A stretch of 60,961 bases of DNA, counting the filler, from Sphacelaria rigidula (Eukaryota), in the NCBI GenBank assembly GCA_964200075.2. It is 8 parts of 8 records of this genome, joined end to end, with 100 filler letters (N's around TTAATTAATTAA, not from the genome) between each part and the next. Parts side by side here need not be neighbours in the genome. Positions count along the whole stretch, not along the records: positions 38,166 to 45,697 come from CAXNAA020014468.1; 7 more parts are not named here. The stretch is one strand, 5' to 3'. Positions within the stretch are counted from its first letter, which is position 1; every line of letters begins with the position of its first letter. A program made the translations under genes and the position numbers. The notes beneath the pieces are model-generated. The model ran no database searches. It had not been told where the DNA came from and saw only the letters and a program-made list of their open reading frames with translations. Shown here in pieces: positions 1 through 60,961 of this stretch.

Positions 1-279
1 GCGACTGCGCGGGGGCAGGGGGAGCTACGAGGGCGGGGGCGGGGGGGAGGGCCGCGGCGGCGAGCGGCGGGCAGTACTCGTGTTGGGTATGTATTTATTT
101 AACTTTACAGTGGTAGACCGTTGCCCAAGCTACAGCAGCAGACATTCTCGGAGGGGTTAGCTCAATAGCTAGCTCAGAGTAGATGTGTGCAATAGTTTGT
201 GTGCAGAGGGGGTTTTCATGTATCTCCCCCGCCCCCAACGTCTTGCAGGGATGAACGGCTGCAGTTGAGCTGTTATCCA

Positions 280-480
280 GTTGCAAGATAGCCAGTACGC
301 TTCGGACCGAACAATCCGATTAGGATGCAGTTCACCCTTCGTGTGACTCGCCGAACACATCACGGTGCTTCGCGCTTGGTAACTGCGAGCTTGTTCCGGC
401 GAAAACCCGGCGTGCTCCGTCCTGGCTTTGGAGGGATGCGATGGTCTCGTGACTACGGCATGCAATATCATGAGTACACC
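280..480 (+). repeat. Dispersed repeat family of unknown class (other copies ~6700-6880 -, 7430-7500 -, 28860-29320 +, 45650-45697 -, 53575-54060 +)
   Basis: Shared gcaagata..cagtacgcttcgg.ccgaacaatc...tgactacggcatgcaa.atcatgagta on several independent contigs. Confidence 0.7.
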
Positions 481-869
481 TCTCCCCTCGCCTCCTCTGC
501 TTTCCCCTAGAGCCGTATGTTCGACACACTTCCGCCGTTGATGTGTCACTGGTTCCTGGTTTATGCTTCAGCTGCGGTTTGCCAAAGTCGGGGACTTTTT
601 GATTGTATATGTGGTATGGTGCGTACAACTAATATTTTCTATTCACGACAAAAGAGCGCCCAACATGATACGATGAGACGGTGTTGACGTACGCGTGTGT
701 GTCTTGTATGTGTATTTTCCTACCAGGTCATATATCTCTCCCTCTTCCTCTCTCCCTCTGCCTGGTTCTCTCCCTTTGTCCACCGAACGTGGCCGCTCTG
801 ATGTCGATGAAACATGGGGATTTTGTCATGTCTACACGCGACTACTGATGCACGTGGACTATTTTCCAG

Positions 870-938
870 GCACAGGAGATTGAAGTTGACCTGGATGATC
901 CCTCTACTCAGCCGAAGGCGGAAGAGAAGCCGCAGCAG
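870..938 (+). CDS. POLR3E: RNA polymerase III subunit RPC5 (POLR3E), internal exon
   Basis: ttttccAG|GCACAG...CAGCAG|GTATGT; 69 nt, phase 0, encodes AQEIEVDLDDPSTQPKAEEKPQQ and joins in frame to the 5151 exon (...KPQQ|VSFKKKESE). Confidence 0.6.
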
Positions 939-1766
939 GTATGTAGATGAAGTATTACCCGCAATGTCTGAGAGATACTCCTACCGTAGAGGAATGTTGG
1001 CCGTGGATGCTTAGTCGGTGTTTGCCTGACGACCTCCTTCTGAGTTATTCTTCCCAGACACGTGCGCGCGTAGTATACGTGCACACGCAGCGTGTAATAT
1101 ACTAATACTAACATATATAGCAATTACTTTTTAACTCAAACAGCTTCCCTGCAGACAGGTGTTATTTTGCTGCATATCTTCAACTGATTTCGGGGTACAT
1201 GTCTTTCGGGGCCACTTCGTCCTCTGAAGCTCTGAGAAGCCAGCATTTCTTCTTTACTTGATTTTAGAATACATTTTTTCGATGTATCTCGCTGGACATC
1301 GCGATGCGTTCCGGTTCTGCTTCGGTTTGGAGTGCATGCGCTTTCCGCACTTTGTTCTGCATGGCGTGTTTACGTTGCGATGCGCTCCGTTTGATGCATT
1401 CCCTCTCTGGACGTCTCGGTAGACCCCTTGCCCTTCGGAGATGCCACCTCTCTACCGCACAACAGCCACATTCAGTAGTGGAACCGGCATCGTTTTTACT
1501 CGAAAATTGAAGCGGCATCATCAGCTCAGTTGAATCGGAACTGTACCAAATGGCAGAGTGCCATCGCTCTCCGTTTGAATATAGGGGCACACGTCGAGCA
1601 TGATGTGATCTTCCCCGCATGTCGCATCGTCTCGACTGTACTTCCCTTTTACTGTCTCTGGACTGCTGTCGTAGCTGCTGCTGCTACTATTCTACCGTAC
1701 ATGCGATTTTTTCATCATAAAGCGCTGAAAACAACGGCTTCTTTTGTTTCAGATTTGAGTCCGCAG

Positions 1767-2052
1767 CCGGTCGCCCCGGTGGCTCAGTTGGTAACCTCGA
1801 AACCGTATGACGGTTGGGTTGTGGGTTCGAATCTCAGTGCAGTCACACGATCTGGGATTTCATCTCACACCATGCCCAACAGTGGAGGGCGACTATGTCG
1901 TGGGTGATGAAAATTCGACTTCACGGTCGACGGGGGAAAGGCACCGCCGAACCTTTCTCGCGATAAATAGTAAGGCAAGAACCGCAGAAGGTGGAAAACT
2001 AAAACAAATAAATGGATAAAAAGTCCTGTGTTGGCCTTCCTCCGGTGTGACA
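1767..2052 (+). mobile_element. tRNA-derived SINE, 3'-truncated copy
   Basis: A box TGGCTCAGTTGG (1780), B box GGTTCGAATC (1824); body colinear with the 55623 copy. Confidence 0.7.
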
Positions 2053-2592
2053 CGTATAACGCACACAACGATCACTGGTTTGATCGGGTCTCACTCACAA
2101 ATCATCGTTTCTCATTGAATGCTGAACAGACTTGTGCAGGTCACGCACAGTTCAGCTCATGAGCAGCTCCGGATCAAGCTGTGTGTGCTTTGGTCTGCAG
2201 GGCCAATGAGTGCCCCGCGTTCGCTCAAGCTGTGTGTTTTCGGTTTGCGGGGGCAATGAGTTCGCCGCGTTCACCTCTGATTGTCCTGGGTTGTTTGTCG
2301 TGTGTCAAGCCTTTGCATGAGCCTCTATAAACGGGACATCTATGTTCCTCTTCCGGCTAGAAACGAGGCAAAAGTATTCATTTTTGGAATCAGCATCATT
2401 TTCACTCAAAATTAGGATCGGCATCATGTTCAGCTGAGAATCAGAAAATGTATGAAATAGCGGCGTGCCGTCTTTCTCCACTGAATGCTCGAGGCGGGGT
2501 TGGCACGCTTCGAGCGCGTTATGATCTTGCATGCATATCGCATCGTCTCGACTTCACCTTTTTTTTTTTTCTGTCTCTGGACTGCTGCTGTA

Positions 2593-2627
<35 letters not shown>

Positions 2628-5150
2628 GGACAGTACTCCACAGTACATGCGATTTGTTTTTCATGAGCCACTGAAAATAACGGTATCTTCTATTTAAATC
2701 CTTCGACGGCCGGGGGAAGTCATCTGGAGCACGCACTCATTTTTCAAGTGCAAGTGATGCCGATTCAACAGAAAACCCACCATTGTGGTCAAATGGGGGA
2801 ATTCGAGCCACTATTCATTCCAAAATTAAGTTGGCATCAACTTCAGTTGAAAAAGAAATGCACGGCCCAAATGACAATCATTGCGGTCTGGGACCACGAG
2901 GTTCTCGGAGGTGATCATGCCAAGCCGAGGAAGGACACGGTGAAGGGGCCAGCAGAAGCTGATATTTCCCCAGCAGCTTGGGCTGTGTACTTCTGGTTCG
3001 CGGCGGCAGTCCATTTCCTCAGCTTGACCTTTGATTGTGATGGGTTGTGTTGAGCCTTAGTACGTACCCCCGCCACCCCATGTCCCTCTTCGGGCTGAAA
3101 ACGAAGAAAAAAAGAAGTCATTTGTGGAATCGGCATCGACTCAACATGAAAATCGAACCGGCTTCATGCTCATATGACGATCATGGGACACGACAAAAAT
3201 TGTGCCGCCGCACTTCATCAACTCTTTAACGGCGAGAGTAGGTCATCTGTTAAAACTGCATCGATTTCACTCAATAGAAGTATGCATGATCCAGATGGAC
3301 TACCCTGGCGGCCGAGGGATCAAATGTAGTCTCCCTCTTGAGGCAGGGCGTGTACCCCTGGAGCATGTTTTGATTTTTTACACGCATGCCCTATCGTCTC
3401 ATCTGTACTTCCTTTCCCTCTGCGCTGCTGTCGCCGCCGCCGCTGTTGCTACTGTACGGTACACATGCTAATCCTGTTCGTCAGGCCCAGCCGTATGCAG
3501 CGGTTCAGTGTGTATTGCTCCGGAGTATTAGTTGTCACGTCAGCACGATCTCCTGTACACGCAGTCACAGACGTACGCCCGTCTTTCCCAATACCGTCCC
3601 TGTTATTCCTAGTTCTCGTCGTTTCTTCTGAGACTCGAGAACCCCCTCCCCCCCAAATAAGACCAACTAAAAGCAAGGAGGCAGACGTCAAGAATGAAGG
3701 AGATAAAAAATAGCCTCCCCTCGGCTTCGTCGGGGTGAGGTGAAAACAAACCCTTCAGAGGCACTTTTTCGAATTTGAAGCGGGACCAGATCAACAAATG
3801 CTGACCCTTCATGTGGGTGGTGGACGTGCGTTTCGCACAATAATCATCGTTTCTCATCGAATTATGAAAAGCATCGCGCAAGGCTTCGAACAGCGTGCTT
3901 AGCCCATAAGCTGCTACGGGTTTTGCCAAACTGTGCCATGTACCATTACGCAACGCACATTAGTATCACCGGTGCCCATGTATCTTGACTGTCAATCCAT
4001 GGAGCGCGGTGGCGATAGCCGCTGAATTTTCGTGTGTATATATATATACAAGCCGCACGGGACCCGGGGCTTCGCCCCGGTCCCGTCCGTCTTTTTCGAG
4101 ATTCTCGGTATTCTTGCCTCGCCAAGCCCTCGTGAGAATAGATCCTCTCTCAAGATGTTCATGCCCGCCGGAAACATCGCAGGACCACCGCGATCGCGCG
4201 TCCGTTTGAATGGTCGCGAACGCATGTGTACCCTCGCACAAAGTGTAGCACAAATTCGCGTACCGGGCCCCTAGCATTGGCATTGGCCCGAACAGTCATC
4301 TGCCGGGGCCGGTGCGGAGAAACTTGCGCATTAAAATCAGCTTTACATCTCGTGGACGCCTCAGAACGAAGTATGCTTGACGCTCGTAAGTTCGAAATAT
4401 TCTGTATATATACTATATATGTACATTGTTCAAGTTTTTGGGGCGCAATTGCTGTCGCAAAGAATTGGCTGACGATATGTGTTTGCATATTTGCGTCCAT
4501 TCGTGGGAGTGTGCGGGGGGCTGCAAGGTGCTCTCGTCCGCCTGTTCAGGGTTGGGGGCGTACTCATTTGTTGCGTACCTTAGTCGTTTAACCATCGATC
4601 ACGCATCGCTTCTGAGACGGAGCACCGTTCCTACTCCTGATAGAGACACCTCTGACATTTGGGCCCTCATTAGGTTTCACCAATATATTCCACAGAATCT
4701 TTTACATATCTTACCCCGTTCCTGTTTCGCCTTGTGTGGCCATCCTTTATCTCGTAGTACGTATAGCCATCGGTTCTCCCCACTGCCTTGAGGTTTGAGG
4801 GGGGAGGAGGGACGAGGTCCGTGCATCAAGAGCAATCGGGGGGACAACGGGTTGAGACTCATACCGCACTCTTGAGTTCTTCATAATGTATGTAGAAGGA
4901 CGGGCATTACGACTTCGATGTCTGTCTCGTCTCTTGGTTCGCCTGTGCTATTCGCGGCAGTTGTCTTATCTTCGGCTACATATGCACCTCTCGACTGTGC
5001 CTGGTCTCTCTGCCCTTGTGTCCCTGCATGCCCCCACCCACAAAACACACACACACACACGGACACGCGCGTGTGCGTGCGTGCGTGCATGCATGCAACA
5101 ACACAACACTGGTATTGACAGATGGGTGCCGCTATTTTCTATTGTCCAAG

Positions 5151-5470
5151 GTTTCCTTCAAGAAAAAAGAGAGCGAGCGAGCCACAGCGGCGCGGAAGTC
5201 AAGCTACGCCTACAAGAAGGCTCAAGAGGAAGCAGAGCCCTGGATACCTCTCCAGGTGTACGACCAGAATGACCAGCAGTCCCTCGACGAGTTTTCCAAG
5301 ATGTTCTTCGACCCGAACGACCACCATGGTGATGATCAACCCCAAGATCCCTCTCGAGGCGGTGCCACGGACAAGACTTTCCCGCCGCCCGAGCGCTATC
5401 TGCAAGGACTCGACTACATGGAGGAGTACGACGAAAACGGAGAATCTTATTCGGCGGGCCGCAGGGGCGG
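5151..5470 (+). CDS. POLR3E: RNA polymerase III subunit RPC5 (POLR3E, Sin-like), internal exon
   Basis: ccaAG| acceptor and |GTGAGA donor; VSFKKKESERATAARKSSYAYKKAQEEAEPWIPL matches the RPC5 motif V.F...ESE.....R..SY.Y.....E.EPW..L (recognised from memory, not searched). Confidence 0.7.
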
Positions 5471-5500
5471 GTGAGAGTGTAAGGCATATTTACATGAGAG

Positions 5501-5547
<47 letters not shown>

Positions 5548-5586
5548 GTTTCAGCTTTTGGCTTTTTGGCGCCGCGCCCGGTGTTC

Positions 5587-6236
5587 TGAATTAAGATGAG
5601 ACAACTGACACCAAACAGGGCAAGAGATTGCGGGTTCATACCTGGCAGGTGTGGGTACGTTGCTTTCTCCTGGGAAGTAACAGGGGAATCTCAAGAATGG
5701 GGATATATATATATGTATATATATATATACAAAAGAGTCGTATACGATAAGAAGACCGACGAAGGGATTTGAACCCTTACTATCTCTGCGAAACGCGAGC
5801 GAGACGCAGAGTGCTCTTTCCAGTTAAGCTACGTCGGTAGCGTTGAGTGGACAGGACAGGGCTTGAGTGAGCTTGACGGACAGAGTGGAGGTGAAGAGAT
5901 GTTGTGAGCTGAGGTGGGGATGATCTGCGATCTCTCCATGCAGCTCATCTCAGACAACAGGACATGGATCAAAGGACCATGTACCGACAGACATTGGCCT
6001 AGAGTTCAGTTCAACATGTAGATCACCTTGGGTTTGGTGTGTACAACGTTCTGTGACTCTTGGGCATATTCGGTCTGATGTTGTCCCGATATTCCGAGAC
6101 AAACAGACCATCCTCCAAAGATCTAGCGGACGTCTGAGGAACCTTTCTCAGTGCTAGAACGTTCCCATGAATAGAACCAATAAAAGGTTCTTGGACAGAA
6201 CTCTAAGGTATGTTGGGTTCTCATAAGTGTGATTCA
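5587..6236 (-). mobile_element. Putative solo-LTR-like segment containing the tRNA-like gene
   Basis: Ends TGAAT...ATTCA (5-bp inverted TG...CA termini); TA tract at ~5703-5729. No TSD visible. Confidence 0.3.
5754..5838 (-). ncRNA. tRNA-like cloverleaf / Pol III type-2 gene with abnormal anticodon arm
   Basis: Minus strand reads ACCGACG TA GCTT AACTGGAAA GAGC A CTCTG CGTCTCGCTCGCGTTTCG CAGAG ATAGT AAGGG TTCAAAT CCCTT CGTCGGT C. It has a perfect 7-bp acceptor stem, D arm, T arm, A and B boxes and TTTT ~20 nt downstream. The anticodon loop is 18 nt without U33, so no anticodon can be assigned. Confidence 0.8.
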
Positions 6237-7534
6237 CATATATATATATATATATATAAATATATATATTACGGGAACGAAAAATATCGATTGTTTCCAG
6301 AATTGTGGGAAATGAGAAATGGGAAATGCGGGAAACATTCCATGATGTTCGGAAATTGGTGGAAGTGATGTTCCACAAGGTCTCCTCCGGGGGTACTTTT
6401 GTTTATTTTCGATGATGATCGGATGTGTGGGATGATGACCCCTCAAAGGCAACTTCGTAGGAACCGGAGGTTGAAAAAAGCTGTTTGGGGGAGCCAGCCA
6501 TGGTTATGGTCGAAGGTGTTTTCGAGGGGGTGGTGTCATTTTCCACAGTTTCCGAAGACCATCGAAGAAAAAAAAAAAAATCGTTCGCATGAAAAAAAAT
6601 CGTTCCCATTTTTATGTAGGATCCCCTGTGGAGCATCTACTTTATGCCGTTGAGAGCGCGAGAATGTGAGCGGCGAGGCACAAATCATGTGTATACGACG
6701 AGATTCAACGCGGTGCGAGGGTGCTCATCCACCTTTCGAAACCACCATGTTGGGCGTGTGCCGGAGTGTACTCATGATCTTGCATGCCGTAGTCATAAGA
6801 CCACTGAACTCGCATCCCTACAAAGCCGGGACGGAGCATTTTCGCCGAACAAGGCTCGTACACACCGGACTCGTAACCTAGGAAGGGGAGGGAACGGGTC
6901 GAATATGCAATCTTTGAAGAAAAAAGAAGAACAGGGAAATTTCCGATGCGTAGAAATTTCCGATGCGTAGTAAATGGAACGGGTATTGGACTTTTGTTAT
7001 CGCTTTCTCCAGAGAGGTGGGGCGGAGGGGCCAGTTGCTTTTTTTTGCTTTTTTTTTTTTTGTCGTTGTTGCATACGTTCGCTCAGGCTCTCCTTGTCCT
7101 CCTCCTCAGGACGAGTCCGCGATGTCAAGAGAGCTACCCGTCTCTCTCCCTGGTACACGCCTTGCAGTTTGGTATCGCAGGTTGGATCATGACGAACACT
7201 CCCGCATGGCGTCGACTGCCGTCAGATGTGCTCTTGTTGCTATTAATAAATATGTCTCTATGTGACGTTTCCAACGACGGACATCCGATACATTGAAAAA
7301 AACCAAGTGCATTCGTCTGCTGGGAAGCGAACTGGCAAATGTTCCGACCTATTAATCAAGAGTGTTTTTCAGGTGTACCATTAGACCACGCTGTTGCGCT
7401 GTGCTTCCATGATTCGTCGCATATAGGTGTGGAGTATGCACTCATGATTCTGCGTGTCGTGGTCATGGGACCATTGACCTTGCATTCGTTCGAAAGCCGG
7501 GACGAAGAAGTGTAGACTTCGGCGCGCGCGAGAG

Positions 7535-7634
7535 NNNNNNNNNNNNNNNNNNNNNNNNNNNNNNNNNNNNNNNNNNNNTTAATTAATTAANNNNNNNNNN
7601 NNNNNNNNNNNNNNNNNNNNNNNNNNNNNNNNNN
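7535..7634. other. Artificial contig linker (also 15168-15267, 22801-22900, 30434-30533, 38066-38165, 45698-45797, 53330-53429)
   Basis: 100-bp N-TTAATTAATTAA-N (stops in all six frames); the contigs are 7534, 7533, 7533, 7533, 7532, 7532, 7532 and 7532 bp. Confidence 0.97.
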
Positions 7635-8061
7635 CCTCAGTGGCCAGCTATTATTGCAGAAAGCATGTTGGGCCTCGTGGAAGTCCATTTCGGAACTGAA
7701 ACGATTAATTCACTGATTGACCGCTTTCACTCTCAATCGTATCATCTACTACTCTCAATCTCACGAAAACACTGTTAGTCGCAGAAAAACGGTTAGTCGG
7801 ATTTTTACCCGTAGCAGAAATCAAATTCACTTCGTGAAAATGGAATTATACCTGCGCAGTATTTATATATTTATATGTGTACAGTATATTATATATTCTG
7901 AGGCTTTTCACGTTACGTGTACCAGCAGACGTGTCACGTGATCACGCGTTTCCTCTTACATGAGTGACTAGTGTAGATCGTGATCTTCTGCGTGTTTTCG
8001 GTTGGGTGACTTGTTTCTCACAACTCATTTTCCAATATCTCACCAGTGAGTTATAGCAGCA

Positions 8062-8502
8062 TGTGACGGTTCGAGAGACAACGAACTAGACTACTGACCA
8101 GTCAGCAAGTTAGTCGTGGGGGTTTGGTCCCCGTCACTTGCACTCCGAGGAGGGCGACGCCCCTTGCCAGCGCTCTATCGACTGCAATCAGGACCTCTAA
8201 TGTTGTCACTCTCACCNNNNNNNNNNACCGTACCCTGGAGTTACTCGTCTCCCCCACTCATTTCCAGAGTGTGTGACTGGGTCCTTAGCAGTACACTCCA
8301 AACATACCCCACCCATTTTCTTTGGGCCAATGTTTTACACAAATTTTCTCTCCTTTTTTTCGTCAAAGAAAGTGCGTCCGACGGGAATCGAATCAGCTAC
8401 CAACTTTTGTGACGGTCTGTAAGAGACAACCAACTAGACTACTGACCAGTCAGCGCTGCCTGGTCAGTAGTCTGCTAGTTGGTGGTCTCTTAAACCGTCA
8501 CA
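8062..8502. mobile_element. Non-autonomous TIR element (TGT...ACA termini, 4-bp TSD AGCA; Ginger-like or solo-LTR-like)
   Basis: AGCA|TGTGACGGTTCGAGAGACAACGAACTAGACTACTGACCA ... TGGTCAGTAGTCTGCTAGTTGGTGGTCTCTTAAACCGTCACA|AGCA; ~40-bp imperfect TIR; third TIR copy at ~8408. Confidence 0.7.
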
Positions 8503-8972
8503 AGCATCACTCAGCGGTGTCCATTCTGGCCTGGTGAGTTATAAACTTCAACTCAGCGATGCACAATCTGGCCTGGTGAGTCATAAACTATAACTCAATT
8601 ATGCACATTTTGGCCGGGTGGGTTATAAACTTTAACTCAATGCATATCTCGGGCAGGTAAGTTATAAACTATGATTCAGTTATATGCACATCCCGGCCGG
8701 GTGAATTATAAACTACAACTCAGTTATGCATATCTTGGTCAAGTGAGTTGTACAGCATAACTCAGCGGTGCACATTCTGGCCGGGTGAGTTATAGAAGAT
8801 GACTCATCGATGCATAGCTTGGTCAAGCGAGTTGGACAGTATAACTCAGCGGTCCATATTCTGGCAGGGTGTTATGCTGTATGACTCAGCGGTGCACATT
8901 AGGACCAGCTGAGTTATACAGCACAACTCAGCGATGCACATTCTGGCCGGGTGAGCTGTACAGCATAACGGA
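8503..8972. repeat. ~42-bp tandem array of palindromic hairpins (~12 units, counting the one split at 8047)
   Basis: Consensus TGAGTTATA-AAC-TATAACTCA-GCGATGCACATTCTGGCCGGG, recurring at about 8535, 8577, 8618, 8658, 8702, 8744, 8786, 8828, 8868, 8910 and 8952. Confidence 0.9.
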
Positions 8973-11900
8973 GTTTACTCATGAGTTGTCCGACGTGTGC
9001 TACCTTAGCTACAAGAATCGGCGTGAACATTTGCTGATGAGGGAATTTGGGTCGAGCGCGTCCAGCCTGTAACCAAAGCTGAAGAGAAATGTGCCGAGAA
9101 TTCGCGAACACGCGAATAGTAATAATATCATGTTGAGGACCGAAACCCGCATGGGTATGATAGTATGATCCGTATACAGACGCAAGCTCGGGTTCCGAAA
9201 GGAAGGTTTCATCGGTTAGACTCCGAAACAACCTGGGCGGGGAGATGAGTGCTCTGCCTTCGTGTCCACCTGTACACCGAACCAACGATCATTCCTTCAG
9301 GGCAGATCCTGAAAGCATGGGGAAGTGGAGCGCAACCGCCACGTAGGTCAAACGCGCTGTACAAAGCTAAAAATAACGCAGCACACGGCAAGGGTTCTCT
9401 CCTGTCTCCTGGAGGTTAAAAATAAAATAAGATAATGTTCATGTTCTCTTTTGTGAGTCGTGATAACAATTCATCCTGACGGCAATAAGCTCCATCAGGA
9501 AGGACAACAACACTACGTACACTACACGCGATGTAATGCGCGCACTTCTGCGTGGTTATAAGACAACCTACATGTACACGTATATCCAATCATATCAATA
9601 CCCAAAACAACTATCGCAATATCGGACGTCCCTCTGAACACGCTCGCCAAAGCCGCACCCACCCTCTAGCCTTCTCATGTAACCACGAAACGCATGCTAG
9701 AATCAAATTCACACTTCATCGTCGATCACGTGTGTACACATCTTCCGTAAAGTAAGCCCGCTCTCTGCTTGGGATGCGACAGGAGCCAGATCAGGATGCT
9801 ACAATTGGACAACAGGTGACATCAACATTGCTAGCAGATTAGACGGGCTCCTCACACAGGGAACAGGGTTCCGATAAGAACAACGTGGGTGGGCGTGGAT
9901 GATGTGCGGCGCAAGATACAACGAATGACAAAACCCCGTCAAAACGTGCGCAACCAAGCCGCTCTCTCTTCCCCGTGATCTCCCCAGACCCCGCGAACGG
10001 GGATATCCTCCCACTTTACCTCATAACCCCTTTCTCAGACTGTACAAAAAGAAGCAGGGGTGCTCTTCACGAACCTTCCACGTCCGGCATTACTGTAAAA
10101 ATTGCTCAGCTAATGCGTTCGCGGGGGGGATTCATCGCAAAATTTTGAATATTTTCATCAACAACACGACAGAAGACGATCAGGGTGACATACCCGCCTC
10201 GCGAAGCGTGAATCTAGCTTAACTACAACGCGCAAGAGCAGCACAGCTGAAATTCACGACACCAACCCTCCATCCGTCCTAACTACCACTTGTGAGGCAG
10301 TAGACCCCCCTCTGGGATAACGCACTCTATTAATGTATTCGTGTGGACGCACGCCAGCAGGTCAGCGTTCACCTGTGCGGCGGGTACATACGTAAACGGA
10401 TCTACTTCAGCGTTTGGGTATATAAATAAAACACAGCACGACGGCATCCTCTCGATGCTCCCGGCTTTTCAACAATGAAGACATTACCAAGCGAAAAGGA
10501 GAGCACGTGTGCGTGCCTCAAATGTTCAGAACAGATAGGCATGAGTACAGATCACAATTGGCGTGTACTCATCACCTCAACACTTGGGAACCAGATGCGC
10601 AGAATGCACTGTGAAAATAAAAACAGATGCCCGTCAGCACGGACAGCAACAAAAAAAAAAGGAAATAAAATAAAATTAAAAGCGATCAATCTCCAACAGA
10701 AAAAACAAACACTACAACGAAACAAAAATATAACTTGACACACAAGGGCAGGCCACAAAAGGTCAACCACAACGACGCACTTTAATACATGCTACACAGA
10801 ACACCATCACAAACGCGCACGAAACACACGCCAGGGCACACAACTACTTCGAATGTATTCGTACTGATCACACGCACACGCACACGCACACCCACACCCA
10901 CACCCACACCAAGAATCTGTACTGGCATCATACATCGCAAGGGTTGTTGTACCATACACAACAAGTGGCAAACCCGAGGGGCGGGCCAGGTGGGAATCTG
11001 AACACAAAAGAAGCAATCCTCCCCCCCCCCTATCCCCCCCCCCGTTCCTAATACCGGCTCAGAATCTTGGCGGTGGTCGTCGAAAATGCCCTTTAGTACT
11101 TCGCGGGGCCGATGCGGCATCCTGACCACTTGATCTTACCCACGCTGCTGCTCCGCTGTACCCGACCCAAGAGCTCGGATGTGTCGACATGCCCCCGTTT
11201 CCACCCTCTGCTCTCCTCCCCACCCCTCCAGTACTGCTGTCCGGGGTCGGTACCCGATATTCCCCCACCCCCCCCCCCCTCCCGCAGGCCCTGTGCTCAT
11301 GTGGGTCCTCGGGAAATGGCGACCGCTGCTGTTGACCTCCCCGTCGGCGACCCACTCTGACGCTACCTCATCACCTGATGAAATTTCGGTACCGCTTGAC
11401 GCCATAGGTGCGACGGGGTTTTCGCCGCTGACGTAAGGCCAGCCGCGATTCATCCGGGACCCTGACCCGGCGAATATGGGGTTAACGATGCTCTTGCGCT
11501 CAGAGTTGGGAGGCACACGGACCGGGGGCGGTAAGCTCACATGGGACCTGTCTACGTCCTCTTGACCCATGTCTTCTTCTACGTCTGCTCCTGTGTGGTC
11601 CAAGCCTGGGTTGAGGAGCACAAACGGCGCCATGAACCTGTCGCGCTGCGTGCATAATGCCGAATACCCTGGAATATGACAGGGAAACATGGAAAAGATT
11701 GGAGGGCGTTAGGAAACGAAAGGTGCAAATGGATCAAGATCCTATGCGGAAACGCACGAGGGCAGGCATGGAAAATGGTCACAAGGAGCGTGGGGACGAC
11801 CCCGAAAAAGTTGCACTGCTGTTGGGACGCGCTTCGACGGGGGAGTCCGGGACCGGTGGAATGAGCGATGAAAATCACCTCGGACCGGATCATACCAGCA

Positions 11901-14900
11901 ACACGGTACACAGACTATAATAGTATCACCTACAGGAATGCCTTGCAAAACTCGACATGACGCTTTGGATGCTCTTCAATGCTAGGAATGTCGACTTTCT
12001 ACTGGCCGACGATTTAGTAGCGAGATACACTTCGTCAGCCCATGCACCATGCGCGCCACCAATGCATGATGAGGCGATAAGCCCCTCTAGGAGGACCACG
12101 TAACAAACTCTGCACGGACTGAAGATCCCGGACACAACCAGGCCTCTCCCCAAGCTCAGCTACTCTACTCTGGCAGACCGCAGTCGTTCCGACTCATCTG
12201 CTGCCGTCATGCAAAAACAAACCTCGTCAGGTGTGCGTTGCTCCTCTGCCACAGGATAATACTCCGGCGCTGAAGATCAAAAACGCACGCACAGTACACA
12301 ACACGTCCATCAACCATTTCATCCTGAAGGCGAAGCGATTTTCGCGTGATACCTCTGCTGCTGACGGAGAAACGAGCAGATTCTCAAGACTTTTACTCAC
12401 CGACTGTTACGATAATGACGATGATAGCAGTCACCGCTGCCGTCATCAGACAGATCCAACTCCGCGGATCGAAAACCCCCTCGTAGCACGCGTCGTGTCC
12501 GTCCTTAGTATAAACCCATAACACCTGCTCGAGCACCCAAGCCAACAGCACCGCCAGCAACAACCCTACATGCTTCGCCTGAAGCACCAGCACGGCAGGC
12601 GCGTGGATTGGGAAATGCAGACGTGGGCGAGGGACGAGCTTCAGTCGAGTAACTATTACATGAGACTAGGAGCTTGGGCGTCAACACTGGCGAATTATAC
12701 TACTTGTGTTCTGTAACTGAACGCACGGCAGCGGACCATCCCGGTTACATCCCCTCACACTGAAATTATCTGCCAAAGGTCAGAAAATGCTCCAGTTAGG
12801 TTTGGTGAGGAGCTACAGTCACAAACCAGCGGGGGCGGTTGCTCTCGACTATCAAATTCGATCTTCCTGTGACGAAAGGCGCCTCGCAAACTGGGAGCTT
12901 GCCGAAATTACAGCTCAAATACACGCCGATCCGTGCCATGCCAAGCATGCGAGCAAACTCTTTTCACGCAACGCAGTTGACATTCTCGACGTGTGCTGCG
13001 TCTTTCCCCCCCCCCCCCCCCCCCCCCCCCCCACCCCCCCCCCCACCCACATACCGCCCCCCCACCCAACCACAACAAAAACCCCNNNNNNNNNNCCCCC
13101 ACCCCTATCGCTATCGCCGAGGTCCTCGGGCTTTCCCCCCCCCCCCCCCCCCCCGCCTGCCAGACGATTCAACAGTTCAATGACCAGGGCAAGCAACAAA
13201 TGAAGACACCCCCCACAATTCACGAAATCCTTGTCCAACAGAATACATTCTACGGGGGACCTCACACTACTTACTACTTTCCGAAGTGTCGGCAAAAACT
13301 AGCGCCGGCAGATTTGTGCGCAGCGTCGCGACAACGGTGAGGGCTGCATTTGACCTGCTCCGGCCTTTACCCATTTTTCGCGTACGCAATCACTGCTACA
13401 GAAAATATTGATATTGGTGCCATTTTGAACCTTGACGAATCCTGTATTTCCGGTTCTCGGCCGTTCGCAGCCACGCCGCTCTGATGGTACCTTTGATCGT
13501 GCATCCTTCGGTGACAAGCTAGACCTAGCTCCGTCGATACCACACAATGGTGAACATTGCGCCTTAATGGCGTTCACCGCCCACCGATCGATGGAAAGCT
13601 ACCATACGGGTTGGATATCAGTACTGTGCCGGATTGTCGCACCGTACATGAATTCCATCGTTCTTTCCGCAAGTAGCTCACGAAAAAAAAGCATTATCCC
13701 TGCATTGTACTTCCCGAGGGTATGTAATAAGATGCTACTACGATGTTACCATTACTTCTCTAGCATGTTTCTTGGACGTTTCTTAAATGTAATCTTCTGT
13801 ACTCTTTCCATTTTTTCCCGCCACTTTGCTACATTAAGGTGAGGGGAAATCCACTTTTTGAAAGAGTATGTACCGCTGCAAAATTTGAGCATAACGAAGA
13901 GGTAGCCAAAAAAAAAGCATACCGTAAATCTCGCTCGAAAATTAACTGGACTGAAAATTTCGTCGGAAACCGCAACTGTATTTCTTTCAGGCCTTACCGC
14001 AGGTCCGACTTTTACTCTCTATCCTTTTCATCCACTGTGAAAACGATCATGTGGTATGCTAACAGTATCAATGGCATTCCTTCTGCAGTACACGGCCGAA
14101 TAAGTTCATGGTACTTTTTTATGTCGCCTCAAGTCATCCTGTACACCAGCAGGCAAATGACCAAAAGTGACATTTCGTCGCACTGACACAGAAAGCCCAC
14201 GGAAGCCACGCCGAAATATTACCACTTCAACTCACCGTACCTTGAAGCAAAAGGAAAATCCCGCAACCAGACAAGAGGTTGCATTTGTACGGTTCGTTTG
14301 TGTACCTTGCGTCAGAGACAATAGATTCCATACTACACGCAGTACATTTTTCGACGATGTTATGTAGTGCCGTCATCCAGGCCAGGGCGTGGTACTTACA
14401 GTGTCTTGGTGCAAAGTACCACATCAACCGTACTTACAATGTCAGTCACCACCACCAACCGTGTTGTTTTCACACCCGCGTTGGCAGCATCATGCACCAT
14501 GCACGCTCCTTCTGAGCTCTCCCAGCTTGAGAGAACAAGACAGTTCCTTTCAATAGAGACTGTTCGGTGAAAGGACATTATCGGCAAACTCAATATTAGG
14601 CAGCCCGCAGTTGGGTCCGGGCTGGCACCGAAATACGGTGATTCAGATCTCCCAGCTTTAGCCCACGAATCACTTCACCGTGCTGGTCTGATACATGCGT
14701 CAAATAATTGCAACATATTCAACGTTTCTAGACACGGTGTCGTGTACTTTGAACGGCGTGAAAGACTCGCGTCTAACGAACGAGATGAGGTGTCGACCGC
14801 ATGTGCCGTCCTGTAACAACTCGGAACTGCAATCCGACCCTTACCTCAACCCTTGATGGATTCACAGCCAGATCCACGAGTATAGTCACCAGTGCCACCG

Positions 14901-16184
14901 TGCTCGCCGTTGCGCGGCCTATTCGCTCTCCCTCCGTTGCGTGCAGGACCCTACAGTCCAGGACAGTCCCGCGCAGACAGTATCCCCATCCAGGAAAAGG
15001 GACAAACACGCAAGACATAAACATGGGCACAAAAAGTTCGAAGAGAAGGTTGAGAGAAACTACGTTATGCGGCTTTGTGGCGGGTGAGGGGGGGGGGGGG
15101 GGGGGAAATGAGAGGCTGCAAAACGGAAGGGGTGGGATTAGGTGGATGAGCACAAATGGGAGATCAGNNNNNNNNNNNNNNNNNNNNNNNNNNNNNNNNN
15201 NNNNNNNNNNNTTAATTAATTAANNNNNNNNNNNNNNNNNNNNNNNNNNNNNNNNNNNNNNNNNNNNAGCTGTAAGCACACGCAAGTGATGATGGAGGTG
15301 AAGAAAAACACACGTGGAATAAAAAAATGACTCACTGAAAGCGAATGATCAAAGCCCCTCTCAATCGTATCATCTACTCTCAACCTCACGAAAACACTGT
15401 TGTTACTGTAATGTTTCATTTGAAATTTTAACGTAACGTCATATTTCGTTCGGCACGTCAAGAAATTCCAACGTTACGTTTCGTTAGATGTAAAGTAATA
15501 TGAAGCGTTTCAGGGAACGTGTGACGTCTAATATCACGGTTCATTGGCACGTGTAACGTTCGTATGTGAGGGCTCATTCTCTTCATGTCGCGGCTCATTT
15601 ACTAGTGTTCAAGGCATTGTAATGTACCGTGTAACGCGTGACGTTACCGTGTACGTGACCCTCACGGTTGCCCGTCGTATGTTTGAGGGTGGGCGCATTA
15701 TCTGATTTTGTAACGTCACTTTCTCTACAGCGTATCGTTCATTCGTCTTTGACTGTAATATTTTCAATTTTCAATTACTTGGTCATTCGCACGACAGCGC
15801 ATACTGTACACACAATAAATCGTGAACATGATTGAATGCCGGCTCGAGTCGTCCTGGCATTTCGCAGACAAAACTATATCGGGTACCCTTGGTTCTATTC
15901 ACAACAAGCAATGTTTTCGTGAGATTGAGAGTAGTAGAGGATGCGATCGAGAGTGAAAAGCGGTCAATAATTATTAGTTATAGATCTGTTTTTGCTCCGA
16001 AATACCCCTCGACGAGGTCCGGTATGCTTCATGTGGTAGCTTGCCACTGAGGCCCTTGTTATTTATCCCTGAGTAGGATATCGACGTGTGGCTGTCAGCA
16101 CACGCCAGTGATGGAGGCAAAAAAAAGCACATACGGAATGAAAAATTGGCATATTTCAAGGGAATGTTCAAAGCAAACTACCAA

Positions 16185-16472
16185 CAACGTTTTCGTGAGA
16201 TTGAGAATAGAGCGCTGATTGAGAGTGGCTTCGGTAATTCGCTTTTACCTACCGTAGCCAACTTTTCATTCTGTGTGTGCTTTTCTTTGCCTCCACCACT
16301 GGCGTGTGCTTACAGTTTCGCGTCGATGTTCTACTCAGGTGTAGCAAGGGCCTCAGTGGCAAGCTAGCACGGAAAGCATATTGAGCCTCGTGGAGGGGCA
16401 TTTTTTCGGAACTGAAACGATTCATTCAATAATTGAGCGATTTTCACTCTACTCAATCTCACGAAAACGTTG
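16185..16472. mobile_element. MITE with perfect 21-bp TIR (hAT-like termini); partial copies at 7635-7773, 15268-15398, 15909-16150
   Basis: CAACGTTTTCGTGAGATTGAG ... CTCAATCTCACGAAAACGTTG; the 7635 and 15268 copies end TCACGAAAACACTG. No TSD discerned. Confidence 0.75.
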
Positions 16473-17924
16473 CTCTATGTATATACCTCTATATACGTGT
16501 ACGAATAATATGGTCCATCACGGCCGCCAAAGGCAGGCGTACGTATGTATGCACGTATGTGTATGTAGAGATTACAGGTTCACGTGGCTTGACAAGCCCT
16601 TGTTTTCTTGTACACAGCTTGATGGATTTTTTCATTTGGAATTTTCACGTCACGTTCATCACGTGAAAAAATGAATGAACGTTCACGTTACGTTTGGCTA
16701 AAACGTAACGTGTAACGTTGTGGCACGTGTGACGTGTAAAGCGCTGATTTATTGAAGCACAATCTTTTAGGATTCCAGAATTCATTGCAAAATTAAAGTG
16801 TGCGCCGCTTCATGTAACGTTTGTGTCGTGAGCAATGCTACGGTAGCGGTGCACTTTTTGCGCTAAATCTTGTCTGGTTCAGAGGCTCTCAACGATTCCA
16901 TGTGCACAAGAATACGGGTCGGGGCATCCCCGTTTGCAAAATCCTTGGGGATATATCCAGCACATTGGACTAGTACCCTGGCGTACTGACACACAGTTCG
17001 CAAGTCGTGTTTTGGATGAGATACAGGGCTCATAAAAGTTTTAAACCCAGAAAATATTTGTGCACCCCTATCGTAGCATCACTCACGTTTGATGCAGTGT
17101 GCATCGTCTGATGTGCGTGTCGTTTTATGAAACGTGTAACGTCTATTAGGCGTTGCACGTTTCATATGACCTGTTTTGAACGTCGGGACAATTCAGCGTT
17201 CATGTTGCGTTTCGTTTGGCAAGTTGAAGATTCAACGTTCACGTTACGTTTCGGTCAAAGCGTAACGCGTGACGTCGTGGCACGTGTAACTTATAGACCC
17301 CTGAAAAAAAACTCCTGTTCTTCACCGAAACCTGTAAATGCCTACGAGGGATTCCAAGAACCGGTCATGACAGGTTCGTTTTCAAAACGTGCCCACCTCT
17401 ACACTCGACCCAGCAGATCCGGATCGTCAAAGCGAACGATTGCATACTTTTAGTTTATTTCCCCTCAATTTTCATTGCGATACAACCTTGAAACCGTGTT
17501 GTCGTGCCATACAGTACAGTCAGGAACACCCGTGGATGAACAGACTTTACTCCGTATCTCCCCGACAAGCCCGAATAGGGAAATCCATCTCTAGCACGAC
17601 CTGCTTCTTTTAATAATTACTGTAACACCGTCTTTCAAGCTTTCGAGTGAAGGTGACATCGTCTGCGAAAAAATCTGGATTGAGAGTGAGTGAACACCAG
17701 ATTCCAAGTCTGACTATTGTTTTATCCATCATCCGCCGCTGACCGAGGTGATCACATCGATCGCCCCGAGCATTCTTTTCCAGGCAAAGGTGCACATCGG
17801 TCCACACCGCGGCCTCCATAGACACTTCAAAAGTTATCATTATGCACATGATTGCCTTCGCCAGTGGGCACATGGATTCGAATCGCACATCATCTTCCGA
17901 CAGTACAGTAGAGGGCGACCATGA

Positions 17925-18073
17925 GCTCCGCAGAAGGAAGGAGAAGTAAGTTGAAAAATGTCGAAAAACTCCCATGTTGATTCTTCTCCAGTATGACCCC
18001 GGCTGCCGCGCCCACATGTACCGAAGGGTGCAGACTGGCGTCCAGAATAGATGGGATGTGAACGCCACACACA
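17925..18073 (+). mobile_element. 3' part of the same SINE family
   Basis: gaccccggctgccgcgcccacatgtaccgaagggtgcagactggcgtccagaatagatggga matches the SINE tail. Confidence 0.6.
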
Positions 18074-18725
18074 TGAGAGGCACCGACAAAATGTTGAAGA
18101 ACTCAAGACGGTACCAAATGACACTACTCCGGAACACTCTCTCGGAGCGATGGTAACGTATGGTGGTTATTCAATCGATAAGCAGTACAGTGATGGAAAA
18201 CTACCTGACGCCCCTGCGACATCTACCCCTTCTGTACTTCTCCAAATCAACCTCCTCCCGCAAAATGTGACATTGCGCCACGACCCGAAACTAATGGACA
18301 AGCGTTTCCCGCGTCCAAGAAATACGGTGATACTGTCGCACGTCTGAAAAAAACGGCTCGCTTAGCTCCCGCATACTGGCTTGAACGATGCCGTGTTCTC
18401 CCGCTGTTGAAGAAAGCAATTGTCATGGCTACCATTCTCAATCCTTCGACCACAAGCGTTACCAACAACTGGTGGGCATGTGGTCCGCTCACGACCCATC
18501 GCCATCCGTTCACTGTAGTGGTTCCACATCGGCCAATGATGAGATGCGCACCGCTTCGAGGTGAGGGCCTATCTAGCATTGCTGAACCGCGAAATTACGT
18601 TGAGAAATTGATGGTCAACTAGGGTCGGTGTGTGGTCTGGGTACCTTTGATACGCACAAAAAGAGAGTGAGGGCACTAGGAACCACCAGGTCGGCTAGTT
18701 CATGTTCCAGATGTTCCTCGACGCC

Positions 18726-18803
18726 TTAGATGGTTTCGAGGTCCGCCACCTGCTTCGCGACGGCCTCCTCCTCTTCCCGACCGTACACGTCGATGCTCTT
18801 GTC
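18726..18803 (-). CDS. Terminal exon of the same unidentified protein
   Basis: gacAG|GACAAG...ATC TAA; phase 0, DKSIDVYGREEEEAVAKQVADLETI*. Confidence 0.6.
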   Translation of the reverse strand, partial: DKSIDVYGREEEEAVAKQVADLETI

Positions 18804-18999
18804 CTGTCCAAGCATTCATGGGCGGGAGAACAAGTACCGGTCGATGCAAACCATATCAGAATGGTGTATTTGGTCAATACAAATCATTTCTACACTGCAT
18901 CATCATGTAAGAATGTGATTTTAAATGTAGGGTAGATTTGTTGTGGTTGGATTCAGCGGTTTTTTCCAGGACATCCGACACCGGTTTTGTCTCCCCCCC

Positions 19000-21500
19000 A
19001 TTTCTCGGATGGATTTCTCGCGTCCTCGCGCGCTCATATCCGCACTTGTTTCTTTTTTCCGTGTGGGTATCAAAGTTTGAGAGCAATATGGGCAGTTCAT
19101 ATCAGTTTGTTCATGAAAAACACGCTTGGGGAGATGCTCATTCGGCAGAAGGCCGCACTCACTTCGTCTTGTGCTGGGGATTTCGCACCATTGGTGTCCG
19201 TCTCAGCATGACTGTGCATTCAAATGACATTGCCACGTCATCACCATGCTGCACAGACACCGTACAAAGTAAGCTGCCTCCACCGGTATCGTCATGTCAA
19301 GACAATCAATTCCCGGGAGTGGAGTAGAGCGCAGTACAGTAGCGGCCCGCTTATGAGCAACGAGGTTCTAAGTTAATCAGGCTGAGATTGAAAAAGAGTA
19401 ACGAGGTCTTGAGCCTCAGCAACGAGCGCTACACGAAGTCCAATATAATAAGTGTGAGTACCAGGGGAGTCCACAAGTCTTCCACGTGTCTACAACCGCT
19501 ACGGGACCGTATCTCCCGAGAATATCTTATGGATCCCTCCGCTCCGTTCAAGGAATGTTCATGTCTCCAGCATAGTTCCGGGAACGTTCCCCTCTGGAAC
19601 ACTAGTCTGTCCCCTCGGGTCATTGTCCACCATTTCCCCGGAGTAATAGTCATACTCCAACTCGAGGCGGCACCCATCACGGTGCCTCCTCGAGACACAT
19701 CTATCTCATCTCGACCCCGGGATTCCCTCCACACAAGAACGAACTGTCTACGCACGTCCCACGGCCAAGTCCGTGGCTCCCTGAGACTACTTCCCCCACT
19801 CCTAGGGGTAGTAGTTAGCCTTATGAGCCTTTGCATCAGATGGAAGAAAATCAGGCTCCTCAGTTTCTCAGAAGCGGGCCACTACTGTAGTCATGATCGC
19901 CGCACAAGCACAAGTATATGCACATAGCTGTTGCCTGACAGCTGAACGGCGTGGCGTTGGGAATTGTGTAGGAGAGGGCGACCTCGTCGGACACCTCATG
20001 GGCCACCTGAGTACCACCTTCTAATATAATTTTGATCTGAATCATGACCTAGCTCATTTAGCCCCTTTTCCCACATTTTCTCCCTGCAGCGCTGGACACC
20101 GGGCACACAGAGTTGCGCAAAGGTAGAGCTTTGGCTCCTCGAACCCTGTTGCCAAGTGTCTCGTGTTCTTGGACGAGGGATATTATTAGAGGTACAATAT
20201 CTCAGACTCGGTTCCCAGTTTCCTGGTTTATTCGCTGGCTCTGGGTTTTGTACTGTTTTTCCAAGTGAAAGTGATGGCGATTCATAGGAGGACCTGACCT
20301 GGCGGTCAAAGGGTCCCATCATCTCATGCATCACCGGGAACCGAGAACCAAGTTTGAGATACCTCTATTAGTAGAGGGCTCCTTGAATATTCATTTTAGG
20401 TACAGTATAGCTCATGAACTGTCAGACGAGTGAAATGTGGGTAACAATACGTCTCACAGCTCACAGCCCTGCCCTACCGTCCTACTGGTCAAATAGAAGA
20501 AGCGCCAGCTCCTTGTGGCGCCCAAACGATCTGTTACACCAGTACAAGTGAGCATCGGCGCCTGCTTACCCCACGGTCGTCATTCAACAACCCGCGAGAC
20601 TGCGAGGCGAGATTCTCGGCACAGAACGCTGCCGCGTGCACTCAACAGCAGCGCTTTAGATGGAGGATGCGCCCGTGCACTAGCTCGCATTTTGGGCTGA
20701 AAATCAGGAAACGCAAAACAATGCGGTACGCATACGCCGTCTATGTCGCACATTTTTTTTGCCGCAGGCCAAACAAAATGTGTTGCGTGATGAAAATCGC
20801 CGAAGGTCGCAAAAAATATGTTTTGCTCGCAGTAAGGCGAGGAGAAAAATTGAGACGCTTCTGCGAGTGTATCTTCACCTCACACACCTCCTCGCTTCGT
20901 GTGCGGCAACTGCACCATATTTGTTCACGTGTATCGAGTTCAGGTGATTCGGTGGCGAGGTGTTTAGTCCAATCACCGGTGTAATCATATAGTATGCTAT
21001 CGCACAACGTGAATCCCACGGTTGCAAAATATTAAAAAACGGTCATCATACTGTCACGTGTGCGACTTAGCACTTTTCGAAAGCACGATAGGCAACGCTG
21101 CGCTTTTCACCGAGGCCAGGATGGGTGTGACGGCCATCTTCCTCTCATCATTTGTCATTTGCCAAGCCACACGTGGATATCAAAAGCCCATTCATTTCTT
21201 GGCGAAGCATGATTCACCTCTACCATGTCAAGACACCATATCAACTACAGTTGTAGTAGAAGCGCTGCGAACCATGTCGCATGGTACTCTAAACGTCACA
21301 CGTTTCCTCTCATAATTCAACAACTACGATGCCATGTTGGATGAGACTCCTGTCTGTCAACGTCGGCAATACGTGACTGACGTGAGTCGAAATTCTATAT
21401 CGTTGTACATGCAGTTGTGCGATCAAATGGTACAACATGCCGGCACAGGAGTCGAGGTTGTAACCGTCACAAAATCACACGATAGTCCCCCTCGAACCAC
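19000..21500 (-). pseudogene. Highly decayed retroelement-like sequence (possibly Ty1/Copia) within the intron
   Basis: Only motif remnants, e.g. LKTSLL... followed by VQHGDDVA (compare LKKSLYG / VHVDD); many stops. Confidence 0.25.
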
Positions 21501-21955
21501 CATGCAACAGGTTCAGGAGGTCCACAAATACCAATGATGTGATGTTATCTCAAGACCAGATTGCCAGATAATTTTGGAACAAAAAGTTAGCTTGCTTCAG
21601 GGGTAATCTGACCAGATTATCATCACCCCCACAGAACATTTGGCGAGGTGATTTATAATCCTGACCACCCGATATGAGACCGCCCATATGACCTTTTCTC
21701 GCACAGTTCGCTTCCTCCCCCTGAAAAGCTGGACTTACTCGTTCATTTTTACGGCCAACCATTAACCACAAAATAGTCCATTGAGTTTTACCCATGTTCA
21801 TCGTATGAGGCAGAGCTAGCGCATGACTTGATATGACTTTTTGTGTACGCGACTGCCCTCTAAGAAAAATGTTGTCAGATTTCGTCCGCCCCATCATCAA
21901 AGGGTCTTTGGGACTAGCGCCTCCCAAGCAGCTCTTGTTGTGACCTCACGCTCAC

Positions 21956-22060
21956 CTGCTTGACGTTGTCATCAAAGCTGGGTTCAAACTTGTGGTTGAG
22001 GATGCGCTTACGGTCCGTGTTGAAGTTGAAGCCGTCCATGACGTCCCCGAACCCACACAT
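21956..22060 (-). CDS. Penultimate exon of an unidentified protein
   Basis: ggcAG|ATGTGT...AAGCAG|GTGAGC; 105 nt, MCGFGDVMDGFNFNTDRKRILNHKFEPSFDDNVKQ, high GC3. Confidence 0.65.
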
Positions 22061-22710
22061 CTGCCACATGCATGAGAAGAACAACAAAAAACACATCCAA
22101 CTACGATCAGATACAAAGGTTGAAAATGTGATCGAATCGCAATTACCCTTTCCTATGCCCCCGGGGGTCTGTTGACTCGGACTTGGACTAGACGACTTTT
22201 GGCGTGGTAGAAAATACTTGCGTTTGGCTTCGCGTTCATGTGCCCAACATCAATCGTGGGGGGGGGGGACATGTGGTTGGTGCAGCCATTGTGTCGACGG
22301 CGAAGTGCACGCAGGCAAGGCACCGGAGAATGATGTATAAAGAGCGTACCATAGGGTCACCACCTCCCTCGCCTCAAGTTTAGTACTAGTACCAGGCTGC
22401 TGCAAGACTTTCGACTCTAATCGAAAATTCCCAAAAAACACTTCCCAAGCATCCATGTTCGACTGCCCTCATCCACGTCTACGTTGACAGTCACTCTCTA
22501 CAACTGCTTTTTTTTTCAAACTATCGCCTTTGGAGCCCACAACTCGGGGGACAGACGATTCGCAGCCAATTTTTACCCGGGAACGATCAGCGGAAAGGGC
22601 GACTGTGGCTATCGAGACTCGCCTTCTCGAGACAACAGTCTCGTATCTTCCAAAGACGCGCCATTCATGAGTTACCAGATGGAGCGTGCAAACCATGGGG
22701 CGTTACATAA

Positions 22711-22742
<32 letters not shown>

Positions 22743-23750
22743 ACCAACCCCCCCCCCCCCCCGCCCCCCTCCCCTTCCAAGACCCCCCAACACACACCAC
22801 NNNNNNNNNNNNNNNNNNNNNNNNNNNNNNNNNNNNNNNNNNNNTTAATTAATTAANNNNNNNNNNNNNNNNNNNNNNNNNNNNNNNNNNNNNNNNNNNN
22901 TAAGATATGTAAAATGTTTTTGTGTAATGTATGGAAGAAACGTAATGAGCGCCGGAATGTTGGAGGTGTCTCTGTTAGGAATAGGAACGGTGCTCCATCT
23001 CGAAAGGGATGCGTGGTCAATGGTCAAACGACCATCAATAAGGCGAGCAACAAATGAGTACGCCCCCGTCCGTCCTTGGGTCAGACGCCTCATTATTTTA
23101 AGCCCCGACAAAGAAGAAAATATGGGAACAGAAAAGACCGGCGGCAACTGTTTTCACGGCGGAAGGCCACAGAAGAATCCACCAACTTATGTCATGTGCG
23201 CACCAAAAACATCATCATGATGCGGTCGGACAAGTCTTTTCTAGTGAGGGACGCAACAGGTGAAGCTTGTTCATGGTTGTGCACACGGTAAAATCAGCAC
23301 TTGCATGCCCGAAGTCCGTACAAACGGAAATCGGCACCACCTGTCTACTTTCTATATACTGAGTCTCGTGCGGCACCAGGGCACATTCTTATACGGGTCT
23401 GAAAACACGCTTCCGGGGAATAGTTTTGCGTGAAAGCTGCAAATACTCAACCACACGTTTTCCATCGCCAGTGCCAAAAAGATTAAAGCCCCGCCCGACC
23501 TTTGACTCGAGGGGTGATGTGGATAATGAACTACAGGTAGAACCATCTGCTCAAAAGCTTCGAGTTTATGCTTACGGTCTCAAGTTGAGAGCTCAAGCCT
23601 CAAGTTGAAGGAAAGGGGCCTCTACTAAAAGCCCCCACGTTTGGGTTGAAGGCCGAGGTGTTCAAACACAAACATGATAGTGGTGCTTCTGATTCGTTTA
23701 TTTTAGTCCTTTGTTGTCAACTAGGAGCCAAGGCAAGACGTTATTTCCTT

Positions 23751-25674
23751 TCACCTTTGAACGAAGAGAGGCGTCAGGTCAGTACCGGCATCCCGCCGAA
23801 AAGGATCGCTCGGCAGTGGGCTCCTCGCTAAATCCAACGGCAACCCGCCAACGAGATTTCGATCATGAAGCGCCGACATATTCCCAGAGCTGCGATCGGC
23901 AACACGGACGACGTCGTTCCGAGCGATATCGCGGTGAGGCCTGATCACAGGTAAAGAGCTTGATATGTTTTGGGGATCCGAGGGAATTCGGAAGAAAAGA
24001 CCAACGTCGTTGGGTCGCAGGGAATTGTCGTCGGGGCCGGGTGCAGCAGCGCCCCCACCAAAATTGTCGCCGGTAGACGGCCTGAAGCTTGGTAGCTTCT
24101 GCTGTTGTCCGAACCTCGATGTTGTTCGCTCTGGCGTCGGCACGGTGATTTCCATTCCGTCAGCGCGCGTAGTAGTCAATTGAACGGTACCAGACGTTTG
24201 CGAGAGGTCTGCTTTCGCCGCTCCGATCCGCTCCGTCAGTCCGCTGCCCCATAAGTCATCCCTCGCCCTATGTGTCCCTTGCCGTGTCGCTGGGTCCCAT
24301 TGCAACCAGTTCGAGGTTTCTAGCTCCGCCGCGCCGCCGGTGGATGTGAAGATGCGGCCACTAGCACTGCTCATCCCCGCAGCGTGTTTTGTGCATGCCA
24401 GCAATGCCTTGCCATCACTTATGTCGCAGTGCCCGGGATATCCGGCCGGCTCTTGCTCGGACCCACGGGGTCTGCAAACGGATTGCTGTACCGTCTTTAA
24501 CCTGTTTGTAAGTCCCACCCATTTTTCCAGCCCACAGCCACCATCACTCCGAACACCGTCCGGTGGATCGGCAGATCGTTGCCGAATTACGCTCATTCTG
24601 TCTGGGGATTTACCGCGCTTTCCCTTAGATCCATGATCGGTCCCGCCGCTGATACCACCGTTTGCGGCATGTTCCAGAATACTCGCCTTACTGCTAATGT
24701 ACCCACTGTCGGAGATCAACTTTGCGCGCACTCCCGTGCTAGTGCTCATATCGCCGCTGGAACTGTTTTTTCCTTGTCTGACCTGTTCCGGATCACCCAC
24801 CACTGCCGCCGGCGAACCGGTGTTGGCTGATTCCACCACAGAGACTTGAGTTTGCATTGCTGTTGTTGATGCTTCAGCGGCAGCTGTCTCTGGCGGCGGA
24901 CCCCGACTTTTCGAGACGGCCTGGACATGAACAGATTCGGTCGGGTGTGCTACGGCAACCTCCATGGGTGTGGACATGCCTATTGGGTTATATCTTCCCG
25001 TGGTGTAATCTCGTCTGTTTTCTCGGCGCCACGCGGCGTTCTTTTTGGTAGCGGAAATCTTGCACCGTTGAGATGATGATCGTCCAGAGGGTGACCGCAG
25101 CCGTGTTCTCAATTGAGCAACGCGTGCCCACGGCGGCGGCGGCGGCGGCGAGTGGGTTTGCTGTTGTGATCGAGAGGTGGAGCAATGGGGCGGTGGTGCT
25201 CTGGTAGACTCCCCACCGCGAGGTCTTGCAACAACCCCAGGTGAAGCTATTCCTTGTCTCGCGGGGCCGTGGTTACCGGTTTTCACGCTCCCGCAACCAG
25301 CAACAACAGCAACTGCGGCATTTGCGTTGAATGCACCGAGGTCATCTTCTACTTCGCTGATCACATCGGCGTCTGCATTCGCGTTGGTAGCGTTGTCGGT
25401 GACTGCTGTGAATCCCTTGCCATCCTGCTGTCTTGCGGCGTGTTTCCTCGTACTCACGCCAGCAAGCTTGTTTTCACCAATGTTCAACACATCACCCCTA
25501 CGGTTCATTGCTGAGATGATCGTCTGCGGTGGCGGCGGTGGCGGGGGCGGTGGCGCAAGGACGGTGCGCGCAGGAGGCAGCGAGCGGCTTCGACCATAAC
25601 CTAAAACTGGCCGGCGATGGGCTCGTTTTCGTGCGTGGGCCATGTAGATGCACTCAAGGAGTCGCCAAACTTCC
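23751..25674 (-). CDS. Large exon of a hypothetical low-complexity protein
   Basis: ~2-kb open frame with poly-P and Ser/Ala-rich tracts; ttccAG|GAAGTT acceptor before EVWRLLECIY. The 3' boundary is uncertain. Confidence 0.65.
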
Positions 25675-38718: not shown

Positions 38719-40191
38719 ATGCCTGCGGCGACGAGGTCGTCGACTGAGGGCACTCCACGCGGGCACGGCCGCGGGGGCGCCCGAACTACACGGCGCGCGC
38801 CCGGTAGATCGGGGTCGACTGGGGACACTCCACGGGGGCGCGGCCGCGGGGGCGCCCGCACTACCCGGCGCGCGCCCGGTAGATCGGGGTCGGGGCGTGC
38901 ACCACCCAGGGCGCGGTCGACCGCACCTCTACGCGGGGAGGGTCCGCTCACGGCAGCCGAGGCAGCCGAGGCAGCCGAGTTGTGGGCGCGACTCGAGGAG
39001 ATGCAAGACGAGCGCGATGCGGCCGCGGTGGAACGCGACGAGGCCCGTAGCACGGTTAAACAGCTTCAGGCCCTGGAGGCAGACCGCGCGGCGGCAAAGC
39101 CACCAGCGACGCCGGGGGACCGCCGTCGCGAGAACGAGGATTTTGACGCTGGCGAAGGATGGCCTGCGGTCCACGATTTGACCCAGCCGCGTGTTTCAAT
39201 CGCGTCGACGTCGCACGTCCAACAGGCTCGTGCGAAAGAAAGCATAAAAGCGTGGTACAACCCGACAATGATGAAGTTGTGGGTTTTGATCGAGGAGCGT
39301 TCGACCGTCAGCGGGTTGGAGACGGCGGAGATGCAAGCGGTGTTGCATGAGATCGTCAAAGTTACCCCCGCCGTCATGGAACAACTAAACTCCATGAGTG
39401 AATTTCGCGTGCGGCTGTACGTGGCGGAGAACGACGACCCACGCGTCACCAGCACGTCGCTGTACGAGCACCTGGAGATACTGATCGAGGCCATCATGAC
39501 GCTCCTCTCCCTGGGTATCGAGTCGGACGACGGACGCGTCCGTCTGGAGATTCTTCCCGAAGCCATGTAGGAGGGCGCTACGCTGTTGCGGACACACTGC
39601 CGCAAATCGCCCGCCAAGATGTTGGAGCCAGAGGTATGCGCCACGATGAAGTCCCTCGTTGATGATGACCTGGGTCGATGGTCTTCGAGCCTGTTTACTA
39701 GCGCTGTCGCATTCCAGCGGCAGCACCCAACGCCTCCAAATATCGAGGAAATGCCTCCGGTGGTGACGCCGCAGTGGACTTTCCTGCGCAACTTTTTTTA
39801 TAGCGTGGGACTTCGGGGCATCTGCATCCGCACCTCTTCCCTACTATCGCCGACCAAGCGTTCCCGCTCCGGAAATAACCAAATTCGTGACCGACACTGC
39901 TTCGTGGAGATGAAGGAAGGAGTTTGCCGTCGCCGGAACTGCCCATGGGAGCACAGCAAGAAAGCAAACCGTCGATCCAGCAACGGGGGCGACGTTCCTC
40001 GAGCTAGCGACGGGGGAGGCGGCGGCGGGGGCAATGATCGCACCGGTGGCACTGGTCGCGCCGGTGGCGGCGGCTTGAAGACCGGGGGAACCAACAACCG
40101 CCCCAACAACCAGAGCGCCGGGGGTGGCACTGGTGGACGCGGTAGTGGCGGTGGGGGCGGCGGCGGCGGCGGTGGTGGAGGCCGCAACTAG
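38719..40191 (+). pseudogene. gag-like ORF1 with coiled coil, CCCH zinc finger and Gly-rich tail; internal TAG at 39568
   Basis: ORFs 38719 and 39586 are in the same frame; CFVEMKEGVCRRRNCPWEH is C-x8-C-x4-C-x3-H; 75-bp tandem repeat at ~38739-38890. Confidence 0.75.
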
Positions 40192-42502
40192 GGGTGCGGG
40201 CCTCGCCTCGAGGCGGGGCCAACCTCGGACCAGCACGTGGTTTCCGTAGAAGGCGAGCAGGCGGGAGGACCGAGGTCGGCGTTGAGCGAGCAACAAGGTG
40301 TGGCTGGGGATGTGGAAGAATGTGTGGTAGCGTTAAAACGGTTAGCGCGCTCAGCCGATCCTCAATCAACCTATACAGCACTCCATAATGTAGCAGCAAA
40401 AAGCCAATGTTTTTTGGAAGACAAAAGTGGTTCGTTTAGCAGTATGCTTGAAACTCTGACTGTATTGCCCGTTACCCGCGTTGATGTATCTCTGTTTCGG
40501 CGTTGGTTTGGCGAAGTGAAAGAGTTTCCCGACATAGATCTGTTGGTGCAGATTGTCAGTATCGGGGCACCGGTTACGGTACGTGGGCGGGGAGGTTTGG
40601 TTGCGGCGCTCCAATATGGAAACCATAGTTATGTCAGACCATGTTCTTCGGAAATTTTGGCAAAAATTGTGGAGGATGTGTTACTTGGGAGAGCACTTGT
40701 TTTTCCACGTCACGCAGCTGCTGCTATTCCAGGTCTTCGCGTATCACCTATGACGGTCGCTGTCTCCCCGTCAAAGGTTCGCATTTGTCATGATTTGTCT
40801 AACGCTATGTCTGGAAACAGTGTAAACGAAGATACTGATACATCTGTGGTACGGGAGTGTAAAATAAGACATGTGTTCCGCAATGTGGCGTGGCGAATTC
40901 TGTACCTTCACGGAAAATTCGTTGCCAATGTCGAACCCCCCTCCCCGATTTCTGCTTGCCAAAATGGATACCTAGAGTGCGTTCCGTCAAATTCAAGTCG
41001 ATGTGGATAAGACGCCGACGTTTGGGTACGTGTCCGAGGAATTTGTAATAACAGACCGGTGTCTTCAGTTTGGATGGACTAGTTCGCCTGCGTTGTGGGG
41101 GGTGGGCGCGGCAGCTGTCCAGCACGCGCACAACAACACGACTTTCCAAAACGCAGAAGTCACAGAGGAAGGCCGTGCAGCCGCTAGACATGTACGCGTA
41201 GAGCCACCTCGAACAGACGACGTGCGCGCCGAGTTGCCACGAGATTATGTTTATCCCCCGGGTGTGGGCGGGGGGCTGCGCGACAAGTTTTGGGTAGAGA
41301 CGTTTGTGGATGACGCGCTGTTCGTGGAGGCGGAGAGTTTTTTGGCAGGCAGGCGGTGTCTTCGCGCTACCCGGTCCTTTGCTTCTGACAGTTTTCGTTT
41401 GTTTGGTAGTCGTCGGGAACCTGGAATGCCTCCGTTGTTTACGCGCGAAGAAACGATGTCGTGGGACACTCGCATGGAAATGTTGGGGTGGACGATTGAC
41501 ACAGTAGCGATGACCATTTCCGTCCCACAGCGCAAGATTGAGAATCTGCGGGGCATTCTAGACCAATGGCCAGTCGACAGGAAGAAAGCGTCGGTTAAGG
41601 AAGTGCGATCGTTGGTGAGAAAGCTTCTGCACTTGTGTGAGGTCGTGAGACCGGGAAAGTTTTTCGTGCGGCGTATCCCCAATCAACTAGGTCTAGCGCC
41701 ATTCACGGCAGGCGAAGCGGCGGACGAAGGATTCGTAGCAAGGCGCGCACAGCACCGGGGATGCGTTCGGCTGGGTCCAGAATTCCATGATGACCTGGCT
41801 TTTTGGAGGTTGATTTTGGACATGGCTACAGGGGTAGACGGTGTGACTCGGTTAAAAGCACCTCTGTCGTGCTGTTTTCTGCAGCTTCCAAGCTTGATAA
41901 TCATTAGCGATGCCAGCGGGGATGCCATGGGAGGATACTGTTTGGAAAGCGAGAAATGGTGGAGGATAAATTTCACTCCGGATGTACGTGCACGCCTCCG
42001 TACCCGTGTGCTTTCTAGAGACGACTTGTCGATGAACGTTTTCGAGCTGCTGGCTATGGTAGTGACGGCGTGGGCGTTGACTGTGCATGCTGGGGAACGA
42101 CCGGAGTACCCCGGGCAGAGTGTCTTGATGCGATGGGACAACATGAGCGCTGTTCACTAGGTAAACAAATGTAGGGGGGCGAAAGAGCCACGGTCGGGGG
42201 CGCTCATGCGAATGATGGGCGTGTTGGAAATGCGAAATGGGTGGCGGTTCCGTGCGAAACACACCAAAGGGGTAGCGAATACTCTTGCCGATGGTATCTC
42301 GAGGTCGGACCGTGCTGACATTGCTCGTAACTTGCACTCTTTTCGGTCCGACATTTGTTGGCAGGAACAGCGGCTCGGGCAAGAAGCTCTGGGCCTTACT
42401 TTCGCGGTCTTGGCGTCGAGCTCGTCGGAAAGTCAATTGCGGCTTCGTCTAAACGAAATTACGAAGCGGGTTTCCGGTCTTGGTGTCTCTTTCGCGGGTT
42501 GA
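40192..42502 (+). pseudogene. Reverse transcriptase / RNase H (pol); frameshift near 40945 and stops at 40973 and 42158
   Basis: RT motifs KVRICHDLS, LAKMDT*SAFRQI, LQFGWTSSP and FVDD; RNase H motifs SDASG, NVFELLAM, DNMSAVH and HTKGVANTLADGISR. Confidence 0.93.
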
Positions 42503-43521
42503 TAGGCCGGGATAAGTTTTTCGGCGCCGACGCATCGGTCGAAGAGATGACTTGGGATTTGGTCGATTTTGCGGCGTGGTGTTTCGATTCCCAAGGGAGC
42601 GCAGCTAGTACGATATCGGGCAAGTTTGCGGCGGTGCAGTATTTTCATAGGATGTAGATACAAGTAGAAGTCGTCACCACGTCTCCGGTGTTGAAGTGTG
42701 CGTTAAAAGGGATTGCGCGATCGCATGCTGACACAGGCACGTGCCGTCGAACTCGCCTTCCGGTCACATGGCAGATGTTGTTGGACGGAGAATGTCTGAT
42801 CCCATCGTGGGGCGTTGGGGGAAAGGTGCTGTGGCTTTGCTTGAGCTTGAGCTATTTTCTGCTCACACGGTCGGACGAGATGTTTGCGAGTACGTCGGGA
42901 GTGGTACATTCAGTTCATTGTCTTACACGTAGGGACGTGGCGTTTTTTTTAGGGGATACTCAGCTGGAGTATTCGCAGTGGCGCCAGGCTGACAGGATAA
43001 AGATACATTTCCGGGGCCACAAAGGGGATCAGGAGCAGAGGGGCGAAGTAAGGGTCCGTACGCGAGAAGAAGTTCGTGGTCCGCATGCGGGGTACAGAGC
43101 AGACGGCGGTGCAGTTGCTTTGATGTCGGAGTTGTTGTCAAGCTACGCGACATTGCCCGCAGACGCTCCACTGTCTTCTTACCGCTATGGTCGGGGGGTC
43201 AAAGTATGGAAGTACAACAAGGCATTTCGAGCGTTGAGAGAGGTGGTCGAGAAGTCGGGTGGCGACCCGAAAGACTTTGCTTTACACTCGTTGAGGATCG
43301 GAGGGACATCCACTATGTTAGCAGGGGGAGAAATATCAGATCGAGTAGCGCAGAGGGAAGGAAGGTGGAAGTCAGATGCATACAAGGCGTACACTGTAAA
43401 CAACATAGAAGACTCGCGACGAGTATCGCGTATCCTTGGAGATAGGAAAAGGGGAGTTCGTAGACACCCAGGGGAAGGAGCTGTGTGGGGGGGTTACAAG
43501 AGGCGGCGAATTCCGATGTAG
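42355..43521 (+). pseudogene. Tyrosine recombinase overlapping the RNase H end; internal TAG at 42655
   Basis: SAM-like N-terminus SSKRNYEAGFRSW; catalytic R (LTRSDE), K (GHKGDQ), HxxR (HSLRIGG) and Y (GRWKSDAYKAY). Confidence 0.93.
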
Positions 43522-43539
43522 TGAAAAACTCCACGACCT

Positions 43540-44426
43540 GAATGGTAGAGTACCATTTGGGGACTTGGTCGTTTGAGATTTTCACGTACATTAGGAGCGT
43601 TTATGTGTCCCCCTGGTTGTTCTAAGGGAGAGAGAGACAGTTTTCATGAGCAGAGACACGATAGTTTATGGCAGAAGGGTTTAGAGATCGTGCCCTGCAA
43701 GCAGTCGTCTCTCTCTCTTGCCTTCGGGCCCGAAAATATTAATGAAAAAGGCAATTCGAAAAAAAAGCAATAAAGGGGAGGTTTGTTCAGAAAGAAGCAA
43801 ACCGTCGTTTATTGAAAACATCGAATAGGCCAAAGAGGCGTCTATTAGTTCAGCCGGTCTTTTAGGATCACGGAGGAACAGTCAAATAGTCAGCCGCCTT
43901 TTTATTTTTTCAGTCGCTTTTTGAGGGTCACGGAGGAACAGTTGAATAGTCAGCCCCAAACGTTCACTCTGCGGGAAAGTCCACGGATAGTCAAAACAAG
44001 GAGACCCAAATCAGCGTAGGTTGGAAACACAAAAGGTGGACAGAGAGAGCATAGAAGGAGTTGGGCCAGTTCGACTGGGGTCAACAAGTTTTATCGATTG
44101 GGGGCGCCTTTTTCCCGCCCACCAACCCGTCTTCTTTCGAAGGTGGAAGGGAAGGGAGAGGGATTGCTTGATTAGGGTGAAGGAATGGTAGATTGCCATT
44201 TGGGGACTTGGTCGTTTGAGATTTTCACGTACATTAAGAGCGTTCATGTGTCCCCCTAGTTGTTTTAAGGGAGAGAGAGAGGGACAGTTTTCATGAGCAG
44301 AGACACGATAGTCTTTGACAGAAGGGTTTAGAGATCGTGCCCTGCAAGCAGCCGTCTCTCTCTCCCTCTTGCCTTCGGGCCCGAAAATATTAATGAGAAA
44401 GGCAATTCGAAAGAAAAGCAATAAAG
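43540..44426 (+). repeat. Split direct repeats B1 (43540-43775) and B2 (44183-44426) around a 407-bp putative A2
   Basis: gaatggtaga.t.ccatttggggacttggtcgtttgagattttcacgtacatt ... aaagcaataaag occurs twice; both copies end at AATAAA. Confidence 0.92.
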
Positions 44427-45275
44427 TCAAGGATTCACCACACAGCCCTGTCACCATGCGTGCTGTACTGCGATATTACAGTACGAGTATTGCATACGAA
44501 CATACAGTAATGTGCCGCAAAATACTACACGCCTAGTGCACAGTCTAGTCCGGTATGTTATGGGATGGCGACGCACAGGTCACTGTCGCGTGCTGGGCTG
44601 TGCTGTTGTGTCTGTACTCGAGTGCCATGTAGCCACCGTCATGTAATGTGCTGAACAGTGAACTGCACGTCCCGGCAGTGTTGGACGACAGACAGTACCC
44701 AACACGGCTTGCTATGGAGCGGTCCCAGTCAGTACACAGTACTGTTTGCTGCGGAGTGGTCTTCCGTCGTGCGCTGCACTGGACTGTATCGTAAAGTGCT
44801 GTCCTGTACTGATGAGGGTGCTCCGCCATAACGTGCGGGGTCGTGTGCGAGGACCACAGATAACACGCCGTGGAGTGCTGCTCGACAGTGTCGTGTGTAG
44901 TACTCGACTGTAATCCATGCCGGTGTTATGTACTGGAAACGATCGCGAAGCGCACGTCACGGAGCTGCCCTCCGGTATTCTGTAAGGCACCGGACTGCTT
45001 TCTACTTCGCTGCACCGTTCCGCAAGGGGGCGTGCACCTTCCCCTATCACGTGCTGTTCGTTATCATCATGTGCATCTGCATCCGGTGCTGCACTGTATA
45101 CTATAGTGTTTGCCATTACATCACTGTCCTGTAGTGCACGATATGGCCGGGATCCAAAAGAAGGCACTCCGGTGTGTTGGTCATTGCCGTGGTGAACGCA
45201 TCGGTAGGCGGCCCTGACTGTTGGAAGCTTCGTGGCGCCCGTCCTCACCCGCTGGCGTCCACAGTTTACCTCCAG

Positions 45276-45612
45276 GTCTGTCAACATGAACACGCCCTGC
45301 GAGAAACCTCGCCGGATACGAAGTGAAGGGTCACCAACTTTAGGTTTCTCCAGTCAAGGACTGCCGACCGAAGGGTCATCCAGTGATGGGTTGCCCAGTC
45401 GCGGCTCCCAGACCGACGGGTTACTCCCTGAGGGGTCACTCATTGAAGGGTTTTTCACGGAAGGATTTGGAATAGAGGAGTGGGATGACAGCGAGTCGGG
45501 GGATAGCAGGAGCTCGCCGGGCTCAGCGGGTGAAGATGCAGGATCCGAGTCGGGTTACGGCTGGTCATCGGACTCGTGTTGCGATCACGAGGGGCGCGGG
45601 GGCGGGGACGAG
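45276..45612 (+). CDS. Probable host exon with 15-bp (xGxxx pentapeptide) repeats
   Basis: ctccAG| acceptor and GAG|GTGATC donor; EGSPT LGFSS QGLPT EGSSS DGLPS RGSQT DGLLP EGSLI EGFFT. Confidence 0.4.
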
Positions 45613-46007
45613 GTGATCAGACACTCGGCACCGGTTACACTCGCGTGAAGGGTGTACTCATGATCATGCTTGCCATAGTCATCAGACCATTGACCTCNNN
45701 NNNNNNNNNNNNNNNNNNNNNNNNNNNNNNNNNNNNNNNNNTTAATTAATTAANNNNNNNNNNNNNNNNNNNNNNNNNNNNNNNNNNNNNNNNNNNNAAG
45801 GGAGGGGGGGGCAAGGGTCAAACAACAAAGGAAAGAAAAAAAAAAGAACCCCCCCCCCCCCCCCCCTTCCCTCCCGTACCCCCATTGAGCTATACGGACT
45901 TAAAATTGACTACGTCGCGGTTAACGTGTAACATGTCGTGCATTCCACACCATTTTGTTTCGCTTTGTCGTGTAACAATATATATATATATATATCTTCA
46001 TGTGCAG

Positions 46008-46166
46008 GTGGCCAAAGCTATCGGAAGGGTGGGACCCCAGAAAACGGAAGAGCTAGAGTTACTCGAGAAACTTGTCGTGGCCAGGGAAAGGGACGACACC
46101 AGCAACAGCAGCGGCGATTGCATCAACAGCGCCAGCAACGCCAGCAGTAGCAACGGCACGGCTTGA
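46008..46166 (+). CDS. Probable terminal exon of an unknown gene
   Basis: tgcAG|GTGGCC; VAKAIGRVGPQKTEELELLEKLVVARE...NGTA*. Confidence 0.5.
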   Translation: MAKAIGRVGPQKTEELELLEKLVVARERDDTSNSSGDCINSASNASSSNGTA

Positions 46167-47303
46167 CCGAGAAACACGAAATAAATAGAGAAAGGGAAGA
46201 AGGGACAACAAGGAGAGACGTTATCAATGAAAATCAATCAGGTTGTGTCTACAACCAAGCCATATACACACATCAGCACACCTGGACAGTTGAGAACCAA
46301 TTCCCTCCTACAGATAGATCTGTCCACAGAATTCACTGCAGATCACTTACAAAATTCATCTGGAGAACCTCAGGTAGCGCAGACTCTACGAATGCCCCGT
46401 CTGTAGATCTACGGAGATCCGATGGATCGTTGCAGGACTTTACCTGGTCATTTGTGCCGTAGTCAGGGGTTTATATGGTGAGGAGGCGTGCGCAAGGTGC
46501 GGCAAAAAACAAGAGAGGGGACGAGGGAAGAAGAGGAGGAGGAGAGGAGGAGAGGTGAAGAAGTTTTTTTTCAGCGGGGAAATGGGTTGAAGCGTACCTA
46601 AAACGTACTTTTATTGTCAGACGGGCGTAGACGCTTCAAGTCGAGCACTTCTTCGCACTGGTGCGACTACTCTATGATAGGTATGAGTGTTTGAACGTGA
46701 AGTGTACAGATGTGATGTAAGAATAGTACTCGCAGTGCTGTCCTGACTCACGATCAAGGAAGGAACAGGTCAGTGAGATGCACAATGGTGTTATGTTTGG
46801 TGTTTGGAGTCGCGGTTGTTGTCTCATATTATAATACAGGTGTGTACATATTTCAGGTTTCAGATACTTTTCTTTTCTTTTTCTCCAACTGTAGCAGTAA
46901 ACGACACGATGACGCTTCCGTCATCATCTATTCATTTTTGAGCGTTCTCTTCTTTTTGTACGCTTTTCCTGCTCTCGATTTTGAGTTGTGAACTCTCGGA
47001 TGGATACACTCAAGCCTCCTCCTGCTGCGGTCGAAACTGCCCTTCCATCGTCAGTTATAGGTGTATATGGGCTCGCCACGACCTTTGATGGTTTCTCGTA
47101 GAATTCTATTGCTGGTGATGTTGTAAATGGGTTTGGGATTGTCATCGATCGACTGCGTTTACGTTATTTTTGTTGTTGCTTGTGGATAGCGTTCGTGGCT
47201 GGTCGGTACGTGCGGTTGCTATATAAAGACAGTGGTACGTGGCACATTTTCGAAGAAATACGTGAAAGCCAGGAGTGATTTGTTGCTTTTGATTGTTCTG
47301 GGA

Positions 47304-47370
<67 letters not shown>

Positions 47371-50300
47371 TGTTATTGTTGTTGCTGCTGCTGCTGTTGC
47401 TGCTGCTGTTGTTGTTGTTGTTGTTGTACAAAAAATGAATACACCGATACACGTGGTTAATATGTTTCTCCTGCCGAAACGTTGTCATGGGTATTATCAA
47501 GAACGGGGGGGGGGGGGGGGGGGGCGTACTCAGTTGTTGCTTGCCTTAGTCGTTTGACCATTGACCACGCATCCCTTTCGAGACGGAGCATCAAGAACGG
47601 GGGGGGGGGGGGGGGTCAAACTGGGCGCAAGGCACAGTGACATACTAGCCGACGAGGGATACAAACACGCACGAAAGAGAGACAGAGAGTCAGAGAGACA
47701 GAGAGGGACAGAGGACACGCACTACAAGGAAGACAAAGTAGGAAACGAAAACAAAAACTGTAATGCCTCTTATACTCCAGTACCTACCCGAAATACGGCG
47801 TATGCATTCGATCATACATCGTATCCCCTCTCTCTCTATTTGTTTTGCTTGTCTCACGCTCTACCCCGTCCTCTTCCTCGGGATGAGTCCGCAGTATCCA
47901 AGGATCAGCCCATCTCTCCCCGCTTCACATTTTGGTATCGAGTCTTTCTACGATCGCCATCCCCCAACACCAGCCCAAAACTGCCACAAAAAAAATGGCC
48001 ATACAGCGCGTGATGTTCGGTTTCAGGCTGCGTGAAGCGCCTCATATGGGCGACATTGATGAAAACGAACCCAACTGTGGGAATTCCCAGCTGCTCGTTG
48101 TGCTCAGCTTTTTTCATATCGAATTATGTGCAGATTTTGCCCCCCCAAACACGCCACGTTCTCAGGAGATGGGCCATCGTAGAAAGACGCTATCGCGGAT
48201 TAATATTTGATCACCACTTTCGCACCGTATTGACTGTATAGTCGAACAAACTCAATCAAACCGACTCTTTCTGCTACTCACGTCCTCACGTACGTATTCA
48301 GCGAGGGAAACCAGAAACATTTGGGGGAGGAAAGAGCTACGTAGACGTGTCTGGCAGGAATAAAAACCCGCGTTTTGTCCGACCTACTGGTGTCAGCTGT
48401 ACCATTAGACCTCCAGTAAGCGATTCTTGGACTATGGAAGGTCAGCCGAAAGATGGCCGTTTGTTGGCCGATGTCATCTTCTCGCGCACTCGTGGTGGTG
48501 AATTAATTACACAGCCTTCCTTGCGCTATGTATGTTGATATCCGGTCCGGAAAACAATTGGAATTATTCAATATCTCCAGCAAAGCATAATGAAAAAAGA
48601 GAAGGCTATCGATTGCGATACAGGTATATCTGATAATGCTGCCACGTACTGCACTACTACTCGTCGGGGAGTGGAGGAATTCTGAATTATCTCTTTGAAT
48701 AAGTTATGGGCTAGAAAACGAGGAATACACGCGTATGTGCGGGGCAGCACGCCACAGTACAGTACAAACCACCACGATCATCGCACGAAGAAACAGCATA
48801 ATAAGTTATTTTCGCCTCGGTTTCTCGAAGACCCGCGCTCCTAGTAAAAAGTCGAAGAACCGCGTGCGTGTCGGCGACATATGTCGGGATAAACACGAGG
48901 TCATTTACCAGTGCAGGTCGTATCCCTGTGGTGACGGGCTTTGTTAAAACGTCGCCCAGCACGGGATGCAAAAGCGGGGAACGATTTGTTTTTCATGGAA
49001 AACGAACTGCAAGGTCGAAATTTATGGTAATATCGGTAAAAAGTAACAAGGGTCGGACGAATTGACGATTCGTCTGTGAATTACTTGATTTCAGTGTGAT
49101 GGATTCATGCCGTATGGATCAATCCTTGACCTTTGTTTTGAGCATTGTAGCCCGGGTATGCGCGGCCCAAGGGCGTGGAATGACGAACACATTGCGTGGG
49201 AAATATTTCGACCAGCGGCAACTTTTTGCTCTCTTTCGAGCAATCATGTGTAATGGGGTTACGGTGCTGTTTATGGCAAGCACAGGCTCACTAGGCGAGG
49301 CGAGGGGCCAGTCCGCAGACTGAGCAGCCAGGCTAGACAACAGACATCGCCTCACATAGACGTGTCCAAAAGATACCAACATTTCACGCGTAGGTAAATG
49401 TTATCACTTCTTGCTTGGTCGCAACCTTCCAGTATCCAATAACTCAATCCATTCTCTCACGCTCAATCAGTCACACCGGTGTTAGACTTCTTTGCTGGAA
49501 GAGGGGCGCAGACGGTAGTGCTTGGATGCGGTACGGTGCATCCAAGCACCTCCTATTCTATCCTTGCTATATACAAGTTCACACTCGTATCTGACCAACT
49601 CTGAACGGACCTGCAGTCTTAGAAATACCAGAACTGCAATATAAAGCCGGGCTCATCGACGAGTCTGAGGCGGCATGACAACAGGCTAGTATGCTTCCTC
49701 ATGACACTAACCCACCCAGACCAACCTTTATTACAGTTGCGAGGATTTATCCTCAAAGCAGCGAAAACTAAGGTTTCTATTTATTCTATGATAGTGGGCT
49801 GTTTTTTACCGTTCTTGCTTCTTTATGTGTGCATCCCCTGAACATGTTTTAATATCTCTACTCCAAGGTACGTTTATCGGTCTACGATCGGCAGTTCCTC
49901 TTTTCTTCTTTTCTATTTCAATTCTACCGGGTTTTCCTTATGCGGAGATCGCCATATGGACATGTGCGGAGAGATTTCCTTTTATGACGTATAACCTAGT
50001 GAGCGGCGGTTACAGGGGTAGCTCGCTGGAGCCGCGAAACTCCCATATATGTGTAGCGGGATCTGGGACCCCAATGTAACGAGGATCTTCCCAGTTAACT
50101 GCTGGCTATCCCTGGGGATCACTTCTTCGACTCTGTCTTCGGGCTAACTCGCTCGCGCTCGTCGAGCTTTCCCGAGTGATCTACTTGCCTCAACCCCACG
50201 ACTTATGGTCAATCCTTGACTGCATACCACGAGAAAAAACATCGGCCACCTTCGACGGTTCCTACCGTCACCGGGAGTCTCACGATCTCCACATTGGCTG

Positions 50301-51499
50301 ACACCAGTTTATTAGACACGTATGCGAGGTACACTAGATATTTTTAGCTTGGGCAGATACGGCGACACCTATTACACCGGTCGAGACGCTCATGTCGAGC
50401 ACAAACATCAAGACGTTGCTTGGACGCCAGGGACACCAGCGCTGTTCAAGGAGTGCAGTAGAAGGTAAAATATATGGGTCATGTGCACAATGATTTGAGT
50501 TGAAAGGTCAGAGTGGTCATGTGTTCGGGTCAGCGCGAAATCAGCCTCTTCTGTAGGGTGCATCACATGTCACCCGCATGGCTTGTCAAATTGCGAAACC
50601 ACACCTAACAACTCACCTCTCACCACCGCATAGTACTAGAGGCACGGCAATCAATCAAGCAGACCGACCTCTAGAAACGCGGTGATCCCAAAGAGCACTG
50701 AAAGAAGTAGTACCCAACTTGCGAATGCACTACGTTATCACACCATCCCATTTAGTCAAGCGCAAGGTGTAAATACGGTTTTGCCGCATCTCACAGCTCG
50801 GGAATCGAACGCTCGTTCTCTGCACCCTGATGGCGACAGTCAGACCATCAGATCACCGGGGCGCGGCTTAGTATACAGTGAAAAATACCCCCCCCCTCCC
50901 CAGTTCCAGTACTTGCGTCCCCACTCTAAGGTCAAGTGATGTGTTTTGTTCAGGATTTACTGTGCTGTGGACACCATCACACTTCCCCCCCCCCCTCCAC
51001 CCCTCGGCCAGCTCAAACTGAGGATAATCGAGTGGGGGTCGAGGGCTTTCTTTTTTGCCTACCCCTTGGTTACTACAACGAATCTGAGCTTCGTGTTAAT
51101 GGAACGCGGTGCCACAAAAACAAGTAGTTGACACTGTAGGTAGTAGGGGCGGCATGTTAAATAATGCCTGCGTGGGACATCTGCTTGTCGCAGTGAATGC
51201 AGCAGGACGATATCCGCGGGACGAGGCCATGTTTATATACTACTGTACAACAGGTGCATATAATACGGAAGAATAGTAGTAATAGTGCGGAACAAAAACA
51301 AAATCGGCAGTAGTCACATACATACCTCCGCTGAACACCCTCCGAAATCTCGGGCGACTATCAGATAAGTGACCGAACCATATTTCCGAAAAACATTTTT
51401 TGGCATTTTTCGGTCCAACGTTTGACCTTGCCCCGTGTTCAAAAGGATCGTTGATTCCAAATCGGATCTACCCATTTTCACTTCAAAAGGTCATCTGGT

Positions 51500-53040
51500 C
51501 ACATCCACGCGGACATTTTGATCTGGATCTTTACATTTGAATAATTGCGGTTCACCACGGGAAATTGTGGACAATTTACCGATGAGCGAATGTTGTATTC
51601 ATCTGTTTGACCTCGTGAGACGGTAGGAAGAACACCCTACTGATTCGAACGCATGCTCAAGCGCTAAAAACAGAGTCAGTCTTGATCCCTGAACCATCGA
51701 CAGTTGAGCTTGGACCAGAACAGGACCTGAGACACGCGCTGTCAGCGAATGGTATCGATGTAAAAGATGACCAAACCGACCAACATCACAAGCAGTTACT
51801 TTCAGTGATCGGCACGATTACGTTCGTGAGGAAACTTACCCCAAACCTCGTAGATGTGACTGCGCAGCACTAAACGTTGGAAGCCTGAACATGACGCAGC
51901 CTTGCAGAACATAACGGTTTCTGACGAGCACACTGGTACTCAATTTCCTAGAATTTCAAAGCCATCTAAATAGATGCTTCAAGGGGAGAGGCCGGCTCGA
52001 TTTCGATCCAATAGATTGAACATTCAGCGGCAGTACTCTGTGAGACCCAGGAAATGTTTTGTGGTGGGTGTAAAAGCGATACATCAAGGCGCCCCTTTTT
52101 GTACGGTAGACATTCTATACTTGGGTGACGGATCATGCCACATTGAAATATCTGTAAAGAGCAACTGCCGTAGGACTTATCAATGGAGTTCTAAGGTAGC
52201 GAGCGCGACGCGAGAATACAAAAAAATCCAGGGGGGAAATATGCACCGTGAAATGGGTGCCGACCCTCTTGTGGAAAAAAAAAAGGGCAAGAAACGTGTG
52301 CGATTTGCTAGCCAAAGCGTAGCTTCTTCTGTGAGATCATGTAAGATAGTACACGTGGAAGGGGTTACGGTTGCAAAGGCTAGAACACAAGAGCAAGTTG
52401 GGAATAAAAAAGGTCAAGATAAGATGTTCAGCGGGGGGCATCATCACCTGGGCATCGCCCCCAAGCTGCTTTTGTAAGCAAGACGTCTCAGCAAACTAGT
52501 GAAAAGCACAGATCAAAACATTTGCCCCCAAGCCCGACAAAATTCGAGTCTTTCTTCATGTATTCGTCAGCCCGCTATCCTAGGAAGTCGGCTACGTTGC
52601 AACCTGCATCAGCGAGGGTACAGGTTTCCCGCCAGAGTAAATGGGATGGAGGTTCCAGCCATAATCATTGATACTGCTTCAGATCTCCCGATCATTAGTC
52701 CAAAGTTTATTCGTTCACATCCCACATTGAGCGAGGAGGACATTCAATCAGTCCCATCGCGTTCTATTGATCTAAGAAGCGCCGATGGTTCACCAATCAC
52801 GATAAAGGGATTTATTCGCTTTGACCTCACGCTAGGTGACATAACCTCGCCCGCCGAAGCATTTGTCCTCAGTAATCTCGGGCCAAATCTCATGCTGATA
52901 GAGAACTGAGTGATGAGCGCATTTGGAGGGACTCTCGATTAGCAGGCAGAAACTTTCCTGCAGTTCGCCTCACAGCTACTCACAGAAGAAAAGGCAGGAA
53001 ATTCATCCGACGTTCTCGGAATATGATTATTGTTCTGTCA
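51500..53040 (+). pseudogene. Ty3/Gypsy LTR retrotransposon remnant (gag zinc-knuckle trace and aspartic protease)
   Basis: 52499-52909 ARVNGMEVPAIIIDTASDLPIIS...SADGSPITIKGFIRFDLTLG...MLIEN is retropepsin-like; degenerate CF.....H....C at ~52055. Confidence 0.75.
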
Positions 53041-53070
53041 TACGTGCAGCATCGGCTGAAAATGTTACCG

Positions 53071-53275
53071 GTGTGTGTGTTGTCGTCCCTTTTACTCTGG
53101 GCGCCAGTCTACACCTTTCGGTATATGTGGGCGCATCAGCCGGGGTCACGCAGTGGGAACGTCAACACAGGAGTTTTTTTCTCTTTTTTATTCGTTTTTC
53201 ATCCCCCACCTTCCTTCTGCGATGCTTGCGCCACCTTCCTTCTGCGAGAGGGATTCAGCAGTCCTATAGCCTCTG
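53071..53275 (-). mobile_element. Same SINE family, minus-strand copy
   Basis: Reverse complement of the SINE body and tail. Confidence 0.6.
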
Positions 53276-55622
53276 CCAGACGATCTGGACAAGAGGGCTA
53301 TTCAGTGAGGGACTTCTCCAGAATCCACTNNNNNNNNNNNNNNNNNNNNNNNNNNNNNNNNNNNNNNNNNNNNTTAATTAATTAANNNNNNNNNNNNNNN
53401 NNNNNNNNNNNNNNNNNNNNNNNNNNNNNATCTGTTGCTTGCCTTAGTCGTTCGACCATTGACCACGCATCCCTTTCGAGACGGAGCACCGTTCCTCCTG
53501 CTCTCCTCGGACGCATTGGTATCCTTAGCTTAGACCTTTCTGCGCGCATTCCCCTGTTCACCCCCCCTACGGCGTTGTCGTCCGTTGGCAACAACGCTGT
53601 GAAACACGCCACTCATGCGTAAGCTAGGCGACCATGTTGCCGATTTTTTTTTGCGCGCTTGCGTTTTTCTTGCGGTCACCATGATGGTGGTCGAGCTAGA
53701 TCATGTTGTGCGGGATGGGAAAATCTCGATTCCGCGCAAAGAAGATCATCATACTACGTGATGTTTGAATGGTGAGACACTCATGAGGCAGTGTGGACCC
53801 GCCGCTGTCTCTGAAAGTGGCGATACCAGAAAAATCGAGCAACTCATTGGAGGCTGTCATCCAAATGCAAGATAGTCAGTACGCTTCGGGCCGAACAATC
53901 TTAGCAACATGCAGCTCACCCTTCATGCGACTCGCCGAACACATCGCGGGGTGATTGATTGCGAGCCTGGTCCGGCTAAAACCCGGCGTGATCCGTCCCG
54001 ACTTTGTAGGGATCCGAGGTAAATGTTCTCATGACTATGGCATGCAAGATCATGAGTATGCCCCTCCCCCCCGCGCTCTTTTAGTTGTCGTCTCTGTTGT
54101 GCTGATTTCCTTGTTGTCCCGTTTACTCGCAGAAGATCGGCTGCCCCCCTCTTCGTCGTTGTGCCACGACTTCATTAACCTTTCCGCTCTCTGCACAAAC
54201 ATCATATCGTTGTACCCAGTAGAGGTCCTGGGGAAATTTTAGGTTTGGAGCGAAGCCCTGAAGGAGGGGAGTGACTATTTTTATTGTTGTGGCTGGTAAA
54301 TTTGGTCACTTTTTTCTTGTGCAGAAGGCGTACATATAAACTACCTCGCGTGGTAGATTTACATGACCGTTTGGAAAGAGACCACCTAACCATGGAAGAA
54401 CAGAGACGAAGGACATGTTCTTCGCTCTACCCCTAGAATTTTCCCCCTACCTGGCCCCTGTCGTATGTGTTTTCCAGGGTGTGAAGTGTTTCCAACGCTG
54501 GTGACGAGAGTTGCTCAGTCCCCCAGTGTTTTTGCAGCCCTCACGGTGTATCTTGCTCAACCACATTGTGGGGTGCATATTTTGGCTTCGATGCGTCAAG
54601 CAATGAGGTCATAAAATGGCTCTTTCGCGAGACCAACAACGCACGGCACAATATGATGTCCACATGCACACTTCAGAGTTTGGGGGTGGAAACGCCACAC
54701 AACCGCTTGCGCACATCCTTGATGCTCGCCCACAGTGGAAGCAAGCGCACTCGATCAGAGCTGTCGTACTTGAAGCGGAGTCAAGCTATTTGTCTATGTG
54801 TGTGCGTCCTACTGTGGCTGTACATGATGCTGATGCTGCATGCACTGAAATGATGGGCACACCTTTACTCCTCGAAACCCTCCGCGCACTGACAACCGTG
54901 CTCTCAGTAATGCCGCGATAGCCCCCCCCCCCCCCCCCCCAAAAAAAACGGCGTGGGGGGGGGGAAGAAAAAAACGACAAAAAAAAACAAAAAAAAAGAA
55001 ACACCGATCAGCTGGGAACTCCCATGCTTGGAATCGTTTTCGACAATTTCACCCATTTGACGGGTTTCATGAGTTCTGAAACCAGGTATCATGCGCCGTA
55101 TGGCTATTTTATTCGTGGCAGTTTTTTTTTTCTTGAGGGCGGGCTATCGCGGCATCACTCGTTAATCTTTTTTGACGCTGCGTTTTCGATACAAGTAGCT
55201 TATTTTCTGAACTTGAAGCCGAAGCTCCCTTTGCGTGAATCCTGATTTCCCTCGCACGGTCCGTGGACGACGACGTCATTAACGGATATTGTCGCACTTC
55301 GCACGTGTGTATTTCGTCCGATCTTGTCATGTGTTTCGGTGGGTACGGCTGTGCAGCGGAAGCGCAAATGCGATGGGCAACGTCCTTGCTCCGCTTGTGT
55401 AGAGGTGAGGAGGTGGGTCTAGAGTCATTTATTGCCTGTTGTATCTACGGTATGGGACACGTCCCCACGGCATGTCATCGATTCGTCGGCACGGAGCGCC
55501 AGGCTGCTACTGTCTACACTTGAGCTCATGTATGGGTACTTGCAACGTGAATTGGATGCTGTAGAAAGTCACCGCTCCTGCGGACCGTTTCCCGTACAGG
55601 ATTAGGGATGGGTAGATGAAAA

Positions 55623-55967
55623 CCGGTCGCCTCGGTGACTCAGTTAGCCTTCTGATGGTTGGGTCGTGGATTCGAATCTCAGTGATTTCACACAATCTGG
55701 GATGTTGTTTCACACTTTGCCCGACCGTGGAGAGCGACTATGTCGTGGGTACACAAAATTCGACCTCACGGTCAACGAGGGAAAGGGATAGCTGAACCTC
55801 TTTCGCGATAAAGAATAAGGCAAGCACAGCAGAAGGAAGGTGGAGGACCCAAAACAGAAGAAAAAAAAACTCCGGCGTTGGCCTTGCTACTGCGTGACCC
55901 CGGTCGATGCACCAATGTATACCGAAAGGTCTAAACTACCGTCCAGAATCGATGGGATAACAACACA
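55623..55967 (+). mobile_element. tRNA-derived SINE, near full-length copy (~345 bp)
   Basis: Head ccggtcgcctcggtgactcagtt...gattcgaatctcagt is shared with 1767; tail ...gaaaggt..ac..cgtccagaa..gatggga..acaacaca is shared with 17925 and 53071. Confidence 0.7.
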
Positions 55968-57765
55968 GGTGCGGGAGTAGCGAAACAAATCAGCATCCAA
56001 TTCAGTCTTGTGGGGGAGGGATTTCGTGAAGTTACAGTAGGACGTACAGTATGCAAGAACCCCCCACAGGGATGGGATAAGATATGTAAAAGGTGTTGTG
56101 TAATGTACGAAAGAAACGTATGAACGTCCAAGTGTTGGAGGTGTTTCCATTGGGGGTAGGGACGGTGCTCCGTCTCGAAAGGGGGCGTGGTCAATGACGA
56201 AGGCAATAAACTAATGAGCCCCCCCCCCCCCACACACACACTCACGGCTTCGCTATTTTTGAGTGCAGATTCGCGCAAGCAGTCAGTGCGTCTACAGCCC
56301 GAGACTCAAAGGCGGACGTAAGAAGAAGGTAAGAGGCGAGTGAGCACGCTGTTGTCTCAAGTCTGTGCTCGTTCTGTGCTGAACGTGCAGCGACCGTTGC
56401 CGACGAAATGCAGAAAGTGCGCATGATGACGCATGCTTTGAACGTGCGCTGTATGGGACAAAATAACCTTTCTGCTAGACCAACGAGACTTGATAAAAAT
56501 GTGCTGCCGTGAGGTCTACATATGCAAAACGCGCGATGCTCGCGAGGCAGCGTACCGTAGGCATTTTGAAACACAGGCTTCTCCTCTAGGCCTCTCCACC
56601 CCCTTAGTCCATATTTTCGCGCTTTTAGGTTGAATTTAGTGTTGACGCATATTTTTGTAGGGTTTTCCGATGCCCGAGGAAAAGAGGCGTAGGCTCTTAG
56701 CGGAGTGAGGTTGTCAAGTGAAAACGCCTTTGGGCAAGCCCAGGAGACGTCGTACAATCACCAGGTGAGCGTATTTTGGCTCATGCTCTTGAAATATGAG
56801 ATGAACACCAATCACGTACTGTCTACAACCGCGGAAAACATCGTCGCAGGGTAACCTGCGAGAGTAGTATGGTCTTTTTCTGATAAATTGGCTTACCTTG
56901 TATAAAGTTGTTCATGCTTATTTTTATTCAGACCCTGGGGATTGCAGTGTAGTGGATATTGTTCTTTCAGGCTGTAAGTTTGGTAAATATGAGTATGTGG
57001 TGAACGTGACGGCAAGCGGGCATGTTGGTGTTTCTTGTGGGCGGGGAGGCATGCGGCACTGCTGTCGAAAGCTGGCACACACACTTTTTGATGCAAAGGA
57101 GCGTGTACCGATGTGAAGGCTGGTTTCTGCGACAAGGATGGAGAAGGAGCGGGCGTCGATAGACGGGATAGGTCTGGTTGAGCCCCATGGACGAAACATT
57201 TGAAGACCAAAACTGCAGTGCATCACTGGTAGAATGCACGATATATATATGTCATGCTAGGTTTGCGTACGGTACCCGAAATCATGGAGCTCCCAGTAGT
57301 TACTGTTCGAATCAGACCACTGAGTCAGCAGTCTCTTACGTGCGCAACATGTCACGTCAGCCGTAACAGACATTGAATCACCGGTCGACTGTCGAGTACA
57401 GTACACTGCGATACAAGAACCAAGTTATGATTATTCGATTGTCCCGCTTCACCGTGTTTCGAGTTTTGTAATGCAAGGTTGACACGGCATTCTGCCACAG
57501 TGTAGTACCATACCGTACCCCCATGACCATGCAAACTGATACGTGATCGCCACGGAGTACTTCCTGATTACAAGTGTGCCGTCCACGGTCGGATATTCCT
57601 CCTGCTATGCACCTGCGGCTGCGGCGGAGGTGCGGTGTGATGTTGCCACGCTGTGCAATAAGTATATCGTATGCCCATCTTGGCACACGCAGTCATTATT
57701 CTTTGTTGGCGTACTGTACTCGAATGACCCCCAACTACATGTATCTACTGCGTATCACCTGGTAG

Positions 57766-58239
57766 GTGCGTATCGACGACGTCTTTTACAAGGAAGGAAC
57801 CGGCCCGCTCGTAGACGGATCCGGCAGGCTCGCCCTAGTACCTAGTGACGGTGGTTGGCCGCGAACCGGGTACTCCATGGTAGACTCTTCTGCGGGACGA
57901 TTCTCTCCGTCGGGTGCCGTAGGCCTTGCAGGCCATGTCGAAAACTTTTTCCTTGCAGCGTATCTACGCGATTTCAATCGCGTCGTTCGCCTTACCACGG
58001 AGAGCAGCGTCACGGAGGGGATGTTGGAGGCGCTGTCCCCAATCGTTCCGTCTCGGGGTCTGTCGCAGACGAGTCCCATCCCTCAGCCGGAATCCAGGCG
58101 GCAGGCGAAGTTGGCGGTATTTTGGGGCGTCGTGGCGATGGGGTCGAGAATCATGAAGGCTGAAGATGGGGCAACCGCCCGCTTTTTGAGTCTCATGCGC
58201 GCTGCGCTGCGCAGGTGCTTCGACAGCACGGACAAGGAG
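57766..58239 (+). CDS. Brown-algal family protein (similar to Ectocarpus Zn2Cys6-type regulators), exon
   Basis: ggtAG|GTGCGT, 474 nt, phase 0, GC donor GAG|GCGAGT; SPSGAVGLAGHVENFFL...LTTESSV resembles the family motif recalled as SPATGLVG..EN.FL...LTT. Confidence 0.7.
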
Positions 58240-58635
58240 GCGAGTGCGTATGTGTGCATGTATTGATGTATGTGTGCCATGTCCCACGTGCGCGAGCGGG
58301 GGTGTGGCTGGGGGTTTACCAATAACGTTCTTTTTCTCGAGAAATTAGAGTATAGTGTGGATTCTACAGTACCAATTTAGAAGCGCTTGTCTACCAATGA
58401 CATCTTCGATGTTTCGGCCGGAAACGTGGTTCGGATCTGTAGCCGTCAACCCTCATTGATTACTACATGGGATCAGCTGCGAACGGTAGGCACGAACCAC
58501 CTTGATAATACGTTCTGCGATTATCGTGAGCCATAAAAGTTCGCTCATTCAGGTTCACCACGTACGCCATATATTTGAGCTACACTAATGCAACCCTCCC
58601 TCCGCCCCCCGCATTTTCTGATATGCCTAATACAG

Positions 58636-59145
58636 GTGGTCCAGGCCTATGTCCTGCTCTCCACATTGGAAACAATGCGCGGGAACACCGAGGCCGGAAC
58701 GCGGTACCTAGACCACGCCCATACCATGCACAACGCCAATGCTATGGGACCCGATGGGAAGCTCCGGCAGGACCGACCAGAGCAAGAAGAGGCCCTCGAT
58801 CTCGTTTTCCAGATCTATGACCAGCCGAAGGGGAGCGTGGTGTTGATGCGCACCTGCAACTCGTCAGACCTCTTTCCCCCGTCCTCATCGTGCCATGAGG
58901 GTGAAGATGCGGTGGCCGCTTCCGCGGCTGCGGCGCAAGTGGGCGAGCGAATCTCTTCGAGCGCAAGCGCAGTAGACCAGATGATCGCCCAGGCGATGTC
59001 ACCCCCGTCTGAGTCGCAGTCAGGGTCTCTCAAGGCTCTAAAGTACCTGGGTACTGCCTGTGGACTGTCGGCGGAGGTGTTCGATCCTACGGTCAAGTGC
59101 GTTACTGTCGAGCAGTACCTTGGAGAGATGGATTCTGCCCTCAAG
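58636..59145 (+). CDS. Same gene, next exon
   Basis: tacAG|GTGGTC...CTCAAG|GTGCAC; 510 nt, phase 0, VVQAYVLLSTLE...EMDSALK. Confidence 0.7.
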
Positions 59146-59500
59146 GTGCACCCGCGCATCAATAGTGGATGCCTCACTGCTATCTCATCCCTGGTCGGTT
59201 TTACAGCAACAGACACAGGGACTCGGTCTTTTATTGACAGGATTGTGAAGTTATTATTATACGATCGGGTCCTCAGTCAGCCGACGTTGACGCACACGCT
59301 TGGCGGTAGCGGTGCGAAAGCATGGTACAACAGAGATGCGTCGTATTGATCGGTATTGTTTTGACGCGTCACGCAATGCTTGCGCCTGCCTCACAACGCT
59401 TCCATTTCGTGGACCTTCGTCACTTGTGGAGTGTATCGAAAGTTCGAAAGATAAACTTCTGAAGCGTCGTGCCCTTTGCGTACCTTTTGCGCACGGACAG

Positions 59501-59697
59501 GGTGCAGACCGCGTCTTGCGGCGCACCGACCTGAGCGAGTGCATCACGGGGGTGGTGATGGTGAAGATATTTGGAGGGGTGACGTTGGTGCTGCAGTCAT
59601 GGGGTAGGCAGCAACAGAAGGAGATGGGACTGGCGCAAGTTGAGGAAGGGGTCGGCTACGCGCTCACTCGCCCGGGGCTGATGACGTTTCCCTTGTG
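59501..59697 (+). CDS. Same gene, next exon
   Basis: gacAG|GGTGCA...TTGTG|GTGAGG; GADRVLRR...RPGLMTFPL, ends in phase 2. Confidence 0.7.
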
Positions 59698-60466
59698 GTG
59701 AGGGCGAAAACGGAGCATACGAGCAGAAGTCTCTTTTTTTAGTGGTCTAATGGTACAACTAGAGCCATCGGCTCGGAAGATTCCGGATTCGATTCTCGGC
59801 AGATAAATTTGAGGTGCCACTGGATAGTGTATGATTTTCATTCGGAAACGTGAGGGCGTAAGGATAAAAAAGAGATGATTTGACGATGGTCGACGCGGGT
59901 GCGATAATGTTGATCTGACCCGTAATACCAAAGCACAAGGTGTAAACCGGGAGAGAGACGAGCTGATCCCTTGAGACGGCGGGCTCGTCCCGAGCAAGAG
60001 GAGGGGTTGAAAGCGTGCCGAAAAAAAGGAAAATTACCCACCAAGACCAAAGTGATGTTGTTGCCGATATTTCGGGGCTAGTGATTCCGGCATGGAGACC
60101 ACGAAGGCGATCATGCTAACCCTGGAAAAGGTCTCGAGTGCGTTCTTCTGTCGAGGGATACTTGAAACATTCTAGTGAGGTTGGGGGGCAGGATGAGGCG
60201 GATGGGTTTCCCCTTCATCGCTGCTGATGTGTTTTGTGTTTCGCCGCGTGCGCTGGGTGATGCATGTGTTATTGGTCGGGCTGCCTCCGCAGTGGTACCT
60301 ACAACATGTATCGAATGGGTTCGTCATCCGTGGATTACTCTTTCCTGTCCCGCTATTGAAGCGGCATGTGCAAGCTCCTCTCATGTTCATCCATTACCAT
60401 GGCTACATTGTTCAACCCGTTGTCTGGGCTCGTGCAAATGGCTGCACGCTCTCGTGTTATCAACAG

Positions 60467-60556
60467 GTGGCATTTCTTGCACTGCGCCGCTATCGTCCTG
60501 GCGCATTTCGGACGCCACGACACGTACACGCGTCTGCGGGCAACGTTCAACGAGAA
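60467..60556 (+). CDS. Same gene, next exon
   Basis: caacAG|GTGG...GAGAA|GTGAGC; completes the TG|G codon, then WHFLHCAAIVLAHFGRHDTYTRLRATFNE. Confidence 0.7.
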
Positions 60557-60961
60557 GTGAGCGAGTCACACTTTTACGTAATACTGCCTGGTTCGCGCTT
60601 ATCGCCCAAAATTGTGTCATCAGCAAATGCCTTTCGCAATACATGCCTAACAGTCGGTCGCATACATTATATCATTCTGACTGCCATGTACAGCTGAAGA
60701 GCGTGACATAGCCGGATTTGTGTTTAATGCCATACTGGTAGCGCTACGGGCAAAAATGTACCTCGACCAATCAGCGCCCTTCAAAATATTCCGAGGTCGG
60801 AAGTATGAATTCCAAGCCCAATTCTCATCGAATCTCCACATACTTCAAATCGTCGTAACCGCCATCAGCTCGGGAATCTAACGGGAAGAACATGTTTGAA
60901 AAAAGTTGCACGGTTAGGACGAATCATCACGGGTTCGAATCACCAAACCTACGATTTCTTC

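Follow-up and report, generated by a model that had tools for sequence, protein, structure and literature searches.

A candidate UAG readthrough signal at the gag-pol junction of a probable Ngaro-like tyrosine-recombinase retrotransposon from Sphacelaria rigidula

Introduction

In MoMLV, gag and pol are separated by an in-frame UAG (type III in the scheme of Beier and Grimm) that is followed by a G at +4, a short spacer and a G+C-rich structure, in this case a 50-nt H-type pseudoknot at +12, and the product is a Gag-Pol fusion. In this and other structure-dependent signals the spacer is at least 8 nt long, and shortening it impairs readthrough (PMC13517186, in the text available). The same text describes the type II signals of alphaviruses and coltiviruses, in which UGA-CGG or UGA-CUA is followed, about 8-12 nt after the stop, by a structure of 78-177 nt that is a stem-loop rather than a pseudoknot and that is needed for efficiency. 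An in-frame gag-pol stop, here UGA, is also present in a retrotransposon, the copia-type LTR element Tca2 of Candida albicans, in which a pseudoknot is predicted 3′ of the stop; according to the available part of PMC2194720, a yeast reporter carrying this junction alone showed no readthrough, and its apparent downstream expression could be traced to an internal promoter. Thus, an architecture of this kind is not by itself proof of a mechanism.

How Pol is expressed relative to Gag in the tyrosine-recombinase retrotransposons is essentially unstudied. Fifteen Ngaro and five PAT-like families have been curated in Ectocarpus (PMC12477816, available text), and the lack of a methyltransferase domain is given as the feature that sets Ngaro apart from DIRS1 and PAT (PMC3783388, available text). 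The ORFs of DIRS-order elements are described as overlapping or frameshifted in the open literature searched, as far as its available text goes, and an in-frame gag-pol stop or its readthrough is not mentioned for this order in the open-access part of that literature, although Goodwin and Poulter (2004) may already describe one. Here we describe an element from S. rigidula in which gag and pol are separated by an in-frame stop, and for which an earlier note on this DNA had proposed gammaretrovirus-like readthrough.

Results

Organisation of the element

The window analysed is a stretch of 60,961 nt, filler included, made up of eight parts of the S. rigidula assembly GCA_964200075.2 joined end to end. 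The element has the following features, in which family B denotes the related family that is compared below with the window's own family (A):

38719..40188, + strand: gag-like ORF with an arginine-rich N-terminus and a glycine-rich tail, matching gag-type proteins by tblastn and blastp
40189..40191, + strand: gag stop codon TAG, the proposed readthrough site, in frame with pol and with a homologous stop in family B
40192..40198, + strand: 7-nt spacer with G at +4, equal in length in family B and with three base differences there
40199..40220, + strand: 9-bp hairpin with a 4-nt loop, present in the minimum-energy fold, all 9 pairs kept in family B
40221..40227, + strand: the 7 nt directly 3′ of the stem, identical in the window and family B
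40192..40937, + strand: first part of pol, in the gag frame, running from a poorly conserved linker through a conserved N-terminal domain into the putative reverse transcriptase
40938..42502, + strand: second part of pol (putative reverse transcriptase and RNase H), in the +1 frame in this copy, with a TGA stop at 42500-42502
42331..43521, + strand: putative tyrosine-recombinase ORF, in the -1 frame and overlapping pol at its 3′ end, with its final TAG at 43519
43540..44426, + strand: 3′ repeat region with two direct copies

The gene order (gag, RT/RNase H, tyrosine recombinase), the 3′ direct repeats and the apparently brown-algal host are shared with Ngaro and PAT-like members of the DIRS order (PMC12477816, available text), and the element differs from MoMLV in having a putative tyrosine recombinase and neither a protease nor a DDE integrase. 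Like those elements, it has no room for a methyltransferase domain: no match to one was obtained between RNase H and the recombinase, the recombinase ORF of relatives follows pol directly, and relatives have an intact pol ORF of 733 aa that ends shortly past the RNase H motifs. The methyltransferase criterion separates Ngaro elements from DIRS1 and PAT. A decayed copy of a Ngaro-like, DIRS-order element is the best reading of the locus and, taken jointly with the proposal that UAG readthrough makes its Gag-Pol, we hold it to be somewhat better supported than its negation. Neither a DNA repeat comparison nor tblastn with 16 proteins revealed a second copy in the window.

The gag ORF is 47-54% identical to the gag-type proteins P0010-P0013 (tblastn, blastp); it carries a 75-nt tandem duplication in its arginine-rich N-terminus and a C-x8-C-x4-C-x3-H motif near 39900-39956. 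The first part of pol is 65% identical to P0002 and 57% to P0001. Pfam gave no match with the pieces of the window, and a PDB sequence search likewise gave none; RVT_1 was matched weakly, below the cut-off, by intact relatives (P0002, E 0.0053; P0014, E 1.4e-4), and the motifs YVDDAL and SDASG could be read in pol by eye.

gag and pol share a frame, and pol has no start codon of its own

The placing of the stop at 40189-40191, with pol continuing in the same frame, was confirmed by coordinates and frame translation: the gag ORF (38719-40188) and the ORF following the stop (40192-41010) share one frame, and gag ends in GGC CGC AAC TAG with G as the next base. The junction from 40189 to 40227 reads TAGGGGTGCGGGCCTCGCCTCGAGGCGGGGCCAACCTCG. 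The earlier note was also right that pol has no ATG until well downstream, as the first in-frame ATG lies at 40444-40446 (residue 85, 255 nt past the stop). The alternative it had raised, a start codon belonging to pol itself, found no counterpart in the alignments; no Met is conserved at the N-terminus of pol, conservation across families extends over about 45 residues that precede the first Met, and that Met is a Leu in the most distant families.

These observations bear on the possibility that ribosomes simply terminate at a conserved UAG and that pol has its own route of expression: an internal promoter, a subgenomic RNA, non-AUG initiation or IRES-like entry within the junction. Tca2 offers a precedent, having a junction without readthrough but with a promoter (PMC2194720, available part), and the Gag-Pol fusion of the present element is itself a predicted product. 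However, two families keep pol strictly in frame with gag, a constraint that independent initiation would not impose, conserved coding sequence begins well before the first Met, and there is no AUG at or near the stop to serve for reinitiation. We regard separate expression of pol as unlikely.

The stop codon is conserved in related elements

Family B gag is about 48% identical to that of the window (47-50% over the C-terminal half) and its pol about 65%; Ascophyllum nodosum is named as one member of a family B cluster. The claim that the TAG is conserved was upheld in this family. A stop was present at the homologous codon in 21 of the 27 family-B-like gag proteins examined, two clusters of which have 322 and 34 members, and the remaining six were frameshifted (three), interrupted (one), read through with L (one) or provided with an unrelated tail (one). 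Gag ends in R-T-stop in family B and in R-N-stop in the window, and an ending of the form (R/S)-(N/T)-stop was found in 8 of 14 distinct gag-type clusters with a visible C-terminus, family B being counted once (GRN, RRN, TRN, SRN, SRT, ART, TRT and ASN). Four degenerate copies have a sense codon at the stop site, encoding L (P0107 and P0208), Q (P0207) or E (P0209), and run on for 12 codons (7/12 identical to the window) into the N-terminus of pol; pol of family B is therefore in the gag frame. A -1 frame for family B pol, suggested by P0010, was ruled out by the frame-0 continuity of these four proteins. The three different residues are each one step from TAG, which points to independent losses of this codon, and the protein sequences indicate that the ancestral codon at the site in family B was TAG.

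When the DNA of relatives was sought with a 10-protein pol alignment, no locus was confirmed among metagenome (48 pattern matches), viral (31) or genome contigs (19), and for this reason the hairpin comparison below rests on DNA deduced from protein frames. The junction of family B was reconstructed from three overlapping frames, those of the frameshifted P0020 and P0010 together with P0107, which fix 43 nt to a single solution containing TAG-G.

The stop at 40189 could also be one more private nonsense mutation in a lineage that has a single gag-pol ORF, given that this copy carries four other TAG nonsense codons and that two distant relatives (P0142 and P0072) pass from a glycine-rich gag tail into pol without any stop. 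The homologous stop in 21 of 27 family B proteins speaks against this, as do the many gag-type clusters that end at the same place and the rarity of sense codons there, which are of three kinds; this reading is largely refuted, and we give it the least credence of all those considered. The other four stops (39568, 40973, 42158 and 42655) are all real and all TAG. That at 39568-39570 interrupts gag, those at 40973 and 42158 lie in pol and that at 42655 lies in the recombinase. The earlier note had named their specificity to this copy as a test, and this specificity was substantiated: the base at 39568 is G in every contig of four sequencing runs, and the residues of relatives at the remaining three sites are K, W and E, respectively. 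Near 40937 the frame changes in a run of C; this change is absent from one other contig, in which 20 extra bases behind 40937 restore the frame.

A bypass of the stop in the RNA before translation, by splicing, editing or transcriptional slippage, seems very improbable. Frame 0 is continuous over the stop site in the sense-codon copies, so an intron is not needed, and no joints were seen in the contigs of four sequencing runs, one of them guessed to be RNA, which is a weak indication at the level of contigs only.

Within family A, no difference was seen over 40189-40220 among the matches listed (40 of 150), of which one contig (X3 record 20) spans the site. From 24 candidates, no family A protein match crossing the junction was obtained. 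Contig X2 record 13 starts exactly at 40190, which may be a sign of variation at 40189.

A hairpin recurs downstream of the stop

The 9-bp hairpin described at 40199-40220, starting 7 nt after the TAG, agrees with the coordinates: arms at 40199-40207 and 40212-40220 form nine pairs, one of them G-U, around a loop at 40208-40211. It is present in the minimum-energy folds of 72-, 102- and 181-nt stretches. The total folding energy of these is not unusual for G+C-rich DNA (72 nt, z -1.19, 27/200 shuffles as good; 102 nt, z -0.96, 33/200; 181 nt, z -0.30, 71/200). Contiguous 9-bp stems with at most one G-U pair, a loop of 3-8 and a start 5-10 nt beyond a given triplet are rare: a scan of both strands found them at 212 of 119,260 window positions (0.18%). 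When the scan was limited to positions of 70% G+C or more, 6 of 2,428 had such a stem, each of the six being the present hairpin. Rfam gave no match at E values up to 1.

In family B the spacer, stem and loop have the same lengths as in the window (7 nt, 9 bp and 4 nt). This DNA-level comparison is one of two families, with family B deduced from the protein frames of three different degenerate copies, and over its 39 nt (40189-40227) there are 10 differences, distributed between the spacer (three, at 40194-40196), the loop (three, at 40208, 40210 and 40211) and the stem (four, at 40202, 40203, 40204 and 40215, all transitions); the TAG and the 7 nt 3′ of the stem are unchanged. Every one of the nine pairs persists, the changes at 40204 and 40215 being compensatory (C-G to U-A). 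The chance that nine pairs survive four random stem changes is 0.008 if all changes are equal, 0.037 if transitions are weighted 2:1 and 0.158 if only transitions are allowed. The expectation of a conserved or covarying hairpin was thus borne out by its recurrence with one compensatory pair, and comparative support for the hairpin from these sequences is modest.

The stem might nevertheless have been kept for other reasons (coding constraint, base composition, packaging or reverse transcription), with the UAG being read through independently of it, owing either to a leaky context, with the conserved R-N/T preceding and GG following the stop, or to host tRNAs. Consistent with this, the folding energies are within the range of shuffles, the stem changes are all transitions (p 0.16 under the transitions-only model), endings of the R-(N/T)-stop type recur in 8 of 14 gag clusters, and the 3′ arm with the following 7 nt encodes the conserved residues A-G-P-T-S. 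On the other hand, the spacer and loop vary at 6 of 11 nt, yet every stem pair is kept and the lengths are identical, and there is no conservation of the residues that the 5′ arm encodes (P-R-L versus L-C-H). A G at +4 alone is not known to be a leaky context. The only tRNA in the window is a tRNA-Ala(CGC), and no suppressor tRNA was found there. We judge readthrough independent of the hairpin to be unlikely as well, by a shade more so than separate expression of pol.

One part of the original proposal did not hold. Pairing of the loop with TCGG at 40225-40228 to form a pseudoknot is unsupported, because a 4-nt loop is, as we infer, too short to provide connecting residues and because three of its four bases differ in family B; the folding tools used make no direct prediction of pseudoknots. 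An outer helix between 40191-40195 and 40222-40226, seen in the 72-nt fold, was also set aside, as by eye family B retains only about three of the five pairs and the 102-nt fold has another pairing in its place. In that fold, which is of the window only, 40221-40227 pairs with 40271-40277.

A model for Gag-Pol expression

The likeness to MLV held in part. The in-frame UAG, the G at +4 and a pol without a start codon are as in MoMLV, and UAG GGA is common to MoMLV and family B (PMC13517186, available text). The structure differs, being a plain 9-bp hairpin with a 4-nt loop at +11 in place of a pseudoknot at +12, and the spacer is 7 nt in both families, one shorter than the 8 nt of MoMLV. In having a stem-loop the junction is closer to the type II signals, from which it differs in its stop context (UAG-G) and in the size of the hairpin, 22 nt (PMC13517186, available text). 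With Tca2 it shares a retrotransposon setting, an in-frame gag-pol stop and a predicted 3′ structure. The Gag-Pol fusion, a known product in MoMLV, is a would-be product here, read from sequence alone.

On the sequences aligned and reconstructed here, the two families share the in-frame gag-pol arrangement, the position of the stop and the TAG itself, and the hairpin recurs with changes that preserve its pairs. That readthrough occurs, that the hairpin promotes it and how efficient it might be are all matters that we infer. On balance, we favour the view that programmed UAG readthrough makes Gag-Pol in this Ngaro-like lineage, with the hairpin as its likely stimulator, and the earlier suggestion of a lineage that makes Gag-Pol by stop suppression is in this sense supported by the conserved TAG, the hairpin and the private nature of the other stops. 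In such a lineage gag would end at a conserved UAG, followed in the same frame by an RT/RNase H ORF without its own start codon. Most ribosomes would stop at the UAG and release Gag, whereas in a minority a near-cognate tRNA would decode it to give the Gag-Pol fusion; the 9-bp G+C-rich hairpin would be at the mRNA entry channel while the UAG is in the A site and would be the likely stimulator. More tentatively, and at slightly less than an even chance, a module consisting of R-(N/T)-UAG-G, a 7-nt spacer and a 9-bp hairpin may set the Gag:Pol ratio throughout the brown-algal Ngaro-like elements.

The open literature searched suggests that gag-pol stop readthrough is something so far undescribed for the DIRS order. 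If the model is correct, Gag-Pol readthrough would extend beyond retroviruses and a few LTR elements. The module would give this order its first programmed signal for stop-codon readthrough, and brown algae their first known readthrough element of natural origin; it would operate through a short, plain hairpin, one base nearer to the stop than the retroviral pseudoknot. Being compact and easily mutated, the hairpin would offer a minimal natural test of the effect of a simple stem at +11 on termination, and possibly a native readthrough reporter for brown-algal biology. In the annotation of brown-algal genomes, a TAG at this site should not be counted as disabling when intact DIRS/Ngaro copies are scored.

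The recombinase ORF and the 3′ repeats

Searches of Pfam, NCBIfam and PDB for the recombinase gave no match. The intact relative P0021 matched phrog_1 (integrase) with E 0.0015, and among its Atlas neighbours 20-36% of members carry PF00589 and 81% carry ALOG. An H-x-x-R motif and a C-terminal Tyr are characteristic of tyrosine recombinases, and in this ORF HSLR and W-x-S-x-x-Y-x-x-Y could be read by eye. A single-sequence fold of the recombinase had a pLDDT of 31 and was unusable. Ngaro-like elements of the DIRS order have split direct repeats (A1 ... B1 A2 B2). No 5′ partner of the 3′ repeats was found in the window, where a run of N (38066-38165) masks the 5′ end of the element. The repeats themselves, at 43540-43775 and 44183-44426, are direct, 92% identical and separated by about 400 nt.

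Layout and identity of the element

A decayed retrotransposon, present as one copy, occupies ~38.7-44.4 kb on the + strand of the window, with the gene order gag, reverse transcriptase/RNase H, tyrosine recombinase. Neither DNA repeats nor tblastn with 16 related proteins revealed a second copy in the window. The reading frames are as follows.

38719-40188, + strand: gag, stopping at TAG 40189-40191
40192-41010, + strand: ORF after the gag stop, in the gag frame
to the TGA at 42500, + strand: continuation of pol in the +1 frame, past an indel in a C run near 40937
42331-43521, + strand: tyrosine-recombinase ORF, -1 frame, overlapping the end of pol

Seven pieces of the window had no Pfam match at E values up to 0.01, and matches up to 10 were at chance level. 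Intact relatives gave sub-cut-off matches to RVT_1 (E 0.0053 and 1.4e-4) and, for the recombinase of one of them, a match to phrog_1 (integrase; E 0.0015); the Atlas clusters neighbouring the recombinase have PF00589 in 20-36% of their members. For the intact relatives nothing was returned by NCBIfam or by sequence searches of the PDB, a single-sequence structure prediction of the recombinase (pLDDT 31) was unusable, and the catalytic motifs of the element's proteins were recognised by eye. Taken together, the weak matches, these motifs, the order of the genes, a layout too tight for a methyltransferase domain and the direct repeats at the 3' end make a DIRS-order, Ngaro-like element probable.

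A pair of N runs (38066-38165 and 45698-45797) flanks the element, and its 5' end is concealed by these and by an AT-rich stretch (37900-38350, 30% G+C). The arginine-rich N-terminus of gag contains a 75-nt tandem duplication (38739-38888, 92% identical). At ~39900-39956 gag encodes a C-x8-C-x4-C-x3-H motif (CFVEMKEGVCRRRNCPWEH), which differs from the retroviral CCHC knuckle, has no Pfam match, and is kept in relatives down to ~33% identity. The recombinase ORF overlaps the last ~170 nt of pol (42331-42502) in the -1 frame. Read in the pol frame, this overlap contains no slippery heptamer of the form X XXY YYZ, and conservation of the recombinase reaches upstream of the Met chosen by gene callers in relatives.

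The gag-pol junction

The earlier note had proposed a UAG readthrough signal with a hairpin between gag and pol, and all of its coordinates were correct on re-reading of the sequence. The gag stop (TAG, 40189-40191) has G at +4 and is followed by pol in the same frame; after a 7-nt spacer comes a 9-bp stem with one G-U pair (arms 40199-40207 and 40212-40220) and a TCGA loop, TCGG lies at 40225-40228, and the first in-frame ATG is found only at 40444-40446. The hairpin was part of the minimum-energy fold at three stretch lengths. The total folding energy of the junction does not stand out for DNA this rich in G+C (z -1.19, -0.96 and -0.30; 27, 33 and 71 of 200 shuffles fold equally well). Uninterrupted 9-bp stems with this spacing are nevertheless rare, occurring at 212 of 119,260 positions (0.18%), and where G+C is 70% or more the same search gave 6 of 2,428 positions, all six being the junction hairpin itself.

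In the 102-nt fold (overall z -0.96), 40222-40228 pairs with CCGAGGU at 40271-40277, 43 nt downstream, in a predicted helix directly adjoining the hairpin; the 7 nt that follow the hairpin are identical in both element families.

Conservation of the gag stop

When a junction-spanning query was used with the stop read as X, gag-type and pol-type relatives came as separate ORFs: the gag half was matched by 52 of 206 proteins, the pol half by 148, and both by one only. The best-sampled relative is family B, a second family related to the window's own (family A), with 47-50% identity in gag and ~65% in pol; one member of a family B cluster carries the name Ascophyllum nodosum. That the TAG is a private mutation of this copy is largely excluded, as 21 of 27 family B gag proteins end P-T-[RH]-[TN]-stop, aligned with R-N-stop of the window. 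The six exceptions comprise three frameshifted, one interrupted and one read-through sequence and one with an unrelated tail. Among 14 distinct gag-type clusters with a visible C-terminus, eight end [RS]-[NT]-stop. In family A, no difference at 40189-40220 is among the contig differences listed, one listed contig spanning the stop site.

Four relatives' proteins have a sense codon at the place of the stop: L (P0107 and P0208), Q (P0207) and E (P0209). All run on into the pol N-terminus through 12 codons, of which 7 match the window and the last encode the shared A-G-P-T-S, and thus family B pol lies in the gag frame; a frameshift, suspected from the relative P0010, was ruled out by these in-frame copies. 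Since the three different residues are each one nucleotide from TAG, they point to independent losses of an ancestral TAG. In two distant relatives, P0142 and P0072, a glycine-rich tail leads into pol without a stop; these are either degenerate copies or one-ORF lineages.

The hairpin in family B

No loci of the relatives were confirmed at the DNA level in the contig collections searched. Family B junction DNA was consequently deduced from protein, using P0107, the gag stop, and two frameshifted copies that give the other two frames; the three overlapping frames led to a single DNA solution of 43 nt. In this deduced DNA the hairpin recurs: the stop again reads TAG-G, the spacer is 7 nt long, the stem has 9 bp and the loop 4 nt, and the 7 nt beyond the stem are unchanged. 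Ten differences from the window in 39 nt (40189-40227) fall in the spacer (40194-40196), the loop (40208, 40210 and 40211) and the stem (40202, 40203, 40204 and 40215), variation being greater in unpaired (6/11 nt) than in paired parts (4/18 nt). Despite the stem changes all nine pairs are kept: 40202/40217 becomes U-G, 40203/40216 C-G, and 40204/40215, altered on both sides, goes from C-G to U-A. At the protein level the 5' arm shows no conservation. Nine pairs would survive four random stem changes with a probability of 0.008 at equal rates, 0.037 with transitions at 2:1 and 0.158 with transitions only, suggesting modest statistical support for conservation of the pairing.

The possible pseudoknot between the loop and TCGG was rejected, because a loop of 4 nt has nothing to spare as a linker and family B differs at three of these four bases.

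Proposed readthrough and its rivals

Programmed UAG readthrough, in which ribosomes would read through the UAG to give a Gag-Pol fusion, is the best-supported reading of these sequences, with moderate confidence. As inferred from PMC13517186, a hairpin at +11 would sit at the mRNA entry channel while the UAG is in the A site, and is thus the likely stimulator; one rival is readthrough in which the hairpin has no role. Bypass of the stop at the RNA level is a further rival.

Alternatively, pol might be initiated separately, and the study of Tca2, a Candida albicans LTR retrotransposon with a gag-UGA-pol arrangement, serves as a warning (PMC2194720). Pol has no start of its own: an alignment of 16 pol N-termini contained no conserved Met. 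Conservation extends over some 45 residues ahead of the window's first pol Met, which is Leu in the most distant members; the pol starts set by gene callers are assorted internal codons, and there is no AUG for reinitiation at the stop in the window or in the deduced family B junction.

Retroviruses are known to use readthrough at the gag-pol boundary, and it has been proposed for some LTR retrotransposons. The likeness to the gammaretroviral (MLV) type III signal drawn in the earlier note stood for UAG-G, the short spacer and the following structure, but the defining pseudoknot of that signal is absent here and the spacer is one base shorter (PMC13517186). In the parts of the literature searched, PMC3783388 among them, DIRS-order ORFs are described only as overlapping or frameshifted, and full-text searching turned up no mention of gag-pol readthrough in this order; the original Ngaro paper and the Ectocarpus consensus files are outside that scope and might show the same.

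Other stops in the copy

Logan contigs from four runs with relatives of the element were compared over 39480-41100 at 80% likeness. The TAG at 39568 is private, as every contig in all four runs has G there; those at 40973, 42158 and 42655 are likewise copy-specific, relatives carrying K, W and E, respectively. Behind 40937 one contig has 20 extra bases, which restore the frame (784 + 20 = 804), and others differ by -5 or +1, so the frameshift is private to the copy or an assembly error in the C run. On a rough estimate (~2.5-3% divergence from the family), about five nonsense codons are expected in 1,581 codons versus four seen, and the copy resembles a pseudogene under neutral decay.

Each of the four private nonsense codons is a TAG. 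For this coding sequence, TAG is expected to make up 0.49 of the nonsense changes reachable in one step (p ~0.056 for 4/4); chance and G+C-rich codon usage probably account for this, a host with unusually leaky UAG being a remote alternative.

Other features of the window

DNA repeats also revealed a dispersed ~120-nt repeat, usually beside long poly-C/poly-G tracts and gaps, whose appearance suggests a family of SINE-like elements or of terminal repeats.

4539-4709, 22912-23034, 28670-28838, 31975-32052, 37372-37513, 47505-47593, 53403-53502 and 56120-56231, both orientations in the set: dispersed ~120-nt repeat
5754-5838, - strand: tRNA-Ala (CGC), the sole tRNA gene found in the window
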